A DNA stretch of 64,000 nt from a virus (Duplodnaviria; Caudoviricetes), in IMG/VR virus record IMGVR_UViG_3300026522_000030, positions 4,990-68,989 of that record; one strand, given 5' to 3'. Positions within the stretch are counted from its first letter, which is position 1, and the number at the start of each line of letters is the position of its first letter. The position numbers and the translations under genes were made by a program. Shown here one piece after another: positions 1 to 64,000 of this stretch. The notes beneath the pieces were generated by a model, which saw only the letters and a list, made by a program, of their open reading frames with translations, was not told where the DNA came from and searched no databases.

Positions 1-92
1 TGTATACGGATAACATACAGAGCGACTACGACGCTTACGACACCTATCAGGGCTGCCAGTCGTGGTACGAATATCAAAGGGAGTGGAATTAA

Positions 93-563
93 ATGCTTTA
101 CCCAGCACAGTTATATAGGGAAGAACTGAAACGCAAGTTGGTAGAATGTTGGTACAACCCTAAATACAACTACTATTTTAGTGGCTCTGCCTACGAGGTT
201 ACTCCACCCGACAACAATGAGACTCGCCACGACTTTGTTCACTTAGATAAGGACGGCAATGTAGACGGTTACTTCTCGTATCAAATTGATTGGCAAGCCC
301 GTAGTCTGTACAACTTTGGTCTTATAGGTTTTGCCGATAATAATACGATGTTCCTTAGAGACTGTGTTCATCGCATAGAAGATATGGTGACGCAAGGTAT
401 ACGCAGAGCTGAGTTTTGGGCTTGGTCGGACAATCCTGTAAATAAGTTTTATGAGCGCATGATAAAGCGATACAGTAACGGTAGAGTGGCGGGTAGATTA
501 CATCAAAGTGGATATTTTGGTGGGAAGTACCACGACACGACGATTTACGAAATCTTGTTTTAA
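93..563 (+). CDS. GNAT (RimJ/RimL-like) acetyltransferase
   Basis: 156 aa ORF; C-terminal 'NPVNKFYERM...G...GKYHDTTIYEIL' pattern typical of RimJ/RimL GNATs. Confidence 0.55.
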   Translation: MLYPAQLYREELKRKLVECWYNPKYNYYFSGSAYEVTPPDNNETRHDFVHLDKDGNVDGYFSYQIDWQARSLYNFGLIGFADNNTMFLRDCVHRIEDMVTQGIRRAEFWAWSDNPVNKFYERMIKRYSNGRVAGRLHQSGYFGGKYHDTTIYEILF

Positions 564-610
564 AGAATTTAGCCAGAAATCCCACTGGCTTTAGACGACG
601 GGTGGTTCAC
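564..610 (+). mobile_element. 47-bp IS200/IS605 remnant (left end fused to right end)
   Basis: 558-597 identical to 8405-8444 (target plus left end of the tnpB element); 598-610 ACGGGTGGTTCAC matches the right end ACGGGTAGTTCAC (9861-9873) with one mismatch. Confidence 0.8.
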
Positions 611-790
611 ATGGTTGAGAAGCGTGAGGAAGTCGGCTACTTTAAGACAGTAACAGCGATGCTACGGAGACTGGCGGAGATACTTGTGAGGGAGAAAGTG
701 GCTGATGGGCAGATACGGACTATCAGGGATTATATTAGCGAGCTGGAACGAATAGAGAAAAAGTTGCGAGAAATGTGCAAGGGGTATTAA
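611..790 (+). CDS. hypothetical protein
   Basis: short ORF, ATG directly after the IS remnant, in operon context. Confidence 0.55.
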   Translation: MVEKREEVGYFKTVTAMLRRLAEILVREKVADGQIRTIRDYISELERIEKKLREMCKGY

Positions 791-792
791 AT

Positions 793-1704
793 ATGAAAAG
801 ATGGCAGGTAACTTATTTAGGTAAACCATTTATGCTGTATGGAGACACGGCGGAGCAAGTCAAAGATAAGTACTTAGATACTATGGATGAGGGAAGTGAT
901 ATTACTCCTCTCCCTTATCCGCAAGAGTTGTTTAATAAACTGACTGCTTTACCGATAATACGCAGAGATGCTAAAGGCAGAGAATACCGAGAAATTAACT
1001 GTGGGGCGAGTTACTGTGTCTACAGAATCAGCAAGGATGAATCGGACGGTCAGTATTATGATATAGTACAGTTTCGTAGAAGTGGTGGGCGACTTATAGA
1101 ACCTTGTCTTTGGAGTATGTGTACGGCGCAGGAGTTTGTTGATATGTATTTGAATCCTGTTCCTGAGAAAAAATGTGGTTGGCTATTATCTTTAAAAGAA
1201 GTTAAAAAGTTATGTGGCAAAGTGCAATTCAAAGTTGGCAAGGTCAATGTGTGGAAAGACGCAGACGGATATTATTATATAGGGTGGCAATCAGATTGGA
1301 GCAAACATCAGAAAGAGGAATATAAAATTATGTTTGAACATCGAGAAACTGCTGTGCGAGTTTGCTTTACTGAGGGTATATATGGTGGCTATAAGCGTAA
1401 ATGGTTTATAAGTGAAGATGCGTGGTTGGATTATTGGAAGAAAATTTCTGAGGAACAACCATCTTATGCCAGAACTTTGTATTATAAAATTGAAAAGCGT
1501 GGCTACCGTAAATTGCCTGTAGAAGATAGAAGGATAATATGCCGGTTGCGGTATATAAATCTTGAAAGGGAGTTGCAAACTGAGCCGCCTGATATCGTGT
1601 CTCAGGTGTGGGCGAGATATAATAGTGGATTTATAGATGATAATGGTAAGTTATTTACAGACATTGTAAAGAAGATATGTGAAAATACCATAAATATTCG
1701 GTAG
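793..1704 (+). CDS. hypothetical protein
   Basis: long ORF (track 775-1704); ATG 793 follows AAGGGG RBS. Confidence 0.75.
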   Translation: MKRWQVTYLGKPFMLYGDTAEQVKDKYLDTMDEGSDITPLPYPQELFNKLTALPIIRRDAKGREYREINCGASYCVYRISKDESDGQYYDIVQFRRSGGRLIEPCLWSMCTAQEFVDMYLNPVPEKKCGWLLSLKEVKKLCGKVQFKVGKVNVWKDADGYYYIGWQSDWSKHQKEEYKIMFEHRETAVRVCFTEGIYGGYKRKWFISEDAWLDYWKKISEEQPSYARTLYYKIEKRGYRKLPVEDRRIICRLRYINLERELQTEPPDIVSQVWARYNSGFIDDNGKLFTDIVKKICENTINIR

Positions 1705-1754
1705 GATTTTGTGTAGACAAAGCAACAAATTAACGATAAGGGAGGAATTGAAGG

Positions 1755-1964
1755 TTGAAGGTTTCGGTTAAGAAGGTCGATAGGTCGCGGTTAAGGTTTG
1801 TGTCAGTTAAACAAGATGTCACGGAGAAAACTTGTCATGATAGCATGGGACTTCCTATGTGGACTGTACCTAAGTCAGTGACATATACCGTAGAAACAGA
1901 CGGAGAATGGGATTTTGATTGGTATGGGGTTAATGGTAAATTCTTTAGGTTTAATAAGGAGTGA
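1755..1964 (+). CDS. hypothetical protein
   Basis: TTG start after GGGAGG; overlaps next gene. Confidence 0.6.
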   Translation: MKVSVKKVDRSRLRFVSVKQDVTEKTCHDSMGLPMWTVPKSVTYTVETDGEWDFDWYGVNGKFFRFNKE

Positions 1965-2947
1965 TGGGGTTGGCGAAGATACAAACAGAAAGATATTTTG
2001 AAAAGGTCAGGACTAAGTATGGAGACAAGGTAGAAATACTTAGTGAGTATCAAGGAAAGGAAAGACCAATAACAATCTGTTACCATTGTGAGAAACATGG
2101 TGATACGGTTAAAACAATGGTCGCCAAAAATGTGTTTGACCGAGCTTTTAATCCATGCAAAGAGTGCAAAAAGGAAAAGAAGTCGATAGCAACGGCGAAT
2201 GCCCATAAGATGTCAAAAGAGGATTTGTATAATCGTCTTGTTGAATATTGTAAGACTTGGAATGGGAAAGTTCTTGAAAAGGAATGGGTTTCTGCCAAAA
2301 CAGTTTATCATTTTAAGTGTGACAATCCAGAACATCCAGCATTTGAATCAACGGCTGACTCATTGTTTAGTGGCAAACATGGTTGTCCATATTGTTGTGG
2401 TAGGAAAGGTAATTTTGCTGAACGCATTGCCATGTTGGTTAAAGAAAAAGGTGGTGAAATCGTAACGCCATATGTAAATGCTGATACGCCCATGAGAGTA
2501 AGATGTCTAAAACATAATCACGAGTGGAATATTACACCTGTTAATTTGATTAAAGGTAAATGGTGTAATGTTTGTAGTATGAGTATTAATGAAAAGACGG
2601 CATGGGATTGGTTTGTTAATAATAACTTTAATGTAACCACTCAATACAAGTTTGATGATTTAATAGGTGAAAATGGAAATCCATATAGGTTTGATTTCGC
2701 AATATTAGATAATAATGATAAATTATTATTTCTTGTAGAGATAGACGATGAGACTCATAGAAGCTCCAACGAGTGTTGGGCAGACGGACAAGAGAGAGAT
2801 AAAAGAAAGAACGAGTATTGTAAGAGACATAATATCTCATTATACAGAATACCGATTGAACGCTGGAAGATAGCTAAAAAAGGATACGATTGGTATTATT
2901 CATATCTTGATAATCAACTTAACTTTTTGAAGGGGGCAGTTGCTTGA
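1961..2947 (+). CDS. zinc-ribbon-repeat protein with C-terminal PD-(D/E)xK (Vsr/DUF559-like) nuclease; probable homing endonuclease
   Basis: repeated C-x2-H / C-x2-C units (CEKHG..CKEC, CDNPEH..CPYC, CLKHNH..CNVC); C-terminal 'FDFAI..LVEIDDETH'. Confidence 0.7.
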   Translation: MMGLAKIQTERYFEKVRTKYGDKVEILSEYQGKERPITICYHCEKHGDTVKTMVAKNVFDRAFNPCKECKKEKKSIATANAHKMSKEDLYNRLVEYCKTWNGKVLEKEWVSAKTVYHFKCDNPEHPAFESTADSLFSGKHGCPYCCGRKGNFAERIAMLVKEKGGEIVTPYVNADTPMRVRCLKHNHEWNITPVNLIKGKWCNVCSMSINEKTAWDWFVNNNFNVTTQYKFDDLIGENGNPYRFDFAILDNNDKLLFLVEIDDETHRSSNECWADGQERDKRKNEYCKRHNISLYRIPIERWKIAKKGYDWYYSYLDNQLNFLKGAVA

Positions 2948-5793
2948 ACACAAATTCTGTATACATACTTTCATGTGAGGCAAAAGACCTTTATGCAGCC
3001 AAGAGATTGGTTAATCCCGTAGTGGATGATAAAGGTGTGGTTCTCGGACATACCAACACCAATCTCAAACGATGGAAGAATACACTTGACTTTAGCCTTG
3101 ATCTTATGAAGCTTCGTGAAGTTGCATATCAGCATTACCACAACCGTAGTTCATTCTTCTTTGATAAGGATTTGGGTAAGGAATTTACTCAGCGTGTTAT
3201 CAATGTAGATTTTGACTTGGCTTATAAAGAGTGGAATCGTCATGGGGACATATATGTGCGTGATGGATATGGCATGGCAGACATCAAAGAGATTGGTAAG
3301 TATGGTGACAGAACATTCTATAAGGACGGAATCTGTATTGGTGTAAAGGTTGGCGATGTTACAGAAGATGAAGTCGTGGTGTGGGACGGCGTACCGAAGT
3401 ATTTTGTGTACGATGAAACTAATCACAAAATAAAGCTTGGCAAGAGCATACCAACACTTATGAGTCGTGGAGAGCTTCGCTTCGACCTCTACGAAAACGG
3501 ATTTATCTGTAACGGCATAAAGTATGTGCGCTACAAAAGATCGTCAGGCAGTAGTCGTGTTGGCAAGTGTCTCTTTATAGACGAGAACCTTTATCCTGCA
3601 ATGCACAAATGGGAGTTGTGTGGCTTAAAGATTAAAGAGGGCGACAAGATTGACCTCGCTGCATTTGAAGCTTATATCTCGTTACCTTCCAGTAGTTGCA
3701 TTGACACTCTTGAGATACGCCCTGAAAATATACTTGTCATTGATGACTATGAGTCCGAGTTTGAAGATGATGTTGTGGCGGTCTATGGTGAAGGTGAAGA
3801 TTTTGTTGCCAAAGAGGAACGAGCCAAGATAAAGAACAGTATTTGGGACGGACAAAGCCTTTTAGATGTTAGTATGTATGGTGAGCATTACTCTGATAGA
3901 ACAATGCTTTTGCTCCGCAACCGTTTCTTTAAGAGTGCTTGCTTTAAGGCAAGAATACAAGATTGGTTTAGAGATAATGGCATTACAGAAGTTTCACAGC
4001 TTAAAGGTTATACGAGAGCGACCTGTATAGAGGATATTAAACTCATTACTACTCCGTCCAGTATTAAGTATGTAAAGTTTGGCACGTTAGAGCAATGGCT
4101 CGACAATCTTTATCCGACTTTCGGAATAGTGAAGTACGAAAAGCCTACTAAGTATCTTGACGGTAGAATGGTTCAATGCCATTATCAGTTACTCAATTCT
4201 TTGCAACTGACTCGTGAAGATATACAGGCGTTACTCAAGCCCAACTTTGATTACCTTAATCTTATCCGCAAAGACCCTGCGGTAATGCGTTATCATCTGA
4301 AATACCCCTACGCTTTAGCAGATAATGACGAGCCTTGTCTGACGCGTGATGAAATTATAATGAAGGTAATAGGTATGAATAGCAAGTTTGTGGAAACAAA
4401 GTTGTATGACAACTTCCGCAAAGAACTTGTAAAGTCTATGCTTAAAGAATACCGCAGGGGGCATATTTGGATTAGTGGCAATTATGAAACTCTGATTGGC
4501 AATGGTATTGAAATGTTGCAAGCTACTATTGGTACGTTTAAAGGTGAGAGTGTCTTGGGCGTGGGGCATATCCACACAAAGAGATTCGAGTGCGGCAAGA
4601 CTTTGCTTGGCACAAGATCGCCTCATATAAATTCGGGCGATGTTTTACTTACAACCAATGTGGCAAATGAGCTTTATGATAGATATTTAGTTTCAAGCAA
4701 AGAAGTCGTGCATATTAACAGTATCAATGAAAACATATTGCAGAGGCTTCAAGGCGCGGACATGGACTCAGATTGTATATTACTCACCGATAATGAAACC
4801 CTTATAAATGCCGCTAAGAAAAATTACGATAAGTTTAGAGTTCCTACAAGTTTCATTGAGGCAAAGAAAATTCAATGGACTTACGATGCAAAGTCAAAGG
4901 CACAACTTGATATAAACACAAGTGTGAATCTCATCGGTCAAATTGTTAATGAATCGCAGTATCTTAATTCAATAATGTGGGAACGTATTTATGATGAAGT
5001 TAAACAAGGTGTTCCAAACGAAGAAGCAATTCTACATCAGCACAAATTGTATGATGATATTTGTATACTTAGTGCTGCAAGTGGGGCAGAGATTGACCGC
5101 GCCAAGAAGATGTTTGATGTTGATACATCGAAAATGCTTACTGTCCTTAAAGACAGATATGGCATCTATACGGATATTAATGGTAAGGAGAGATTCACAA
5201 AACCGCTTTTCTTTCGTAACATCACCCTCGGAAACGGATATACGCTTAATCCTAATCAGCATTATAGGCAGTTTGAAACATCTATGGATTATCTTCAGAA
5301 GGCAATTGATAAATTCAGAGCCGATAAGATTGAAGCAAAAAATCTGCCGTTCTGCGAGATTATTAAGCCTATAGATGTAGATTGGCGAAAGGCAAACTCT
5401 CGCCTTTACAATAAGGTTTACGAGATTATAAACAAAATTAAGAGTATGAGAGAAAGTATACAGAGTGCTTATGTTGGATATGCCGATAAGACTAAGGACG
5501 AAAAGAAACTCACAACCAAAGAAGTTGCAGAAATTAGAGGTCGTTGCGTAGACTATATTGCAAACATTCGCTTAAATGATGTGGAAATGTATTTGCTTTT
5601 GAGAGAGATAGACAAGGATAAAAATGCTGGATATGCAAGAACAATTTTTGACACATTGTTTGCAACAGGCAACGCTGACCTGTACGAAATGATAAGAAGT
5701 AGTTCTGACGAGCAGTATAAACTCTCGAAAAAGAGTAGCGAAAACTGCGTAAAACTGTTTGATTATGACTATTTTAAGCAAAAAATCGGCTAA
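2944..5793 (+). CDS. yonO: YonO-like single-subunit DNA-dependent RNA polymerase (two-barrel, RdRP-related)
   Basis: 949 aa; 'RSPHINSG' and catalytic 'GADMDSD' (DxDGD-type) motifs; position ahead of yonK-like and virion genes as in SPbeta. Confidence 0.85.
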   Translation: MNTNSVYILSCEAKDLYAAKRLVNPVVDDKGVVLGHTNTNLKRWKNTLDFSLDLMKLREVAYQHYHNRSSFFFDKDLGKEFTQRVINVDFDLAYKEWNRHGDIYVRDGYGMADIKEIGKYGDRTFYKDGICIGVKVGDVTEDEVVVWDGVPKYFVYDETNHKIKLGKSIPTLMSRGELRFDLYENGFICNGIKYVRYKRSSGSSRVGKCLFIDENLYPAMHKWELCGLKIKEGDKIDLAAFEAYISLPSSSCIDTLEIRPENILVIDDYESEFEDDVVAVYGEGEDFVAKEERAKIKNSIWDGQSLLDVSMYGEHYSDRTMLLLRNRFFKSACFKARIQDWFRDNGITEVSQLKGYTRATCIEDIKLITTPSSIKYVKFGTLEQWLDNLYPTFGIVKYEKPTKYLDGRMVQCHYQLLNSLQLTREDIQALLKPNFDYLNLIRKDPAVMRYHLKYPYALADNDEPCLTRDEIIMKVIGMNSKFVETKLYDNFRKELVKSMLKEYRRGHIWISGNYETLIGNGIEMLQATIGTFKGESVLGVGHIHTKRFECGKTLLGTRSPHINSGDVLLTTNVANELYDRYLVSSKEVVHINSINENILQRLQGADMDSDCILLTDNETLINAAKKNYDKFRVPTSFIEAKKIQWTYDAKSKAQLDINTSVNLIGQIVNESQYLNSIMWERIYDEVKQGVPNEEAILHQHKLYDDICILSAASGAEIDRAKKMFDVDTSKMLTVLKDRYGIYTDINGKERFTKPLFFRNITLGNGYTLNPNQHYRQFETSMDYLQKAIDKFRADKIEAKNLPFCEIIKPIDVDWRKANSRLYNKVYEIINKIKSMRESIQSAYVGYADKTKDEKKLTTKEVAEIRGRCVDYIANIRLNDVEMYLLLREIDKDKNAGYARTIFDTLFATGNADLYEMIRSSSDEQYKLSKKSSENCVKLFDYDYFKQKIG

Positions 5794-5826
5794 ATTTGCA
5801 CGATAGTAAAATAATTAACAAGGGAG

Positions 5827-5858
5827 AAACGGCTATATTACGCCGTTTTTTCTTTTTT
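5827..5858 (+). terminator. intrinsic terminator after RNA polymerase gene
   Basis: AAACGGC/GCCGTTT stem followed by T-tract. Confidence 0.75.
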
Positions 5859-5898
5859 AGATAGTGGGGAATATGGAGAGTATATATACTCCCATTAT

Positions 5899-5927
5899 AT
5901 CATATCATAAATGCGTGTTTATGTCAA
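5899..5927 (-). promoter_or_regulatory. sigmaA-type promoter pointing antisense toward the RNAP gene
   Basis: minus strand TTGACA-N17-TATGAT with TGn extended -10. Confidence 0.55.
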
Positions 5928-5967
5928 GCATTTGTGATAATCTTATAGTAGAAAGTAGTGAAAATTT

Positions 5968-6156
5968 ATGATTCAGATTACAAAAGAGCAGTCAGAGTTC
6001 CTTAGAGCAAATGGAGTCAAGGAAGGCATAACACGCACTTCAAGACAGTGCAGTCACAGGCATACGTATTGGTGTGCAGAAGATCGTTATATCCTTGCTC
6101 TGCTTGACGAGTTCAACAAGAACACAAAGGTCGTACTCACATACGGCGAGGTCTAA
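5968..6156 (+). CDS. hypothetical protein
   Basis: 62 aa ORF, first gene after the intergenic control region. Confidence 0.65.
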   Translation: MIQITKEQSEFLRANGVKEGITRTSRQCSHRHTYWCAEDRYILALLDEFNKNTKVVLTYGEV

Positions 6157-6215
6157 ATCCTTTGCATGACAAAGGTGGTCGGATGACTAACTTAATTTAA
6201 GTGAGGAATTGTTTT

Positions 6216-6977
6216 ATGGCTAAGAAGAAACCAGAAACAAAAGTTGATGAAGCAATAGAAAAGGAAATCCCAGAAGGATATGTAGAAATTACACCAGAAC
6301 AACTTATGGAATTGCAGGGCGGCGGAATCCAAACTGTAATGAATATTGGTCTTGGTGAAAAACTTGTTCTTGAAGATATGCAGGATCGCATTATGTATCT
6401 TGATGGCGAGGTAAATTCAGATGTACTTCATACGATAATAATGCAGATATACAAATTAAACGGCATTGATATTGGTCTTGAACCAGAAGATATGCAGCCT
6501 ATTATACTCATTATTAATTCTGGCGGCGGTTCTGTTATGGACGGACTTGCTTTATGCGATGCTATTAATGCGAGTCGTGTGCCTGTAATTGCAATATGTA
6601 TTGGCTACGCATATAGTATGGCGTTCAACATTTTTACTCAGTGTGATTTGAGACTTGCTACTAAGAACGCATCATTCTTATATCACGACGGTTGGACTTG
6701 TGATAGCAATGTTTCGAGTAAGGTAAAAGACGCAGCTAAGTTTTATGACAAAGTTGACGAGCGTGTAAATAAGCTCATTGCAAATAAGACAAAACTTACA
6801 GCAGATTATCTTTCAAGTATAGCAAGAGCAGACACATATTGGTTTGCTGACGAAGGCAAAGAAAATGGATTTGTTGATGCTATTATAGGCGAAGATATTG
6901 ATATAGCGGAAATATTCGGCTTTATGGGAGATATGTCTTGCGAGTGCAACCACGATGAGTGTGATTGCGAGAAGTGA
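6216..6977 (+). CDS. clpP: ClpP-family serine protease
   Basis: 'YLDGEV', 'IINSGGGSV', catalytic 'AYSMA', 'LYHDG' and 'GFVDAII' motifs. Confidence 0.85.
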   Translation: MAKKKPETKVDEAIEKEIPEGYVEITPEQLMELQGGGIQTVMNIGLGEKLVLEDMQDRIMYLDGEVNSDVLHTIIMQIYKLNGIDIGLEPEDMQPIILIINSGGGSVMDGLALCDAINASRVPVIAICIGYAYSMAFNIFTQCDLRLATKNASFLYHDGWTCDSNVSSKVKDAAKFYDKVDERVNKLIANKTKLTADYLSSIARADTYWFADEGKENGFVDAIIGEDIDIAEIFGFMGDMSCECNHDECDCEK

Positions 6978-6988
6978 GGTGTGCCCTC

Positions 6989-8410
6989 ATGGCAAAGAAA
7001 GATAAAGTTAAAATTGAGTTTGCGGGTATGAACGCAGAAGGCGTAACTGGCTCAATGTTGTATATTACCTATAATGATAAGCAGATATTGTTAGAGGCAG
7101 GTCTGTATCAGACGAGTGGAGATGATATTCTTAAACAGTATAAGATCAACCATAGGAATTATAAAATTCCTTTTGACAGTCTTGATGCTGTTGTAATATC
7201 TCACAATCACATAGACCATGTGGGGCTTGTTCCCTATTTGTTTGCTCGTGGTTATCGTGGCAATGTTTATATCCCCAAAGGCAATAAATTGCTTGCTCGT
7301 ATTATGTGGGAAGATAGTCTTAAAATATTTGAGAGCGACTGTGTAAAACTTGAAAAGCGTTATGATATGAACGCAACACCTTTATACACACAAGAAGATA
7401 TTGAGATTGCACTTGAACATTTGGTTGAATTACCGTTTGGCGAGGACATAGTTCTTTTTGACGATTTGACTTTGCATTATTATCACGCAAGTCATATTGT
7501 TAATGCAGCACAGGTGCGACTGAGTTTTAAAATTGGCGAAACTACCAAAGTCTTAGGATTTACCGGCGACATTGGAAGTGACATAGATAAAGAATATCTT
7601 TTACCTTGTGAACCTATGCCCTATTGTGATATTGTGCTTGGTGAGTGTACTTATGGTGGAAGTCACAAGACACATAAACAGAAAGATAGGCTTAAAGATA
7701 TTGAAAAAATCAAGTGCGTTGTTGACCAGTGTTGCCAACATGATACGCAAAAAGTTGTATTTGGCTCATTCTCACTTAATCGTTTACAGGATATATTAAC
7801 TACGCTGTATAAGATATACGGTGAAGATGAAACATTTGCAACCCCAATCATAATAGACGCGCCACTTGGTAGGAAGATTACCGATATATGGGATAAACTT
7901 ATAGAAAAGGATAATGACCTTTGGAAGAAAGTTATCTCTTGGAAGAATATCGTGTGGGTCAATACTTATGAAGAATCTCAGCAATGGCAGAAATTAAAAA
8001 CTTCGCAGGTGGTTATAACGACTTCCAACTTTCTTAAAGCAGGTCGTGTGGTAAGTTGGCTCAAATCTGTATTACCAAACGAGAACGCTCGCATCTGCCT
8101 CTGTGGATACGCAGGCGATGAAAACAGTGTTGCTTATCAAATTCAGCATTGCAAGAAATGGGTAACAATAGACGGTGAGCGTGTGAGAAGCAGAGCTAAT
8201 GTAATGCAGCTTACATCATTTTCAAGTCACGCTTGCAGGAGCGAATTGCTTGATAGATATACCACTATGCCATATAATAAGATTTATTTGGTGCATGGTG
8301 AGAAATCTGGCAAGGAAGAATTTGCAAAGCTGTTGCGTGATAGTTTAAGCAAGGCGGACAGGAGCGCAAAGGTTCATATTCCTGTAATGGGAGATAATAT
8401 AAGTTTTTAA
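6989..8410 (+). CDS. metallo-beta-lactamase / beta-CASP ribonuclease
   Basis: HNHIDH, ASHI, FTGDIG, GECTYG, FSSHA and LVHGE motifs. Confidence 0.85.
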   Translation: MAKKDKVKIEFAGMNAEGVTGSMLYITYNDKQILLEAGLYQTSGDDILKQYKINHRNYKIPFDSLDAVVISHNHIDHVGLVPYLFARGYRGNVYIPKGNKLLARIMWEDSLKIFESDCVKLEKRYDMNATPLYTQEDIEIALEHLVELPFGEDIVLFDDLTLHYYHASHIVNAAQVRLSFKIGETTKVLGFTGDIGSDIDKEYLLPCEPMPYCDIVLGECTYGGSHKTHKQKDRLKDIEKIKCVVDQCCQHDTQKVVFGSFSLNRLQDILTTLYKIYGEDETFATPIIIDAPLGRKITDIWDKLIEKDNDLWKKVISWKNIVWVNTYEESQQWQKLKTSQVVITTSNFLKAGRVVSWLKSVLPNENARICLCGYAGDENSVAYQIQHCKKWVTIDGERVRSRANVMQLTSFSSHACRSELLDRYTTMPYNKIYLVHGEKSGKEEFAKLLRDSLSKADRSAKVHIPVMGDNISF

Positions 8411-8588
8411 AGAATTTAGCCAGAAATCCCACTGGCTTTAGACGGTGGGATGAATGGCTCGGAGTATTGCATGGATAAATGGAATAGTAAGAATAGGCAT
8501 AAATATTTGCTACAATATCATATAATATTTGTTTGCAAGTATTGGAAAAATTATTAGAAAATATATTCAAAATCAGGGCTAAAAGTGC

Positions 8589-8617
8589 TTGACAAAATAA
8601 GTAATTAGTGGTATAAT
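8589..8617 (+). promoter_or_regulatory. sigmaA promoter of tnpB
   Basis: TTGACA-N17-TATAAT with TGn extension. Confidence 0.85.
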
Positions 8618-8679
8618 ATAATAAAGGGGATAAATTTATATTCTCACAAATCAACAAATTAAGTTTGGAGGTGAATCTG

Positions 8680-9777
8680 GTGGCAAACAAAGCGTATAAA
8701 TTTAGACTATATCCTAATGAAGAACAAAAGATATTATTTGCAAAGACCTTTGGTTGTGTCAGATTCATTTACAATCAAATGCTTTCAGATAAGATAGCAC
8801 ACTATAAAGAAACTGGAATGAAGCTCAATAATACTCCTGCACAGTACAAGAAAGAGTTTGAATGGCTTAAAGAAGTTGACAGCCTTGCTCTCGCAAACGC
8901 ACAAATGAACTTGCAGACCGCTTATAATAACTTCTTTAGAACGCCTAAAGTTGGCTTCCCTAAGTTCAAGAGCAAAAAGAAAGATAAGGACAGCTATACC
9001 ACCAATAATCAAAATGGTACAGTAAGTATTATTGACAAGAAACTTAGGTTGCCAAAAGTTGGTCTTGTAAAAATGGTACAACACAGAACAATTTCAGACA
9101 ATGAAAAAATTAAGTCTGCTACAATTACAAGAACGCCAACAGGTAAATATTATGTTTCTATTCTTGTGGAGTATGACAAAACTATTCCTGAGATAGAATT
9201 GTCAAAGGATAAAGCGATAGGATTAGATTACGCAAGTCATAGCTTTTATGTCGATAGTCAAGGCAGAGAAGCAAACTATCCTAAGTTCTATCGTAAGGCA
9301 CAAGACAAACTGGCTCGTGAACAACGCAAACTTGCTAATATGAAGTATGGTAGCAATAACTACCATAAACAAAAAATCAAAGTTGCGAGGATTCACGAAA
9401 GGGTTGCAAATCAGCGTTTGGATTGGATTCACAAACTCAGCACACAATTGGCGAGTGAATACGATATAGTTTGTGTGGAGGATATAAATATGCAGAACAT
9501 GGCAAGGTCATTAAAGTTAGGAAAGTCAACTAATGATAATGGTTTTGGAATGTTCAGAGATATTCTTTCTTACAAACTCGCTGACCGTGGCAAAGCATTT
9601 GTAAAGATTGATAAATGGTTTCCGTCGAGCAAGATGTGTAGGCATTGCGGTTCTATCAACCACGAGCTTACACTTTCAGACAGAGTTTGGACTTGCGGTT
9701 GCGGTGCTACAATCAATCGTGACGAAAACGCTGCAATAAACATAATGAATGAAGGTTTGAGAATGATATTCTCATAA
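8680..9777 (+). CDS. tnpB: TnpB RNA-guided endonuclease
   Basis: N-terminal 'AYKFRLYPN..Q..LFAKTFGCVRFIYN'; RuvC residues in GLDY, VEDI and RDENAA; Zn finger CRHC..CGC. Confidence 0.95.
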   Translation: MANKAYKFRLYPNEEQKILFAKTFGCVRFIYNQMLSDKIAHYKETGMKLNNTPAQYKKEFEWLKEVDSLALANAQMNLQTAYNNFFRTPKVGFPKFKSKKKDKDSYTTNNQNGTVSIIDKKLRLPKVGLVKMVQHRTISDNEKIKSATITRTPTGKYYVSILVEYDKTIPEIELSKDKAIGLDYASHSFYVDSQGREANYPKFYRKAQDKLAREQRKLANMKYGSNNYHKQKIKVARIHERVANQRLDWIHKLSTQLASEYDIVCVEDINMQNMARSLKLGKSTNDNGFGMFRDILSYKLADRGKAFVKIDKWFPSSKMCRHCGSINHELTLSDRVWTCGCGATINRDENAAINIMNEGLRMIFS

Positions 9778-9873
9778 TCAAATAGAAGAACCGTAGGAAC
9801 TACGGGGATAGCTCGTTGATACTGGTAGCAATAGTTACCTTGAGCGAGAAGCCCGTTACGACGGGTAGTTCAC
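9700..9873 (+). ncRNA. TnpB omega/reRNA scaffold (5' boundary approximate)
   Basis: CCGTAG-GAA-CTACGG-GGATAGC hairpin, GGTAGC/GTTACC stem and right-end hairpin ending TCAC. Confidence 0.7.
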
Positions 9874-9992
9874 AGGTAGCCAGTGGGCGCAGAGATTATA
9901 GGGTACTTCCCTACTCGCCTTTATAAAAATATGCGATTTTGTGGTAAATCGCGATTTAGAAAATCGCGATTTGTGTAAAAGGAGAAATAAAT

Positions 9993-10181
9993 ATGGCGAA
10001 AGCAAATGTAATACGTAAAAACTCTCTTGGAATCAAGGGCGTTCTGAATGTAGATAAGGGCAGCAATAGTGTTGTTGTAGAAATTGAGGACGGAGAGGCT
10101 TTAGAATTAGCAAGTTTGCTTGATGACTTTAATGGCTCGGAAGTCTCAATTTCAGTTGGCGAGAGCGTAGAACTCGCGTAA
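9993..10181 (+). CDS. yonK: YonK-family protein
   Basis: 62 aa acidic protein with 'KGVLN...LLDDFNGSEVSISVGE', resembling SPbeta YonK; syntenic position. Confidence 0.65.
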   Translation: MAKANVIRKNSLGIKGVLNVDKGSNSVVVEIEDGEALELASLLDDFNGSEVSISVGESVELA

Positions 10182-10209
10182 TAATTTTGAGTAAAAGGAG
10201 AGGATAATA

Positions 10210-11376
10210 TTGGGGATTTCAGCTAAAAAGAAATTCACCAAGTCTGAGCTACGTGAAATCTATACCGTATGCTCTCGCAAAGACCTTACCGGCGATTGGA
10301 AGAAAATTGCCGAAGAATTAAATAAAAGATTTGGCAAGGAGTATGACGAGTCTTGCTACAGAAAAAAATATCAAGCTTACTGCGAAATGAAAGAAGCCTG
10401 TAAAGAAATAGATAGTGATTTTTCAGGCGATACAACGGATGTTGCCGTGCTGAAGCGTGAACTTGAACGTGCCAAGATACAGTTCCGTGACGAGCGCAAC
10501 GCTTGGCAGAGACAGAACTACAATTCTGCAAGAGTTGAACAGAAACTTGACTATCTCGAAAAGGTAATCACTGAAAGCAATCCGACAGATTTGCAGATTT
10601 CACTCCGAGAGAATAACGCCAAGAAAACAGCAATTATCACTTGTTCCGACTGGCATATAGGTGAATGCTTTGACAACGAGTGGGGTTGCTACAACTCTAC
10701 AATTGCTCGTCATCGCATTGAAGAATATGCAAGTAAGGCAATTCAGAGATGTATTTTAGAGGGTATTTCTAATGTGATTATAGCTGGCTGTGGTGATCTA
10801 TGCAGTGGCAACATTCACGCCGCGATTGCCGTTACAAATAGGGAAAATGTTATTGAACAAATTATGCTCGCAAGTGAATATATGCTTGGTTTTGTAAAGG
10901 CATTTGTTGATAAGGGATTTGTGGTAACATTTACAAATATTGCAGGAAATCATTCAAGGATTTCGAGAAAAGATGAAGCCGTTAAAGACGAAAGGCTTGA
11001 CAATCTCGTGGGTTGGTTTGTATCTACTCACTTAAAGGATTATCCTAACTTCATCTACGCAAAGCCACAAGATACAACTCTTGCAGAAATAGATGGCTAT
11101 TGGTTTGTTCATGGTGACAATGACGTATTTGGTAAGGCGGGGTTGAGCAATCTCGTTCTTGCAAAAGGATATAAACCTCATGCGATTTTCAGTGGTCATA
11201 TGCATACAATGGCGATTGATGACTGCTACGACGTAAAGATTTGTCGTGGCGGTAGCCTCTGCGGTAGTGGTAACGATTATACAATTGAGAAACGACTTAA
11301 AGGTAAGCCGACTCAGCTCATGGCAATTGCCGAGAACGGAGAGGTTTGTCAATTCTATAATATTATTTTAGATTAA
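10210..11376 (+). CDS. calcineurin-like metallophosphoesterase with N-terminal HTH/coiled coil (YonJ-like position)
   Basis: SDWH, GD, GNH, HGD and GHMH motifs. Confidence 0.85.
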   Translation: MGISAKKKFTKSELREIYTVCSRKDLTGDWKKIAEELNKRFGKEYDESCYRKKYQAYCEMKEACKEIDSDFSGDTTDVAVLKRELERAKIQFRDERNAWQRQNYNSARVEQKLDYLEKVITESNPTDLQISLRENNAKKTAIITCSDWHIGECFDNEWGCYNSTIARHRIEEYASKAIQRCILEGISNVIIAGCGDLCSGNIHAAIAVTNRENVIEQIMLASEYMLGFVKAFVDKGFVVTFTNIAGNHSRISRKDEAVKDERLDNLVGWFVSTHLKDYPNFIYAKPQDTTLAEIDGYWFVHGDNDVFGKAGLSNLVLAKGYKPHAIFSGHMHTMAIDDCYDVKICRGGSLCGSGNDYTIEKRLKGKPTQLMAIAENGEVCQFYNIILD

Positions 11377-11389
11377 GGTGGTGATTGAT

Positions 11390-11812
11390 ATGACCATATC
11401 TGAATCCATATGCAAAAAGTATAATAAGTACGAGGATTTTGCATCTGAATTTGTACGCTCCGCTATGGAGAATGAATCCGCATTTCTTATAGTGAATTGG
11501 CAGGATGCTCTCGGCGTATGTCAGTTGCTTAATACCTTTACGATTAATGGCAACAGCGTTGTTATGAATCGTGAATTTGTGGACGAGGCTTATGCGGATA
11601 TTGAGGAAGTCAAGCAGTGCGACGGTAATATGCTAATTACTTTGTTTGATAACGGAGAAATGATTTGCGAAAAGGCTCTAAGCGACGAGTCAGCGTATGT
11701 GGATGACGGAGTGTATTTTGTCGAGTACAGCGCAAACGACTTTGTTCTGCCTTTACACGCAACAGTTGTGCCGTTTAAGGTGGAAACCGAGATTTTTGAA
11801 AATGTATTTTGA
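11390..11812 (+). CDS. hypothetical acidic protein
   Basis: ORF with AAGGTGG RBS in operon. Confidence 0.7.
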   Translation: MTISESICKKYNKYEDFASEFVRSAMENESAFLIVNWQDALGVCQLLNTFTINGNSVVMNREFVDEAYADIEEVKQCDGNMLITLFDNGEMICEKALSDESAYVDDGVYFVEYSANDFVLPLHATVVPFKVETEIFENVF

Positions 11813-11814
11813 TG

Positions 11815-12280
11815 TAGGCAGAGGCAATAGCCTTTGTTGAAATAAATGCTGCCATCGAGGGGCAGGATAAAGATACCTGTACATCCCGAAAGGGATGCTG
11901 TGGAGAGCAACTGCAACGATGTTGTAATCCGCACCAAAGTAAATCTCAGAGAGTAACTCCACGATTAAACTGTTGTCGTAAAATCCGAGGTTTTATGTAC
12001 CTTGCAAGCCTCTGTTATGCCTACAAGCTGACTACGCAAGGTCTTTTATGGTTGCCACGACCTGATGTGGAAAGGCAAACCTGCGCATTGGTAGGCTACG
12101 GACAAGTAGCAAACTTGCGCATTATCGCACCATCGTCTATGATTAGTAAGGACATCGCCCTTTCAAGGCGAAAAGGACGGAGCATCGCCGTCTGGTGTGA
12201 CCATACCTCTTTTGAGGCGACTATGTGTGCTGTTGCAATTCTCTCCGCTTAATTGTGTTAAAAGCAATTTTGTGGAGGAG
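11815..12280 (+). ncRNA. candidate large structured ncRNA (family unassigned)
   Basis: gap between a gene stop and the tRNA with many nested stems, a GAAA tetraloop and a long-range closing helix 11900-11917/12232-12248. Confidence 0.6.
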
Positions 12281-12282
12281 AT

Positions 12283-12356
12283 AGGGAGTTAGTTCAATGG
12301 TAGAACGGCGGTCTCCAAAACCGTTAATCAGAGTTCGAGTCTTTGACTTCCTGCCA
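12283..12356 (+). tRNA. trnW: tRNA-Trp (CCA)
   Basis: acceptor AGGGAGT/ACTTCCT, D arm, anticodon loop CT-CCA-AA, TTCGA T loop, encoded 3' CCA. Confidence 0.95.
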
Positions 12357-12511
12357 GACGTATTATAGCGTCATAAGCATTAAAGGTAGATAGAGAGAAC
12401 CGATCATTCTCTTGACAAGTGTCACCATTCACTTCTGTCTTTATAATCTTTAAATGGAGTTAAGAATTAGAGTAAAAAAATAATATAATTACGATGTATC
12501 GGTAAAAAGTA

Positions 12512-12598
12512 TGATTTTAGTGGGAATTTATTTCCCATAAAGCGATGTGTTTTGGGAAAATTTTTCTCATTTGGGAAATTTATTCCCAAGTAAAATCA
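12512..12598. repeat. three 17-bp inverted repeats TGGGAA-N5-TTCCCA inside an outer inverted repeat
   Basis: copies at 12521-12537, 12553-12569 (one mismatch) and 12572-12588; outer arms TGATTTTA (12512) / TAAAATCA (12591-12598). Confidence 0.85.
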
Positions 12599-12616
12599 GT
12601 GTAAGGAGATGATTGA

Positions 12617-13663
12617 ATGGAAGGCAGATCGACAGTCTATAATAAAATTACGAGTGAAGAAAAAATTGCTCAAATAAACATTAAAAATCAAGAATTATGT
12701 TCTGATTTCATTGAATATCTCAAATCTATTGATAGAAGTCCAAGCACCATTTATGCTTATGAGCAAGATTTGAATGTTTTTATGGTTTGGAATCTTGAAA
12801 ATAATTCTAATAAAGAATTTATAAAGATTACCAAACGAGAACTGACTAAGTTTCAAAATCACGCTTTAAATGTGTGGGGTTGGAGTCCGAGACGGCTACG
12901 CAGGATAAAAAGCGTGATTAGTAGTTTGTCGAATTTTATCACGGACATTCTCGATGAGGAAGAAGAATATCAAGATTTTAAGAGTATTATCAAAAAGATA
13001 CCATCTCCTTTAAATGAAGAAGTAAGAGAGAAAACTGTTTTTGAACCTGAAGAACTTGAAAAATTACTTAACAAACTTGTGGAAGAAAAGAAGTATATGC
13101 AAGCTTGCATGGTTAGTCTTGCTATGAACTCTGGTAGACGGAAATCGGAATTGCCACGTTTCAAAGTTGAATACTTCGACAAGAGCAATATCAAATTTGG
13201 CTCGTTATATTGCACCCCCGAAAAAGTTAAAACTAAAGGCAGGGGTGTAAAAGGCAAACAACTAACTTTATACGTTCTTAAAAATGGTTTTGAAAAATAT
13301 CTCAATCTTTGGTTAGAGGAAAGAGAACGACTTGGTATTACGAGTGAATGGCTGTTCCCCGATAAGATTAATGGTAAGTGGAGCGAAACCAATCAAATTG
13401 CTATTGGAAAACTTGACGGTTGGGCGGATTATTATTCTCAAATTTTAGGCAAGCCATTTTACTGGCACTCATTGAGACATTATTTTACTACCATGTGTGT
13501 AAAAAGTAAATTGCCTCAAAATGTAATTCAAAGCATAATCGGTTGGACGAGTGGTGACATGGTAAATTTGTACACGGATTTGAGCGTAGAAGATACTATC
13601 GGTGAATATTTCAATGAGGACGGTATCGTCGTTCACGAAGAAAAGAAACTGTCCGATATATAG
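12617..13663 (+). CDS. tyrosine recombinase (XerC/integrase family)
   Basis: GRRKSE, KTK, HSLRH, IGW and NLY catalytic set (R-K-H-R-W-Y); N-terminal SAM-like domain. Confidence 0.9.
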   Translation: MEGRSTVYNKITSEEKIAQINIKNQELCSDFIEYLKSIDRSPSTIYAYEQDLNVFMVWNLENNSNKEFIKITKRELTKFQNHALNVWGWSPRRLRRIKSVISSLSNFITDILDEEEEYQDFKSIIKKIPSPLNEEVREKTVFEPEELEKLLNKLVEEKKYMQACMVSLAMNSGRRKSELPRFKVEYFDKSNIKFGSLYCTPEKVKTKGRGVKGKQLTLYVLKNGFEKYLNLWLEERERLGITSEWLFPDKINGKWSETNQIAIGKLDGWADYYSQILGKPFYWHSLRHYFTTMCVKSKLPQNVIQSIIGWTSGDMVNLYTDLSVEDTIGEYFNEDGIVVHEEKKLSDI

Positions 13664-13713
13664 ACATCAAACCCACATTTTATTAGAAATCTACAATTTA
13701 TAATTCCTCCTAT

Positions 13714-13734
13714 GCCCTCTTTGAGAGGGCTTTT
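13714..13734 (+). terminator. intrinsic terminator after recombinase
   Basis: GCCCTCT-TTG-AGAGGGC-TTTT. Confidence 0.7.
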
Positions 13735-13794
13735 GTGTTGTCTGACTGCAATGATGTTGGACGGCGCACCATTTTGAATTAAAGGAATGATATT

Positions 13795-14760
13795 ATGGCA
13801 AAGATAGATATAATCGTGCCGACCTATAAAGCAGAGAAAACTTTGGATAGGGTGTTGGCAAGTATTTATATGCAAACCATTCGAGATGAGCTAAACGTAT
13901 ATGTTGTTAATGACTGCGACGGCATAGACTACTCTCCCCTATTGGCTAAGTGGGATTTGAATATCACATATTTCACAACGCCTAAAAATGGTGGTGCGGG
14001 AATGGCAAGGCAGTTTGGCTTAGACAATAGTGATAGTGAGTATGCAATGTTCATAGACAGCGATGACTGTTTAGCTTCAGCATTTGCTTGTGAGTTACTT
14101 TGGTATAACGCCAAAGGCAAAAATGCTGATATGGTATGTGGAGCTTTTGATAACGACTTCCGCACTGATAACAAGTTTGCGGTTGGTGAAAGTGAACACA
14201 GCACAACTTGGCTACATGGCAAACTTTTTAAGCGAGCATTTCTTAATAAGAACCACATCCGTTTTAGAGAAAATTTGCGTGTGAACGAGGATTGCTATTT
14301 CAATCAGTTGTTCTTGTCATATGAACCTAATGCCATTACAATTGACAAGGTTTGTTATTCGTGGTTGTGGACTGATGGAAGTCTAACACGTTCTGGCAAA
14401 ACGGATAATAGGTTTTGGGTATTGTATGATTACATACAGGCGGCAGAAGCATATATTGATGAAGTTTGTATACGCAAAATGACCGATAAGCCAGTAGTGT
14501 TAAAAATGATTGCAGACGATTTAATGATTACTTATCGGTATTACAATGAGATACTTGATACCTATAGTACAGATTATGGCGACAAGTATTTGCAGAGATG
14601 TAAGGAATATTACGCAAATGCGCTGAGTAAAGTGCCACAAGCTTTAGATGATGAGCTGCTGACGACAAGCAATATGAACGTGCTAAAAAACGTGGAGTTT
14701 ACAAGTCGGATTCCAAGTGTAAGTATTCCGCAGTTTGCAAAAATGATTATGGGCGTGTAA
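13795..14760 (+). CDS. family 2 glycosyltransferase
   Basis: 'IIVPTYK', 'GGAGMARQFG', DxD motif 'FIDSDD', 'KLFKRAFL' and 'NED'. Confidence 0.85.
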   Translation: MAKIDIIVPTYKAEKTLDRVLASIYMQTIRDELNVYVVNDCDGIDYSPLLAKWDLNITYFTTPKNGGAGMARQFGLDNSDSEYAMFIDSDDCLASAFACELLWYNAKGKNADMVCGAFDNDFRTDNKFAVGESEHSTTWLHGKLFKRAFLNKNHIRFRENLRVNEDCYFNQLFLSYEPNAITIDKVCYSWLWTDGSLTRSGKTDNRFWVLYDYIQAAEAYIDEVCIRKMTDKPVVLKMIADDLMITYRYYNEILDTYSTDYGDKYLQRCKEYYANALSKVPQALDDELLTTSNMNVLKNVEFTSRIPSVSIPQFAKMIMGV

Positions 14761-14909
14761 TCGCCCTTATGAGGAATGTGGTTGCAATGATACCGCAGAC
14801 CTGACCAAAACAACAGCAACACGAGGGAGTAGCTACCTGAGTGTGGGGAAGTTTTTCTATCCGACTTCCCCGTTCTGTTGAACTTAATGGATAGAGGAAG
14901 GATAGAAAT

Positions 14910-15884
14910 ATGGCTATATATACAGAAGAAATATTTTTAGAAAAGCTGAAAGAAAAGAATAGAGATTGGGATAAGATTGAGCTTCTGTCTCCGTTTGTAA
15001 AAGCAAAACAAAAAATCAAGTGTAGGTGTAGGGTTTGTGGGTATGAGTGGTCGCCCATTCCGTCATCTTTATTGCAAGATACTGGTTGTAGAGTGTGTAG
15101 AATGGAAGAACAAATCAAAAATCAAACTAAGACACATGAACAATTTATGCAAGAATTTAATGAGTTAAAAGCTGATAATCCTCATTTAGAACATATCGAG
15201 ATAATTGGTGAATATAAAGGAGAAAAAGTCAAAATTAAAGCCAAATGTCATTATTGTAACACTGAATGGGATGCTGTGCCAAGAAACTTATTAAAAGGAA
15301 GTGGCTGTTATAACTGTAGAGGCAGATTCGTTTCTAAATATCGAAAAGAAAACAATATATGGGGTGGCGAAAACAATCCGAGGCACATAAACCCTATGCG
15401 TGGTAAAGATAATCCTAATTGGAAAGATGGAGCTACGTCTTTATATCAAGAGTTAAGAAGTGAAACAAGAGATTGGTTTATGGCAACGAATAAGATTTTT
15501 GATTGGAAATGTGCTTTAACAGGAGAGAAATTTGATAATGTCCACCATCTTGTAGAGTTCAAAGATATATTAACAGAGGTTTTAGAAATATACGAGTTAG
15601 ATCGCCGTAAATCTATTGGCGATTATTCAGAAGAAGAACAGATGTGGATAAAGGACGGTATAAAGCAACTTCACAAAAAATATGGTTATGGGGTTAGCTT
15701 GTGCGAGCCTGTTCATACATTGTTTCATAAATTGTATAGTTATAACAATTGCAATAAATTTGATTTTTTAGAATTTACAAACAGATTTGTAAATGGAGAG
15801 TTCAATAATTTTTTAAGTCAACAGGGGTTGTCAATTAATATCAATCCTAAGATTTATAATGTGTTATTGAATAATTTGTATTAA
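14910..15884 (+). CDS. zinc-ribbon-repeat HNH homing endonuclease
   Basis: CRVC..W..CRVC and CHYC..W..CYNC repeats; 'NVHHL..GVSLCEPVHTLFH' HNH-like C-terminus; AT-rich. Confidence 0.75.
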   Translation: MAIYTEEIFLEKLKEKNRDWDKIELLSPFVKAKQKIKCRCRVCGYEWSPIPSSLLQDTGCRVCRMEEQIKNQTKTHEQFMQEFNELKADNPHLEHIEIIGEYKGEKVKIKAKCHYCNTEWDAVPRNLLKGSGCYNCRGRFVSKYRKENNIWGGENNPRHINPMRGKDNPNWKDGATSLYQELRSETRDWFMATNKIFDWKCALTGEKFDNVHHLVEFKDILTEVLEIYELDRRKSIGDYSEEEQMWIKDGIKQLHKKYGYGVSLCEPVHTLFHKLYSYNNCNKFDFLEFTNRFVNGEFNNFLSQQGLSININPKIYNVLLNNLY

Positions 15885-15896
15885 AGGAGTGAAAAT

Positions 15897-17027
15897 ATGC
15901 CGGCGAGAGGTTCAAAACAAGCCTTAGAGAAGAAGGCAAAGCCTAAGTATCGTAAGATAGATACAACTACTTTGCCACCTCTGTACAAATGCTCTTGCTG
16001 TGGCAAGATTGTTCAAGAACCAGAGGGTAAGTTCTTTAAGGTTATACAAAATTCTTTATATAATGGCAATGATGGATTTAGCAATATATGTACTTATTGC
16101 TGTGATGATTTCTTTGCCAGAATGAGAGAGAAGTATCAAGACGAGAAAATTGCGCTTCTTGTGACCTGTGCTGAGATGGGTTGGTTTTTTTCTGAAAAGA
16201 CTTATATGCAAATGAAAGAAAAAAATAGTGGAGATATTAGATTAGGTGACTATATTAAGAGACTTAATTTATCGCAGAATAAAAATCTTACATTTGTAGA
16301 TTATGTTATGTCGAGCATTAATAGTGAGCAATTTCTGCGTTCAAAGCAAGAAGTTGACGAAATGATGGAAGAAAACTGGACGGACGAAGAAAGAAAGAAT
16401 GTAGATACAGTTATAGAAGTTATAGGCTACGATCCGTTTGCAGGTTATCAATCAAGTGACAGGCGTTATTTATTTGGAGAACTTGTAAAGTATTTAGATG
16501 ATGAAGAAGTTGTTGACGATAACTATAAATTATCTCAAATTATTCAGATTGTCAACAACAATAATCAGATAAGACAATATGATTTGCTTATTGCTCAATT
16601 AAAACCATTGACTGATAGTAAGGATATTCAGGTCTTAAACGAAATGAAAGGCAAACTTGTACAGTCAAATGATAAAATTGCGAAAGAGAATGAAATCTCG
16701 GTAAAAAACAGGTCTAACAAGGATATAGGCAAATCAACTCTTACATATCTTATGCGTGACCTTAGAGAAAAAGATTTTGATAGGGCAGAGGCAGATTACT
16801 ATGACCAACTCAAATCGGCAGGAACAAGGTGGGCGGCAGAAGTTTCAATGAATGCAATACAAAAAAATACATTCTTTGATGAAAATGATATGCGTGAAAT
16901 CAACGATATTAAAAGGCAAATGGTTGTTGAACTTCAAGAAAAAGTTGACGATTTAATGGAAGAAAAGAGACAATTGCTTGTCGAGATACAAAAGTTAAAG
17001 AATGGTGATAATGATGAAGAAACGTAA
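15897..17027 (+). CDS. putative terminase small subunit / packaging-associated protein
   Basis: directly upstream of and overlapping terminase large subunit; N-terminal CxxC..CxxC; call is positional. Confidence 0.5.
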   Translation: MPARGSKQALEKKAKPKYRKIDTTTLPPLYKCSCCGKIVQEPEGKFFKVIQNSLYNGNDGFSNICTYCCDDFFARMREKYQDEKIALLVTCAEMGWFFSEKTYMQMKEKNSGDIRLGDYIKRLNLSQNKNLTFVDYVMSSINSEQFLRSKQEVDEMMEENWTDEERKNVDTVIEVIGYDPFAGYQSSDRRYLFGELVKYLDDEEVVDDNYKLSQIIQIVNNNNQIRQYDLLIAQLKPLTDSKDIQVLNEMKGKLVQSNDKIAKENEISVKNRSNKDIGKSTLTYLMRDLREKDFDRAEADYYDQLKSAGTRWAAEVSMNAIQKNTFFDENDMREINDIKRQMVVELQEKVDDLMEEKRQLLVEIQKLKNGDNDEET

Positions 17028-18858
17028 AATCATTCTTACGCCCATAAAAAGAAAAATATGCGAGTTAGACGCTGAGTCTATAGCATATTATAGGCGCAAC
17101 CCGTGTATTGCTTCAGAAGATTTATTGGGGATTCGCTTAATTGATGCACAGAAATGGATATTACAAAGCACATGGAACGCATCGCATAGCGTGTGGTGTT
17201 GTAGTCGAAACTTTGGAAAGTCCTTTTTGGGTGCTGTATTTATGATTTTAAAAGCCATTCTTTATGAGAATCAAGCTATATATATAGTATCATCTGTTGG
17301 AGATCAGGCGAAGGAAACATTTAGCAAACTTGAGGAAATCATTACGCGCATGGGTAAGACAGCGGCTTCTATTCGTTCTCTCAAAGATATTGTTGAGAAG
17401 GAAACTAAAAAGACTGCAACTAACAAAACTGGTTTTAGTCACAATCCTGCTGGATATGAGGTTGAATTTTATAATGGTAGTTCAATTAATACGTTAAATA
17501 GCCGTCCAGATTCGGCAAGAAGTCGAAGGGCGCAAGTCGTATTTTTTGACGAAAGCGCATTTTGTTCTGACGAACTGATTACCGTCTGCGAGGCTTTTGC
17601 TACGCAGAACAGCGACTTTTCAACATCTATTGAAGATAATTATAATCCAGATGCGGAACATAGAAAAGTGCCTACTCAGTTAATATATGCATCATCACAA
17701 GATCAGATGGATAAGATGTTTTACAAACATTATAAAAATTTCTCAAAGCGTATGCTCGCAGGTGATAGAGATTATTTTGTCTGCGATATGATTTGTGATG
17801 TTGCAATTCAAACCTATATGAACGGAGAGCCATATACTCCCCTGCTGACAAGAGATAAGGTGGACGCAGCTCTCAAGAGTAATAAAGATAAGGCTCTTAG
17901 AGAATACTTTAATCAACCTACTATGGACGGTGGAAGTAGTCAGATTGTAAAGTGGGACACTATACGTCGAAATGAAAACTTTCATTTACCTACATTGCAT
18001 TGGAAACCTAATAGTAATATTGTTATAGCCTTTGATCCAGCGAGGACGGCAGATAATAGTATTATAGGCGTTATGAATGTATATCAAGATAAAGAGTTGG
18101 GCTGGTGTGGAGACATTATCAATTGTGTGAACATGATTGATAATGCTACTAAGAAAAAATACAAACTTGATTCTAATAGACAATTGGAAGAACTTAGAGC
18201 CTTGATAAATATTTACAATGGGCAGAATCCAGATTATGAGTATCTGAATCTGCTTGAAATTGACTCAGGTGCGGGCGGTGGTGGAGTTAGTGCTTATGGT
18301 GACGGACTCTTGAATGACTACTCGGATAAATATGGAAAAGTACATAGAGGGTTCATTGATAAAACTAATGAATTGTATCAAACCTATGTCAGTCGCTACC
18401 CAAATGCTTGTGATAAATTAAGACTTATAAGTCCTAAGAAATATCGTACTCAAATGGTTGAAGAAATGATAGAGCTTATGGATTTGGGCGTTATTAAATT
18501 CCCTTATGAGTATTCTGGACAGGACTTCATAAAAGTTATTGAAGGCATTGATGAGGAAGGTAATGAAATATGGGTAAACCATGAACTTTCAGATGACGAA
18601 AAAATGGCGTTAGTTCAAATAGACCTTATGAAAAACGAAGTAACTTCTATTCATAAGACTGAAAACGCAGAGAGAACTTCTGTCAATTATGCGCTATCAA
18701 AAGAAAAAGAAAATCGTATGCACGATGACCGTTTCTACGTTTTAATTATGCTTGCTCATAGATTGTATGAATTGCGTAGGGGTAGCGTAATAAATAAGCC
18801 TAAAGTTGAGGAAGATATAAACTTCTTCCTATCCCGCCCAGCCAAGACCTATAAATGA
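17002..18858 (+). CDS. terminase large subunit
   Basis: Walker A 'SRNFGKS', Walker B 'FFDES', nuclease 'DPAR..DNS' and 'HDDR'; start may be 17011 or 17014. Confidence 0.9.
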   Translation: MVIMMKKRKIILTPIKRKICELDAESIAYYRRNPCIASEDLLGIRLIDAQKWILQSTWNASHSVWCCSRNFGKSFLGAVFMILKAILYENQAIYIVSSVGDQAKETFSKLEEIITRMGKTAASIRSLKDIVEKETKKTATNKTGFSHNPAGYEVEFYNGSSINTLNSRPDSARSRRAQVVFFDESAFCSDELITVCEAFATQNSDFSTSIEDNYNPDAEHRKVPTQLIYASSQDQMDKMFYKHYKNFSKRMLAGDRDYFVCDMICDVAIQTYMNGEPYTPLLTRDKVDAALKSNKDKALREYFNQPTMDGGSSQIVKWDTIRRNENFHLPTLHWKPNSNIVIAFDPARTADNSIIGVMNVYQDKELGWCGDIINCVNMIDNATKKKYKLDSNRQLEELRALINIYNGQNPDYEYLNLLEIDSGAGGGGVSAYGDGLLNDYSDKYGKVHRGFIDKTNELYQTYVSRYPNACDKLRLISPKKYRTQMVEEMIELMDLGVIKFPYEYSGQDFIKVIEGIDEEGNEIWVNHELSDDEKMALVQIDLMKNEVTSIHKTENAERTSVNYALSKEKENRMHDDRFYVLIMLAHRLYELRRGSVINKPKVEEDINFFLSRPAKTYK

Positions 18859-18872
18859 AAGGAGATGATTAA

Positions 18873-20384
18873 TTGAAAGACGAATTAAATCAAACTGAGA
18901 TAGATGAACTCTACGACTACCGCAACTTTGCCCGACTTCGCAAACAGGTTTTAGCCGATCTGTCGAGTAGCGTTGAGCATCGAAACATCTTTCTCAAAAA
19001 GCATCCAAGAGACAAAATATTAAAAGCACTTCTCTGCCCTGACAAACCATCGTCGGAGAAAATGCTACGTGAGATTAGTCACTTCTTTTATGCGGTGTCG
19101 CCGCATTACCGTAGGGCGATAACGATGCTTGCAACTTTAATGTTGAACAACTATCTTATACGACCTGTTGGCGATACGGGCAACAAAGGTGTGGCGACGT
19201 TTAACAAAGAATATCGTAAGCTGTGCCGTACAGTTAGTCATTACAAATTAAAATCTTATTTGCCACAGATTTTAACAACCTGTCTCCTTGACGGTGTATT
19301 CTTTGGCATTGAATATGATGATACGGACAACTACTTTATTAAGCCAGTACGTCCCGAATTTTGCATAATCACCAGCGTGGAGAATGGAGTTTGGCGTTTT
19401 TCATTTGACCTTGACTATTTTACACAAAAAACACTTCGTTATCTCCCAGAGTATGGCAGAGATTTTGAAGCTGCATATTGGGCATATAGGGGCAAAAAAG
19501 ACCTTGAAGGTAAATGGATAATTCAGCCTGACAAAACAAAGCGTTGGTTTGAACCAAAAAAACAGATTTGTGTTAAGTTTGATCCTGAAATGGATTGGAC
19601 AATACCTCCATTCGTGGGTATATTCAAATCTATAATTGACCTCGACACTTATGAGGAAATCAAGAAAGACGGGGCAATACTTGATAATTATAAGCTCATT
19701 CATTATCGCATCCCAACTGATACAGATGGTGTCCCAAAATTAAGCTTTGAGCAAGCGAGCAAGTATTACAACTTAACTGCAAATCAAGTGCCAGAGGGTA
19801 TTGGTGTTGCGATGTCTCCGTTTGGTCTTGACACTGTGACACTAAAGGACAGCAACGATGCGACCAAGAACTATACAAAGGACGCAACTAAGGATTTGTT
19901 TAATAACTTTGGTATTGCACCCGTATTGTTTGGTATCATGGATAATGTCACATCTCAATCTCTTGAACTTGCAATACGTCCTGTGGAATCTATGATGATG
20001 AAGATTATTCGTCAAGTGCAACACGTTTATAATGTCAAAATACAGAAAATGGATATGAAAAATCTGTTTGAGATTTGCTTCTTGGAGCAAAGTATTTACA
20101 CATTTGATAGTGTACAGAACTATTATTTAAAGGCAGCTCAATACGGTATGTGTAGCAAACTGTATTACGCAGCTTCGCTTGGCTTAGAACCTATAGACGT
20201 AATAAATCAGAGTTATCTTGAAAATGATATTCTCAAGTGTTGTGATGAAATCTTTAATCGTCCGCTTATTAGTTCAAACACGCTGAGTAATGGCGGTGTT
20301 GAGGGCGAAAGCGGTAGACCGACAGAGGAGAACCCCACGGACAATACAGAGAGTAACGAGAATACCTCTAATGAATATAAATGA
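18873..20384 (+). CDS. portal protein
   Basis: 503 aa immediately after terminase; size and position. Confidence 0.75.
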   Translation: MKDELNQTEIDELYDYRNFARLRKQVLADLSSSVEHRNIFLKKHPRDKILKALLCPDKPSSEKMLREISHFFYAVSPHYRRAITMLATLMLNNYLIRPVGDTGNKGVATFNKEYRKLCRTVSHYKLKSYLPQILTTCLLDGVFFGIEYDDTDNYFIKPVRPEFCIITSVENGVWRFSFDLDYFTQKTLRYLPEYGRDFEAAYWAYRGKKDLEGKWIIQPDKTKRWFEPKKQICVKFDPEMDWTIPPFVGIFKSIIDLDTYEEIKKDGAILDNYKLIHYRIPTDTDGVPKLSFEQASKYYNLTANQVPEGIGVAMSPFGLDTVTLKDSNDATKNYTKDATKDLFNNFGIAPVLFGIMDNVTSQSLELAIRPVESMMMKIIRQVQHVYNVKIQKMDMKNLFEICFLEQSIYTFDSVQNYYLKAAQYGMCSKLYYAASLGLEPIDVINQSYLENDILKCCDEIFNRPLISSNTLSNGGVEGESGRPTEENPTDNTESNENTSNEYK

Positions 20385-20395
20385 GGAGGTAGACA

Positions 20396-20593
20396 ATGGA
20401 CAAATTCATAATGGTAGTAGAACCCAAAGCACAGGAAGAACTTGCGGCTTTGGGTTTTGCATATATTAAACAAACGCTCGATGGCAAGACAGTTTACGCT
20501 TTTGCCGATACAGAGGCTTTGCAAAAGCACTTGGCTGAGAAATACTCAGACGAGGAATGGCATTATATGAAGCGAAACCTCTTGTGTTTCTGA
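20396..20593 (+). CDS. hypothetical protein
   Basis: 65 aa, GAGGAGG RBS. Confidence 0.65.
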   Translation: MDKFIMVVEPKAQEELAALGFAYIKQTLDGKTVYAFADTEALQKHLAEKYSDEEWHYMKRNLLCF

Positions 20594-20636
20594 GTAATTC
20601 GAGAAACTACTGAGAAAGGAGGTAGAAGTAAGAACA

Positions 20637-21848
20637 ATGGATAAGTTTAGTGTTAATTCATCTACAAAGTTTACTGTACTTGAAGAATTAAATAGTGAGT
20701 TTACCCTTGTAAAGATTAAGGTTATGGCGACTGGAAAGAACCGCAATATGTCTTATTTTGACAAAGACGTTGTTGAAGCACATCTCAACTCTCTTAATTA
20801 TGCGCCTGTTGTTGCTCACCTTTTCAAAGATGAAAATGGAGAGTATAAAATTGGCGGACATGATATGTATATTGATTGGGAAGATTGGTCTGTTAAGTCT
20901 CTTTGCGTTCCTTTTGGTGTTGTAAAGGCTAATACCTTTGGGTGGGAAACTGTTAATGAGTACGGTATTGATGTTGATTATTTGACTTGCGAAGCGATTT
21001 TGTGGACTGGTAGATATCCCGAATTGAAAGAGACTATCTACTCTGAAGATATTTGGTGGAATCAGTCAATGGAGGTGGATTGCAAAGAATATAGACCTTT
21101 AGAATCAGATAGCAATTATATTGAAGTTCTTGATTTTGAGTTTAGTGCTCTTTGTCTCCTCTACAAGTCCGATGACCGCGACGAGAATGTGACGCCATGC
21201 TTTATTTCAGCAGACGTAACTCCTATTAACTTTAGCGCAGATGACTTTGCAATTAAGATGAATGAAATGAAACAGGCTATGTCCGAAGTCTTTGCTTTTG
21301 AAGATAAGGAAGGTGAAAACATGGACGAGAATAAGGAATTTACAGCAGAAACAGAACCCGAAGTAGTAGAACCTGAGACTTCTTCAAATGAAACTGAGCC
21401 TGTTGTAGAACCCGAAGTAATCCCCGTAGACTACGAGGCTCTTTACAATGACGCACTCGTAACAATTGACGCTCTTACTGCACAGAACGCAGATTTTGAA
21501 GCTCAGATTACTGCACTTAACGAGCAGATTTCAACTCTTACTCCTTATAAACTCGCAGTTGAAAAGGCTGAGAGAGAACAGGCTGAGAGTGAAATCTTTG
21601 CAAAGTATGATGGACGTATTGGCGAGATGCCCGAATACAAGCTTCTCAAAGAAAAGTCTAATGAATACGATCTTGAACAGCTCGATAAGGAATGTATTAT
21701 GCTTGTTGGCAAATTTGCAATGAGCACATTTGCTTTCAAAGAGTCTAAAACAACAAAAGCTGAAACTATGAAGTTTTCAGTAGAAACAACCCCCGCCAAA
21801 GTGTCTCCTTATGGTGACATATTTGAGCGATATGGAAATAACGATTAA
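20637..21848 (+). CDS. prohead protease / scaffold protein
   Basis: N-terminal 'GGHD..QSME..FSALCLL' protease-like domain and acidic coiled-coil C-terminal scaffold; lies between portal and capsid. Confidence 0.75.
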   Translation: MDKFSVNSSTKFTVLEELNSEFTLVKIKVMATGKNRNMSYFDKDVVEAHLNSLNYAPVVAHLFKDENGEYKIGGHDMYIDWEDWSVKSLCVPFGVVKANTFGWETVNEYGIDVDYLTCEAILWTGRYPELKETIYSEDIWWNQSMEVDCKEYRPLESDSNYIEVLDFEFSALCLLYKSDDRDENVTPCFISADVTPINFSADDFAIKMNEMKQAMSEVFAFEDKEGENMDENKEFTAETEPEVVEPETSSNETEPVVEPEVIPVDYEALYNDALVTIDALTAQNADFEAQITALNEQISTLTPYKLAVEKAEREQAESEIFAKYDGRIGEMPEYKLLKEKSNEYDLEQLDKECIMLVGKFAMSTFAFKESKTTKAETMKFSVETTPAKVSPYGDIFERYGNND

Positions 21849-21869
21849 TAGAAAGGAAGGTTAAAGTTT

Positions 21870-22352
21870 ATGGCACATGGAATTTTTAGAAGCGACTCAT
21901 GTTCTTACACACATGACGGCGCACTTATTAGAACAGCACAGGCTTATGGCGATATAGATAACGGCGCACCCATCCTCTGTGGTGGTCTTGCTACAACAGG
22001 CACTTTTGCTGGCGAGAGAGAGGTATTCACAACTTCTGCTGCTACAGGCGCAAACGCTGCTGACGTTTGGGTAGTTACATCTCCTGAACACGCATACATA
22101 ACAGATATGAAGCCTCTTGAGAACTTCTATAATGCTTCTGGCGATATTGCAAGAATCAGCAAGCTCGTAAAGTGCGACATTTTCTCAATTACAGGTGAGG
22201 TTTGCTCTGGCACACCTTCAACTACAGACAAGTACATTGCCGCAGGTAATGGCAAGTGGACAGCTTCTTCAGCATCTACAAAGGCTTTTGCACAGCTCCT
22301 TAACACAGAGGTAGTTGGTGGCAAGACAATGTACGTATTCGAGGTTCTTTAA
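21870..22352 (+). CDS. head decoration / capsid-associated protein
   Basis: small G/A/T-rich protein directly before the major capsid; highly expressed-type codon bias. Confidence 0.6.
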   Translation: MAHGIFRSDSCSYTHDGALIRTAQAYGDIDNGAPILCGGLATTGTFAGEREVFTTSAATGANAADVWVVTSPEHAYITDMKPLENFYNASGDIARISKLVKCDIFSITGEVCSGTPSTTDKYIAAGNGKWTASSASTKAFAQLLNTEVVGGKTMYVFEVL

Positions 22353-22380
22353 TTTAATATAGAAAGGAAGGTATTTGATT

Positions 22381-23361
22381 ATGGAAGCAAATTTCAGAAA
22401 ACTCTGTATTGACGCATACCGTGGCGTTCCTACTGCATTTGCAGAGGGCAACCCCACAGACGTTATTGTTAATAAGATTAAAGAGGCTAATAACGGCTCT
22501 ACAACTATAGACTATAAGGCAATCCGCGATGGCAAGTGTCCTGAACTCTTTGCAGTTATTGAGGAGCTTATTGACGTTGCTCTTGACGTTGCAACTCTTG
22601 AGGATTCACCTCTCAAGGATATGATCGAAACAAAGAATGGCGAGTGGGGCGACAAGCCTGAGTTCCTCGTTCCTGACAACTCACTTCTCACAGTTGATGT
22701 TGTTGCAAATGGCACACAGGGTATTCGCCGTCAGAGACTTATCGGTGGTCAGAAAGTTCCGCTTACACCTGTAAACAAGGCTGTCAAGATTTATGAGGAG
22801 CTTATTCTCATTCTCTCTGGCAGAATCGACTGGGTAGAGTTTGTAAATCGTGTAGCTAAGAGCTTTGAGCGTGAGTTCTATGCAAGCGTTGCAAAGCAGT
22901 TTAACAACCTCTCAACAGCAAGATTTACTGTAACTGCTTCTGGTTCACCCAGCGAGACAGGTCTGCTTAATCTTATTGAGAAGGTTGAGGCTGCTACTGG
23001 CAAGACTGCATACGTTCTTGGCACAAGAACAGCTCTCAGAAACTTCCCTATGTCTCAAATCGGAGAGACCGTGAAGGACGATTATTATGCCGTAGGATTC
23101 TCTCAGAGTTTCAACGGAACTCCTTGCATTAGACTCAAGAATTATCTTGATGCTGCTGGCAACTTTGTTCTTTCTGACACAAGAGTTTACGTTCTCGCAG
23201 GTGATGACAAGATTATCAAGCATTACATTGAGGGTGAGCCTATCGTAATCGCAAGAGATGCTGCTGACAACGCTGATCTCACACAGGAATACACTGTAAT
23301 CCGTCGTGAGGGTATCGCTGTTGTTGTTTCAGCTACAATGGGTGTTTACGACTTTACTTAA
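22381..23361 (+). CDS. major capsid protein
   Basis: ~326 aa, strong codon bias, followed by a terminator; canonical position. Confidence 0.8.
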   Translation: MEANFRKLCIDAYRGVPTAFAEGNPTDVIVNKIKEANNGSTTIDYKAIRDGKCPELFAVIEELIDVALDVATLEDSPLKDMIETKNGEWGDKPEFLVPDNSLLTVDVVANGTQGIRRQRLIGGQKVPLTPVNKAVKIYEELILILSGRIDWVEFVNRVAKSFEREFYASVAKQFNNLSTARFTVTASGSPSETGLLNLIEKVEAATGKTAYVLGTRTALRNFPMSQIGETVKDDYYAVGFSQSFNGTPCIRLKNYLDAAGNFVLSDTRVYVLAGDDKIIKHYIEGEPIVIARDAADNADLTQEYTVIRREGIAVVVSATMGVYDFT

Positions 23362-23370
23362 TCAAATTAT

Positions 23371-23395
23371 GGGCGGTTGAAATATACCGCCCTTT
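23371..23395 (+). terminator. intrinsic terminator after major capsid gene
   Basis: GGGCGGT/ACCGCCC stem followed by TTT. Confidence 0.7.
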
Positions 23396-23419
23396 ACATG
23401 AATTAAAGGAGAATTAAAT

Positions 23420-23953
23420 ATGGGTAGACCTACAAAGGCAAATACGGAAAAGGCAAGTGCCGAAAAGCCTGTAAGAATAAAAATTGATTCCGATTATCTT
23501 ATTCCTGTTAAAAGCAATGTGGGTGGAGTTCTATACTACAAGTCAAAGAAAACTGGATATGAGGAAGTATGGGATGAGACTGGCGTTGTAATTGAAATGG
23601 AGTACGGAGAACTTGTTTCTATGCGTAACTCTCAGAAGAAGTTTTTCATTAACAACTGGATTGTTTTTGAGGACACTGACGATTACACCGCCGACGAGAT
23701 TTATAAGGCTCTTAACGTGGATAAATATTATACTTCAAATGGTTTGTATAACAACATCGATGATATTTTTAGTTTCTCGGCTAAGAAGATTGAGGAAGTT
23801 GTTCCTACTCTCTCAAAGCCTGTAAAAGAGACTATTCTCACAAAGGCATACACCATGATGGCAGAGGAAGATGAACGACTGGATTCAAAGGCAAAGGTTA
23901 AGGCTCTTGAAAAGGCACTTGGCGTTAGTTTTGATATGGACGAGGTGAGCTAA
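23420..23953 (+). CDS. hypothetical virion-module protein
   Basis: 177 aa, AAAGGAG RBS. Confidence 0.7.
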   Translation: MGRPTKANTEKASAEKPVRIKIDSDYLIPVKSNVGGVLYYKSKKTGYEEVWDETGVVIEMEYGELVSMRNSQKKFFINNWIVFEDTDDYTADEIYKALNVDKYYTSNGLYNNIDDIFSFSAKKIEEVVPTLSKPVKETILTKAYTMMAEEDERLDSKAKVKALEKALGVSFDMDEVS

Positions 23954-24375
23954 TGACCGCTTACACAACAATTTACAACAGTTTCTTGGATAAGGTTAAC
24001 GACTACGATTTGGCGGATATGACCGCTGAGTTGGCGCAGACTTCAATGCGTGGTTGGCTTAATCAAGCTGTTGTAAGATTTTTAGAATCCTGCAAGAAGG
24101 ATTTGACTCAGACCGAGGAAGGCGGATTCACTGAGGATTTAGACCTTATGGAGATAGATATACTGACCGAGGGAATGGTTGAAGCATGGCTGAAGCCTAT
24201 ACGCAACAATCTTGACTTACTGCGAAACGCATTAAGCACTAAGGATTTTACGACTTTTTCTCCTGCAAATTTACTTGATAAGGTCAACGATACTTATTCT
24301 ATGGCTCATGCCAACTTCCTATCACGTATTAAAGAATATTCATTTATTCGCAACGATGTAGGTGACTTGATATGA
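23953..24375 (+). CDS. putative head-tail adaptor
   Basis: 140 aa helical protein; positional call. Confidence 0.5.
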   Translation: MTAYTTIYNSFLDKVNDYDLADMTAELAQTSMRGWLNQAVVRFLESCKKDLTQTEEGGFTEDLDLMEIDILTEGMVEAWLKPIRNNLDLLRNALSTKDFTTFSPANLLDKVNDTYSMAHANFLSRIKEYSFIRNDVGDLI

Positions 24376-24704
24376 GCGTAAAGATAGATTATGCAGAATT
24401 AGATGAGAGTGTTTTTCAGAACTACTTTCAGTATATGATAGGTAAGATTTACAAGATTTTGCCTATGAAAGAAGAAGGGTGCAAAACTCTTACGTCTTAT
24501 CTTGAAAGTCTCAAAATCGAGATGATTGGGAGTTACGGGTTGTATCGTCAACTTATGGAAGAACCGCAGTTTATGACCGCGTTGAATATCGTAGAATATC
24601 TGATTGATAATGATTATGATAACACGATATGCAAGCGCGAAGTGTTTAAGGCTATACGTTGTATAGAGAATATTAATAAGAAGTATTTTGGAAAGGAGGG
24701 ATAA
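24372..24704 (+). CDS. hypothetical protein
   Basis: translationally coupled ORF. Confidence 0.65.
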   Translation: MSVKIDYAELDESVFQNYFQYMIGKIYKILPMKEEGCKTLTSYLESLKIEMIGSYGLYRQLMEEPQFMTALNIVEYLIDNDYDNTICKREVFKAIRCIENINKKYFGKEG

Positions 24705-24705
24705 T

Positions 24706-25686
24706 ATGGCTGATTTCGATTCGTATAAGGCAAGGGTGCAGTTTCGAGGCGCAACGCAGAGAGATCGCACTTTATACCAAGAGAAACGTAATTTGAAAAT
24801 CAATGCTATAAACTCTCTCTCCTGCAAAGATTGTCTTGTTAATGGCGTACCACAGAAACTCGTTATTGATGACGGTACGCTCCCCTACTACAAGGAAGTA
24901 AAGAGTTTGCCCGATGAATATTTCAACGCTGGCGATTTGGTGGAATGGACTGGCGCAATGTGGCTCATTGTCTCCTGTGATTGGGATAAGGAAGTCTACA
25001 CATATGGCAAGATGCAACAGTGCAATTACTTGCTTAAATGGCAGAACGCAGATGCAGATGTTATCGAGCGTTGGTCAGTAGTGCTTAGTGCCTCTAAATA
25101 TAACAACGGCGAGAAGTATAATAACGTCATAGTTGTTGGCTCAAATCAGCTTATGGTGTATTTGCCGATTGATGAGGAAACTTTGAAACTGAGATCGGAC
25201 AAGCGTCTTATGATTGACTTTAATACGGAGTTACCAAAATGTTACGACATTACTCGTGTCGATACGGTTACTATGGGATATGACGGAACAGCCGAGCCGA
25301 GATATGACGGCAAGGGTTGTATTCTGCTTGTACTCACGGAAACTGAGATTAACCCCGATGTTGACAGAATTGACTTAATGCTTTGTGATTATGTAAATCC
25401 TAACGACATACCGCACCCAAGTCCAATAAACATAACATATTCGGGCGCACCATCTATTAGAATAGGTGGTCGTAAGACCTTTACGGCGGAGACTGAGAAT
25501 GAAGTTGTGTTCTCTCTCGTTAATTCCGCATTATTGGATGGCAAGCTGACAATGGAGCAGACTGGCAATAAATGCGTTGTCAAATGCGCTAATGATTCGG
25601 CTTTAGTTGGGGCAACTTTCAAGGTAGAAGTCGTAGGTGACGGTCAGCGGAGTGAGTTGCTTGTTGACGTAATTGGGGCGGTTTAA
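24706..25686 (+). CDS. putative head-closure protein with C-terminal Ig-like domain
   Basis: beta-rich; C-terminal 'ITYSGAPSIRIGG..FTA' Ig-like pattern; position. Confidence 0.5.
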   Translation: MADFDSYKARVQFRGATQRDRTLYQEKRNLKINAINSLSCKDCLVNGVPQKLVIDDGTLPYYKEVKSLPDEYFNAGDLVEWTGAMWLIVSCDWDKEVYTYGKMQQCNYLLKWQNADADVIERWSVVLSASKYNNGEKYNNVIVVGSNQLMVYLPIDEETLKLRSDKRLMIDFNTELPKCYDITRVDTVTMGYDGTAEPRYDGKGCILLVLTETEINPDVDRIDLMLCDYVNPNDIPHPSPINITYSGAPSIRIGGRKTFTAETENEVVFSLVNSALLDGKLTMEQTGNKCVVKCANDSALVGATFKVEVVGDGQRSELLVDVIGAV

Positions 25687-25701
25687 GGAGGTGTCAGGAT
25701 T

Positions 25702-26199
25702 TTGGCAAAGTCAAAGATAATAAGACAATACAAGAACAAAATTATGTCAGAGTTGTCGCAAGATGATGATATTATAAAAGGTCTTGGATTGAACGACGAC
25801 GAGTCGGAAGATGATTTGATTTGGGTCAGACTGATGCCCCATCATTACGTTCCAAACACACAAGAAAGTGTAAAGACATATATTACAGTAGAAATTGATA
25901 TTCCGCAAAGGCGTTCACGTTATGGCGAAAGCAGTAGCAGTATTTGGACGCATCCGTATGTTATATTCCGTGTTGTAACTCACCAAGAAGATATGAGATT
26001 AAATATCGTTGGTGAAAGTGGCACGAGAATGGACTACCTTGCTGAACTTATTGAAGATAAGTACGAAGGCAGACAAGACTTCGGCGTTGGTACATTAACA
26101 TTAGTGTCCGATGTGGCGGGCGATATTAATAATACTTATAGAGTTAGAGAACTTGTGTTTGAAACGGTAGATTTGGACGATAGCTTGTGCGAGGGGTGA
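25702..26199 (+). CDS. putative tail terminator / completion protein
   Basis: 165 aa, position before tail tube. Confidence 0.45.
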   Translation: MAKSKIIRQYKNKIMSELSQDDDIIKGLGLNDDESEDDLIWVRLMPHHYVPNTQESVKTYITVEIDIPQRRSRYGESSSSIWTHPYVIFRVVTHQEDMRLNIVGESGTRMDYLAELIEDKYEGRQDFGVGTLTLVSDVAGDINNTYRVRELVFETVDLDDSLCEG

Positions 26200-26205
26200 T
26201 CTCTC

Positions 26206-26964
26206 GTGCGAGACATTGACGAATTGAAACTATACCGTGGTGACAATTATAAGTTACCCAACGGTGTTGAAATAAAATGCCCAACTTTGGGCGAAATATG
26301 TGATTATGGGGAGAGCGAATATCTCTCCATGATTTCAGTGTTCACGGCAACTAATATAGACCGATGCGCTCAATTAGAAGATATGGGAATTGATTATACT
26401 GAGATAACAAATTTTCAAATGTTCACCATATTTGCAATGATGTTGTCCAACCACAAGGATAAAGAGAACAACAAGTTAGATGCATCGCCTTTATTCGGTG
26501 ATTTAGACTTTTCATCTTTTATTCCTGTAAAATGTGATAACGAATTGTGTATGGTTGATGAAAACGGTATCAAATTCAATAGTGATATTTTTGAGGAAAT
26601 GACGGCGTATATTCGTAAAATGCACGGTATGCCGCAACCTCAGTACACACAAGTCAAGGATAGTTTTGCAAAGAAGCAGTTGATAATTGACGCTCGAAAT
26701 GACGCTAAATATCAAGAGAGACTTCGTGCTTTTAAAGGCACTCACTCGGCTTATTTGCCATACATTTCGGCTCTCGTAAACCACCCAAACTTCAAGTATG
26801 GTTGGGATAAAGTGTGGGATATGAAAGTGTATGCGTTCTTTGATAGTTTGAAACGTATCTCGATAATTGATAATGCAAATCATTTATATCAAGGTTTATA
26901 TAGTGGCTGTATTGAATACAGCAAAATTAAGAAAGAATTAGATTGGCTAAAACCAATTGACTAA
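26206..26964 (+). CDS. hypothetical tail-module protein
   Basis: 252 aa ORF in operon. Confidence 0.65.
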   Translation: MRDIDELKLYRGDNYKLPNGVEIKCPTLGEICDYGESEYLSMISVFTATNIDRCAQLEDMGIDYTEITNFQMFTIFAMMLSNHKDKENNKLDASPLFGDLDFSSFIPVKCDNELCMVDENGIKFNSDIFEEMTAYIRKMHGMPQPQYTQVKDSFAKKQLIIDARNDAKYQERLRAFKGTHSAYLPYISALVNHPNFKYGWDKVWDMKVYAFFDSLKRISIIDNANHLYQGLYSGCIEYSKIKKELDWLKPID

Positions 26965-26984
26965 CACAGAAAGGTGGTAATAAT

Positions 26985-27851
26985 ATGGCAGTAGCTTTTA
27001 GCACAGACCTCTCTACATTCGTGCCTGAGAGAGCCATTTACGCTGTTGGCGAGAATAGCGACGGTTCGCTTTCTTGGATGACGAATCAGCTCATGGATTT
27101 TCAGATTAGCGTAGATGCAGAGGAAGATACTAAGACAGACGCTCAGGGAAATACCATATTCTCAATTTCGAGAGCCAAGTCTTGTGACGTTTCGTTTTCA
27201 ACTCCTCTCTTAACACTTGAATTAGTTGCAAGCATGAACGGATCAGAGGTGGAAAGAGGTTCTAATGCAAATCTTATTCCTGTTCCTAAGTTTGAGACAG
27301 TAAAGCTCATAGCAACATCTGGAAAGGTTACGGTTGATACAACAACAACAACCATATCTCTCGACCAGAGTGTAAGAAATAGTGGAACTGTTGGAACTCC
27401 TGTATATAAGGTGTCCGCCGCTTTCCTTACTAAAGACGGCTCTACAAGAAAGAAGCTCGAAAGAGGAACAACAACTCCTTCTTCTGGTGAATTTGTATTC
27501 ACTAAAGGTAGTGGTTCAGCAGATACTATTACAGTTCTTAATGCTGATTATGACGCTGGTTCTTCTATTCTTATTACTTACGAGTATGATACAGCAGATG
27601 CTATTCAGATTGTAAACTCCGCAGAGGAGTTCCCTGTTGCTTCTGTTGTTAAGGTACTCGTAAGAGGCTATGATGTATGCGATAAAACATCTCCTATATA
27701 CGCTTACTTCATATTCCCGTCAGCTAAGTTCCAGACTAACTACACTCTGGGAATGGCACTCGATTCTAATATTGACTGCAATCTGACGTGTTCTTATGAT
27801 TATTGCTCAGAGGCTCGTGAGCTTTATAGAATGGTTATTGCAGGTGAATAA
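26985..27851 (+). CDS. major tail (tube) protein
   Basis: 288 aa S/T-rich beta protein, strong codon bias, position. Confidence 0.7.
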   Translation: MAVAFSTDLSTFVPERAIYAVGENSDGSLSWMTNQLMDFQISVDAEEDTKTDAQGNTIFSISRAKSCDVSFSTPLLTLELVASMNGSEVERGSNANLIPVPKFETVKLIATSGKVTVDTTTTTISLDQSVRNSGTVGTPVYKVSAAFLTKDGSTRKKLERGTTTPSSGEFVFTKGSGSADTITVLNADYDAGSSILITYEYDTADAIQIVNSAEEFPVASVVKVLVRGYDVCDKTSPIYAYFIFPSAKFQTNYTLGMALDSNIDCNLTCSYDYCSEARELYRMVIAGE

Positions 27852-27862
27852 GGAGGCTTATA

Positions 27863-28195
27863 ATGGCTAATCTCGCAAAATGCTTAATTTGTGGCGAGAA
27901 GTATAATTATTGTCCTTCATGTGCTGGTACTCATGCGTGGAAGTTTTACACTGATACGCATGAGCATTACCAGATTTATATGATAATTGAACAGTACAAC
28001 TCCAAAGTGTACAGCAAGGATGATGCAAGGATTGCTTTTGAAAATATTGGCATAACAGCTGATAGTGATTTAAGCAATTTGAAGCCGAGTATCGCTGAAC
28101 AAATTAAGGATATTGTAGCTGTCGAAACTTCAAAAGAAGGTAAGACAACTATTAGAAAAACAAGAAGAAGCAAACTTTATAAAGATGAATTATAA
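27863..28195 (+). CDS. hypothetical protein (N-terminal CxxC..CxxC)
   Basis: AAGGAGG RBS; CLICG..YCPSC. Confidence 0.7.
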   Translation: MANLAKCLICGEKYNYCPSCAGTHAWKFYTDTHEHYQIYMIIEQYNSKVYSKDDARIAFENIGITADSDLSNLKPSIAEQIKDIVAVETSKEGKTTIRKTRRSKLYKDEL

Positions 28196-28202
28196 TTAAG
28201 AA

Positions 28203-28242
28203 AGGGGTAAGAAAATATAGAACTTACCCCTATTTTCTTTTT
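28203..28242 (+). terminator. intrinsic terminator
   Basis: AGGGGTAAG/CTTACCCCT stem followed by T-tract. Confidence 0.7.
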
Positions 28243-28250
28243 AGAACCCC

Positions 28251-28279
28251 TTGACAACTCATGAAATTAGTGGTATAAT
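28251..28279 (+). promoter_or_regulatory. sigmaA promoter of GIY-YIG gene
   Basis: TTGACA-N17-TATAAT with TGn. Confidence 0.85.
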
Positions 28280-28382
28280 ATAATTAGAGAAGGTGTAGGC
28301 TTTTTGCACTCTGTCATGGTAACAAATGATGTTTTACTTAATATTTTGTTATGTTAATGTGAATGAAGGGGAGAGGTTGAAA

Positions 28383-29264
28383 ATGCATATTGATAAATTA
28401 TTTAGTGTTTATACACTGTACAATCCTATAAGTCAAAAATATTATGTGGGAATTACATCGCAAAACCCAAAAGATAGATGGAAAAGGGGTAGAGCCTATT
28501 CTCATAACATACATCTAACCAGAGCTGTAGAAAAATATGGTTGGGAAACATTTGAAAAGAACGTTATTGCAACAAATTTGCCGTTTGAGGTCGCAGCACG
28601 ATTTGAACAACGTTTGATACGCGAATGTGATAGTTATAAAAATGGATATAATCAATCTTACGGCGGTGAAAATAGTTCAAGTTTTTCAATGAGCGACGAA
28701 GCAAGAAAGAAAATTGCAGATTCGCGTAAAGGAAAATGTGGGGAGCAGTGCTGGAATTATGGCAAGCACATCGAAGAAATTATGGGCGACAATTATGAAA
28801 CGTGGCTTACTAATGTTAGAGCAGCTCGTCAGTTGCCCACAAAGAAATGGAAGAAAGTAATTTGTCTTAACGATATGAAGATTTATGATAGCTGTGAAAA
28901 GGCTAATGAAGCTTATGGGATAACAACTGTTAATGATATTTGTCATTGCAAAAGAGGAACTGATAAATACGATTCTCGTGGTTATGAATATAAATTTGAT
29001 TTTTATGAAGAAGGAAAAGAGTATACTTTCAATGATTATAATTTAAGGCACTCGGAGAGAGCTGTTAGATGTGTAAATACGGGAGAAATCTTTTACAAAG
29101 TAAGCGAAGTGGCAAGAGTATTGGGTTGCGATGCTTCTGCTATATTAAAAGTCATAAAAGGGAAAATCAAACACACTCACGGATATGTTTTCGAGTATTG
29201 TGGAGAACAATATTCACGAAAGGAAAAGGCAAAGAAATCTCAGCAACAAATTACATCATGCTAA
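28383..29264 (+). CDS. GIY-YIG homing endonuclease with NUMOD3/NUMOD1-type DNA-binding domains
   Basis: 'VYTLYN..KYYVGIT..R..E..GYN'; 'VRCVNTGEIF..EVAR..G..F' C-terminal repeats. Confidence 0.9.
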   Translation: MHIDKLFSVYTLYNPISQKYYVGITSQNPKDRWKRGRAYSHNIHLTRAVEKYGWETFEKNVIATNLPFEVAARFEQRLIRECDSYKNGYNQSYGGENSSSFSMSDEARKKIADSRKGKCGEQCWNYGKHIEEIMGDNYETWLTNVRAARQLPTKKWKKVICLNDMKIYDSCEKANEAYGITTVNDICHCKRGTDKYDSRGYEYKFDFYEEGKEYTFNDYNLRHSERAVRCVNTGEIFYKVSEVARVLGCDASAILKVIKGKIKHTHGYVFEYCGEQYSRKEKAKKSQQQITSC

Positions 29265-29773
29265 TATCGTTATTGAAGCAAGCACAAAAGTTTGGAGGTG
29301 GTTGTACGAAAATCCTCGCAATAGATCAAGCGTCTCGCCATTCAGCTTTTAGTATCGGAGTAAATGGTAAACTCACCGATTACGGAGAGCTTAATGCAAA
29401 TGGTGAAGGTGATGACCGCATATATGAAATGGCGGTTCTGATAAAAAAGAAAATTAAACAGGTCAAGCCCGATGTGGTGTATTTCGAGAATATACAATTG
29501 CAGGCTGGGAATGTTTCTGTTTATCAAATGCTCGCTCGTTTACAGGGTGAGCTTATTTTTATGTTCAAAGAAATGAAGATGCCTTACAAAATTGTTGCAC
29601 CTGTAACGTGGAAGGCACACATTGGGATTTGCAAAGGTAAACGCGATGTTCAAAAACAGGCTTGTATTGAGCTTATGCAAGAAAAGTATGGTGTAGACTT
29701 ATTGGGTAATGATGATGTTGCAGATAGTCTCGGCATACTTACTTATGCAATAGATAATGAAAAGGAGATTTAA
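29258..29773 (+). CDS. RuvC-like Holliday junction resolvase
   Basis: 'KILAIDQAS', 'VYFE', 'WK', 'DDVADSLGI'; true start uncertain (ATG 29258 or ACG 29306). Confidence 0.8.
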   Translation: MLISLLKQAQKFGGGCTKILAIDQASRHSAFSIGVNGKLTDYGELNANGEGDDRIYEMAVLIKKKIKQVKPDVVYFENIQLQAGNVSVYQMLARLQGELIFMFKEMKMPYKIVAPVTWKAHIGICKGKRDVQKQACIELMQEKYGVDLLGNDDVADSLGILTYAIDNEKEI

Positions 29774-29775
29774 TT

Positions 29776-30354
29776 ATGGCAAATATTACAGACGTTATCG
29801 GCAAGAACTTTGCTCTCAGAAACACAACCAAGAATATCAACGGCGCAAAGGTAGAAATCAAGGGCTACCTCGACGTAAACACAATGGCAAACATCGTGCA
29901 AACCGTAGCACAGACCTGTTTTCAGAACGGCGAGTTTCACGCAGAAAATCGTGAAATCGCGCGTCGCTTCGCGATACTGAAATATCTTACCGATATAGAG
30001 GTAAACGAAGAAGAAATCAGTGAAGTTTTTAAATGTACGCAGGCTGGAAATTGGTTTGCGCAGATTGAGAATGACGTAACAAGACTTCCATTATGGGCAG
30101 AGGTAGAATCGGCAATTGATAAGCAAATTGACTTTATGTTCCTGACACACAAGACCTCGTTTGACAAGCTGTGTTCTGACATATCGGCAAATATCGCAGT
30201 AGATAACACACAGAATCTTGCCGATATAAAGGAAGTGCTTGACGGGCTGAGTAAGGTGAATGAAAAGGATTTTGTAAAGGCAATAACCGATAATGTTATA
30301 GAAAAGACGGGTGGTGAGCCTAATGGCGAAAAGTCTGAAGGAGCAACTAAGTAA
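29776..30354 (+). CDS. putative tail assembly chaperone / hypothetical
   Basis: 192 aa upstream of tape measure; positional. Confidence 0.45.
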   Translation: MANITDVIGKNFALRNTTKNINGAKVEIKGYLDVNTMANIVQTVAQTCFQNGEFHAENREIARRFAILKYLTDIEVNEEEISEVFKCTQAGNWFAQIENDVTRLPLWAEVESAIDKQIDFMFLTHKTSFDKLCSDISANIAVDNTQNLADIKEVLDGLSKVNEKDFVKAITDNVIEKTGGEPNGEKSEGATK

Positions 30355-30871
30355 AATTGCATTAAAAAAAGTTAAAATGTCTGATGGCAAAACGCTTGCA
30401 ACAACAATGGTACACGAGGCGCAAAGGCTGTATGACTGTATTCAGTATTACATTGACAGGTATTATGACAGTTATCAGCCTACAATATATGAGCGTACTA
30501 ATGGATATAAAAATGCGTTGTATGCAGAGGGATTAGCAGACATTAAGATTGTGGGCAATACATTGCATATTGGCGTGGGATTTCAAAATGACTTGGCAAT
30601 GCACCCAAATCTTTCAGGAGTATATCGAGAAGATTTTGGCGGTGAATATTGGATTCCTATTAAAGAAAGACATGAAACGTTTGTTCCAATTCTCATGGAA
30701 AAAGGTTGGAGAGCACCACGTCTCGCAAATATGATAGGACAAGAAGTTCCACGCTTGACTTATTTTGCAGGAATTAACGCCGTAGAAAAGGGCATAAGAG
30801 ATTTTAACAAAACAAATAAATTAGGTATAAAAATAGATGCCGATGACTTCTTCGGTGGCAAGGCATATTGA
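30323..30871 (+). CDS. hypothetical tail-module protein
   Basis: ORF directly before tape measure. Confidence 0.6.
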   Translation: MAKSLKEQLSKIALKKVKMSDGKTLATTMVHEAQRLYDCIQYYIDRYYDSYQPTIYERTNGYKNALYAEGLADIKIVGNTLHIGVGFQNDLAMHPNLSGVYREDFGGEYWIPIKERHETFVPILMEKGWRAPRLANMIGQEVPRLTYFAGINAVEKGIRDFNKTNKLGIKIDADDFFGGKAY

Positions 30872-30888
30872 CGAAAAGAGGTGGTTAG

Positions 30889-33800
30889 ATGGCAGATAAT
30901 ATGATAGAGTTAGTTGCTTCGTTAAATGTAAACGATAGTGCGAAACAAATTAACACAGTTGATATTCCTAAATTGCAGAAAAAAATCGAAGGAATAAAAA
31001 TCAAGTGCGAGTTAGACACCGAAGGTATTTCTTCTATACAGTCGCAACTGGCAAGTATTAGCAAAAATCTCAAGATAGAAGCCCCTAAAATTAATGCTGA
31101 TATAAGCACAGAAAACATAAATAAAAAAATTGGTACAATTTCAACTGTTTATGCAGAGGGGGCAAAGCAGTCTGAAATCTTACATTTAAAACAAGAACGT
31201 TTGCAGCAAGATTACGATATTCTAACAGCTAAAATTCAAAAAACAAAATTAGCTTTAGACAGTTTGGCTACGCGAGATGGTGTTAATTACAATGAAGTCT
31301 TTACTGGTATAATGAGTAAAGAAATTGTTGATGAGACATCTTTAAATAGGGCGAGAGACGCTCTGTCAGCAATAAGGAAAGAATTTCAACTTGCAAATGC
31401 TCAAATGACCTCTGACATACCTCAAAACGCAATAGAGAATTTTATTCAAAGAATTGCCAAAGCTGATTCTCAAATTAAGATACTTACAGTTGATTACCAA
31501 AAACTAAATAATGTTCCGCAAAACTTAGAGAATAGTTTCCAAGAGTTGCAAAAACTGGTAAGTGGCTTTGATTTTTCAACAGATTTTCAGAATGAGTCAA
31601 AAGAAGGTATAAATGAAAAAATTCAAGCATACACCAAAATAAAGGTTGCGCTCAACGAAACACAAGCACTTTTAAAAGTTGCCCAGAAAGAAGAAGCTGC
31701 CTTTAATAAGGAATTTGAGAGAGAGCTTAAAATTGAAGAACGTATAAATAAAGAAAAAGAAAAAACGTTTAACAAAGAATTTGAGCAAGCCCTTAAAGAA
31801 GAACAACAGCAACTTGCAGTAGAGCAAAAGCGTGTTGAGGTTGCAAAGCAACTTCGTGAGGAGCAACAACATGATTACTGGCAAGGTCGTTTTGAAGAAT
31901 CGGTTAAGGGAATGACTGCTGAAAATCAAGTCCTCAAAGATATGAAAAAGTATTATGAGGATTTGAATAAAGCTCAAAAGGAAGTTGAAAAGCAAGAAAA
32001 GAAAACTTTTCAGGAAGATAATCGTGTCGCCAATCTTCAAAACCGCATTAAGCGTCTTACTGCGGATATAAACTCTTATGCCGCAGCAAACAAGAGGGCT
32101 GTCGAATCTACAAAGCAGATGTCAAGCGGAAGGTCTTTTGCAGATGAGTGGTCGAGAATAACTTCTGTAATGGCAAAGGGTGCAGACCTTACTGACAGAG
32201 AACTCAAAGACTTATCGGCTGACATGGCTGTGTTCCGCAAAGAAGCACAAGCGGCGGGATTGGCTGGAGCATCAGCGTTTGAGAAATTTGGCAATGCTTT
32301 TAAAACAATTTCAACTTATATATCGGCAAATCAGATTATCAATACTGTTATAAGCCAAATAAGAAATGCTGTTACTGAATTGCAAACGGTAGATGAACGA
32401 TTAACTGAAATCTCAAAAACATCTGACAGAAGTGCGGAGAGTTTGAGGCGACTTGGACAAGAATCTTTTGATGCTGCAAGTCAGTACGGTAGGACTGCCA
32501 GCGATTATCTGCTCGGCGTACAGGAAATGAGTAGAGCGGGTTTTGGAGAAGTTGAATCAGAAAACCTTGCACAACTTTCTCTTTTAGCTCAGTCTGCCGG
32601 AGATATGACTGCTGAATTGGCTAACGAATATATTATAGCCACAAATGCGGCATATGGATATCAGGGAAGTCTTGAGAAATTGACGAAAGTTTTAGACTCT
32701 CAGAACTATGTAACCAACCATTATGCTCTGAATATGTCTCAGCTTGCAGAAGCTACAAAAATAGCGGGTTCTCAGGCAGCACAATCCGGTATTGGTATTG
32801 ATGAGATGACTGCTGCTCTGGCAACAATGATTTCAACCACTCAGCAAGGTGGAGAAATCGCCAGCCGCGCCCTGAGAGGCATTTTGATGAATATCCAGCA
32901 AGTCAAAGGCGAAGTTGGTGATGGCGAGGAAGATATCACCGCTGAGTCTTTGTCTAAATATGAAAAAGCTGCGGAGGCTCTTGGCGTATCTTTAAAAGAG
33001 GTACGAAATGGTGCTGTGGCTTTGCGTGACCCAATGGTCGTGCTTGACGAATTAGCAACAGCTTTCAATAAAGAAGCAGATGACAGTGTCAAGAAGGCAA
33101 ATTTAATTAGTGCTGTCGGAGGTAAATATCGCGGCAATCAACTTGCTGCCCTACTTTCACAATGGGACACTTACAAAGAAATACTTGAAACCTATCGTTC
33201 TGATGCCGCTATAGGCTCAGCAGCGATAGAAGCAGAAAAATCTGCGAATAACTGGACTGGTTCTATCAACAAATTGAAAAATAGTTGGGCAGAACTTGTC
33301 AATGAATTTATCAACTCTGATACAGCTATTAACACAATTCAGAGTTTAAATACGGCAGTCCAAAGTTTGACAGATTCATCCGTAATGGACGGATTGAAAG
33401 CTCTGGCTACCATATTTACAAGCTTAGTTCAGCTTTTCGGAAAAGCAAGTAGCACTTTCGGAACGTTGCCTACTTTGATAGCAACTATAAGTTCAATTAA
33501 AACTCTTACAGGTGGCAAGCCATCTATATTTGGCTTAGAAGAACTTGATAAGGGCACGAAAAGGCTGACATTGTTTGGAAAAGGACTTAATGACGTATCA
33601 GGTGGATTCTTAAAGGCTAAGGCTGGTGCTTTAGCTGCAAGAGCTGGAGTAGTTGCTCTTAACGCCGCACTCTCAATTGGTTTTTCTCTGGCAGTTGGTG
33701 TTGCGGTGTCTTGGATTACCAAACTTATAAACAAAGAAAAAGAAGCTGCCGAAGAAGCAGAAAAACTTAGAGTTGAAAGAGAGCAAAGACTAAACAACAC

Positions 33801-36800
33801 GGTTTCTGAAATTAAAGCATACGAAGAAGAAACTAAAAATATTCAGGACTTAGTGGGTCAGTATATAAAACTTGCATCTACAACAGAAAATTTGTCGACT
33901 GCAAAAGATAGTCTGCTTCCTATACAAGATCAAATTATTAATAAATATGGGCTTGAAGCTGATGCTATTGATTTAGTTAATGGCAAACTTGAAGATAATA
34001 TTGGTTTACTGCTTGAACAAGAAAAGCAGAGAAATGAAAGTTGGCTTACGGATAATAGACAGACAATTAAAGATGCCGAGGAATTTTTTGGACAGAGCCT
34101 TTCTTTGTCTACATTTAAAATAGACACTCTTACGGATAGAAGTGATGTTGTTAAAAAGGCGGCTGTTACCGAGGCTAATATATTTTATAAATCTTTAAAA
34201 GATGCCTTAGAAGAACAAAATGTATCGGATTTGTTTACATATAATGAAGATATAATCGAAAGGCAGATTAACAATCAAGCTGTAAAAGATTTAAGGTATA
34301 ATATTTCTCTTAAAGAGGGACTGGATGCAGAACAAACAAAACGAGCTATAGACGCTTATGTTGATGCTTATAAACAATTAATAGAGCAGAAAGGTTCTGT
34401 GGCAGATTATTTTGATTTAGAGGGAGATAGACAAGACCACGTTTTAGGTGTTTTAAAACAAGTTTCTGATTATTATGATATAATCCAAACTAAACAGCAG
34501 ATGCTTTCTGAGTCTGAATCTCTTGAAGCTCTTTTAAGTGGTGAGGATTTAAAAACTTATCAAGACACGGTAAAGCAGCTTACAGAACTCTCTCAAACTA
34601 TAAATGACGTAACTGCTACACCTGCTAAAAGACAAGGTGCAAGGCAATCTCTCGAAGAACAAGAAGCTGTTATACGTAATCTCATAGAAGAATATCCGGC
34701 TTTAGAAGATATTGCAACGGCAACGCTCAACAATATTGGCTTAGTGGCATCTGGAGTAGCCGCAGACGAAGAACAAATCTATCGCGACTTTTTGGAATCT
34801 CTTGATAATGTGCATAAGGGTGCGATGGAGAATATCAACAAGATTGAATCCGCAATGGTCAAGCTTATAAAAGGTGAGGGATTAGATCATAATTCTGCAT
34901 GGGAAATCTTAAAACTTGATACGGACAAACTTTTAAAGCCAGTGATAGATTCTGCCGGCAAATATCATTTTGAACTCGATGATATAGTTGCATTAAAAGA
35001 TAGCATTATTGATAAGAACCGCACTTTGATAGAGCAAGATATGCAAGAGACGCAGTTAGCAAAGCAAAGAGCCGATAGTGAATTACAAGTATTGCAATTG
35101 GAAATGGCACGAGTTAATACTCGTATTCGTAATGAAGCATCGGGAAATACCCGCCCCACAGAAGAATTAGTGCGCAAGCAAGCAGACCTTAGACAGCAGA
35201 TTGAATCATTAACTAAGAGTTCAAAGGCATACGGTGACGAGATTGAAAGAGATTCTATTTTAATCAAGGAATATAACGCTCACTCAGGTAATCTTCTTAA
35301 TACCGAAAAGATGTTACAAGCTCAGATTGATGCTTTGAAGAAATCCCAAGAGCAACTCAAAACCGAAATCAGCGATCTCAACACTCAGGCGGATAAAATG
35401 CTCAAGGCTCAAGAAATGAAAATTGACGGAATCGTAGACGGCCTTGAAGCAGAATCTAAAGAGCTTGAAGATAGTAAACAGCTCTTAGAAGATCAGCTTG
35501 ACATTCTTGAAGAACAAAAAGAAGAACTCGAAGAAGTTGTCAAGAATTACGAAACTATTGCTAATGTTGTAGATAGCACTATCTCAAAGCAAATCGATGA
35601 GATTGAAGAAAACCGTCAGGCTATTGAGGATTATTACAACAATCTTATTGATAAACTGAAGGAAGAAAACTCTGAAAGAGCTGACGCTTTAGACTACGCC
35701 GAAAAACTTGCCGCTTTAGAAAATGCCAAAAACAATAAGGTGCGAGTTTATGGCACTGGTACTGGCTGGACGTATAAAGTTGACCAAGACGCTTTGGTGA
35801 AGGCGCAAAGAGCGTTAGAAGATGCCGATACAAACAAGGCAGTAAGCGAACTCGAAAAAGAGCGAGACAGAGCGATATCCGGTTTTGATGAGCAGATTAA
35901 AGCATTTGAAGAGTATGCTGACGAGTGGAAAAACACTGTTGAGGAAATCCGAAATCAAGAAGATGAACGACTTGCGGCTGAAATTTTCGGTTCTGATTGG
36001 AGAGAAAAGATTGCATCTAAAGACATTGACGTTCTCAAGAATTATAGGTCTGAATATCGCAACTACAACGCACAGTTAAAGAGCATTACGGACAACGAAA
36101 TTAAAAATCTCAAGGCAAGTATTGATGCTAAAAATGCGGAAATCGAAACTAAAAAGAAGCAGATACAGGTTTGGAAAGACTACAAATCGTCTGTTCAAAA
36201 TGCGGTAAACTCAATCAAGAACAGTCTTGACGGCTACGATGAGTTGCTTAATGCAATTATGCTGGACGAGAACTCTACCTACGAGCAGAGGCAGCGGAAT
36301 CTCAACAATTTTGCTAACAAATATTCTGATATTATTTCTCAGATAAACCGCAAGAACTCGGAACTTGATACAACTACTAATAAGATATCAAACCTCAATA
36401 GACAGATAACGGAGCTTAATAATAATCCTATAAGAATCGAAGCAGATGTATCAAGTGCTGCTGACAAAATGGCTGAGTTCATAGAAAAATATCGAGATGC
36501 CGTTGAAGCTATGAGGAAAAGGTTAGACGAAAGTGTTACGGGATACGGAACCGTTAATAGTTTATGGGATGCTCAACTTGCCGAAGCAGCAAATGCTATG
36601 AGGAGAATGGAGGGTTATTCTCAGGGTGGTTCTGTTGCTTATACTGGACTGGCTCAAGTTCACGGTTCTCCAAACAAATCCGAAACGGTGTTCAATGCAA
36701 GTCAATCTAAGGAACTGTGGGACATGGTAAGAACAGGAAGTTTTACAAACCTTGTCGCTGATAGAGCCATAAAAGGAGTAAGTTCTGTTCTTAATAATAA

Positions 36801-36945
36801 TACTTCTAACTTAAATAACAGTAGGGTTATCAATATTAACGGAATGGTTATTAAGGCTGACAATCCAAAACAATTCCACGATCAGTTTATGGCTGAAATC
36901 AACAAATATTGGAGTGTACAATTGACGGAAAGTCCTATAAGATAA
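30889..36945 (+). CDS. tail tape measure protein
   Basis: 2018 aa, mostly coiled coil; TP901-type core 'AASQYGRTASDYL..MSRAG'; C-terminal 'GYSQGG..VHGS..ETVFN'. Confidence 0.95.
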   Translation: MADNMIELVASLNVNDSAKQINTVDIPKLQKKIEGIKIKCELDTEGISSIQSQLASISKNLKIEAPKINADISTENINKKIGTISTVYAEGAKQSEILHLKQERLQQDYDILTAKIQKTKLALDSLATRDGVNYNEVFTGIMSKEIVDETSLNRARDALSAIRKEFQLANAQMTSDIPQNAIENFIQRIAKADSQIKILTVDYQKLNNVPQNLENSFQELQKLVSGFDFSTDFQNESKEGINEKIQAYTKIKVALNETQALLKVAQKEEAAFNKEFERELKIEERINKEKEKTFNKEFEQALKEEQQQLAVEQKRVEVAKQLREEQQHDYWQGRFEESVKGMTAENQVLKDMKKYYEDLNKAQKEVEKQEKKTFQEDNRVANLQNRIKRLTADINSYAAANKRAVESTKQMSSGRSFADEWSRITSVMAKGADLTDRELKDLSADMAVFRKEAQAAGLAGASAFEKFGNAFKTISTYISANQIINTVISQIRNAVTELQTVDERLTEISKTSDRSAESLRRLGQESFDAASQYGRTASDYLLGVQEMSRAGFGEVESENLAQLSLLAQSAGDMTAELANEYIIATNAAYGYQGSLEKLTKVLDSQNYVTNHYALNMSQLAEATKIAGSQAAQSGIGIDEMTAALATMISTTQQGGEIASRALRGILMNIQQVKGEVGDGEEDITAESLSKYEKAAEALGVSLKEVRNGAVALRDPMVVLDELATAFNKEADDSVKKANLISAVGGKYRGNQLAALLSQWDTYKEILETYRSDAAIGSAAIEAEKSANNWTGSINKLKNSWAELVNEFINSDTAINTIQSLNTAVQSLTDSSVMDGLKALATIFTSLVQLFGKASSTFGTLPTLIATISSIKTLTGGKPSIFGLEELDKGTKRLTLFGKGLNDVSGGFLKAKAGALAARAGVVALNAALSIGFSLAVGVAVSWITKLINKEKEAAEEAEKLRVEREQRLNNTVSEIKAYEEETKNIQDLVGQYIKLASTTENLSTAKDSLLPIQDQIINKYGLEADAIDLVNGKLEDNIGLLLEQEKQRNESWLTDNRQTIKDAEEFFGQSLSLSTFKIDTLTDRSDVVKKAAVTEANIFYKSLKDALEEQNVSDLFTYNEDIIERQINNQAVKDLRYNISLKEGLDAEQTKRAIDAYVDAYKQLIEQKGSVADYFDLEGDRQDHVLGVLKQVSDYYDIIQTKQQMLSESESLEALLSGEDLKTYQDTVKQLTELSQTINDVTATPAKRQGARQSLEEQEAVIRNLIEEYPALEDIATATLNNIGLVASGVAADEEQIYRDFLESLDNVHKGAMENINKIESAMVKLIKGEGLDHNSAWEILKLDTDKLLKPVIDSAGKYHFELDDIVALKDSIIDKNRTLIEQDMQETQLAKQRADSELQVLQLEMARVNTRIRNEASGNTRPTEELVRKQADLRQQIESLTKSSKAYGDEIERDSILIKEYNAHSGNLLNTEKMLQAQIDALKKSQEQLKTEISDLNTQADKMLKAQEMKIDGIVDGLEAESKELEDSKQLLEDQLDILEEQKEELEEVVKNYETIANVVDSTISKQIDEIEENRQAIEDYYNNLIDKLKEENSERADALDYAEKLAALENAKNNKVRVYGTGTGWTYKVDQDALVKAQRALEDADTNKAVSELEKERDRAISGFDEQIKAFEEYADEWKNTVEEIRNQEDERLAAEIFGSDWREKIASKDIDVLKNYRSEYRNYNAQLKSITDNEIKNLKASIDAKNAEIETKKKQIQVWKDYKSSVQNAVNSIKNSLDGYDELLNAIMLDENSTYEQRQRNLNNFANKYSDIISQINRKNSELDTTTNKISNLNRQITELNNNPIRIEADVSSAADKMAEFIEKYRDAVEAMRKRLDESVTGYGTVNSLWDAQLAEAANAMRRMEGYSQGGSVAYTGLAQVHGSPNKSETVFNASQSKELWDMVRTGSFTNLVADRAIKGVSSVLNNNTSNLNNSRVININGMVIKADNPKQFHDQFMAEINKYWSVQLTESPIR

Positions 36946-36991
36946 AAAAAGAATAATGCCAGCCCTTTGTGGCTGGCAGAAAGGAGGGGCG

Positions 36992-38809
36992 ATGTTACAA
37001 TTCCCTACAAATTTTCAACCAGAAAACCAATGCGTAGATACTATCTCTGATGAAAGTTATGATGTATCATTCACATTTAATGGTGACGCTATGTACGGAG
37101 CAAAATTTAATGTATACGACTACAAAACTGGCAATATAATAGACACATTTTCGTATTATACAAGAAATTATACTCCTTATAAGTTTAATGGAGAACAATT
37201 TTTGTTGACACACAATTTGACGAACGATTACGTCAACAAAAGAGATTATGTCGTACAGGCACAAATATTTCAAGGCGATTCAGTTGGCAGAGAAAATGTT
37301 TGTGACATGAAAATTACAAATGGAACAATTCAGGGATTAGGGGCTGACTCCACAAAAATCGTAATTGAGGCCAATATTGACTCGATATATGAATGGGGTT
37401 ATGATTCTATTACTGGCAAATATTTACCAACAATGAATGATGAGCGAATTGTGGCAGAAATGCAGATAGAGATAGATAATGAGAGACACACTCTTTTATC
37501 TTATAATCCAACGACAGGAGAAGTTGAGTTATCTGAAGCATTTACCACTATTTCGTTGTCGGCTGGAACAAAGTATCACATTTACTCAAATTATATCATC
37601 ACTCCTCAATATTTATTAATGTGCAGGAGAAAGCCTAATTTGTATTATAATTTGTGGCTTACGATACCTCAAGAAACTGGTGTTCCTCCGTGGTTTAATA
37701 CTCGGCCTTTGGAGTTTGGTATTAATGGACAAGCTGGTGGATGGGATGACGATAACTCATTGTCTTATTTTAATTTTAAACTTTATTATTCAGAAACACA
37801 AATGCCGTATATCGCACAGGATGATATATCTCAAATAGAAGCCGTGTCAGAACTTCTTGATGATTCGGGGTATATATATAGTGAAAGGCTCAATTACACT
37901 ACTCGGAAATGTTGGGCGACATCATCTGGTTATCTTTACCCTATCGTAACAATAAAAACAAGAAATGGGGCGATTCATAAGAGCGCAAGAGAGTATGTTC
38001 TTAAAGATATATCCACAGAAGTTACAGCGAATGGACAAGGAGATTTTAAGCAAGAAAGAGGAGATTTTGCTATTGATGGGTTTGTCCCAACTGCGGAAGT
38101 TAAACTTCTTCTGAGTATTGGCGGCGTTACCCCCTCCGAAGAAGGCAAACCCAAAAGAATAGGCATCTTCCGTGAAAATGCAGGAGTTTGGCAATTCATT
38201 CAGCAGGTCAATATTAATAGATTAGGAGAGGCAGTTGCATGGGATAATACCGCACCATTAAATACAAATGTAAGGTATAAAATCGTTCCAATTAATGAGT
38301 TTGGTGGTGTATGTGTATCGGGCATATTTGACGTAACCGTGAACACTAAAGCGAATGCTGTATCTATTATGGGTTTAATCCCAGTGAGCGATGGCATTTA
38401 TAATGCCGGAAATGAATGGTTGTTTGAAGTTGGACTTAATGACCCCACGTTGAATTTTAACTTATCTAACATTCTTCACACTTCTTATGTAAACTATCCA
38501 AGTGTTAGCCGTATGAGTTCTGATTATGTGTCGGGGAATTTTTCTGCGGATTTAGCTTACATTGGCTGTCCTAATAATGAGTTTATAGATAATATTTCTA
38601 TGATACGAGCATGGCGTAGATTTATTAAAAAATATGACGCTTATCTTTTAAAGGATTTGAAGGGTAATGTGTTTGTAATTCAAATAGTAGACATTCCGAC
38701 TTTAGGGTGGCAGGAACAAAATCCAATACGTCCAACCTCTGTTAGCTTTAATTGGGTTGAAGTTGAAGATGCTGATAAAATACAGGTTATATTGGAAGGT
38801 GGTATTTAA
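36992..38809 (+). CDS. tail-tip / distal tail protein
   Basis: beta-rich, directly after tape measure; ATG 36992 after AAGGAGG. Confidence 0.65.
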   Translation: MLQFPTNFQPENQCVDTISDESYDVSFTFNGDAMYGAKFNVYDYKTGNIIDTFSYYTRNYTPYKFNGEQFLLTHNLTNDYVNKRDYVVQAQIFQGDSVGRENVCDMKITNGTIQGLGADSTKIVIEANIDSIYEWGYDSITGKYLPTMNDERIVAEMQIEIDNERHTLLSYNPTTGEVELSEAFTTISLSAGTKYHIYSNYIITPQYLLMCRRKPNLYYNLWLTIPQETGVPPWFNTRPLEFGINGQAGGWDDDNSLSYFNFKLYYSETQMPYIAQDDISQIEAVSELLDDSGYIYSERLNYTTRKCWATSSGYLYPIVTIKTRNGAIHKSAREYVLKDISTEVTANGQGDFKQERGDFAIDGFVPTAEVKLLLSIGGVTPSEEGKPKRIGIFRENAGVWQFIQQVNINRLGEAVAWDNTAPLNTNVRYKIVPINEFGGVCVSGIFDVTVNTKANAVSIMGLIPVSDGIYNAGNEWLFEVGLNDPTLNFNLSNILHTSYVNYPSVSRMSSDYVSGNFSADLAYIGCPNNEFIDNISMIRAWRRFIKKYDAYLLKDLKGNVFVIQIVDIPTLGWQEQNPIRPTSVSFNWVEVEDADKIQVILEGGI

Positions 38810-39975
38810 TGGAATTTTACCAGATATCAGATTCTAATTATCAAAGAGCTTTGAAGTCTCATTTAAGAAAGTATGTTATTCGTGTTGAGTTCCTTTCTTA
38901 TTATGAGAGCGAGATAAAAAATGTAACTCAAAGGACAATTAAAGATGTCGTGGGGTCTTTAAATATCAACCGTCAGCAGCTTACAAGAAGAACGTGTTCT
39001 CTTAGTTTGCTTAATTGCGTGGGGGAAACTTGTGAGATGGTGAATTACGGAGACAAATTTCGTCTTTATATCGGAATAGAAGATGGAGGCGATGTTTACT
39101 GGTTCTCTCAGGGTGTTTTTGCTATTCAAAATGCTGTGCGCTCCGATGACTATTTTACGCTCGAAGGCGTTGACAAGGGTGGAATATTGGACGGAAGTTT
39201 GGGAATGAATATTGTTGACAACCAATATATTGTCCCCAGTGGTGAAAATATAAGAGATGTCATTGTTGACACACTTGGTTTAAATATTGAGTCATATAAT
39301 CATCAGTCTATAAGGTCGAGCGCATTGAGTAGACCTATTGATCCTCAATCCCCTATTGTCGATTTTAAGTATAGGAATTATGTTACTCAATCAGAAATCT
39401 CAATAGATACAAACGCTCCTGTCGGCGATTTACTGACATTTTTGGCAGATGGCTATTCCGCAGAGGTTTATTATGATATTAATGGTAGGCTAATATTTGC
39501 TGATAACTTAGCTATGCAAACTGGCAATGGATATGGTAAATTACCAATTAAATGGACGTTTAAAGAAGATCAAGTCTCCAATGTGCAATACACAAGAAAT
39601 TCAGATGTAAAAAATGTAGTAACCGTTTATACTAATTCCTCCGAGTTTGAAAACGTAAGTGAAGTCATCCGCAATAATAATCCTTCATCTCCTAACCGCA
39701 TTGATTTTGTGGGTGTAAGAAGAATGAACTCGGTTGAAATACCGTATGTCGGGGGAAGTCCAGATGAACAAAGAAAATATTGCGTAGCTCACGGTGAATA
39801 TTTATTATCCCAAGAAGAATTTAATCAGAACTCAATTAGTTTTTCTGCAATTTTAGTTCCGCACTTAGATGTTGGAGATAGAATAATGTACAAAGAAGAT
39901 TCATTTGTAATAAATTCAATTGATATTAATTTGGACGGGACGGAGATGTCGATTGTTGCAACACAAATACAATAA
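38809..39975 (+). CDS. tail-tip hub (Tal-like) protein
   Basis: 388 aa; 'AEVYYDINGRLIF' pattern of hub proteins; position. Confidence 0.6.
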   Translation: MEFYQISDSNYQRALKSHLRKYVIRVEFLSYYESEIKNVTQRTIKDVVGSLNINRQQLTRRTCSLSLLNCVGETCEMVNYGDKFRLYIGIEDGGDVYWFSQGVFAIQNAVRSDDYFTLEGVDKGGILDGSLGMNIVDNQYIVPSGENIRDVIVDTLGLNIESYNHQSIRSSALSRPIDPQSPIVDFKYRNYVTQSEISIDTNAPVGDLLTFLADGYSAEVYYDINGRLIFADNLAMQTGNGYGKLPIKWTFKEDQVSNVQYTRNSDVKNVVTVYTNSSEFENVSEVIRNNNPSSPNRIDFVGVRRMNSVEIPYVGGSPDEQRKYCVAHGEYLLSQEEFNQNSISFSAILVPHLDVGDRIMYKEDSFVINSIDINLDGTEMSIVATQIQ

Positions 39976-39987
39976 GGAGGTGGCATT

Positions 39988-40812
39988 ATGAATGAACTTG
40001 TTAATTATATAAATGATCGTGTAAATCGATTTATAAAAAGAAGTGATATCCTTAATGCCACTCCTGCGATAGTTATAAGTGTTGAGGACGGGAATTGGGC
40101 AACAATAAATATTTTGTCTAATGGCTCAATTTACAGACTGAAAAATCTGAGTGGTTCTTCTTTGGTTGAGGGGCAAGGCTGTCAAGTGTACTATAAAAAG
40201 AACTTATCGCAAGACAACGCTTTCATTGGGGCTGCTGCTACAAACGAGAGTGCAGATATAGATTATGTATATGGTGACAAAACAACAGGCTCTTTATTTG
40301 AAGAAGAAAGAGAAGTTTCAGAAATAAATTTTACTGTTGGAAACAACAATACTGCGATATTGGTATCATATACAATCGACTTACAAGGGGATTCGTCGAA
40401 TGGAGTTTGTTCTTTTAGGGTACGTGTAGATGAAGAATATTTGGAAAGAATTATTAGATGTTCTGTAAGTGCCGGAGAATTAAAAACTGTTTCTCTTACT
40501 TGTCCGATTACTGTTGATAGAGGAGTTCATCAAATTATTGTTGTAGGGCAAGGAAATGGAGTAGTTAGAGAATTAACATCATTTGTTTTCGGAAATGGAA
40601 TAAAAGAATATGATGTTTACGACCCCACTGATGAATCAGATTATACATATGATAGTGATTCAAATATAATTTATTATATTGGTGAATCAAATAAACCAGC
40701 AGTTCCAACTACTTTGAATGGAAAGTCAGTTGAAAAAATATTAGTCACAGGATTTAATTATAGTGAGGTTACATCGGTTTATATTCCAGAAGGAATTGTA
40801 GAAATAGAATAA
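39988..40812 (+). CDS. tail-tip protein ending in a partial BspA-type LRR
   Basis: C-terminus 'PTTLNGKSV..VTSVYIPEGIVEIE'. Confidence 0.6.
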   Translation: MNELVNYINDRVNRFIKRSDILNATPAIVISVEDGNWATINILSNGSIYRLKNLSGSSLVEGQGCQVYYKKNLSQDNAFIGAAATNESADIDYVYGDKTTGSLFEEEREVSEINFTVGNNNTAILVSYTIDLQGDSSNGVCSFRVRVDEEYLERIIRCSVSAGELKTVSLTCPITVDRGVHQIIVVGQGNGVVRELTSFVFGNGIKEYDVYDPTDESDYTYDSDSNIIYYIGESNKPAVPTTLNGKSVEKILVTGFNYSEVTSVYIPEGIVEIE

Positions 40813-40829
40813 TAAGGAGGGATATTGAT

Positions 40830-41678
40830 ATGACAGGAACAGGAACACAGGCAGACCCCTTTATTGTTGATAACTGGCCGGACTTTGTAACGGCAGTGGA
40901 GACTTCTGGGGCATATGTAGCGTTCCCGAAAGGTGGCGGCACCATTGATATGAATAGTGTTGCTCCGGAGGGCATTCAACAAGTTCAACTCAGGTGTGCA
41001 TCTATTGAAGGTAACAATTGGAATATTTGTAATATATATACAGTTGGGCATGGGGCATTTTATTTGTCTAACAATCTAACGATTAACAATCTTAATTTTC
41101 TTAATTTCTACGGGGATTTTCAAAGTGAAGGAGCCCGTTTCTTTGATAATGATGACCACAATCATCAGTACACGTTTAATCTTTGTGCATTTTCCGGGGT
41201 GCTGACGGGTACGCATGATAGAGCTGGATTATTTGTAGCAGGCTATGTATACAGCAAGATAAGACTGCATAGATGTGCTATTAATGTAAAGTTAGACGGT
41301 AATACTAAGCTCATTTATAGTGGTGGGGCCTCCAATACGGCTGCTAACATGGCAGATTTCTGTAACATACAAGTCTCAGGAACTTCGGTCAATTCTTTGG
41401 CAGATAAGTATAATTACCGGAATTGCTATTTTTCTGGAAAATGCTTAAGTAAAGTTGAATTATATACCGTTTCAAATTTCAACGTGTTCAATGTAGACTT
41501 TACAGAAGCAGAGGGATTTACTTGCTATTGTGAAAATCCTAACGCAATTAATATCATCAACACCGACATACTGCCATCCGGAGTAACTGGTGGTACAGGA
41601 TTCACAGGAGTTACAGAGGCTCAAATGCTTGATGCTAATTATCTGGCAGCGCTGGGATTCCCGATAGGAGTTGATTAA
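40830..41678 (+). CDS. putative tail adhesin / beta-helix protein
   Basis: N-terminal 'GTGTQADPFIV' motif; N/C/F-rich beta-helix-like composition. Confidence 0.55.
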   Translation: MTGTGTQADPFIVDNWPDFVTAVETSGAYVAFPKGGGTIDMNSVAPEGIQQVQLRCASIEGNNWNICNIYTVGHGAFYLSNNLTINNLNFLNFYGDFQSEGARFFDNDDHNHQYTFNLCAFSGVLTGTHDRAGLFVAGYVYSKIRLHRCAINVKLDGNTKLIYSGGASNTAANMADFCNIQVSGTSVNSLADKYNYRNCYFSGKCLSKVELYTVSNFNVFNVDFTEAEGFTCYCENPNAINIINTDILPSGVTGGTGFTGVTEAQMLDANYLAALGFPIGVD

Positions 41679-41680
41679 TT

Positions 41681-42646
41681 ATGGCTCAAATTAATTTGCC
41701 CTACCCCTCCGGAATAAGTCTTATATATGAATATAGTGATTGTACAAATAGTAGTTGGGGAGACAAAGTGTCTGGTCATCCCTTAGAGATATACTCACCT
41801 ATTCTGCATGATGACTATGTAGAGTTTGTCGGAAGTGATACAAGCTATGCAAAGCTGACATATGGTGGTACATCAGGAGGTAATGCTGAAAACAGTGATT
41901 ACTGTATCAGATATGCTTTAGTGAAGAACTTATCTCAGGTGTACAGCAATTGGAGAACAGTTTTTGGTAATGAAACAGCTAATACATACTGTTCTACCAT
42001 TGCTATGGATTCATCGGGAGTTATTAACTTCACTCGACAAGACATAATTCAATCAGGTAGTTATAAATATATAAATGACTGGCACGTAATAGCTTGGACT
42101 TCAAATAAGATTACAGGTCAATCTGCTCTGTATATTGACGGTACAAAGATTGGTACTGCCTCTGGGTGCGATGGATGGGCTGCTGACACATACTTCTTTA
42201 GGGGTTCTTCATGGTATTACAACAACAATAACACAGCCATAAAGTGTTTTATTGTTGGTGATACCATTCCAAGTGATTCTGAAATTCAGCAAAATTCATG
42301 GTATTTGTATGATAAATATCTTGCTTTTTGGAGTATTGATGATTCTAATAATATAACTAATAAATATTTCATTCCCATGCCAGAGCTGTATGACACTCTA
42401 CCCGATGCACTATGGAGAACGGAAGATAATAATTTGTTTAACAAACTAATGCCACAAAACACTTATCTTGGGGCTTTTGCTAATGCCACTCAGTTGCGTA
42501 GAATCTCGATACCTAAATCGTGCAAAAAGATTGGAAGATACTCTTTTAGAAATACAAAACTCACAGCGGTCACAATTGCAAGTGATTGCGTTTATTACGA
42601 TACTTCGTTTCCTGCGGGGTGCGTGGTGAATTTTTATCCAGATTAA
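41681..42646 (+). CDS. putative receptor-binding protein: LamG/ConA-like domain plus BspA-type LRR
   Basis: 'DWHVIAWT..LYIDGTKI' LamG pattern; 'GAFANATQLRRISIPKSCKKIGRYSF' LRR. Confidence 0.7.
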   Translation: MAQINLPYPSGISLIYEYSDCTNSSWGDKVSGHPLEIYSPILHDDYVEFVGSDTSYAKLTYGGTSGGNAENSDYCIRYALVKNLSQVYSNWRTVFGNETANTYCSTIAMDSSGVINFTRQDIIQSGSYKYINDWHVIAWTSNKITGQSALYIDGTKIGTASGCDGWAADTYFFRGSSWYYNNNNTAIKCFIVGDTIPSDSEIQQNSWYLYDKYLAFWSIDDSNNITNKYFIPMPELYDTLPDALWRTEDNNLFNKLMPQNTYLGAFANATQLRRISIPKSCKKIGRYSFRNTKLTAVTIASDCVYYDTSFPAGCVVNFYPD

Positions 42647-42672
42647 AGTCGCTCGTGTTGGGCGACTTTTTC
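42645..42672 (+). terminator. intrinsic terminator
   Basis: AAAGTCGCTC/GGGCGACTTT stem followed by T-tract. Confidence 0.7.
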
Positions 42673-42707
42673 ATACACACATATAACTATAGAAAGGAAG
42701 ATGAGTT

Positions 42708-43013
42708 ATGGCAAACAGATATTCTGTTATCAATGGAGACTTATATGCGAATGGTGTCGTAAATGAAATGAAAGTTTCAACAGGTTCAGACATCAGAATT
42801 AAGGCTTCGGGCACAGGCTCTTGCAAGGTGGTTGGCAAACTGACCGCTAATGGCGATTACAAAGTTCTTTCTCTTGTTAGATTAAAGGACTTTGCAGTTG
42901 TAGACACTATAACTGATAATGAAATTTACGCCGCCGACGCAAGTGGTCTGCACACAATTTCGCTTGAAAGTGCAAGCGGTTTTACTAATGTATGGGCGAC
43001 TATTCTTGCGTGA
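42708..43013 (+). CDS. hypothetical beta-rich protein
   Basis: 101 aa, AAAGGA RBS. Confidence 0.7.
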   Translation: MANRYSVINGDLYANGVVNEMKVSTGSDIRIKASGTGSCKVVGKLTANGDYKVLSLVRLKDFAVVDTITDNEIYAADASGLHTISLESASGFTNVWATILA

Positions 43014-43029
43014 GGAGGTGTTTTAATAT

Positions 43030-44127
43030 ATGGATATAGTAACATTAGGCGCGGCTCTTAATGGTTCTGCGGAATATGTAAACTCCCACTTTAAAGGTGG
43101 TTCAAACATTCAGATAGTAAATAATCCTGATGGAACGCAGACAATTAATGCGAGTGGTGAAGTAAGTTCCGAAGATACTGTTGCAAGAGCTGAGATTGCG
43201 GCTATTAAGGACGGCACAAACATTGATAGCTTTGGCGACGTTGAAAGCGCATTAGGTAATAAGGCTGACTCCTCAACAACCTATACAAAGACTGAGGTTG
43301 ACACGGCTCTCGGCGGTAAGGTTGACAAGGAAACAGGCAAAGGACTATCAACAAACGACTATACTGATACTGAAAAAGCAAAGCTTGCAGGTATAGAGGC
43401 ACAGGCTAATAAAACAACTGTTGACGATAGTCTCAGCGGTTCTTCTACAAATCCTGTTCAGAACAAGGTTGTTAAGACGGCTCTTGACGGCAAGGCAAAT
43501 GCCTCAACAACCTACACAAAGACCGAAGTTGATACAGCTCTTAGTGGTAAGCAGGCAACACTCACAACTGCACAGCTTGTGGCTGCAAACAGTGGTATTA
43601 CATCTGCTGACGTTGCACAGATTACAACAAATAAAAACAATATTTCATCCATTAAGGAAAAAACCGATAATATCATAATTGATAGCAACCGCAACATCTA
43701 TATACAGGCTACTGCACCAACAGGCACAATCCCAGTTGGTTCGACGTGGATTAGTGGCGGTTCGCTCAAAGGATATGTGCAAGAATCCAACGTATCAACC
43801 GCAACAATAGAGCAGGGTACTTTTAATGCTGACGGAAGCGAATCACCTAATAAGAACAGAGTGCGAACTACATTTGACACGGATATTTATTCAATGGGTG
43901 CTTATACTGTATCAATAACAGGCGCTAATGATGTACTTGTGTTCGTATATGATTCAGACAAAACTTGTATTCAGTCGGAAGGTTCGAATGGGTGGAAATC
44001 TCTTCCCTATTCATTCAATCTTGCAGGTGATAGGTATGTAAAATTTGCTTTCCGAAAAACTTATGACGCGGCTATATCGCCCTCAGATGTCAGCAATTAT
44101 GCACTTGCATTCCAAGGTTGGAAATAG
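43030..44127 (+). CDS. tail fibre-like protein
   Basis: internal repeat KADSSTTYTKTEVDTALGGK / KANASTTYTKTEVDTALSGK; 'GKGLSTNDYT..EKAKL' fibre motif. Confidence 0.7.
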   Translation: MDIVTLGAALNGSAEYVNSHFKGGSNIQIVNNPDGTQTINASGEVSSEDTVARAEIAAIKDGTNIDSFGDVESALGNKADSSTTYTKTEVDTALGGKVDKETGKGLSTNDYTDTEKAKLAGIEAQANKTTVDDSLSGSSTNPVQNKVVKTALDGKANASTTYTKTEVDTALSGKQATLTTAQLVAANSGITSADVAQITTNKNNISSIKEKTDNIIIDSNRNIYIQATAPTGTIPVGSTWISGGSLKGYVQESNVSTATIEQGTFNADGSESPNKNRVRTTFDTDIYSMGAYTVSITGANDVLVFVYDSDKTCIQSEGSNGWKSLPYSFNLAGDRYVKFAFRKTYDAAISPSDVSNYALAFQGWK

Positions 44128-44152
44128 AATAAAAAGGTAATTTCAAAGGAGG

Positions 44153-44683
44153 TTGATGGCAACGCATAATGTTTTTACTAAACTTGCAAACCGTATGGTG
44201 GGTGCGATGATGGTTCATACTCAGCTTACGGAATTGTTTAACTTCATAGACCTCGAAGCTGATGCAAAACGTCAGAAAAAACAACTTCACGAAGAGTCAG
44301 ACGGTCTTTTGAAGTTAGAGAAGTATGCTGCACAGCATCATCATATACTGATAACGTCAGACAATCCACCACAGGTGGACATATTGAATCTCGACATATT
44401 AAAACGTCCAAATGACAAGCTGTCGCCAGATGATAAAATACACCTCATTCAATACGCATTAAAGGAATGGATTGAGTGGGAGAAGAAAAGCAAAGTCATA
44501 TACGAGGACTCCTATCGCAATCTCATAGATATGTCAGAGATAGCTACAGCGGATTTCGTTCTGCAATATGTCAGAGACGTGGACAAAGAGCTGAGAGATG
44601 CGGAATTTCTCTATCGAGTAAGGGATGCTATTGATTGGGATTTGCCGACTATATACGACAAACAGGCAAGGCTGAGTAAGTGA
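44153..44683 (+). CDS. ferritin-like four-helix-bundle protein
   Basis: helices with 'HEES', 'EWEK' and 'ATADFV..DVDKEL' resembling ferritin helices B-D. Confidence 0.55.
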   Translation: MMATHNVFTKLANRMVGAMMVHTQLTELFNFIDLEADAKRQKKQLHEESDGLLKLEKYAAQHHHILITSDNPPQVDILNLDILKRPNDKLSPDDKIHLIQYALKEWIEWEKKSKVIYEDSYRNLIDMSEIATADFVLQYVRDVDKELRDAEFLYRVRDAIDWDLPTIYDKQARLSK

Positions 44684-44684
44684 T

Positions 44685-45068
44685 ATGTTTATACAATACA
44701 ATGAAAACCCACGAGACAACTTTCGAGCAGGAGATTGTGTTGTAAGGGCAATCTCTGTTGTTACAGGCGACCCGTGGGAAAAGATATATGTTGAGCTATG
44801 TGCCGAGGGGTATTTTATGGGAGATTGGGGTAATAATAATGCGGTATGGGACGCTTACCTTAGACGTAGAGGGTTTAAGAGGTATATTTGTCCTAACGAC
44901 TGCCCTTATTGTTATTCAGTTGCAGACTTTGCAAAAGAACATCCAAAAGGCTCATATATCCTCGCTACTGGCAGTCACGCCGTTGCTTGTGTTTCAGGAG
45001 ATTGGATTGATTCTTGGGATAGTGGCTCGGTAACACCGATATATTATTATACGAAAGAGGGTGATTAA
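44685..45068 (+). CDS. putative papain-like (C39-like) cysteine peptidase
   Basis: 'GDCVVRAIS' Cys, 'GSHAVAC' His and 'IDSWD' Asp. Confidence 0.55.
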   Translation: MFIQYNENPRDNFRAGDCVVRAISVVTGDPWEKIYVELCAEGYFMGDWGNNNAVWDAYLRRRGFKRYICPNDCPYCYSVADFAKEHPKGSYILATGSHAVACVSGDWIDSWDSGSVTPIYYYTKEGD

Positions 45069-45437
45069 ATGGCTTGGGGAAATCAATACGGATACGGACA
45101 ACCTGTAATGCAACAACCTCAAATGACTACATTTATCAACGTGCCTTCCGAGGAAGTTGCATATAAATGGAGAGTTGACCCCAATACTTCTGTTAATTTT
45201 ATCAATGAAAACGAGGGGTTTGTTTACAGGAAGTCTGTTGGTATGTCTATTCTTGAACCCTTTTTGTTTGAAGTCTATCGTCTTGAAAAGGTGGGAGATA
45301 ATAATCCTAAAAACGAAGAACAAGCACAAAGCGCACCAAACATAGATTTGTCTGAATATATAACAAAATCAGAGTTTGAAGCCTACAAACAGACGATTGA
45401 TGAAATGAAGAAAATTGTAGAGGAGTTGAAAGGTTAA
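45069..45437 (+). CDS. hypothetical protein (Q/G/Y-rich N-terminus, C-terminal coiled coil)
   Basis: coupled ORF in cassette. Confidence 0.75.
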   Translation: MAWGNQYGYGQPVMQQPQMTTFINVPSEEVAYKWRVDPNTSVNFINENEGFVYRKSVGMSILEPFLFEVYRLEKVGDNNPKNEEQAQSAPNIDLSEYITKSEFEAYKQTIDEMKKIVEELKG

Positions 45438-45679
45438 TGGCTAATCCTTTTGTTTCACAAAATCAAAATCAGGCTCAACCAATGCAAGGGCAACCACAGA
45501 TGCAACAGCCTAATTTCGATCAGGCTTATCAGCAGTTTGCTCCTAATTGGAGACAGTATTTTAAGAATTTACCAGAAGATATACAGACACCAGAACAAGC
45601 GGTTAGGTATTTTGCGCAGAACGGTCAAATACCACCACTTATTCAGAGACAGGTTTATTCAATGCTCAACAGGCGGTAA
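45437..45679 (+). CDS. hypothetical Q/P-rich protein
   Basis: 80 aa coupled ORF. Confidence 0.75.
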   Translation: MANPFVSQNQNQAQPMQGQPQMQQPNFDQAYQQFAPNWRQYFKNLPEDIQTPEQAVRYFAQNGQIPPLIQRQVYSMLNRR

Positions 45680-45791
45680 TTTTGGTATTGGGGCAATAGC
45701 CTTGATATAAATTCATTTATTTTACACACCGGTTGCACATAATGGATGCAATCGCTCACCCCTAACAGTTTGGGGAGAAAGGAGAGTTATT

Positions 45792-46691
45792 ATGGCTCTT
45801 AACAATGGAAATGGAACAGACACAACAATGCTCGTAACACCTTCTTATGGTATGCCGTTTGGTGGCGGTTACGGTGGCGGAAACGGTCTTTTCGGTGGTG
45901 GAGATAGCTGGCTCGGAATACTGTTTCTTATCGCTCTCTGTAATGGCGGATTCGGTTTTGGTGGTGGCTTCGGCGGCGGCTATGGCAATATGATGCTTGG
46001 CTATGACTTCCCTTGGCTTCTTAACGGTCAGAACGGAATTAACAACAATGTAAATGGTGGATTCCGTGACGCACAGCTCCACGACAGCATTACTTCTACT
46101 CGTGATGCAATCTCGGCTCTCGCAACTCAGTTATGTCAGTGCTGTGGCGATATGCAGATGGGTATGCTTAACGGCTTTAACGGTGTCAATAATTCTATTT
46201 TCGGAGCGCAGACAGCTCTTTCACAGCAGATGAACGCAAACGAAATTGCAAGTCTTAATCGCTCATTTGCAGAGCAGACAGCAAATGCACAGGGATTCAA
46301 TGGCGTACAGGCAGGTCTTTCTGATGTCCGCTACACAGTAGCACAGGAGAACTGTCAGGACAGATATGAGGCAGCTCAGAACACAAGAGACATCATTGAT
46401 TCCAATACAAGAAATACACAGGCTATTCTTGACAAGCTTTGTGCTCTTGAACTCGATGGTGTAAAGGCACAGCTTGCACAGGCTCAGAGAGAGAACGTTG
46501 GCTTACAGAATCAGATAAATCTTGCTACAACAAGAGCTGAGAATCTTGTAAACGCAGACAACATTGTAGACAATGTGTATAATCGTCTCAAGAATTGTCC
46601 TGTAAGCAGCACTCCTGTTTATGGTAACACACCTATCTTCACTTGCCCTCAGAACGTAAACGCTGGTTGTGGATGCAACGGCTCTTTCTGA
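45792..46691 (+). CDS. Gly-rich / hydrophobic N-terminus, coiled-coil, Cys-cluster protein of unknown function
   Basis: GGGYGGG..WLGILFLIALC..GFGGG; QLCQCC; C-terminal CGCNGSF; strong codon bias. Confidence 0.8.
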   Translation: MALNNGNGTDTTMLVTPSYGMPFGGGYGGGNGLFGGGDSWLGILFLIALCNGGFGFGGGFGGGYGNMMLGYDFPWLLNGQNGINNNVNGGFRDAQLHDSITSTRDAISALATQLCQCCGDMQMGMLNGFNGVNNSIFGAQTALSQQMNANEIASLNRSFAEQTANAQGFNGVQAGLSDVRYTVAQENCQDRYEAAQNTRDIIDSNTRNTQAILDKLCALELDGVKAQLAQAQRENVGLQNQINLATTRAENLVNADNIVDNVYNRLKNCPVSSTPVYGNTPIFTCPQNVNAGCGCNGSF

Positions 46692-46706
46692 TTGGAGGTG
46701 GCGTGA

Positions 46707-47198
46707 ATGGCTACTGAATTTAGCGCAAATGCAACACAGGTTGTACAGATTAATCAGCCTGTAATATTTACCGAGTCTCCTGTTCCTTGTAACAGAGGAC
46801 TCGTATTCCATAGGGATGAAAGTGGCATCTTTCTTCTCGCAAGCAATGTACCTTCAACTAACACTTGTAGTTGCGGTTGCAGAAAAATCTACGAAACATT
46901 TTATAAGGTAGAGTTTGGCGGAAATATTTCTGTTCCTACCGATCCTGCTGGCACAGTTGAGCCTATAAGCCTTGCTATTGCAATCGACGGTGAAACTGAC
47001 CCAAGCAGTATTATGACCGTCACAGTACCTTTGGTGTCTGATACTTTTGGAGATAATGTTAGCACTTCAATTATAGTAGCAGTACCCAGCCTTTGTGGTT
47101 GTGAAAGTGTTTCAGTAAGAAATATCAGCACACAGGCAATTAATGTAACAAATGCCAATTTGGTTATCACCTATATTGGCAATCGTAGAGTTAGATAA
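46707..47198 (+). CDS. putative BclA-CTD/C1q-like jelly-roll protein
   Basis: alternating beta-strand pattern 'YKVEFGGNI..ISLAIAIDGE..VSVRN..NLVITY'; SCGC motifs. Confidence 0.5.
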   Translation: MATEFSANATQVVQINQPVIFTESPVPCNRGLVFHRDESGIFLLASNVPSTNTCSCGCRKIYETFYKVEFGGNISVPTDPAGTVEPISLAIAIDGETDPSSIMTVTVPLVSDTFGDNVSTSIIVAVPSLCGCESVSVRNISTQAINVTNANLVITYIGNRRVR

Positions 47199-47212
47199 GA
47201 AAGGTGGCAAAC

Positions 47213-47656
47213 ATGGATAAGAAGATTGATATTCTTTATGACCTTTGTGAGATGACCTTTAAGGAGTTAGAATCCACAAAGAGAGAGCTTGAAAACGCTG
47301 GTGGTCAGCTTGACGAACAGCACGTTGAATACCTCAAAGACCTCACGGAAATGCTGAAAGATATTAAGTGTGTTATTGGCATGATGGAGGATGAGGAAGA
47401 AGGCTATTCTGGCAACTACTACTATGACGATGATATGCCTATGGCAAGAGGCGGTCGTGGCGGTAGATCAAACGCTCGTGGTGGACGTTCTAATACTCGT
47501 GGCGGTTCTTATGAACGTGGACGTAGCAACCGCAGAAGCTATGGTCGAATGGAATCTCGTGACGATTTTATGGATAGATTTGAGGAACTCATAGACGAAG
47601 CTCCTGATGAGGCAACTCGCAAGAAATTTGAGCGTCTTATGATGGAGATGAAGTAA
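47213..47656 (+). CDS. acidic coiled-coil protein with RGG-rich low-complexity segment
   Basis: 'ARGGRGGRSNARGGRSNTRGGSYERGR'. Confidence 0.8.
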   Translation: MDKKIDILYDLCEMTFKELESTKRELENAGGQLDEQHVEYLKDLTEMLKDIKCVIGMMEDEEEGYSGNYYYDDDMPMARGGRGGRSNARGGRSNTRGGSYERGRSNRRSYGRMESRDDFMDRFEELIDEAPDEATRKKFERLMMEMK

Positions 47657-47663
47657 TTATGAA

Positions 47664-47697
47664 GGGGCGGTGGTTAATCGCTACCGCCCCATTTTTT
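47664..47697 (+). terminator. intrinsic terminator closing the cassette
   Basis: GGGGCGGTGG/CTACCGCCCC stem followed by ATTTTTT. Confidence 0.85.
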
Positions 47698-47712
47698 ATT
47701 AGAGGTGATTAT

Positions 47713-47898
47713 ATGAGAATTAGAGATAGATTGGCTAAACTAATAGATGTAAAATCTCTTATCACTTTTGCTCTCACGGCAACATTTGTGTATCTTGCAA
47801 TCGTAGGTAAAATTGAACCACAAATTTTTATGACGATATATACCGTCGTAATTGGATTTTACTTCGGCACACAAGTTGAAAAGAATAAAAAGGAGTGA
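47713..47898 (+). CDS. putative holin
   Basis: 61 aa, two hydrophobic helices, charged C-terminus, precedes endolysin. Confidence 0.65.
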   Translation: MRIRDRLAKLIDVKSLITFALTATFVYLAIVGKIEPQIFMTIYTVVIGFYFGTQVEKNKKE

Positions 47899-47903
47899 TT
47901 TTA

Positions 47904-47987
47904 ATGGACGATAAAACTATTTTACTCAGCGCAGAAGCAGAAGAAGAACTCTCAAACGGAAAAGGAAATGACGAAGAGGAGGTGTGA
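47904..47987 (+). CDS. 27-aa acidic peptide (not in ORF track)
   Basis: AAGGAG RBS, ATG 47904, MDDKTILLSAEAEEELSNGKGNDEEEV, TGA 47985-47987 abutting the amidase start. Confidence 0.55.
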   Translation: MDDKTILLSAEAEEELSNGKGNDEEEV

Positions 47988-47989
47988 GT

Positions 47990-48853
47990 ATGGCTTTTAC
48001 AAACTCATCTTTGGTATCTTATACTCAAATATCGCCAAATAGAAACTCGCCAAGAAATCAGTCCATTACTAAAATCACAATACATCATATGGCAGGTATT
48101 ATGTCTGTAGAACAGTTTGGCAATCTTGTGGCAAACCCTGCAAGGCAAATGTCTGCTAACTATGCTATTGGCAATGATGGCCGTATAGGTTTGTTTTGCC
48201 CAGAGGGTGATAGATCGTGGTGTAGTTCAAGCCCGTGGAATGATAATCGTTCAATAACCATAGAAGTCTCCAACGATGTTTACGGCGAGCCATGGTCTAT
48301 TTCTAATAAGGCTTATGAGTCGCTAATTAAACTTTGTGTAGACATTTGCAAGAGGAACGACATAAAAAAGCTTGAATTTACTGGTGATAAAAATGGCTCG
48401 CTTACATATCACTATATGTTTTCACCAACAGCGTGTCCGGGAACGTGGATAAAAAAACATACGCAAGAAATATGTAATAAGGTTAATGCGCAACTTGCAG
48501 AACCTACAGGTTTGTATACAAAAACTCTTACAAGTGGCACTCCGATATATTCGGAAATTGGGAAGCCCGCAACTGGCAAAATCACTGTAGCTACCAAATA
48601 TACAATAGCGGAGGAAAAGATAGTAAATTATGTCAAGTACGGCAAACTCAAATCTGGCGCAGGTTGGGTTGAGATTGAGAAACTAAAAAGGACATTTAAC
48701 ATAAATAATTCAGGCGATGTAAAAGAGCTTCAAAACGCTCTTAATGCAAAAGGGTTCAATTGTGGCAGTGCGGACGGTGTTATGGGATTGCACACTCAGA
48801 ATGCTATGTTTCAGGCTCTTTGTGAAATGTGGTTGCAGAATGGGGTGAAGTGA
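47990..48853 (+). CDS. endolysin: N-acetylmuramoyl-L-alanine amidase (Amidase_2) with C-terminal peptidoglycan-binding domain
   Basis: 'TIHHMAG', 'SANYAI', 'ITIEV', 'H..F..TACPG'; 'DVKELQNALN..G..DGVMG'. Confidence 0.9.
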   Translation: MAFTNSSLVSYTQISPNRNSPRNQSITKITIHHMAGIMSVEQFGNLVANPARQMSANYAIGNDGRIGLFCPEGDRSWCSSSPWNDNRSITIEVSNDVYGEPWSISNKAYESLIKLCVDICKRNDIKKLEFTGDKNGSLTYHYMFSPTACPGTWIKKHTQEICNKVNAQLAEPTGLYTKTLTSGTPIYSEIGKPATGKITVATKYTIAEEKIVNYVKYGKLKSGAGWVEIEKLKRTFNINNSGDVKELQNALNAKGFNCGSADGVMGLHTQNAMFQALCEMWLQNGVK

Positions 48854-49209
48854 TGGCTGTGTCAGATAAGGATTTTTATGAATTAAAGGCAGATGTACAC
48901 TCTAACGCGCAGACAATTAACAATTTGCAGTCAAGGGTGAGCGATATTGAAAAGAAGCAAGAAATGCTTTACGAAATGAATAGTAATATCGCACTTATCG
49001 CACAGTCTCTTAAACAAGTTGAGGATGACGTTGGAGAAGTGAAAGAAAATCAGAAGGAACTCAGTAATAAGGTATCTACCTTAGAAAACGCTCCAGCAAA
49101 GGAAACTTTGGATAATATTAAGAAAATAAAAATAGCTGCCATTACAGCGGTTACAACAATGATAGCCACAGGCGTAGCAGGTGCGATAATCGTAGCTTTG
49201 GCTAAATAA
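48853..49209 (+). CDS. coiled-coil protein with C-terminal TM helix (XhlA/holin-like)
   Basis: heptad pattern then 'IAAITAVTTMIATGVAGAIIVALAK'. Confidence 0.6.
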   Translation: MAVSDKDFYELKADVHSNAQTINNLQSRVSDIEKKQEMLYEMNSNIALIAQSLKQVEDDVGEVKENQKELSNKVSTLENAPAKETLDNIKKIKIAAITAVTTMIATGVAGAIIVALAK

Positions 49210-49213
49210 TTTA

Positions 49214-49262
49214 AAGGGTATGTATTAGGTCTTAATTGACTTAGTACATACCCTTATTTTTT
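49214..49262. terminator. bidirectional terminator between convergent modules
   Basis: AAGGGTATGTA/TACATACCCTT long stem with flanking A/T tracts. Confidence 0.8.
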
Positions 49263-49771
49263 TACCTCGTGGTGCTGCCTATGCCGCCATTTCTTATGCC
49301 TTCTGTTTCATCATCTACAGTTTTGAAAAACTGCTGAATAATGCCTTGACACATAGCCTCACCTTGCTTAATAGTGATTGTTTTACCATCTGGGCTGTCA
49401 TTGTAGAACTTTGCCCATATATGACCTTCGTTATCAGAATTGCTATAGTCTGCGTCTATCACGCCGACCGAGTTCCATAACTGCATCTTGTACTTGAATG
49501 CAAGCCCTGACCTCGGATATATTGCAAGGAACTTGTCATCATCAAGAATAACTCTTATGCCAGTGGGGACTTTGACTGTGCCTTTAGGCGGAATAGTAAT
49601 ATTGTATGGAGCGAAGAAATCATGACCTGCCGAGCCTGTTGTTGCTCTCTTAGGCAGCTTTATCATATTATATATCGCTCTGCCATCTCTTGTGTCTAAA
49701 CACTCGTCACTAAGATATTCAGCAAAGTCGGTAAAAAATTGTCTTTCGCTTATCTTCTCAAACTTATTCAT
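49262..49771 (-). CDS. dut: trimeric dUTPase
   Basis: AGHDF, PRSG, GVIDADY, QGI and RNGGIGST motifs. Confidence 0.95.
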   Translation of the reverse strand: MNKFEKISERQFFTDFAEYLSDECLDTRDGRAIYNMIKLPKRATTGSAGHDFFAPYNITIPPKGTVKVPTGIRVILDDDKFLAIYPRSGLAFKYKMQLWNSVGVIDADYSNSDNEGHIWAKFYNDSPDGKTITIKQGEAMCQGIIQQFFKTVDDETEGIRNGGIGSTTR

Positions 49772-50048
49772 TGCTAATCATTCCTCTCTGGTCTATTGAC
49801 TTCCACCAATGATATGAGCCGTTGGGTTCTTTTATTACTACGCCTTTAAACATACAGCACTCATATCCCTTGTACTGCGGTGACTTATCCTCTACAATAA
49901 AGGTGTTTGTCTTTGCTATGTCATCATAGAACGTAATATCATCATGTCTGCACTCAATCTTTTCGTGGCAGATATTTACATTGCCGTAACGCACTGAGCC
50001 TTCGGGATCTGAGGTATTGGGTAAAATATCAGGGTGAAACATCATCAT
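49764..50048 (-). CDS. hypothetical protein
   Basis: coupled ORF. Confidence 0.6.
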   Translation of the reverse strand: MMMFHPDILPNTSDPEGSVRYGNVNICHEKIECRHDDITFYDDIAKTNTFIVEDKSPQYKGYECCMFKGVVIKEPNGSYHWWKSIDQRGMISNE

Positions 50049-50625
50049 TTTCGTTCTCCTTTAGTAAGGTTTCTATCATGTGTATCTTTTCGAGAATACT
50101 ACACCAATCAAACGCCCTTGTTGTACACGGTGTCTTATCTACATTGTCTCCCCTATTCCACGGATAGTCAAGAACTATCCCATAGTATTTCTTTTCGGGG
50201 TGAGTAATATGGTCTGCACAGTCATCAACGAGAATATCTACGTTTAGCAGATATTTGTCTCGAATATTGATAGTATGTTTCTCAACATACCCTTCGGGCA
50301 AATGTAGATTGCGTGATAAGTGGTTTATCTTCTTTCTTAGGTTTTGCGGTAATGACGATGTAGCAAAGAAAATCTCATGACCTTCGCCATAAAGTTGGTC
50401 TATTACTTCAGGACATAAAGGCAGAACTTTTACGCCCTTCCACATAGTCGAATCGCGGAATCCAGATTCAACAATCCATTGGTACTGTTCTGGCAAAGCC
50501 GCCTCTATACTATATGTGGTTATATCTTCCATTTTGAGATTTACAGGCAACCTCTCGTTGATATACTCCACAAGTCTCTCTGTTGTATTTATACAAACGC
50601 AATCCAAATCGAAAGCGATACGCAT
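50029..50625 (-). CDS. 5'(3')-deoxyribonucleotidase (HAD superfamily)
   Basis: 'FDLDCV', 'FATS', 'DILVDD' and 'YPWN'. Confidence 0.85.
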   Translation of the reverse strand: MRIAFDLDCVCINTTERLVEYINERLPVNLKMEDITTYSIEAALPEQYQWIVESGFRDSTMWKGVKVLPLCPEVIDQLYGEGHEIFFATSSLPQNLRKKINHLSRNLHLPEGYVEKHTINIRDKYLLNVDILVDDCADHITHPEKKYYGIVLDYPWNRGDNVDKTPCTTRAFDWCSILEKIHMIETLLKENENDDVSP

Positions 50626-50877
50626 TTAATCACCCCACCACGGAAATAGTGTTTCAAATAAATCCTTGCCAACATCTGAGTTGCGCTTTATGCCAAGACA
50701 AAGCGTGTCGTTGTACTTCTTGTTAAACTCGTCAAGCGCGGTCTTAATCTTCTGCAAGTCACCCTCACGTTCCGCCCTTTCCTTCTTCTTCGCCTCTTCG
50801 CGCTCAAGACGTTCTTTGTCTCTAAGGGCGGTGAGTTCCTGTTCAAGTCTCTTAATCTGTTCTGCTGTTGTTTCCAT
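50626..50877 (-). CDS. hypothetical coiled-coil protein
   Basis: ATG 50877 after AGGAG. Confidence 0.65.
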   Translation of the reverse strand: METTAEQIKRLEQELTALRDKERLEREEAKKKERAEREGDLQKIKTALDEFNKKYNDTLCLGIKRNSDVGKDLFETLFPWWGD

Positions 50878-50890
50878 TTTAACTCTCCTT

Positions 50891-51088
50891 TTATTTAATA
50901 TATTTATATAAGTCCATAGGATTGCTGGACTTCTTTGCTGTTTTCTTCTTGCCTTTATAGAGGTAATATTCACGGCGGAGAGTGTCGCTCACTATATAAT
51001 AAGTAGTTCCACTCTCGCCAATAACAGTCACCCATAAAAGCATGGTTTCATCATACGGAAACACGTTGCAAATGGTTGAATCAAGCAT
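50891..51088 (-). CDS. hypothetical protein
   Basis: coupled ORF. Confidence 0.55.
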   Translation of the reverse strand: MLDSTICNVFPYDETMLLWVTVIGESGTTYYIVSDTLRREYYLYKGKKKTAKKSSNPMDLYKYIK

Positions 51089-51338
51089 TGTTGTCGCGCT
51101 CCCACTCGTCCATAAGCTGCCGATCTCGCCAAATTTCGTATGCGTAGTCCTCGTCTGGCTCTGGAATTTCTGCTTCTGTTTCGTAGCAACATTCCTCGCA
51201 ATAATGATTACTGCCTAATACATACACTGTATCTCCTACATATATATCTCCTCCGCAGCAGTCGCATTTGAAAGCAACCGCTGGCTCATAGTTGGGACAA
51301 GCCGAAATGCAAGGATAGTGTCTACATTCTTCGCACAT
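51081..51338 (-). CDS. Cys-rich putative zinc-binding protein
   Basis: CEEC, CDCC and CEECC motifs. Confidence 0.65.
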   Translation of the reverse strand: MCEECRHYPCISACPNYEPAVAFKCDCCGGDIYVGDTVYVLGSNHYCEECCYETEAEIPEPDEDYAYEIWRDRQLMDEWERDNNA

Positions 51339-51340
51339 AA

Positions 51341-53551
51341 TTATTCTCCTTTACTGTGAGGTGTTCTCATTTCTACTTCCTGCTGTTTGCCTTCGTTAAA
51401 GGCGGTTTTGTAATCACCTGTCAAATATCCCGTTACTCTACGCAACCTTGCAATATTCTTGCCACCACAAACGGGGCAACATTCTTCTATTGAGCCTGTA
51501 AAGCCACATTCTGTACAAGTGTCATTGGGTACATTAATGGCGAAGTAAGGAATATCCTTGCTCATCGCATAAGTTACTACCTTTTCGAGAGCTTGTGGGT
51601 TGTCAACTGCATATCCGTCGTTTTCTATATAGGTGATACAACCTGCTGAAGAATAGCCAGTAAGCTGTGCTTCAATGTCAATCTTCTCTTTCATGGTGCA
51701 TTTATACCATACAGGAACGTGAATAGAGTTTGTGAAAAACTTATTCTCGGAAACATTTGAGATAACACCATATTTATTCTTAAACTTGGTCATTGCCGTA
51801 AAACATAGATTCTCGGCAGGTGTGTAATATACTCCAAAATTAAGTTTATAATTTTGCTTAAATTCAGCACATCTGTCCTTGAATAGTTGCTCAATTCTCT
51901 TAGCAAGTTCCATTCCCTTTTCTGTGGTGTGGTCACAACCTATGAGAATCTGAAGTGTCTCAGCTAAACCTATCTGTCCTAAAGCGAGAGTTCCGTGTTT
52001 AAGGGCGGAGCGTATATCCTTGCCATCATAACCTATCATTGTACCATTCTCGTACATAAACTTTGCGCTATCTGCCGACTGCGAACAGATATACTCAAAA
52101 CGCTCTATTAGCATATCTTTAGCTTCGTGAATTTTAGTGTCAAGGATTTTGAAGAAACTATCAATATCCTTGTTGTAAACATCACCGTCAGCCATCATAG
52201 CAAGTGTCGGCATTATGATTGTTACAGGACAGATATTACCACGTCCATCTTTGGTCTGTGGGTTTACTCCTTCGTCAGCATTAATGTCATAGCCGTTTGC
52301 AGTCCTACAGCCCATTGTACTGAAATAGGTTTTAGGATCGTTGCGGTCATATCCTGCGTTGCCACTCCAATCTACATTGGCATAGTTGGGGTAAAGTCGT
52401 TTTGCGGTTGACTTAATGGCAAGTTGGTACAGGTCATAGTTTGGAGAACCTTTATCATTTATTCCCTTCATGTATTGGAATATACCACAAGGGAATATGC
52501 TTGTTCTATGAAGTTTGCCGATACCTTTAATAGAAACATCAAGCAGAGCCTTTATAACAAGTCTGCCTTCCGGCTCAGTACAAGTTCCATAATTAATACT
52601 ACTAAATGGTAACTGGTTTCCTGACCTGCTTTGGAGTGTATTTAAATTGTGATACATACCTTCAACCGCTTGATATGTCTCTTTGGTAGTCATCTCTATT
52701 GCATACTGATAAGCTTTGGAATATTCTTTATATCTTTTATCTTCAATTGAAACATCTCTTATGTTTTCGGTAGGAGTAAATACATCTTCCTTTTCTATAT
52801 ATTTCATACCATCGCAGAAATGCTTGTAAAAACTGAGTCTTACATAAGGCATCATAGACCAGTCTAAATGAGTTGCAGAAACGCCACCAAACTGCTGTAA
52901 GGATTGAATTTGGAAGATGACCGCCACTAACTGAAACGCTGTGTTTACCGATTTTGCAGGTCTGACATCACACTGTCTTGTGTTAAATCCCTCTGCGAGA
53001 AGCTTATCTATTGGACAAGAAAGGCAATTGTGGTCGCCCACAGCATAATGATCTAAGTCGTGTACATAAATCATATTGCCTTCGTGATTCTCTTTTGCCA
53101 TAGCAGACATAAGATAATTCAAGGCATAATACTTGGCAACTGCCGAAGCCATACTGCCTATTCTGCCACCAAAAGACCTTTCGTCTACATTGGCATTTTG
53201 ATTTTCAACGTTCTTAGCCCCAAGCTTTGAAGCGACTTCACTCATCAACATTTCATAATCGTTGCGAGCAAGTTTACGCCTGTAACGATAGGTAATATAT
53301 GCTTTAGCTGCATAAAAATCGTGCTCTGATATTGTTTGTTCAACCAAATCCTGTATTGTTTCAACGTGGATAGCATCAGTAAACAGATTAATCGCCTCTA
53401 TAACTTCATTGGTTATCTCGGAAATCTCATCTTCCTTTTCTGCATCAAGTTCTTTATATACGTCGAGGTAAGCACCAGATATAGCTGAGTATATTTTATT
53501 TTCATCAAACTCAGTTATTGTTCCATCGCGCTTGCAGACTTCAGTTATCAT
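51341..53551 (-). CDS. nrdD: class III anaerobic ribonucleoside-triphosphate reductase
   Basis: N-terminal ATP cone 'KRDG'; 'HDLD..NC', 'MGCR', 'TPAE', 'FTNS'; Zn site CTEC..CPVC; glycyl radical loop 'RRVTGYL'. Confidence 0.95.
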   Translation of the reverse strand: MITEVCKRDGTITEFDENKIYSAISGAYLDVYKELDAEKEDEISEITNEVIEAINLFTDAIHVETIQDLVEQTISEHDFYAAKAYITYRYRRKLARNDYEMLMSEVASKLGAKNVENQNANVDERSFGGRIGSMASAVAKYYALNYLMSAMAKENHEGNMIYVHDLDHYAVGDHNCLSCPIDKLLAEGFNTRQCDVRPAKSVNTAFQLVAVIFQIQSLQQFGGVSATHLDWSMMPYVRLSFYKHFCDGMKYIEKEDVFTPTENIRDVSIEDKRYKEYSKAYQYAIEMTTKETYQAVEGMYHNLNTLQSRSGNQLPFSSINYGTCTEPEGRLVIKALLDVSIKGIGKLHRTSIFPCGIFQYMKGINDKGSPNYDLYQLAIKSTAKRLYPNYANVDWSGNAGYDRNDPKTYFSTMGCRTANGYDINADEGVNPQTKDGRGNICPVTIIMPTLAMMADGDVYNKDIDSFFKILDTKIHEAKDMLIERFEYICSQSADSAKFMYENGTMIGYDGKDIRSALKHGTLALGQIGLAETLQILIGCDHTTEKGMELAKRIEQLFKDRCAEFKQNYKLNFGVYYTPAENLCFTAMTKFKNKYGVISNVSENKFFTNSIHVPVWYKCTMKEKIDIEAQLTGYSSAGCITYIENDGYAVDNPQALEKVVTYAMSKDIPYFAINVPNDTCTECGFTGSIEECCPVCGGKNIARLRRVTGYLTGDYKTAFNEGKQQEVEMRTPHSKGE

Positions 53552-53555
53552 TCTA

Positions 53556-53765
53556 TCACCCTTTCTTTAACTTCTTCATAGCTTTCTTTGCTGCAATCAA
53601 CTCTCCGTCTATCTCAACTACGGGCAGAGACTTCACTCTATGTGATCCTACCCACTCTGTTCCGACTCTCTCAACCTCGTATGAAATATCTCTTTCATCC
53701 AAGAAATTTAAGAGTTCAACGGCTTTACTGTTTATGACTTCGCTCATATAGACTTTAACGTTCAT
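53556..53765 (-). CDS. glutaredoxin/NrdH-fold protein lacking CxxC
   Basis: 'FLDERDISYE' and 'SLPVVEIDG' cis-Pro motif; no Cys in the probable mature ORF. Confidence 0.55.
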   Translation of the reverse strand: MNVKVYMSEVINSKAVELLNFLDERDISYEVERVGTEWVGSHRVKSLPVVEIDGELIAAKKAMKKLKKG

Positions 53766-53849
53766 ACTTACCTCCCACACGAGCGCAAGCCCAAAACATA
53801 AAAGCATTTGCAATAATAACGCTACCTAATATAATCTTAATCATTGTTT

Positions 53850-54401
53850 TCACCCTCTGTAATTTCTGAATAACATATCTATGAACTCAACATTTTCATT
53901 GAGTTTATCTTGTGTAGAATTGTCACATACAAAGTCTACATACTCCTTTGCATCTTTAAAGGCTTCTACATCATGCTGCAATCGCTTTAGTATATCTTCG
54001 TCTTTATCTCCACGTTTCGACATTCTCTCAGCTACTATGGAACTATCTACGTCCAAGTAAATGCTGAGAATTGGTCTATCATGGTAATTACGATATAAGT
54101 CTTTTAGCCCCTTAACGTCAACTACATACAAATCACAAGTGTCGAGCTGATTCTTGGTGCAGAAATAGAAACTGCCAGCAAACCATGTTGAACAAACTAT
54201 CTGTCCTTGCTCTGAGAAAAACATAGCCTCTTTCACATCACAAAATGTATGAGACAAAAGATCTGCATCGTCGTTCTCTCTTGGGAGTCTGGTCGTATAA
54301 GACTTCAAAGGGATATACCCAAAGCATTTATGGAGCTTATTGACCAAAGTAGTTTTACCTGCCCCAGAGGGTGAAATTATAGCAATTAATGGTTTACTCA
54401 T
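53850..54401 (-). CDS. gmk: guanylate kinase
   Basis: P-loop 'SPSGAGKT', 'SYTTRLPREND' and 'ERMSKRG'. Confidence 0.85.
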   Translation of the reverse strand: MSKPLIAIISPSGAGKTTLVNKLHKCFGYIPLKSYTTRLPRENDDADLLSHTFCDVKEAMFFSEQGQIVCSTWFAGSFYFCTKNQLDTCDLYVVDVKGLKDLYRNYHDRPILSIYLDVDSSIVAERMSKRGDKDEDILKRLQHDVEAFKDAKEYVDFVCDNSTQDKLNENVEFIDMLFRNYRG

Positions 54402-55068
54402 CGTTTTCACCTGTAATTAATTCTGAGTAGGGTAATGTCTTTATCCAATTACAAAAATCTACACTCCACTCGTCGAGTTTATGATTATTTCGTCCGTGAT
54501 ACATATTTCTCAGCACGGCGTAATTTATCTGTACTGTTGCTTTTTGATTATAAGAACTCGGCAAGAACTGGATCATGCTATACCAATAACGCTTATCTTT
54601 GGTTTCAAGATATTTACTACGAGCATAATTAAGTCTGCCTAAAGAATAGTCAATCGTGGCTACATCATCAAGAACATTCTCATATGAAAAATCGTCTTTT
54701 GTAAATTCTTTCGCATGGATTTTGTGCATAGTGGAACAACTATTTCTTACCGTACCAACCTTATAAGTGTCAAATTCTTTCCACCAATATAGTGGGGCTG
54801 TAATGTCACAAGTCACAGTTATCATACGCATAAACTTGCTGTGATCTGAGCCAGCCTTTACAAGTCGCCTCATAAGGTCTAAATCTTTTTCGCCTATTTT
54901 ATATTCGCCCGTATTGCCACACCAATTATAGTCAAAGTTACAGTTTTCACAGAGTTGGTCTACGCAGCCATATCCACTATCGCTCTGTTCCCAACTATTC
55001 ATAGGGTTTCTCATTCCGCGTATTGCAGATACCCAACCATCTACATGAGTACATTCTATTTTAATCAT
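54394..55068 (-). CDS. divergent ThyX-like (flavin-dependent thymidylate synthase fold) protein
   Basis: 'H.KFMR', 'DITAPLYWWKEFDTY' and 'LPSSYNQ..INY..LRN' follow ThyX layout, but RHRx7S is not intact. Confidence 0.55.
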   Translation of the reverse strand: MIKIECTHVDGWVSAIRGMRNPMNSWEQSDSGYGCVDQLCENCNFDYNWCGNTGEYKIGEKDLDLMRRLVKAGSDHSKFMRMITVTCDITAPLYWWKEFDTYKVGTVRNSCSTMHKIHAKEFTKDDFSYENVLDDVATIDYSLGRLNYARSKYLETKDKRYWYSMIQFLPSSYNQKATVQINYAVLRNMYHGRNNHKLDEWSVDFCNWIKTLPYSELITGENDE

Positions 55069-55070
55069 AT

Positions 55071-55313
55071 TTATTCTTTCACCTCAAATCCAGAGAAAGC
55101 AAACTTTATCCTATCTTCGTTTTCTGCGTCAAAGCGCAATTCTATCGGCTGGGATATGTCGAGGCTTAAAAGTCCCATTAAAGATTTAGCATCCACTCTC
55201 CATCTTTCTGAAACTGCGTCAACGTAAAAAGGTAACGACATTGCTATATTCGTAAGCCTCTTTACCTTGTTTATGTCATCTATTAAAACTATCATCGTTC
55301 TTTCGTTCTTCAT
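55071..55313 (-). CDS. HPr-like protein (no active-site His)
   Basis: 80 aa; 'VDAKSLMGLLSL' HPr Ser46 signature. Confidence 0.8.
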   Translation of the reverse strand: MKNERTMIVLIDDINKVKRLTNIAMSLPFYVDAVSERWRVDAKSLMGLLSLDISQPIELRFDAENEDRIKFAFSGFEVKE

Positions 55314-55483
55314 ACGTTTACCTCTTTTATATAATTGGGGTTTTCACCAAATATCATTCTCTTTTCATCTTCTGTTAGCTGTCTTGTCTTGACAGGCTGC
55401 TCCATATTCTTTGCGTTCATTTTTGCAATATCTGAGTTTAGCTCAGCATAAAAGTGAGCCATGTAATTAGCTGGTGTTGTCAT
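55310..55483 (-). CDS. 57-aa hypothetical protein (not in ORF track)
   Basis: ATG after AAAGGAG; MTTPANYMAHF...; stop overlaps the HPr-like ATG. Confidence 0.55.
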   Translation of the reverse strand: MTTPANYMAHFYAELNSDIAKMNAKNMEQPVKTRQLTEDEKRMIFGENPNYIKEVNV

Positions 55484-55497
55484 TCATTTTTTCTCCT

Positions 55498-56172
55498 TTA
55501 CTGGTAATAAAAATAATTGTGTTTGCCGTCCCCACTCCAACTGTTGATAGAACCGCAGTTGTATGTGCCATTAAAATAAGCGTAGATTGCGTTATCTATT
55601 GGCTCATATCCTATTCCGCTATAATCAATCCTGTAATACGGAACATCAAACATCTGATACGGCTGATGAACCACGCCGTCTATTGTATTAGGAAATCTTG
55701 AATCGGCAAGTCTATTCATGATGCAAGCTACAATGCAAGTTCTTTCATATTCGCTAATCCATGATGAACCTGCCTCATGTGAAATAACATTTGCGATTAG
55801 AGCAAACTCTTGATCTGTTATAGGCAACTCTGTAGACACACAAACCGGCTCAGTAGCGATTTCTACATTAGTCGAAGCTGTACTCTGTGGCACAGTCGTC
55901 ATCTGTGTTGTCGTACTGGTCGAAGTTGTCTCCACTGTAGTAGTTGTCGTTGTCTTTGTGCTTGTAGATGATGTTATTGATGTCGTGGCAGTAGACATCG
56001 TGGTACAAGTCGTACTCACCTCAGTCATGGCTATGGGCTGAATTTCTATTGTTTCTGTGTCCTTACTGCTGTGACAGCCCGTTTCACAAAACAGCAAGAA
56101 TAAAATTGCAAATACTGCTCCTCCTCTTGCGAGGAGACTTCGGTAACGAGAAGAAATACGTTTCTTCATCAT
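55498..56172 (-). CDS. SleB/CwlJ-family cell wall hydrolase with membrane anchor and Thr-rich stalk
   Basis: 'LIANVISHEAG', 'IMNRLADSRFPNTIDGVVHQ'; hydrophobic N-terminal helix ending 'CETGC'; poly-T/S linker. Confidence 0.8.
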   Translation of the reverse strand: MMKKRISSRYRSLLARGGAVFAILFLLFCETGCHSSKDTETIEIQPIAMTEVSTTCTTMSTATTSITSSTSTKTTTTTTVETTSTSTTTQMTTVPQSTASTNVEIATEPVCVSTELPITDQEFALIANVISHEAGSSWISEYERTCIVACIMNRLADSRFPNTIDGVVHQPYQMFDVPYYRIDYSGIGYEPIDNAIYAYFNGTYNCGSINSWSGDGKHNYFYYQ

Positions 56173-56277
56173 TTGTCGCCTTCCTTTCATTTGTTCCAAG
56201 TGTTACGAGGGAGTGTAACACTAATTTGTTTCTTTGCCAAGATATGACAAATCGGTAGTCTCTCTACCTGTAATTAT

Positions 56278-56306
56278 ATTATACACCTAATTTCTTTATT
56301 TGTCAA
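56278..56306 (-). promoter_or_regulatory. sigmaA promoter with A/T-tract UP element
   Basis: minus strand TTGACA-N17-TATAAT. Confidence 0.85.
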
Positions 56307-56325
56307 GAGTTTTTTAAAAATTTCT

Positions 56326-56757
56326 TCAAAAAATTTTTACGTCTGCCTGAGCATAATCTTTGCAGATAAATACCTTTGCAAAATCGCTACTTTCATAATC
56401 TTTAATGGCTATGACAAGAGCATCTCCTGCGATAATACCAATATCTCCATCTTCTTCCATTTGCTTTATTGCGTCCTTCGCCCACTGAGTAAGGTCTGCA
56501 TCATCACGCCTTGTCTTGTACTGAAAAAAGTCAATGGGATATTCTATGTTTTCAGGTGCCGCATCTGAATCATCGAGCCATATTCTTTTGCCACAACAGG
56601 GGCAGCGAATATATTCGTTCACTTTCATCATATTTTTATCGGATAGAATCGACTCGCAAACATCATCTTCCCCATAAGTGAATATAGATTCACAATAACA
56701 GCACTCCATACGCGTTTCATCCGAGTCTTTTATGCAGCGATTTTCAATTATTTTCAT
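56326..56757 (-). CDS. hypothetical zinc-ribbon protein
   Basis: CCYC..CPCC. Confidence 0.65.
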   Translation of the reverse strand: MKIIENRCIKDSDETRMECCYCESIFTYGEDDVCESILSDKNMMKVNEYIRCPCCGKRIWLDDSDAAPENIEYPIDFFQYKTRRDDADLTQWAKDAIKQMEEDGDIGIIAGDALVIAIKDYESSDFAKVFICKDYAQADVKIF

Positions 56758-57865
56758 TACATATCTCCTTCCATAGAGGTGATGACTGCCTCATCTTTGT
56801 CACACAGTCCTTAATAGTATTTACCAAGTATTCAATTTGCTCGTCGGTAATATTCTCATCTATCGTTATGCGGATTGAAGCCTTTGCAAGTTCATCACTC
56901 AATCCTATTGCCTTTAGAACGTGTGAGGGTTCAATGTTTGCGGAGTTACAAGCACTACCGGCAGATATTTGAACGCCTTTCAGATCACATTGCAGTACCA
57001 AACTCTCAGCTTCTATGCCCTCAAAGGCTATATTGATATTACCGCACACTCTATTTCCCAGACCACCGTTTAAATGACTTTTGGGAATTTCGAGCAATTG
57101 CCATATAATCTTATCACGTTGCTGTACTGTTGTTTGTAACTTTGAAATGATATTATCATTAGCGATTTCAATGGCTTTTGCTCCTGCTAAGATGCCGATA
57201 ATATTCTCTGTTGAGGCTCTCATGCCACGCTCCTGTCCACCGCCTTTGATTAATGGCTCAATATGTGTGCCACGTTTGATGTACATGAATCCGCTGCCTG
57301 ACAGTCCGCCAAGTTTGCCAAAAGAGCCAACGATACAGTCCATGCTGAGTACATGAACATCGATGGGAAATAAGTGTCCTATAGCCTGCGTCGCATCAAC
57401 GAGAATACTGCTATGCTTTTTGTGGCATATGTCAATAATTTCTTTTATAGGCTGAATTGTGCCAATCTCATTATTCACCCAACCAACAACCACATTGCCA
57501 TAGCGCGGACATTCTCTGTGGAATATATCTAAATCAACTCCACCCTTGTTGTTCACCGGAATAAACTGATTTGCATTTCGCAGCACAGCTTTATGTTCAA
57601 TAGTTGTTGTGTAGACTCTCCCAGCGTTACTGCAAAACCAATTGATTCCCTCACTTGCAGAACTTGTAAAGTAAATCTCATCTGCGTCTGCACCTATCGC
57701 CTTTGCAACCTGTTCTCTCGCCCGTTCTATCAGCCGCCGTGTAGATCGTCCGTTGCTGTAAATTGCTGACGGATTGTAAAAGTCTGTTTCAATGAAGTCG
57801 TGTATAAACTTCTTGACCTCCGGCAACAACGGTTTAAACGCTGCATTATCTGCGTATACGTTCAT
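56744..57865 (-). CDS. iscS: cysteine desulfurase (IscS/NifS family)
   Basis: 'YADNAA', 'EHKAV', 'NNEIGTIQP', 'DATQA', PLP Lys in 'SFGKLGG', 'GGGQERG', catalytic 'GSAC'. Confidence 0.9.
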   Translation of the reverse strand: MNVYADNAAFKPLLPEVKKFIHDFIETDFYNPSAIYSNGRSTRRLIERAREQVAKAIGADADEIYFTSSASEGINWFCSNAGRVYTTTIEHKAVLRNANQFIPVNNKGGVDLDIFHRECPRYGNVVVGWVNNEIGTIQPIKEIIDICHKKHSSILVDATQAIGHLFPIDVHVLSMDCIVGSFGKLGGLSGSGFMYIKRGTHIEPLIKGGGQERGMRASTENIIGILAGAKAIEIANDNIISKLQTTVQQRDKIIWQLLEIPKSHLNGGLGNRVCGNINIAFEGIEAESLVLQCDLKGVQISAGSACNSANIEPSHVLKAIGLSDELAKASIRITIDENITDEQIEYLVNTIKDCVTKMRQSSPLWKEICNENN

Positions 57866-57874
57866 TTCATCACC

Positions 57875-58093
57875 TCAATCACAATTTGTAGAAGTCATAT
57901 ATTCTACCACATATGTTGTTACATTAGTCTCTTGATTATATCTTGCACAAGCGGTAGCATCATATATGCCATAACCACATAGCATTGACTGAGGGAAGAT
58001 ATCTTCTAAGTCCTCATCTGTGATGTAACCGCCATGAAGCTGCGCTCTCTCATATTGCTCTTTGGTTATCGGCTTTTCGCTTCTTATAAGCAT
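57875..58093 (-). CDS. hypothetical protein
   Basis: 72 aa ORF in operon. Confidence 0.6.
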   Translation of the reverse strand: MLIRSEKPITKEQYERAQLHGGYITDEDLEDIFPQSMLCGYGIYDATACARYNQETNVTTYVVEYMTSTNCD

Positions 58094-58275
58094 TAATCAC
58101 TCCTCCTATACTTTTTAACAAGAGAATCTATGACTTCTTGCCAAGTCATTTTACCAGCGTCTACTTGCTCAATAATGTCTGTAAGGCTTTCAAGCTGCTC
58201 ATCCGTAAAATCAAAGCCCTCCATTTTTACACTTGCAATAGCATTATTAAAGGCTTTCTTGGTTTTGTCGGTCAT
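58093..58275 (-). CDS. VbhA-like (Fic-toxin inhibitor) antitoxin
   Basis: ~60 aa helical protein with S-x3-E-G motif 'ASVKMEGF'; AAGGAGG RBS. Confidence 0.65.
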   Translation of the reverse strand: MTDKTKKAFNNAIASVKMEGFDFTDEQLESLTDIIEQVDAGKMTWQEVIDSLVKKYRRSD

Positions 58276-58286
58276 ACATACCCTCC

Positions 58287-58796
58287 TTATCCCATATCGC
58301 TCCACTTGTAATGTTCACCAGTTATACAACCAGTGACATCATGATATACAACATTTACAGAATCCCCTTTTTCAAGTATTGAGTAGTCCTGACCCTTTAC
58401 CTCGTACTCAATTCCATTTGAAAGCGATACGTAATATCTTGTATCATCGTCTGATATCTCAGCTCTTTTACCAAGAACTGTCGCACTAATTGTATACGAT
58501 TCTTCTGTGCCATAACTCTTATCCGCTTCGCTAAGTAGCATCATTATCACTAAAGATACGATAGCAGCTAAAATAAAACCGCTCATAACTCCCCATAGGT
58601 TGTCGGATTTTTTATTATTTTTTTCTGCTTTTTCAAGAGCTAATTTTAATCCAAACTCGTCACCTTTATATTCTTCTTTCAGCCGAAATTTGTCACACTC
58701 AGATGTGTACAAATTTATAGAAAGATAAAATAACGATGCTGCACAAACACCACAAATAACGGTAATAGTCACACCAATAATTTCAATAATGGTCAT
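58287..58796 (-). CDS. membrane protein (two TM helices)
   Basis: two hydrophobic stretches and a C-terminal beta domain. Confidence 0.7.
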   Translation of the reverse strand: MTIIEIIGVTITVICGVCAASLFYLSINLYTSECDKFRLKEEYKGDEFGLKLALEKAEKNNKKSDNLWGVMSGFILAAIVSLVIMMLLSEADKSYGTEESYTISATVLGKRAEISDDDTRYYVSLSNGIEYEVKGQDYSILEKGDSVNVVYHDVTGCITGEHYKWSDMG

Positions 58797-58817
58797 TTGT
58801 TTTTTCTCCTTGTTCGG

Positions 58818-59114
58818 TCATGGCTTGTAAAATACCTCTACCAAAATATCTTCTCTTATTATCTTGCCAATTGGTTCAAGATAATCTCCGATACATTCTC
58901 GCTTATACCTTGGTTCTATGGCTTCAAGGTCAATCGTTTCTGTTAAGATAATTTCATTACCAGAAATACTTTCAACCTTTAAAACCTTGATAATATCTCC
59001 ATCTTCGTATTTAAGAAATACAGACAGCTCACCTTCACCAATCTTTCTTGATAGACGAAAACTATTAGTTGGCTTTGTTAATTTAAACGCTTGGTAAAAT
59101 GGTATGTCAGACAC
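58818..59114 (-). CDS. hypothetical protein
   Basis: GTG start after AGGGAG. Confidence 0.6.
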   Translation of the reverse strand: MSDIPFYQAFKLTKPTNSFRLSRKIGEGELSVFLKYEDGDIIKVLKVESISGNEIILTETIDLEAIEPRYKRECIGDYLEPIGKIIREDILVEVFYKP

Positions 59115-59147
59115 TTAATCATCTCCCTACTTTAAATATGACTTTAA

Positions 59148-59510
59148 TCACTTTGTTGCTTCGTAATTTGCAAAGAAATCCTTTAAATCAAACCACTTAT
59201 CCTCTAAGATATTGCCTATCTTGTGTATTGTACTTCCCCAACTTTCAGATTCAATTCTACAATATTTACCTTTCAAATCCTCCCAACGTTCTACACCGAT
59301 TGTGTCCATAATTTTCATTATTGCAACCAACCCAGAACCGTTATTGGCTCTAAAATCCTCAGACCCAAGATAGCCATGACCTATGCAATATCCACCCACG
59401 TTTACACCATATCCGCCACCTTCTAATGTAAGAAAGAAAGTAAGACAACCGTGGTCTGCCATTGTAAGTGTTACGTTCTTTATCTGCATATTAATAATCT
59501 CTTTTGCCAT
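59148..59510 (-). CDS. hypothetical protein
   Basis: AAGGAGG RBS, 120 aa. Confidence 0.75.
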   Translation of the reverse strand: MAKEIINMQIKNVTLTMADHGCLTFFLTLEGGGYGVNVGGYCIGHGYLGSEDFRANNGSGLVAIMKIMDTIGVERWEDLKGKYCRIESESWGSTIHKIGNILEDKWFDLKDFFANYEATK

Positions 59511-59534
59511 TTTAATACCTCCTTGTAATATCAG

Positions 59535-59933
59535 CTATATTACATAACCGTTGGGATAACTTCGATAAAATCGATCTTCATAGATATCTTTCAAGGTTTC
59601 GTCTATGTAATCATCAATTTTATTTACATATTTTTCATATTCTTTATTTTCTATAAAATGTTCAAGTCCACCTAACTGTATAAAGGTATGAGTACAAACC
59701 TTTTTGTTAAATCTTGTTATTAATTCCATTTTTGGTTTTGTGATATGTATGATTACCTCTACAATAACGGTTCTTTTAACAAATATGTGATGTTTTGGGC
59801 TGGGTGCAGTTTCTTCATAAGGGAAAGTAAGTATCCAACTATCAGTTTTTGAATTGTAGTGAAACCCATAGATCTTTAAGAAATCAAGCCTACCTGTAAA
59901 TTTAGAAGTTATGTATTTCATAATATCCTCCAA
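59535..59933 (-). CDS. hypothetical protein
   Basis: 132 aa ORF. Confidence 0.65.
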   Translation of the reverse strand: MEDIMKYITSKFTGRLDFLKIYGFHYNSKTDSWILTFPYEETAPSPKHHIFVKRTVIVEVIIHITKPKMELITRFNKKVCTHTFIQLGGLEHFIENKEYEKYVNKIDDYIDETLKDIYEDRFYRSYPNGYVI

Positions 59934-59974
59934 ATAAATTCATACTGTCAACCATTGCATTATCTCCGAAATAT

Positions 59975-60322
59975 TTATTCTTTGCCATTCGCTAAGTGTA
60001 CGGACTTAATTTTCATTTTTAAATACTTCTCGTCACTACTTTTAATGCAATCTAACAAGTTTTCGCTCACCCTAAGTTGTGACCAAAAATATTGTAATAT
60101 AATAGCAGCCTTCTTGCCATAAAAAGCATGAGTAGACGCAACTTCTCCCAACGCTCGAAATATATCTTTTGCACTTTCAGCATAAACAAGTGAACTGCCT
60201 ATTATGTTGTCCATTATAGCCGAATACACTAACCAATCCCATGATTCATCAAGATCCTCAAAGGAAACTGGATAATTATTGGATATGTCAGTCATAATCA
60301 TTGCAAGTCGTACATTCTTCAT
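59975..60322 (-). CDS. hypothetical protein
   Basis: AGGAGG RBS, 115 aa. Confidence 0.7.
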   Translation of the reverse strand: MKNVRLAMIMTDISNNYPVSFEDLDESWDWLVYSAIMDNIIGSSLVYAESAKDIFRALGEVASTHAFYGKKAAIILQYFWSQLRVSENLLDCIKSSDEKYLKMKIKSVHLANGKE

Positions 60323-60386
60323 TTAATCGCCTCCTATAAAATGTTTCTTTTATTTACACCAACGTAGAATAGTTAAAAACGGGCTG

Positions 60387-61373
60387 TTAATTTTTCTTTT
60401 TAAATATCATTATGCCTTCTGAATTGTCATTGAATCCGCTGTTTGAGTTTGTTCTTTTGATATTATCGAGAACTTCTGTGGTAACATACTCAAAGCCGTT
60501 ATTAAGAGCAATCTTCTTTATGTCTCCTACAAGATTGTAATTTGCAAAATTGTTTACGTTTATGGCAAATATACCATCTGAAATAAGATACTCGTGAATA
60601 TTCTTAATCGTATCAGTCATATACCCTGAGAGCCACATATCATAATTTACATTTTCATTCCAACTCTGATTCCCTATTTTATAATCTTCAAGGCAGAAAT
60701 AAGGTGGTGAGCTAAACGCAAGTCCCATTTTACCTTCCCATTCTGGAATAAAAACTTCTGAACCCTGTGTACGAATTTCGGTATAGGGCTTATGACCAAC
60801 AGCAACTCTCCAAAGCTTTGCCAATTCACCAAGTCTCTGAGTGAGCATATAATTGGGATCTGTTCCAAAATAATTTACATTATTTTTAAGTCCCCCCGTT
60901 AGCCTTGCACCCCAACCGCAGCTAAAATCATACCAACAGTTGTTCTTGTTGTATTTGGACAGAATATAGTCTACGGTCTTAATCGGAAAGTTACTTGGTT
61001 TTGAAGCTATGCCTTTGCCACCAAGCCTCAAACAAGTTTCTACATTTTTTATTAGAGAATTTGTTTTTGGGAAAACTTTTTCATTATGAGAACACTTCTC
61101 CACGAAGTAAGAAAGCAAATCCTTGCATTCAAAAACATCTTCTATGCTCCATTTAGAGTGGTAGAGTTTTGTTTTTGCCATTAAATCTTTGACAAAGTAA
61201 TTGGTTACATTTGAATTTTTAATGCCACCATTAGAAATCTTAATCATTTCTTTCTTCACATCATCAATATTCGGCTTTGCGTAATAAGCCTTCTTCAACT
61301 CGGCAAAGACATTATCTGAAAGTTCACACCAGTGATTTGTTTCAAGGCTCTCGCCCTTATAACTAATAATCAT
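60387..61373 (-). CDS. amino-DNA methyltransferase (m6A/m4C type), orphan
   Basis: SAM-binding 'YDFSCGWG' and catalytic 'FSSPPYF'. Confidence 0.8.
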   Translation of the reverse strand: MIISYKGESLETNHWCELSDNVFAELKKAYYAKPNIDDVKKEMIKISNGGIKNSNVTNYFVKDLMAKTKLYHSKWSIEDVFECKDLLSYFVEKCSHNEKVFPKTNSLIKNVETCLRLGGKGIASKPSNFPIKTVDYILSKYNKNNCWYDFSCGWGARLTGGLKNNVNYFGTDPNYMLTQRLGELAKLWRVAVGHKPYTEIRTQGSEVFIPEWEGKMGLAFSSPPYFCLEDYKIGNQSWNENVNYDMWLSGYMTDTIKNIHEYLISDGIFAINVNNFANYNLVGDIKKIALNNGFEYVTTEVLDNIKRTNSNSGFNDNSEGIMIFKKKN

Positions 61374-61450
61374 TTTATATTCCTCCTAAGATATTATTTT
61401 AAGAAAAGAACAGAGCCAAGATTATTAACTCTGTTCTAATCTCTGTATGT

Positions 61451-61479
61451 ATTATACCATACTATCTTCAATTTGTCAA
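61451..61479 (-). promoter_or_regulatory. sigmaA promoter upstream of methyltransferase
   Basis: minus strand TTGACA-N17-TATAAT, TGn extension, A/T-tract upstream. Confidence 0.85.
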
Positions 61480-61529
61480 GCACTTTTTGAGAAAAATTTC
61501 AAAAAAATTTTGCCGATAAAAGCAGAATT

Positions 61530-61778
61530 TCAATTCTTGGCTTCTTCCGTTATATCATCAATGTTCTTCTTCAAATACTCGCTCAATGCGATATAGCCTT
61601 TAGTGTTTACTTCCTCGCTGAATCCTCTGAACTTTACTCTCGCAGGGAAACAACCAGCCACTTCGCCATTATCGTCTATATCCAATACAATCGCCCAGCC
61701 AAATGCGTGAAGTATGGTGTTGACAAACCATAACATTCCGCTATTCCTAAACTCACTCCAAGATTTCTTATCGATCAT
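61530..61778 (-). CDS. hypothetical protein
   Basis: AAGGAG RBS, 82 aa. Confidence 0.7.
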   Translation of the reverse strand: MIDKKSWSEFRNSGMLWFVNTILHAFGWAIVLDIDDNGEVAGCFPARVKFRGFSEEVNTKGYIALSEYLKKNIDDITEEAKN

Positions 61779-61790
61779 TCAATCATCTCC

Positions 61791-62105
61791 TTATCCAAAT
61801 GTAGTTTTGCCACCTATGCTGTCGCCATATAACTCGTCAAACTTAAAGGCAATACGGTCAACGTCGTAATCAATTATTGCATCCGTGTCCCAAAAATGTA
61901 TAGCAAACACCTTTGAAATATCGCCTGAGTAAATTTCTCCAAACACATCAAGGATAGTTTTTAAATCAAAAATCATATCTTTTATCAGTTCTTCAATTTC
62001 AAATTGATAAACCTGAACATAAGGTTGTCCGTCCTCGTCAGTTAATTTGCCATATATCTCTTGAAACATATAGGTTGCAAATTCAGTCTGTTTATCAGTC
62101 ATCAT
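61791..62105 (-). CDS. hypothetical protein
   Basis: AAGGAG RBS, 104 aa. Confidence 0.7.
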   Translation of the reverse strand: MMTDKQTEFATYMFQEIYGKLTDEDGQPYVQVYQFEIEELIKDMIFDLKTILDVFGEIYSGDISKVFAIHFWDTDAIIDYDVDRIAFKFDELYGDSIGGKTTFG

Positions 62106-62132
62106 ATCATCTCCTTACATAAAACACAGGTT

Positions 62133-62552
62133 TTAACAATAATTTTCATACCACTTATTTATATTCCTTATGAACATTACCAACATTTCTTCGACTTGTT
62201 TCTGTATATATTCATACTCCATAGACATTTTGGTGAAGTCACAAGGGAACATAGAAGTAGGTATTCGCAATGCTACTGAACAATTCGCACATTTTTCTTC
62301 GATAGGGGTTATTGTAAGAACACAATCATTTTGATAAAAATTTTCAAACGATTGAACTTCTCTTATATCATACTTTAGGGGTATACCGTTAATAGTTTGA
62401 GGAATTATTGATTTACAAATGCCCGTAATAGTTTCGATTGTTTTGACCGACAACATTTTTGCTTCTTTATGTTTATATTCAGAAGGCAGTTGCACATTCC
62501 CATTATTATTAGAATGAAAAGATTTTGCTGCATATCCTCTGTTGCAAACCAT
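62133..62552 (-). CDS. hypothetical protein
   Basis: ATG 62552 after AAAGGAG. Confidence 0.65.
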   Translation of the reverse strand: MVCNRGYAAKSFHSNNNGNVQLPSEYKHKEAKMLSVKTIETITGICKSIIPQTINGIPLKYDIREVQSFENFYQNDCVLTITPIEEKCANCSVALRIPTSMFPCDFTKMSMEYEYIQKQVEEMLVMFIRNINKWYENYC

Positions 62553-62597
62553 ATCATTTGCTCCTTTCGCACCTAACATAAAACAGGTTTAAAGTCG

Positions 62598-62867
62598 TTA
62601 CGAATTAGCACCAACAAGTTTCAAAAAATCCTCGTCAGTGTAAATGCCAAATAAGTCAATATATTCTTCGCCTTCCCACCAATCAGTTTCCCAGATAAGA
62701 TTAAGACCATCGCCCCGCCATTCGAGAACTTCTAATTCGTAGGGAGATTCTAACATTTCTTTCTCTGTATAACCCTGTCTTATCACAACAAAGAAGTCTG
62801 ATACCCAAGTATGGCTCATCGCAAAATCATTCGTTATCTTATCAAGTTCATCGTATGTAACTCTCAT
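62598..62867 (-). CDS. hypothetical acidic protein
   Basis: GGAGGTG RBS, coupled to the radical SAM gene. Confidence 0.7.
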   Translation of the reverse strand: MRVTYDELDKITNDFAMSHTWVSDFFVVIRQGYTEKEMLESPYELEVLEWRGDGLNLIWETDWWEGEEYIDLFGIYTDEDFLKLVGANS

Positions 62868-63793
62868 TCAATCACCTCCATATCACAATTAATTGCATCG
62901 TAAATTTTGCCTATTTCGTATTTATATTCGTCAATAGGTGTTCTTTTGTAAAAGTCACAATAGCATTTACCATCATCGTGAATGACATACTCGATGCCTT
63001 TAGTATACTTAGTAGTGTCGGATACGCCACGCAAGAAAAATACTCTCATGCCATCTTTGCGTCTTAGCCTACACCACCATGAATCAGGTGTAGACTCATC
63101 GTTGATAATATCAAATTGATCTTCTTTTTTGCTATCGAGCATATAATCAACAAAATATTCCGCATAATGCCAAAACACATCACATCTAAATCTCACTGAA
63201 ATAAAGCCTTGTTTCTGCGCCCAATTGATGAAATTATCTCGCCACTGGTTGAAGTTTTCAATTTTACGAAAGATAACAGCGACAGCCGATACTGTAATAC
63301 CAACCGAGTTTAACCGAGAGATTATTCTCTTATAGGTCAAAGAGGGCGTGTAAATCTGCATTATGCTCTCTCGTTCTTTTTGCCTGTAATCGTGTACAGA
63401 GATATTTACATAATTGATAACATCTCTCATTAATTCAAGGGGTATTTGATAAAGATTAGTTCCGTTGGTTGTCATAGTAACTCTTGATACTTTATCCTTT
63501 ATGTGGAACTCTCTTAGCTTAATCAATACAAGTGATAACAAATTGACATCAAGTGTAGGCTCACCACCTGTAATATCAAGAGATACTGGGTTCTTGTCTC
63601 CTATTTCATTTAAGAGATGTTCTAAAGACGGGATGAAGTTATCTAAAAAACCTTTTATATCATATTGTACTACAGGCTTATCTTTGTTATAGCAGAACGG
63701 ACACTTTGCATTACAGCCACAAGGAATCACCAATTTAACAGAGACAACCTTGTTATAATCTTCTCGTTCTCGAAAGAAAATCACATTGCTCAC
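62864..63793 (-). CDS. radical SAM protein
   Basis: CxxxCxxC 'CNAKCPFC', 'ITGGEP', 'TTNG' and 'NISVH'. Confidence 0.9.
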   Translation of the reverse strand: MSNVIFFREREDYNKVVSVKLVIPCGCNAKCPFCYNKDKPVVQYDIKGFLDNFIPSLEHLLNEIGDKNPVSLDITGGEPTLDVNLLSLVLIKLREFHIKDKVSRVTMTTNGTNLYQIPLELMRDVINYVNISVHDYRQKERESIMQIYTPSLTYKRIISRLNSVGITVSAVAVIFRKIENFNQWRDNFINWAQKQGFISVRFRCDVFWHYAEYFVDYMLDSKKEDQFDIINDESTPDSWWCRLRRKDGMRVFFLRGVSDTTKYTKGIEYVIHDDGKCYCDFYKRTPIDEYKYEIGKIYDAINCDMEVIE

Positions 63794-63810
63794 CTCGCAT
63801 AAAAATAGAT

Positions 63811-63999
63811 TTAAAGTTCATTCTGTAATCCGATACCTTGTATCATTCCTGCAAGATAAGCAGAAACTTCCTTTTGAGAATAATCAGGATTTTCATTCTT
63901 GATTTTTTCTTGCCATGATTCAAGTATTTTTATTACGTCAAATGATGGGCGACTATTCAAGTCAACGCAACAATATTCTTGTTTAATAGGCAGTTCTTG
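63811..63999 (-). CDS. 3' part of a hypothetical protein running off the window
   Basis: open frame QELPIKQEYCCVDL..GLQNEL ending TAA at 63811-63813. Confidence 0.55.
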   Translation of the reverse strand, partial: QELPIKQEYCCVDLNSRPSFDVIKILESWQEKIKNENPDYSQKEVSAYLAGMIQGIGLQNEL

Positions 64000-64000
64000 C

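Follow-up and report, generated by a model that had tools for sequence, protein, structure and literature searches.

The window analysed here, 64,000 nucleotides from an IMG/VR virus record, contains a gap of about 465 bases ahead of a tRNA-Trp gene, and raises the question of whether such a gap holds one large RNA or several small ones. The preliminary description had read positions 11815-12280 as a single ornate non-coding RNA, closed by a long-range stem and representing either a short relative of GOLLD and ROOL or a new class. Comparison with related phages leads to a different answer: the gap is indeed conserved, structured, non-coding RNA on the + strand beside phage tRNA genes, but it is not a single giant RNA of ~465 nt related to GOLLD/ROOL. 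It is the 5' head of the small-RNA/tRNA array of a rumen phage.

Composition of the array

Loci collected via the neighbouring metallophosphoesterase were compared with the window by BLAST and alignments. No conserved ORF was found at 11813-12282, in agreement with the earlier view that the gap holds no RBS-supported gene. An 85-aa ORF at 11995-12252 forms an open ATG frame in the window and in L152, but it is not conserved as a protein: in L003 and L005 a 1-nt insertion creates a stop following codon 23, an insertion also shifts the frame in L050, the frame crosses a tRNA gene, and other tRNAs replace its second half in other relatives. It had no visible RBS on first reading and has no Pfam match. 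For practical purposes the ORF is refuted as a gene, and we give this explanation next to no weight. The gap as a whole folds better than shuffled sequences (z = -3.9 on the + strand, -3.7 on the - strand), bearing out the impression that it is packed with helices, and single substitutions across the helices are of the G.U type, which is tolerated on the + strand only.

Homology among the compared loci is patchy and breaks exactly at module borders; module order and content vary between relatives, with other modules or whole tRNAs inserted in between. The stretch 11815-12356 is a + strand chain of modules A, I, B, tRNA-Glu, D and tRNA-Trp that are separately conserved and shuffled:

11817-11936, + strand: element A, three covarying hairpins and a tRNA-like minihelix ending in ACCA
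11817..11837, + strand: hairpin H1 of element A, 8 bp with an AAUA loop
11849..11865, + strand: hairpin H2 of element A, 5-6 bp
11882..11897, + strand: hairpin H3 of element A, 6 bp with a GAAA tetraloop
11900..11936, + strand: minihelix of element A, 5 bp, a 2x2 purine internal loop and 5 bp
11937..11999, + strand: element I, a long hairpin (11943-50/11984-91) followed by a U-rich run
12000-12126, + strand: module B, an undescribed folded RNA of 127 bases
12000..12042, + strand: 5' domain of module B, the CUCU-loop hairpin (outer helix 12000-05/12036-41, inner helix 12007-09/12027-29)
12050..12081, + strand: middle hairpin P2 of module B (12050-52/12079-81 and 12054-56/12074-76), predicted by RNAalifold
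12082..12126, + strand: 3' domain of module B, a clamp helix (UGCGCA 12082-87/UGCGCA 12116-21) around a hairpin (12095-99/12106-10)
12126..12203, + strand: non-canonical tRNA-Glu(UUC) with encoded CCA (ARAGORN; Rfam tRNA)
12206..12217, + strand: small hairpin CCUC-UUUU-GAGG 3' of tRNA-Glu, a weak candidate from sequence and MFE fold
12241..12280, + strand: element D hairpin (outer helix 12243-48/12272-77, inner helix 12251-55/12265-69), from the MFE fold
12283..12356, + strand: canonical tRNA-Trp(CCA) (ARAGORN; Rfam 63.3 bits)

Element A shows covariation at 14 pairs (alignment A6). Hairpin H1 begins 5 nt past the stop codon of ORF 11378-11812, and its stem is altered in sequence in four relatives (L002, L005, L038, L156) yet keeps its pairing, partly through G.U pairs possible on the + strand only. 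Five distinct stem sequences were seen for H2 (window, L002, L005, L156, L007), every one complementary, and the stem pairs of H3 are changed on both sides while the GAAA loop is retained in 4 of 6 relatives. The local helices proposed earlier at 11818-37, 11882-97 and 12095-12110 (GCUAC/GUAGC) are real, being kept by covariation or by G.U-only changes. A pairing of GCAGAGGC (11818-25) with the CUCU loop (12008-15), drawn in the MFE fold, was dropped as it is not conserved in the relatives.

The minihelix that closes element A consists of 12 layers, resembling an acceptor/T-arm stack. Its 9-nt loop begins with UGCAA (T-loop-like, with G at position 55), and its 3' end carries an unpaired A followed by CCA. 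The structure, formed by pairs 99-103/127-131 and 106-110/120-124 of A6, is conserved in seven relatives (L002, L005, L007, L038, L156, L167, L186), with one compensatory change from G-C to A-U in L007. Acceptor/T-arm minihelices and tRNA-like domains are known elsewhere, for example in the tRNA-like domain (TLD) of tmRNA and the 3' TLS of viruses. The minihelix shares with these its 12 helical layers, the T-loop-like loop (UGCAA), the unpaired purine and the CCA at the 3' end; unlike them it has neither a D or anticodon part nor an mRNA-like domain, and it differs in having G for U at position 55 and a 9-nt loop. It may be a substrate of RNase P or of the CCA-adding enzyme.

Element I was found only in the window, L003 and L167, and resembles the Rfam family TEG147 weakly (25.9 bits against a gathering score of 56.1, E = 0.003). 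L002, L005 and L006 lack it, and in them module B directly follows element A or another ACCA end. At the other end of the gap, element D stops 5 nt short of tRNA-Trp and is kept ahead of the last tRNA, Trp or Met, in six relatives (L006, L050, L152, L007, L002, L003), where G.U and A-U alternate. A counterpart of the small hairpin 3' of tRNA-Glu is present in L050.

About one sixth of the gap is taken up by the tRNA-Glu gene, whose cloverleaf accounts for the "junction" that had been drawn between GCACCA and UGGUGU. It was recognised by ARAGORN and scored 32.6 bits with RF00005 (gathering 29, E = 9e-6, full model 1-71) under relaxed filters; Rfam searches with default filters and a first E<=10 run on 1 kb missed it, and among the Rfam searches those of short stretches alone revealed it. 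The cloverleaf is full, with a 7-nt anticodon loop CUUUCAA (U33, purine 37) and ACCA at 12200-03. The elbow is aberrant: the T loop AGCAUCG lacks U54, U55 and A58, and the 11-nt D loop lacks GG. The same gene occurs in L003 and L152, with T loops AGCGUCA and AGCGUCG, respectively, and all four stems are intact in each of the three copies. The gene may encode a functional tRNA whose elbow has degenerated, or else a tRNA mimic. It is in any case an additional tRNA gene, overlooked by standard filtered scans, and two modules of the array are tRNA or tRNA-like, each with an ACCA end.

These findings bear directly on whether the gap could be a single RNA of ~465 nt. Helices are dense (z = -3.9), some long-range pairs appear in the MFE fold, and the setting, a virus record in which tRNA-Glu and tRNA-Trp adjoin, is that of GOLLD and ROOL, which are single RNAs of at least ~580 nt whose multi-domain fold is conserved, found near tRNA genes in phages and prophages. 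Unlike those RNAs, the locus has no conserved overall fold and splits into units of 40-130 nt. The proposed closing stem 11900-07/12241-48 is unsupported because both of its strands have conserved local partners: the 11900 strand pairs with 11928-32 in the minihelix, and the 12241 strand pairs with 12272-77 in a hairpin that is kept in relatives lacking the 5' element. In the second long-range stem (11912-17/12232-37), positions 11912-17 are the minihelix loop. The GCCUAC/GUAGGC pairing (12019-24/12091-96) shows no covariation, has 2 of 6 pairs broken in L002 and lacks its 3' partner in L156. The UUGCC/GGCAA helix is present where it had been placed, but it never varies in the relatives. Rfam returned no covariance-model match to GOLLD, ROOL or OLE at gathering score, and no large RNA at E<=10 in relaxed searches of 11600-12600, 11810-12003 and 11990-12130. 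In agreement with the preliminary description, no tmRNA was found by ARAGORN, and no tmRNA, RNase P RNA, SRP, T-box or group I-II intron by Rfam. With module order and content differing among relatives, whole tRNAs and other modules inserted, and a bona fide tRNA inside the stretch, a single RNA, whether a short GOLLD/ROOL relative (PMC5737381) or a new class, is contradicted by the comparison of relatives, and we regard it as very improbable. Removing this false candidate suggests a more general point, namely that hairpin-dense gaps beside phage tRNAs can be made up of several small RNA genes arranged as a mosaic.

Module B and its type-2 sister

One part of the gap is indeed undescribed: module B (12000-12126) matches no Rfam family, its 5' hairpin giving an abiF score below gathering in the relaxed search of 11990-12130. 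The architecture of the gap as a whole is not conserved. The mean column identity of module B is 95% across 11 phages. The flanking protein is just 65-86% identical, and the end of the upstream ORF ~68-70% identical at the DNA level. Being more conserved than the neighbouring proteins, module B is, on this sequence comparison, under selection as an RNA. It always ends 4-7 nt before the 5' end of whichever tRNA comes next, which in the relatives is Asn, Glu, the odd Glu or a tRNA-like domain that lacks an anticodon loop.

Two helices of module B covary, with 3 double-change pairs, 98.8% of cells paired, and 1-2 of 500 shuffles equalling the observed values; these shuffle statistics overstate independence, as the copies are few (roughly a dozen of type 1 and as many of type 2) and close kin. 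The 5' domain is the CUCU-loop hairpin, which has a bulged A, a 17-nt loop, a 6-nt 3' bulge and a trailing U. Across the family of such hairpins (alignment A7) all cells are paired and 7 of 9 pairs are double-changed (0/500 shuffles), and 30 loop and bulge nucleotides of the module B hairpin are invariant in the 11 phages. Every pair of the predicted middle hairpin P2 is invariant and shows no covariation, as is also the case for a proposed loop-3' pairing. A hammerhead-like CUGAUG in P2 was rejected, its G being replaced by A in most relatives.

The 3' domain combines the clamp helix, which shows compensatory changes at two pairs (L150/L155, L152), with an inner hairpin (12095-12110) that has a GGACAA loop and G.U-only changes, followed by a single-stranded linker of 4-5 nt, UUAUC, up to the tRNA. 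The same domain occurs with a different covarying hairpin in "type-2" modules (L004, L007, L167-169, L173, L183, L186), for which covariation extends to 12 pairs (0/500 shuffles). The locus and its relatives define at least two undescribed, covariation-backed kinds of RNA module (type 1 and type 2), which have a tRNA-proximal 3' domain in common, in addition to the tRNA-like ACCA minihelix.

A blastn search of 11700-12450 against 50,697 GenBank phages matched tRNA-Trp only, Rfam at gathering score over the whole window likewise returned tRNA-Trp alone, and most matches of a 14-mer scan of viral contigs were due to chance. A pattern scan for the 3' domain in genome and metagenome contigs retrieved one new phage copy (L208) and no bacterial, host or prophage copy; the other matches were unrelated operator-like palindromes or coding sequence. 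Weak support for the array comes from a size-fractionated bovine-gut metatranscriptome, where DNA carry-over is possible: contigs of close relatives run from the end of the ORF through element A into the first part of module B, and also cover 12000-12079 and 12126-12204. The contigs of libraries X22 and X8 derive from relatives, and those of library X2 span 11399-11818 and 12179-12470 but not the part between; neither a lack of cover nor the depth of contigs is informative on expression or processing.

Weak resemblance to the abiF antitoxin RNA

The CUCU-loop hairpin weakly resembles the abiF RNA (RF03085), of which RCd22 of a Clostridioides difficile prophage carries two motifs and neutralises AbiF in trans (bioRxiv 10.1101/2025.04.15.648962). 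Hairpin 12000-12042 is the best and only candidate of the abiF model in its genome, but at 13.6 bits, where gathering is set at 37, it falls short of significance (E = 0.7 per genome); matches at E<=10 were also obtained in 4 of 14 control genomes. In four relatives, sister hairpins reach 28-29 bits (E between 3e-5 and 3e-4 per genome), likewise below gathering. These closer copies sit ~100 nt upstream of module B, so that the relatives pair module B with a second motif in a manner reminiscent of RCd22.

The hairpin has the abiF architecture of a 6-bp outer helix, a bulged A, a 3-bp inner helix and a 3' bulge, with both helices backed by covariation, and shares with abiF and RCd22 an AGC/GCU inner helix, a loop starting with CUCU, a 6-nt 3' bulge and a trailing U. 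It differs from them, beyond its low score, in the loop, which at 17 nt is 6 nt longer than in the model (~11 nt; 11 nt also in the sister hairpins), and in the 3' bulge, which instead of CAAAU(A/C) reads GACUAC in the window and (U)ACCAC in the sister hairpins. Both RCd22-type motifs of phage phiC2 have CAAAUA, and the Rfam consensus bulge also differs from that of the window; among the phage hairpins a CAAAU bulge occurs in L006 5500-5540 only. With filters off, the top match of a model built from the phage hairpins (R1) in the 291-nt RCd22-homologue region of phiC2 was abiF motif 2, a weak match of 10.9 bits, while with default filters R1 found nothing over the whole of phage phiC2.

A search of six phage records (G000-G005, of which two are 100% complete) gave no Abi_2 (PF07751) protein, so that the abiF-like RNA of the window, if related at all, would be an orphan. 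Toxin-less antitoxin copies that silence an abortive-infection toxin are known from phages: Pectobacterium phage PhiTE has a pseudo-ToxI (PMC3475682), and further orphan antitoxins are also phage-borne (PMC11825919). The likeness to pseudo-ToxI is one of concept only: ToxI consists of 36-nt units repeated in tandem, which its toxin cuts, whereas the modules of the array have no tandem repeats. The weak likeness of the module B hairpin to an RNA antitoxin of bacteria raises the possibility that the phage turns it against a host defence. Our best single guess, offered tentatively and with the odds against it, is that module B serves through its CUCU-loop hairpin as a decoy of the RNA antitoxin of an AbiF/Abi_2-type toxin; the alternative is a stable phage small RNA.

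The relatives also carry orphan DUF3800-I and 6A RNAs. A broader possibility, about as speculative, is that the tRNA arrays of this group of rumen phages are anti-defence RNA islands, in which module B and the CUCU hairpins would mimic AbiF-type antitoxins without a toxin of their own, DUF3800-I and 6A would act as decoys for RNAs that partner other defence nucleases, and the ACCA minihelix and elbow-less tRNA-Glu would be tRNA mimics that punctuate the precursor or else sequester or evade defence nucleases directed at tRNAs. In that case several Rfam motifs of "function unknown" would be RNA partners of defence toxins, gathered by phages beside their tRNAs. The lead that phages may hold toxin-less antitoxin-like RNAs in tRNA arrays (an abiF-like one in this array, DUF3800-I and 6A among the relatives) is relevant to the ways in which abortive-infection toxins are overcome and to the roles of orphan Rfam motifs.

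Probable processing of the array and competing explanations

Neither a sigma-70-like promoter nor a terminator was found on the + strand between ORF 11378-11812 and tRNA-Trp, and the array is probably co-transcribed with the genes upstream. Most likely it is a tRNA-punctuated precursor that releases small RNAs. Host RNase P would cut where the minihelix (11900), tRNA-Glu (12126) and tRNA-Trp (12283) begin, and 3' trimming would halt at the encoded CCA ends, by which the tRNA-like units would work as punctuation. After such cuts the mRNA of ORF 11378-11812 would carry the three hairpins H1-H3 at its 3' end, and a small RNA of ~127 nt (190 nt with element I) would be freed, its own 3' end shielded by the clamp helix. 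Module B would then act in trans, as an AbiF-type antitoxin decoy or a stable phage small RNA. The combination of a + strand small-RNA/tRNA array, tRNA-like punctuation and a trans-acting module B is the explanation that we favour and consider reasonably probable. The tRNA region of phage T4, where the cluster precursor also gives the small stable species I and II RNAs (PMC2330249), offers a parallel, with small structured RNAs between or beside tRNA genes on the same strand and a presumed common precursor cut at tRNA ends. The likeness is one of arrangement, and none of sequence is expected; unlike in T4, the non-tRNA modules here are more numerous and shuffle between relatives, and the array has ACCA-ended minihelices and antitoxin-RNA-like hairpins.

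The most serious competitor, which we hold to be unlikely but worth keeping in view, is that modules A, I, B and D act in cis only, as leader, spacer and 3'-UTR structures that steer or time tRNA maturation and lend stability to the upstream mRNA. Several regularities fit this: module B and its type-2 sister always lie directly 5' of a tRNA with a fixed single-stranded linker of 4-7 nt, hairpin D is always found ahead of the last tRNA, 5 nt separate a stop codon from the start of H1-H3, and there is no promoter or terminator between modules and genes. Yet the 30 invariant loop and bulge nucleotides of the module B 5' hairpin exceed what a spacer needs, the sequence of module B is unchanged regardless of the next tRNA, and hairpins of the same family occur away from tRNAs in relatives (L150 465-501).

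The conservation of module B, which exceeds that of neighbouring proteins, also speaks against reading the locus as decaying tRNA debris and recombination scars, with a pseudo-tRNA-Glu, half-tRNA stubs and meaningless spacers, as do the compensatory changes that hold the helices of A, B and the hairpin family and the intact stems of all three tRNA-Glu copies. This reading, which we consider improbable, draws on the aberrant T and D loops of tRNA-Glu, the drift of its T loop among the three copies, the truncated tRNA-like look of the minihelix, and a mosaic, indel-rich neighbourhood. A role at the DNA level, as attP core or arm sites of the adjacent integrase, an operator or an origin, could be suspected from the integrase gene just downstream (12617-13663), the common use of tRNA genes as attachment sites, the palindromic UGCGCA, and the occurrence of the same decamer as operator-like palindromes in unrelated phages (L160, L176). 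The two clamp copies, however, covary with each other and not each as a palindrome of its own (L150, L152), many changes are of the G.U type tolerated in + strand RNA only, and the decamer is not enriched elsewhere within the window, leaving such a role a very slim chance. The array lies just ahead of this integrase and of structural genes, and the same phage codes for a YonO-like polymerase and a YonK-like protein.

Anatomy of the array

The IMG/VR virus record holding the window is linear (69 kb, estimated 69% complete), and the window spans its bases 4990-68989. No conserved ORF was found in the stretch between the 144-aa ORF and tRNA-Trp, confirming the gap without RBS-supported genes noted in the preliminary description. 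The features of the region are as follows.

10210-11376: metallophosphoesterase, upstream of the array and before ORF 11378-11812
11378-11812 (+): ORF of 144 aa with no Pfam family, directly upstream of the RNA stretch
11817-11936 (+): element A, starting 5 nt past the stop codon of the upstream ORF
11937-11999 (+): element I, which the window shares with L003 and L167 alone
12000-12126 (+): module B, present in 11 phages with a mean column identity of 95%
12126-12203 (+): tRNA-Glu(UUC), with CCA encoded (ARAGORN)
12283-12356 (+): tRNA-Trp, the downstream border of the stretch
12617-13663: tyrosine integrase, after tRNA-Trp and followed by structural genes

We retrieved 28 loci from related phages via the metallophosphoesterase, the closer relatives carrying tRNA arrays at the equivalent position, and pattern scans of viral and metagenome contigs gave further copies. 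The same type of scan detected no copy among 185,579 representative bacterial genomes, and none was found among GenBank phages. Homology between the window and its relatives is patchy with sharp borders.

Compared with shuffled sequence, the stretch folds better on either strand (z -3.9 and -3.7), and most of the short helices reported earlier are present where they were placed. The preliminary description had joined these helices into one ornate RNA of about 465 nt, taken as a shorter relative of GOLLD and ROOL or as a new class. No large-RNA family in Rfam matches the stretch, however, and since its units recombine freely and their overall order is not conserved, it is not one RNA of 465 nt; the earlier observation is thus partly confirmed and its reading as a large ornate RNA is unsupported. 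The long-range stem thought to close the structure is an artefact of a repeated hexamer, and each strand of that stem has a conserved local partner: 11900-04 pairs with 11928-32 within a conserved minihelix, and 12243-48 is joined to 12272-77, forming a hairpin kept before the last tRNA in relatives lacking the whole 5' element. The proposed pairing of 12019-24 with 12091-96 shows no covariation, loses two pairs in L002 and lacks its partner in L156. As for the 85-aa frame that had been weighed as a possible protein, a 1-nt insertion breaks it in L003, L005 and L050, and its second half is swapped for different tRNA genes in other relatives.

Element A contains three hairpins whose stems vary between phages yet always pair, with both-side changes at 14 pairs. 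A conserved 37-nt minihelix within it (two 5-bp helices flanking a 2x2 purine loop) amounts to 12 layers, as in the acceptor/T-arm stack of a tRNA. Its loop starts with UGCAA, following the T-loop pattern but with G replacing U55, and an unpaired A and CCA follow the loop and stem. Element I weakly resembles Rfam TEG147 (25.9 bits; gathering 56.1). Another conserved block of 100-230 nt stands in place of or after element A in L003 (~6900-7130), L152 and L002/L038 (~6716-6812); it contains two strong hairpins, shares the ...AUCCGCACCA tail at its end, and has no match in Rfam at gathering score.

Module B and the tRNA-like domains

Module B is more conserved than its surroundings (95%, compared with 65-86% for the neighbouring protein and ~68-70% for the DNA of the ORF end). 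RNAalifold divides it into three domains, with compensatory double changes in the outer helix of the 5' hairpin and in a UGCGCA/UGCGCA clamp. All single changes are to G.U on the + strand, marking this as the RNA strand. The share of paired cells is 98.8%, compared with 21-35% once the partners are slid, and shuffling equalled the observed values in just 1-2 of 500 trials. A sister module, type 2, occurs in nine other loci, sharing the 3' domain (clamp, GNACAA-loop hairpin and UUAU linker) and differing in the 5' domain; double changes affect 12 of its pairs, and none of 500 shuffles reaches the observed values.

The clamp decamer also lies within 14-bp perfect palindromes of the ATAATGCGCATTAT type in unrelated phages (L160, L162, L170, L174, L176, L178, L180 and L212). 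They recur in promoter regions, have the look of repressor operators and were a source of false matches in our pattern scans.

In every relative, 4-7 nt separate the end of module B from the 5' end of a tRNA or tRNA-like domain, whichever tRNA follows. In the window this is tRNA-Glu, which the preliminary description had taken for a junction closed by 12127-32/12193-98. The Rfam tRNA model scores it at 32.6 bits (gathering 29) with only 93 bases searched, and fast filters dropped it in larger Rfam searches. Its four stems, anticodon loop and CCA are all normal, but U54, U55 and A58 are missing from the T loop and there is no GG in the D loop. L003 and L152 carry this odd tRNA too, with drift confined to the T loop; relatives carry canonical tRNA-Glu genes at the equivalent place.

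In four relatives (L005 6768-6830, L156 ~3810-3856, L173 ~11303-11350 and L006 ~5640-5688) the tRNA directly after module B is replaced by a tRNA-like domain, in which an acceptor stem of 7 bp and an ACCA or GCCA end accompany a T stem of 5 bp whose loop reads UGCAAYU or CGCAAUU. The anticodon loop is missing, its place either empty or taken by a hairpin with a 3-nt loop, and ARAGORN makes no call on these domains.

Orphan RNAs and a family of abiF-like hairpins

Under relaxed filters, the module B 5' hairpin can be aligned to the whole of the abiF RNA model (RF03085), at a score of just 13.6 bits (E 6; 0.7 per genome). Both have a 6-bp outer helix, a bulged A, an AGC/GCU inner helix, a loop starting with CUCU, a 6-nt 3' bulge and a trailing U. 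A shorter sister hairpin, found in relatives ~100 nt upstream of a type-1 or type-2 module, reaches 28-29 bits (per-genome E 3e-5 to 3e-4), short of the gathering score of 37. Alignment of 16 hairpins places the sister and module-B copies in one family, the latter set apart by an insertion of 6 nt in the loop; every cell is paired, and both-side changes occur at seven of nine pairs.

In the reverse direction, a model built from the phage family found its best match in a 291-nt phiC2 region at abiF motif 2 of the homologue of RCd22, the RNA antitoxin of the AbiF toxin, at only 10.9 bits, a match absent under default filters. Both phiC2 motifs have the 3' bulge CAAAUA, which differs in the phage family except in one L006 copy. 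That hairpin (L006 5500-5540) combines the 17-nt loop of module B with the CAAAU 3' bulge of true abiF motifs, and may be an intermediate between the phage and Rfam families.

An Abi_2 protein was looked for in the window's record and in those of five relatives (two being complete genomes) and not found. The hairpin family is thus an orphan of abiF-like architecture, not an abiF member by the curated test, and the window's copy is its most divergent one. An orphan abiF RNA has been reported from a cyanophage, too (PMC9964418).

Further orphans, both Rfam motifs of unknown function, lie beside tRNAs in relatives' arrays (L004 7240-7290 and L182 815-955, the same contig, G004:4874-5014; L156 ~3540-3600). 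The array of L004 (G004) holds 6A RNA (RF02925, 48.7 bits) together with DUF3800-I RNA (RF02969, 44.0 bits against a gathering score of 44.2, E 4e-7). DUF3800 serves as an effector domain in type VII retrons (PMC7736814); no DUF3800 protein was found in the five records searched, of which G004 is only 52% complete.

Proposed processing and partner, and genome setting

The locus falls into a known kind, phage tRNA clusters that also encode small stable RNAs, here putative ones; it adds RNA modules not described before, an odd tRNA that had been overlooked, and a lead towards an antitoxin decoy that is weak but can be tested. The modular build, the helices, tRNA-Glu, the orphan status and the RNA signal on the + strand are established by these data, and the processing and partner described next are inferred. 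From the upstream ORF to tRNA-Trp, no sigma-70-like promoter or terminator was found on the + strand, so the array most likely belongs to a longer transcript. Contigs of close relatives from a size-fractionated bovine metatranscriptome link the ORF end to element A and module B, which is not proof of transcription. RNase P would cut the tRNAs and the ACCA minihelix at their 5' ends, leaving three 3' hairpins on the upstream mRNA and freeing module B with its 3' end protected by the clamp. The model for such cutting is the T4 tRNA cluster, whose RNase P-cut precursor also gives the species I and II RNAs (PMC2330249).

The invariant loop and bulge nucleotides of module B argue for a partner. The only concrete candidate is an AbiF-type toxin, which we consider less likely than not. 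RCd22, with two abiF motifs, neutralises the toxin AbiF in cis and in trans (bioRxiv 10.1101/2025.04.15.648962).

The window's DNA occurs in bovine gut metagenomes. Among cultured phages, its YonO-like protein (2944-5793, so named in the preliminary description) has no close relatives, just distant ones in phages of Enterocloster, Thomasclavelia and Bacillus (Bacillota), and a YonK-like ORF is also encoded. Together these suggest that the host is probably a rumen member of the Bacillota.

A beta-CASP metallo-beta-lactamase with an RNA-specificity domain (6965-8410, +; Beta-Casp 6.5e-13, RMMBL 4e-10), an RNA nuclease of the RNase J/CPSF type, is encoded 3.4 kb upstream of the array and might take part in its processing. 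Unrelated to the RNA finding, an intact TnpB (8665-9777, +; OrfB_IS605, Cas12f1-like TNB, HTH) lies 2 kb upstream, and the non-coding 9778-9992 after it would contain the TnpB guide RNA. The tRNA-Trp core (12290-12325) is nearly identical in sequence to contigs from other organisms that are very abundant in these metagenomes (depths 170-470, with loose ends on either side) and could double as an attachment core, with the integrase 260 nt downstream. At 12357-12400 a short conserved hairpin and then AUAAGCAUUAAAGG follow the last tRNA or tRNA-like unit, as in L005, L156 and L173, adjoining the TGGGAA-N5-TTCCCA repeats and the integrase that come next.

Follow-up and report, generated by a model that had tools for sequence, protein, structure and literature searches.

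Several described systems resemble the viral locus that we report here. In the Bacillus cereus group, the nap of the exosporium is anchored through BclA and ExsFA (BxpB), as well as through the F-Anchor/ExsF/F-BclA system, and the exosporium layers are assembled in the cytoplasm and released by lysis. The attachment of BclA involves proteolytic trimming of its leader, and ExsFA docks leader peptides at trimer interfaces (PMC12357932). Among phages, TNF-like fibre and receptor-binding heads include the short fibre of cyanophage A-1(L), TM4 gp23, the Sf6 needle knob and the lactococcal 1358 RBP, and some two-part fibres have a separately encoded tip (T2-type gp37/gp38). Clan CA papain-like peptidases comprise, among others, C39 double-glycine peptidases, staphopains and Josephin-/UfSP-type deconjugases.

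The stretch of DNA analysed here (64,000 nucleotides of a Caudoviricetes virus, hereafter the window) contains seven co-oriented open reading frames on the + strand (g1 to g7, 44153-47656; Table 1). A previous, sequence-only reading had placed them at the same coordinates and described them as tightly coupled genes closed by a strong terminator. Both descriptions were borne out: the junctions mostly range from a 1-nt overlap to 15 nt (g1/g2 1 nt, g2/g3 0 nt, g3/g4 1-nt overlap, g5/g6 15 nt, g6/g7 5 nt), with 112 nt at g4/g5, and a terminator-like hairpin with its T-run (47664-47690) lies immediately 3′ of the g7 stop codon. The end that this reading gave to the cassette, 47697, approximately coincides with the end of the terminator. 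Upstream, a gap of 25 bp with no predicted terminator separates the cassette from a tail-fibre gene.

Table 1. Coordinates of the cassette genes and neighbouring features in the window
Feature	Coordinates	Strand	Description
g1	44153..44683	+	176-aa acidic protein, predicted helical by eye
g2	44685..45068	+	127-aa minimal papain-like (clan CA-type) Cys-His-Asp enzyme; phrog_3754 (PHROG match 4e-25)
g3	45069..45437	+	122 aa; phrog_21718
g4	45437..45679	+	80-aa Gln/Pro/Asn-rich protein; C-terminal part short, helical
g4-g5 gap	45680..45791	+	promoter-like box, followed by a pair of small hairpins and a strong RBS
Promoter-like box GGCAATAGCCTTGATATAA	45692-45710	+	extended -10-like, without -35
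g5	45792..46691	+	299 aa; phrog_16490
g6	46707..47198	+	163-aa stand-alone TNF/C1q-type jelly roll; phrog_20016
g7	47204..47656	+	150 aa; acidic helical N-domain, R/G/S/Y low-complexity middle (RGG run), acidic C-terminal helix
Intrinsic terminator closing the cassette	about 47664..47700	+	11-bp stem with 8 GC pairs, then ATTTTTTATT (T-run)
Lysis module (context)	47713..49209	+	holin-like gene, Amidase_2 endolysin, XhlA-like protein
Holin-like gene	true start probably Met at 47713	+	phrog_13256 match to residues 23-78 of the 79-aa ORF
Amidase_2 endolysin	47984-48853	+	Amidase_2 4e-17
XhlA-like protein	48829-49209	+	XhlA/hemolysin-type matches

The cassette had been presented as a unit of seven genes. 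This did not hold, since g1 is lineage-specific and was found at only 7 of 67 related loci, and the conserved unit thus consists of the six genes g2 to g7 (44685-47656). The product of g1 had been taken for a ferritin-like protein that buffers iron. It lacks the ExxH motif, which occurs in pairs in ferritin-like four-helix bundles, and had no sequence match in Pfam, PHROG, NCBIfam, PADLOC or PDB; a ferritin-like identity and an iron-buffering role are not supported. The descriptions of the remaining products agreed with our results: a Cys-His-Asp peptidase (g2), two Q/P/G-rich proteins (g3 and g4), a Gly-rich hydrophobic and coiled-coil protein with a Cys cluster (g5), a Cys-containing jelly roll (g6), and an RGG-rich acidic protein (g7). 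The products of g2 to g7 are unnamed and belong to no Pfam family, and no publication that deals with them or with the operon was found in the literature.

We propose that g2 to g7 make up an accessory operon, portable and expressed late, in phages that infect Clostridia of gut and rumen, and that this operon most likely builds a trimer-based, fibre- or nap-like structure made of multiple proteins. We assign this reading a probability of about 35%. The structure would be assembled inside the infected cell, late in infection, and would either stay with the virion, probably attached to its tail end, or be released alongside it at lysis. The presumably abundant g5 may act as a stalk or anchor, and g6 may form a stand-alone TNF/C1q-fold trimer serving as hub or head, comparable to the docking of fibre proteins by ExsFA/BxpB on the Bacillus exosporium. 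Meanwhile, g3, g4 and g7 would be low-complexity accessory or 'cement' proteins, and g2 would trim or cross-link at least one of the other products.

The AF2 model of g6 (pLDDT 79.5) has the same TNF/C1q fold as the exosporium proteins (Z 13.5-15.8, rmsd 1.9-2.7 Å), among them surface proteins of the anthrax spore. Its top structural matches in VIA were F-BclA (9h38, Z 15.8, rmsd 1.9 Å over 124 aa) and BclA (1wck, Z 15.2); ExsFA (7r1m) matched with Z 13.5 over 139 aa, 8d02 was also matched, and members of the C1q and TNF families reached Z 9-13. Foldseek matches had E 1e-7 and TM 0.66-0.79. The protein displays a conserved Cys28, a Cys loop and the pair Cys130/Cys132. Like ExsFA/BxpB, g6 stands alone and is about 160 aa long, and the genes next to it code for Cys-rich proteins, low-complexity proteins and a putative processing enzyme. 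Its family comprises 706 clusters at 50% identity, essentially all of 135-165 aa and always stand-alone, with no g6-fibre fusion among them. The fold of phage fibre heads belongs to the same class (Z 9-12), but g6 differs from these in having no N-terminal attachment or shoulder domain and in never being fused to a fibre. The TNF fold is common and by itself does not indicate function.

The likeness to the exosporium stops short of sequence and of spores. None of 36 g6 members matched PF18573 (BclA_C) or PF00386 (C1q), even at E <= 1, and the exosporium leader TIGR03720 gave no match. The module also differs in having no collagen-like stalk, exosporium leader or ExsY/CotY-type partner, and it is encoded by phages and prophages only. 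Moreover, the module-bearing Butyrivibrio sp. INlla21 (a genome of unknown completeness) had no match to Spo0A_C or SpoIVA, with a positive B. subtilis control, which suggests that a link to spores is not needed. Of the spore-coat or exosporium likeness proposed from the letters, the fold of g6 is borne out and the spore link is not supported. Two identities were rejected in this comparison. A BclA-type exosporium fibre made of g6 and g5 was discarded because g6 is stand-alone, GXY repeats are absent from both g5 and g6, and TIGR03720 is not matched. An exosporium part of a spore-former was discarded as the identity of g6 on the basis of the exclusive phage and prophage contexts and of the INlla21 genome.

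The AF2 model of g2 (pLDDT 92.8) displayed a papain-like fold in which Cys18 begins a helix (residues 18-27) and His98 and Asp109 lie on strands. This triad was invariant among 39 g2 sequences with a mean identity of 43%. All of the 50 best VIA rows were papain-like cysteine peptidases (Z 3.8-6.9, 89-121 aa aligned); Foldseek returned nothing below E 0.1, so that the support for this fold is moderate. The protein shares with clan CA peptidases the order of Cys, His and Asp, the invariant triad and the fold, but it is smaller (127 aa) than the matched enzymes, and its best matches have Z 5-7. Its chemistry may be of the peptidase, transpeptidase or transglutaminase type. Peptidase C39 was considered for g2 and rejected: none of the 39 members matched Pfam C39, g2 belongs to no Pfam or NCBIfam family, no shared N-terminal leader or double-glycine leader occurs in g3, g4, g5 or g7, and the module has no transporter gene that could provide an ABC exporter partner. 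No cleavage motif common to these products was found either, and the protease maturation put forward in the sequence-only reading is conjectural. Genes similar to g2 also occur singly, in Geobacillus phage GBK2 and in Tsamsa-like phages of Bacillus.

The other small proteins are of low complexity. In g3, an N-terminal Q/P/Y-rich (also G-rich) region of variable length precedes a beta-rich core that is conserved (..PVAPG..Y.KS), and the protein ends in a helix; g4, whose cluster was found at 34 loci, consists of 24% Gln, 11% Pro and 10% Asn. The cluster of g7 (net charge -9) was found at 42 loci, immediately 3′ of g6. Codon adaptation placed g5, g6 and g7 in the 92nd-95th percentile among + strand genes of the window, scored against the presumed scaffold and capsid genes, of which the capsid gene was assigned by gene order only. 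By the same scoring, codon usage in g1 to g4 was ordinary (g1 was low, at the 5th percentile). The capsid-like bias that had been noticed in the Gly-rich gene g5 (0.71, 95th percentile) was thus found there and extends to g6 and g7, with the same reservation about the capsid gene; judging by this bias, all three look highly expressed. A sequence scan detected no signal peptide in any cassette product and a hydrophobic segment only in g5; the products would be made in the cytoplasm and freed by lysis, as in the exosporium.

These properties could also be read, as they were in the sequence-only reading, as those of a matrix, shell or occlusion that is not part of the virion. Its Cys-rich products of low complexity would come together by themselves in the cytoplasm, embed or coat the released virions and aid their extracellular survival. 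The compositions (Q/P/Y, Q/N, G/F and RGG/Y) and Cys clusters are similar to those of coat and exosporium material and of condensate-forming proteins, which, together with the exosporium-protein fold of g6, the missing export signals and an expression that looks high and late, agrees with such an assembly; the layers of the exosporium, too, form in the cytoplasm and are set free when the cell lyses. Nevertheless, we regard it as unlikely. The habitat of the hosts is strongly reducing, which would make disulfide cross-linking and protection from oxygen hard to argue. In addition, the module is carried by a host without sporulation genes, the supposedly iron-buffering g1 is not conserved, and the tail-protein genes embedded in the module of some phages point to the virion instead.

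The alignment of g5 revealed a conserved N-terminal motif followed by an almost invariant Gly-rich hydrophobic segment (residues ~32-60), a helical, Q/N/A-rich stalk with 11-residue repeats whose number varies between relatives, and a Pro/Cys-rich tail ending in GCGCNGSF. The protein contains 14% Gly and 10 Cys, and its hydropathy peaks at 1.62 (residues 32-50), which reaches the transmembrane range. Its family amounts to at least 8000 clusters at 90% identity, all of them unnamed. Two exchangeable types of tail occur, which swap freely against near-identical g6, and counts compared across relatives showed no co-variation of Cys between the g5 tail and the g6 loop; both results argue against a specific lock between the two. 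The gap upstream of g5 is conserved and stands out among the junctions, with a median of 118 bp versus 0-13 bp elsewhere (32 loci). The 12-mer of its promoter-like box occurs once in the window, and the same box was found 57-94 bp 5′ of g5 in about 15 loci.

Another reading that seems improbable to us is that of a membrane-acting device. Here, g5 would be a trimeric coiled coil whose fusion-peptide-like Gly/Phe/Leu segment enters the cytoplasmic membrane, possibly after trimming by g2, to influence the timing or completion of lysis or the entry of the genome. The nearly invariant hydrophobic segment followed by a long helical region speaks in its favour, as does the proximity of holin and endolysin genes, which the module adjoins nearly always. 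A membrane segment at the N-terminus, a coiled coil and conserved Cys also recall i-spanins. Yet the module shows no gene for a lipoprotein partner, six genes greatly exceed the usual needs of a lysis accessory, and Butyrivibrio, the known host, is monoderm and does not need a spanin. This device would further leave unexplained the capsid-like expression of g5 to g7 and the TNF-fold partner, and a leader or cleavage motif common to the products was not found. For the whole cassette, PADLOC returned no defence family; its single match, of g5 to ZorA, is weak (E 0.002, 15 bits), and we consider it coiled-coil noise.

Hundreds of phages that infect Clostridia of gut and rumen carry the operon, which is confined to phage and prophage contexts. 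The sequence-only reading had mentioned such recurrence in gut Firmicutes phages, and our neighbourhood survey confirmed a co-occurring unit. Its order g2-g3-g4-g5-g6-g7 is fixed at most of the 67 viral loci, in 19 contigs from bacteria or MAGs and in Butyrivibrio phage Ceridwen. Ceridwen, which grows on Butyrivibrio fibrisolvens DSM 3071, and the lysogen INlla21 are cultured carriers. Without exception, the module is encoded on the strand of the late genes. In some phages, the window included, the tail genes precede it and the lysis genes follow; in others it comes after the lysis genes, and both layouts fit late expression. In the former position there is no regulator, and in the latter the module usually has its own region-4-like HTH gene (Fisher p=0.004). 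The module is independent of the tail type of its carriers. Tail-protein-like genes (a phrog_2012 N-domain with a GDSL esterase or a beta-helix-like part) sit between g4 and g5 in two loci (L026 and L028), and a tail-fibre-like gene lies 3′ of g7 in a third (L049).

In temperate relatives, the module is flanked by the lysis genes and the integrase, and it comes with promoter-like boxes and a small regulator of its own. This is the classic position of lysogenic-conversion cargo, whose expression from the prophage would remodel the host surface for adhesion, aggregation or phage exclusion. We consider this quite unlikely, since the module is kept in Ceridwen, which was observed in the lytic cycle only, the window carries it directly behind a tail-fibre gene, codon usage of g5 to g7 resembles that of structural genes, export signals are missing from five of the six products, and no defence family was matched. 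Ordinary assembly chaperones or adaptors specific to the upstream fibre genes, to which the cassette of the window is directly 3′, would have refuted the sequence-only reading but are very improbable, and the neighbourhood survey speaks largely against them: homologues of the upstream tail genes occur at only 2-6 of the 67 loci that share the module, the lysis cassette separates module and tail genes in at least 14 loci, and six genes that include an enzyme and abundant low-complexity proteins fit a chaperone set poorly.

The fibre- or nap-like structure that we favour is supported by the fixed gene order, the short junctions (0-13 bp) with translational coupling, the retention in a phage known only from its lytic cycle, the capsid-like codon usage of g5 to g7 and the box before g5. 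It also draws on the fold that g6 shares with BclA, ExsFA and C1q (Z 13-16) and with phage fibre heads, on its stand-alone, ExsFA-like form, and on the fold and triad of g2. As in phage fibres, the number of stalk repeats in g5 varies, tail-protein-like genes occur within or beside the module in some phages, and expression would be late and beside tail and lysis genes. Several observations weigh against it: the absence of g6-fibre fusions, the swapping of g5 tails, the commonness of the TNF fold and the modest g2 matches. In many phages the module occupies the post-lysis position, typical of cargo rather than of virion genes, and it moves between phages with unrelated tails. Finally, receptor binders are usually the fastest-evolving proteins, whereas g6 and g2 are the slowly evolving members of the module, with g6 among the slowest. 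Only tentatively do we extend the fibre- or nap-like proposal to an undescribed, self-contained structure that would combine a BxpB-like TNF-fold trimer anchor, prion-like low-complexity and Cys-rich proteins and a mini papain-like maturase, that would constitute a new class of phage structure, virion-associated or released by lysis, and that would possess its own dedicated late activator.

This operon is very common in phages whose hosts are the dominant fibre-degrading and butyrate-producing Clostridia in the guts of ruminants, primates, rodents and humans, and three of its six products appear, judging by codon usage, to be expressed like major structural proteins. The module offers a tractable set of low-complexity proteins of bacterial viruses with a dedicated enzyme, and it can be tested directly in two cultured carriers, phage Ceridwen and the lysogen Butyrivibrio sp. 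INlla21. If its products do form a new particle-associated or released structure, this would change the annotation of these phages and possibly our views of persistence or attachment in the gut, and the BclA/BxpB fold would then have a second use, by phages and outside of spores.

The gene content of the region between the tail-fibre and lysis genes of the window provided insights into a conserved phage module. A scan of IMG/VR with an alignment of g6, the sixth of the seven genes found there (g1 to g7), retrieved 67 related loci. By BLAST, 63 of these have g5 directly 5′ of g6, and 59 have g2 upstream. When all ORFs were clustered, 42-47 loci showed g2-g3-g4-g5-g6-g7 as a string; many of the remaining loci are truncated at contig ends or lost genes to antisense ORFs in our crude gene calling. 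Gene order was identical in 19 contigs from bacterial genomes or MAGs, and the Butyrivibrio phage Ceridwen keeps that order for homologues of g2, g3, g5, g6 and g7, a 66-aa ORF taking the place of g4. The sequence-only reading had described a seven-gene cassette expected to recur elsewhere as a unit. It does recur, but the conserved unit has six genes, as g1 is confined to 7 close relatives.

Coordinates of the module and of associated features, in the window or, where a locus is named, within that related locus
Feature	Location	Coordinates	Strand	Remarks
g1	window	44153-44683	+	176 aa
g2	window	44685-45068	+	127 aa
g3	window	45069-45437	+	122 aa
g4	window	45437-45679	+	80 aa
g4-g5 gap	window	45680-45791		box GGCAATAGCCTTGATATAA at 45692-45710, extended -10-like, without -35; then small hairpins, strong RBS
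g5	window	45792-46691	+	299 aa
g6	window	46707-47198	+	163 aa
g7	window	47204-47656	+	150 aa
Terminator-like hairpin	window	47664-47690		directly 3′ of g7 stop; 11-bp stem, 8 GC pairs, T-run
Antisense ORF over g5	window	45762-46082	-	covers Gly-rich part
Homing-endonuclease-like gene	window	28326-29264		phrog_314; GIY-YIG type matches too
Tail gene	window	38809		PHROG tail protein match
Tail-fibre region	window	39988-42646		5′ of cassette
CARDB-like domain	window	39988-40812		within tail-fibre region
BspA-type leucine-rich repeat	window	41681-42646		within tail-fibre region
Holin ORF as listed	window	47659-47898		79 aa
Region-4-like HTH	L013	4690-4896		about 70 aa
Region-4-like HTH	L024	4424-4633		about 70 aa
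Region-4-like HTH	L056	3262-3468		about 70 aa
Region-4-like HTH	L061	1031-1237		about 70 aa
HNH endonuclease gene	L002	6374-6997		between g5 and g6; phrog_374, 4e-66
HNH endonuclease gene	L049	6257-6982		between g5 and g6; assigned by cluster membership
Embedded gene	L026	3921-5834		between g4 and g5; GDSL esterase remainder
Embedded gene	L028	3999-5855		between g4 and g5; weak pectinesterase-like part
Cluster 11 protein	L044	7881-8231		about 110 aa; 3′ of g7
Stand-alone g2-like gene	L088 (Tsamsa)	9509-9904
Stand-alone g2-like gene	L089 (GBK2)	26471-26860

The source record is a single virus contig of 68,989 bases. The seven genes are separated by 0-15 nt or overlap, except for a 112-nt gap 5′ of g5, and a strong terminator-like hairpin with a T-run closes the cassette, as had been noted from the sequence. 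The holin ORF as listed begins within this terminator. Since its PHROG match covers residues from 23 onwards, translation probably begins at the Met at 47713. Tail-fibre-type genes precede g1, and the CARDB-like domain and leucine-rich repeat among them may serve the fibre set as adhesin parts. A homing-endonuclease-like gene sits in the middle of the structural region. The lysis genes that follow g7 encode a holin-like protein, an Amidase_2 endolysin and an XhlA-like protein. Homologues of these flanking tail and lysis genes were limited to 2-8 of the 67 loci, indicating that the module is portable and not bound to one type of tail or lysis system.

Two layouts were observed. The first, found in the window, places the module between tail genes and a holin with an endolysin. 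In the second, an endolysin (GH25, glucosaminidase, NlpC/P60 or lysozyme-2 type) and small membrane proteins are followed by a protein of about 70 aa, the module, and reverse-strand genes for a tyrosine integrase or a serine recombinase and for an HTH repressor. Matches of the 70-aa protein to sigma-70 region 4 were weak but consistent in all tested members (E 5e-5 to 0.06), and this HTH lies directly 5′ of g2 where the module follows lysis genes. Of 14 loci whose lysis genes precede the module, 9 encode it, versus 1 of the 13 whose lysis genes follow the module (Fisher p=0.004, loci being counted regardless of relatedness); no homologue was found in the genome of the window. In the simplest interpretation, late expression is required of the module and comes either from tail-operon transcription reading through or from a dedicated activator.

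Some loci displayed additional genes. The HNH endonuclease gene between g5 and g6 looks like a selfish insertion within the operon. Two loci carried a gene of 618-637 aa embedded between g4 and g5, its start abutting or overlapping the g4 stop and its N-domain matching PHROGs of minor tail or virion structural proteins. A tail-fibre-like gene of 1138 aa was found 3′ of g7 in L049, one of the loci with the HNH gene. Meanwhile, temperate relatives (L044 and 9 other loci) often encode, 3′ of g7, a conserved protein (cluster 11, about 110 aa, MITEQDLQEAIAEC...) for which no family match was found; it could belong to the module as a seventh, optional gene.

Searches with all seven proteins against Pfam, PHROGs, NCBIfam and PADLOC returned solely PHROGs of unknown function, for g2, g3, g5 and g6, and no defence family of PADLOC was matched. 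At 90% identity, the g5 family fell into at least 8000 clusters and the g6 family into about 1100, and none of the members listed carried a name or a Pfam domain.

The g6 protein provided the clearest structural lead. Its AF2 model (pLDDT 79.5) displayed a TNF/C1q jelly roll, and its best structural matches were F-BclA (9h38; Z 15.8, rmsd 1.9 Å over 124 residues), BclA (1wck; Z 15.2), EDA (Z 14.1), ExsFA (7r1m; Z 13.5), C1q and TNF members (Z 9-13), and phage fibre or receptor-binding heads (Z 9-12). The protein atlas likewise gave BclA, C1q and the Sf6 knob as leads, and the BFVD fold search returned solely uncharacterised phage proteins and collagen/C1q fibre heads. By sequence, no member of the g6 alignment reached BclA_C, C1q or any other named Pfam family. 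Cys28, a Cys-bearing loop and Cys130/Cys132 are conserved, in agreement with the Cys-containing jelly roll recognised from the sequence. Exhaustive HMMER searches (706 clusters at 50% identity) found the family to be stand-alone throughout, at about 135-165 aa, which places its architecture nearer to ExsFA/BxpB than to BclA. A word-indexed search for longer forms detected no fusions, and a single repeat-type match of 757 aa in the HMMER search was judged not to be one.

The second folded protein is g2. Cys18, His98 and Asp109 are invariant in an alignment of 39 sequences (43% mean identity), together with Asp17, Arg21 and Trp31. The best 50 structural neighbours of its AF2 model (pLDDT 92.8) were all papain-like cysteine peptidases (Z 3.8-6.9), among them staphopain, Josephin, AvrPphB, C39 domains and UfSP. 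Foldseek alone found no significant match to the model, and no alignment member, each scanned against Pfam, fell into a named family. The invariant triad, the confident model and its neighbours therefore support a minimal papain-like Cys-His-Asp enzyme of no nameable family. The Cys-His-Asp residues named in the sequence-only reading stand, and the model is compatible with peptidase, transpeptidase or transglutaminase-type chemistry alike. A bacteriocin system (C39 peptidase plus leader) was rejected, as both transporter and leader are absent; g3, g4, g5 and g7 share no common N-terminal leader that could be a substrate of g2. Papain-fold genes resembling g2 also occur without the other module genes in Tsamsa-like Bacillus phages (about 160-170 kb) and Geobacillus phage GBK2, in some records as 'putative peptidase'; their neighbours are all hypothetical and uninformative.

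The g5 protein starts with a conserved motif and a Gly-rich run of variable length. A hydrophobic segment that hardly varies (DSWLGILFLIALCNGGFGFGG, hydropathy 1.62), a helical Q/N/A-rich body and a Pro/Cys-rich tail of two interchangeable types complete it. Within the helical body, an 11-residue NGxNxVNxNLx unit is present in one to three copies in close relatives; ten Cys of the protein are conserved. The Gly-rich, hydrophobic, Cys-bearing protein of the sequence-only reading was therefore correctly described. The protein atlas gave no lead for g5, and its profile retrieved only noise from PDB sequences. A long antisense ORF covers its Gly-rich part, and equivalents of 170-700 aa in many relatives (cluster 6) misled the simple gene caller; these are probably a by-product of Gly-codon-rich composition. 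Among the remaining proteins, g3 joins an N-terminal Q/P/Y-rich stretch, whose length varies, to a core that is beta-rich and conserved. Gln makes up 24% of g4, and in g7 a low-complexity R/G/S/Y middle lies between an N-domain that is acidic and helical and a C-terminal acidic helix. No ExxH motif was found in g1, which had been called ferritin-like, nor any match in Pfam, PHROGs or NCBIfam, and a comparison with PDB sequences gave only noise; the ferritin-like label is unsupported.

Codon adaptation, scored against presumed scaffold and capsid genes, was 0.71 for g5, 0.61 for g7 and 0.57 for g6, at the 92nd-95th percentile of + strand genes and slightly under the reference genes; g1-g4 were ordinary. 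The reference set (terminase, a portal-sized gene, and genes of 403, 160 and 328 aa) was assigned by gene order alone because no library names these genes. Relative to this presumed reference, the capsid-like codon bias reported for g5 was reproduced. The g4-g5 gap is conserved, with a median of 118 bp versus 0-13 bp at the remaining junctions. Its 12-mer box occurs once in the window. About 15 loci have the same box 57-94 bp 5′ of g5, and looser variants (GCGCA...TATAAA) were seen in others. We propose that the box is a putative module-internal promoter, which would raise expression of g5-g7.

Based on these findings, we postulate, with a probability of roughly 0.35, that the module makes a trimer-based fibre- or nap-like assembly late in infection. 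The g5 protein would be its stalk or anchor, g6 a BxpB-like hub or head, g3, g4 and g7 accessory material, and g2 a maturation enzyme. The product would join the virion, probably at the tail end, or be freed together with it. The template is the exosporium, in which a stand-alone ExsF trimer holds the leader peptides of collagen-like fibres at trimer interfaces and the BclA leader is trimmed (PMC12357932). Several observations argue against this model: no fusion joins g6 to fibre proteins, changes of g5 tail type are not matched by changes in g6, conservation rather than variability marks g6 and g2, and the module has a cargo-like position in many phages. Cys in the g5 tail and Cys in the g6 loop showed weakly negative co-variation, which gives a specific lock between the two no support. 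The Ceridwen paper contains no virion proteomics.

A protease-matured matrix or shell, spore-coat-like or occlusion-like and protecting against oxygen, was the original proposal, and we consider it unlikely. Module contigs come largely from what we take, from sample ids, to be ruminant-gut metagenomes, and the module is also present in human, lemur and rodent gut phage records. Named genome matches were MAGs of Oscillospiraceae, Ruminococcus, Lachnospiraceae and other Clostridia, and the isolate Butyrivibrio sp. INlla21; for a few MAGs with Bacteroidales or Selenomonadaceae labels, misbinning is possible. In INlla21, a cultured lysogen, the module adjoins a GH25 lysin and an integrase. Its genome gave no match to Spo0A_C or SpoIVA, for which a B. 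subtilis control was positive, and the host of Ceridwen is likewise a Butyrivibrio. The module therefore does not rely on sporulation, and the suggested spore link is not supported.

A membrane-acting device for lysis or entry, built on g5 with its hydrophobic segment, seems similarly improbable. Cargo for lysogenic conversion is less likely still; the recombinase and repressor genes that follow the module in the second layout speak for it, and Ceridwen, seen only in the lytic cycle, speaks against it. Plain fibre chaperones, which the sequence-only reading had named as a finding that would refute it, are very improbable and were rejected on the neighbourhood survey, since upstream tail genes are rarely shared while the module is kept.

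The literature on BclA, prophages and C1q-like proteins revealed no phage module of this type, and the module is unnamed in Pfam, PHROGs, PADLOC and NCBIfam, in structure titles and in paper searches; within these sources, it is a system with no described counterpart. Judged from the models, a likeness to known proteins exists for just one of the six, and it is limited to the fold. Collectively, our data show a portable six-gene operon, predicted to be expressed late and abundantly, that combines an enzyme and a TNF-fold protein with an anchored, stalk-like protein and three proteins of low complexity.
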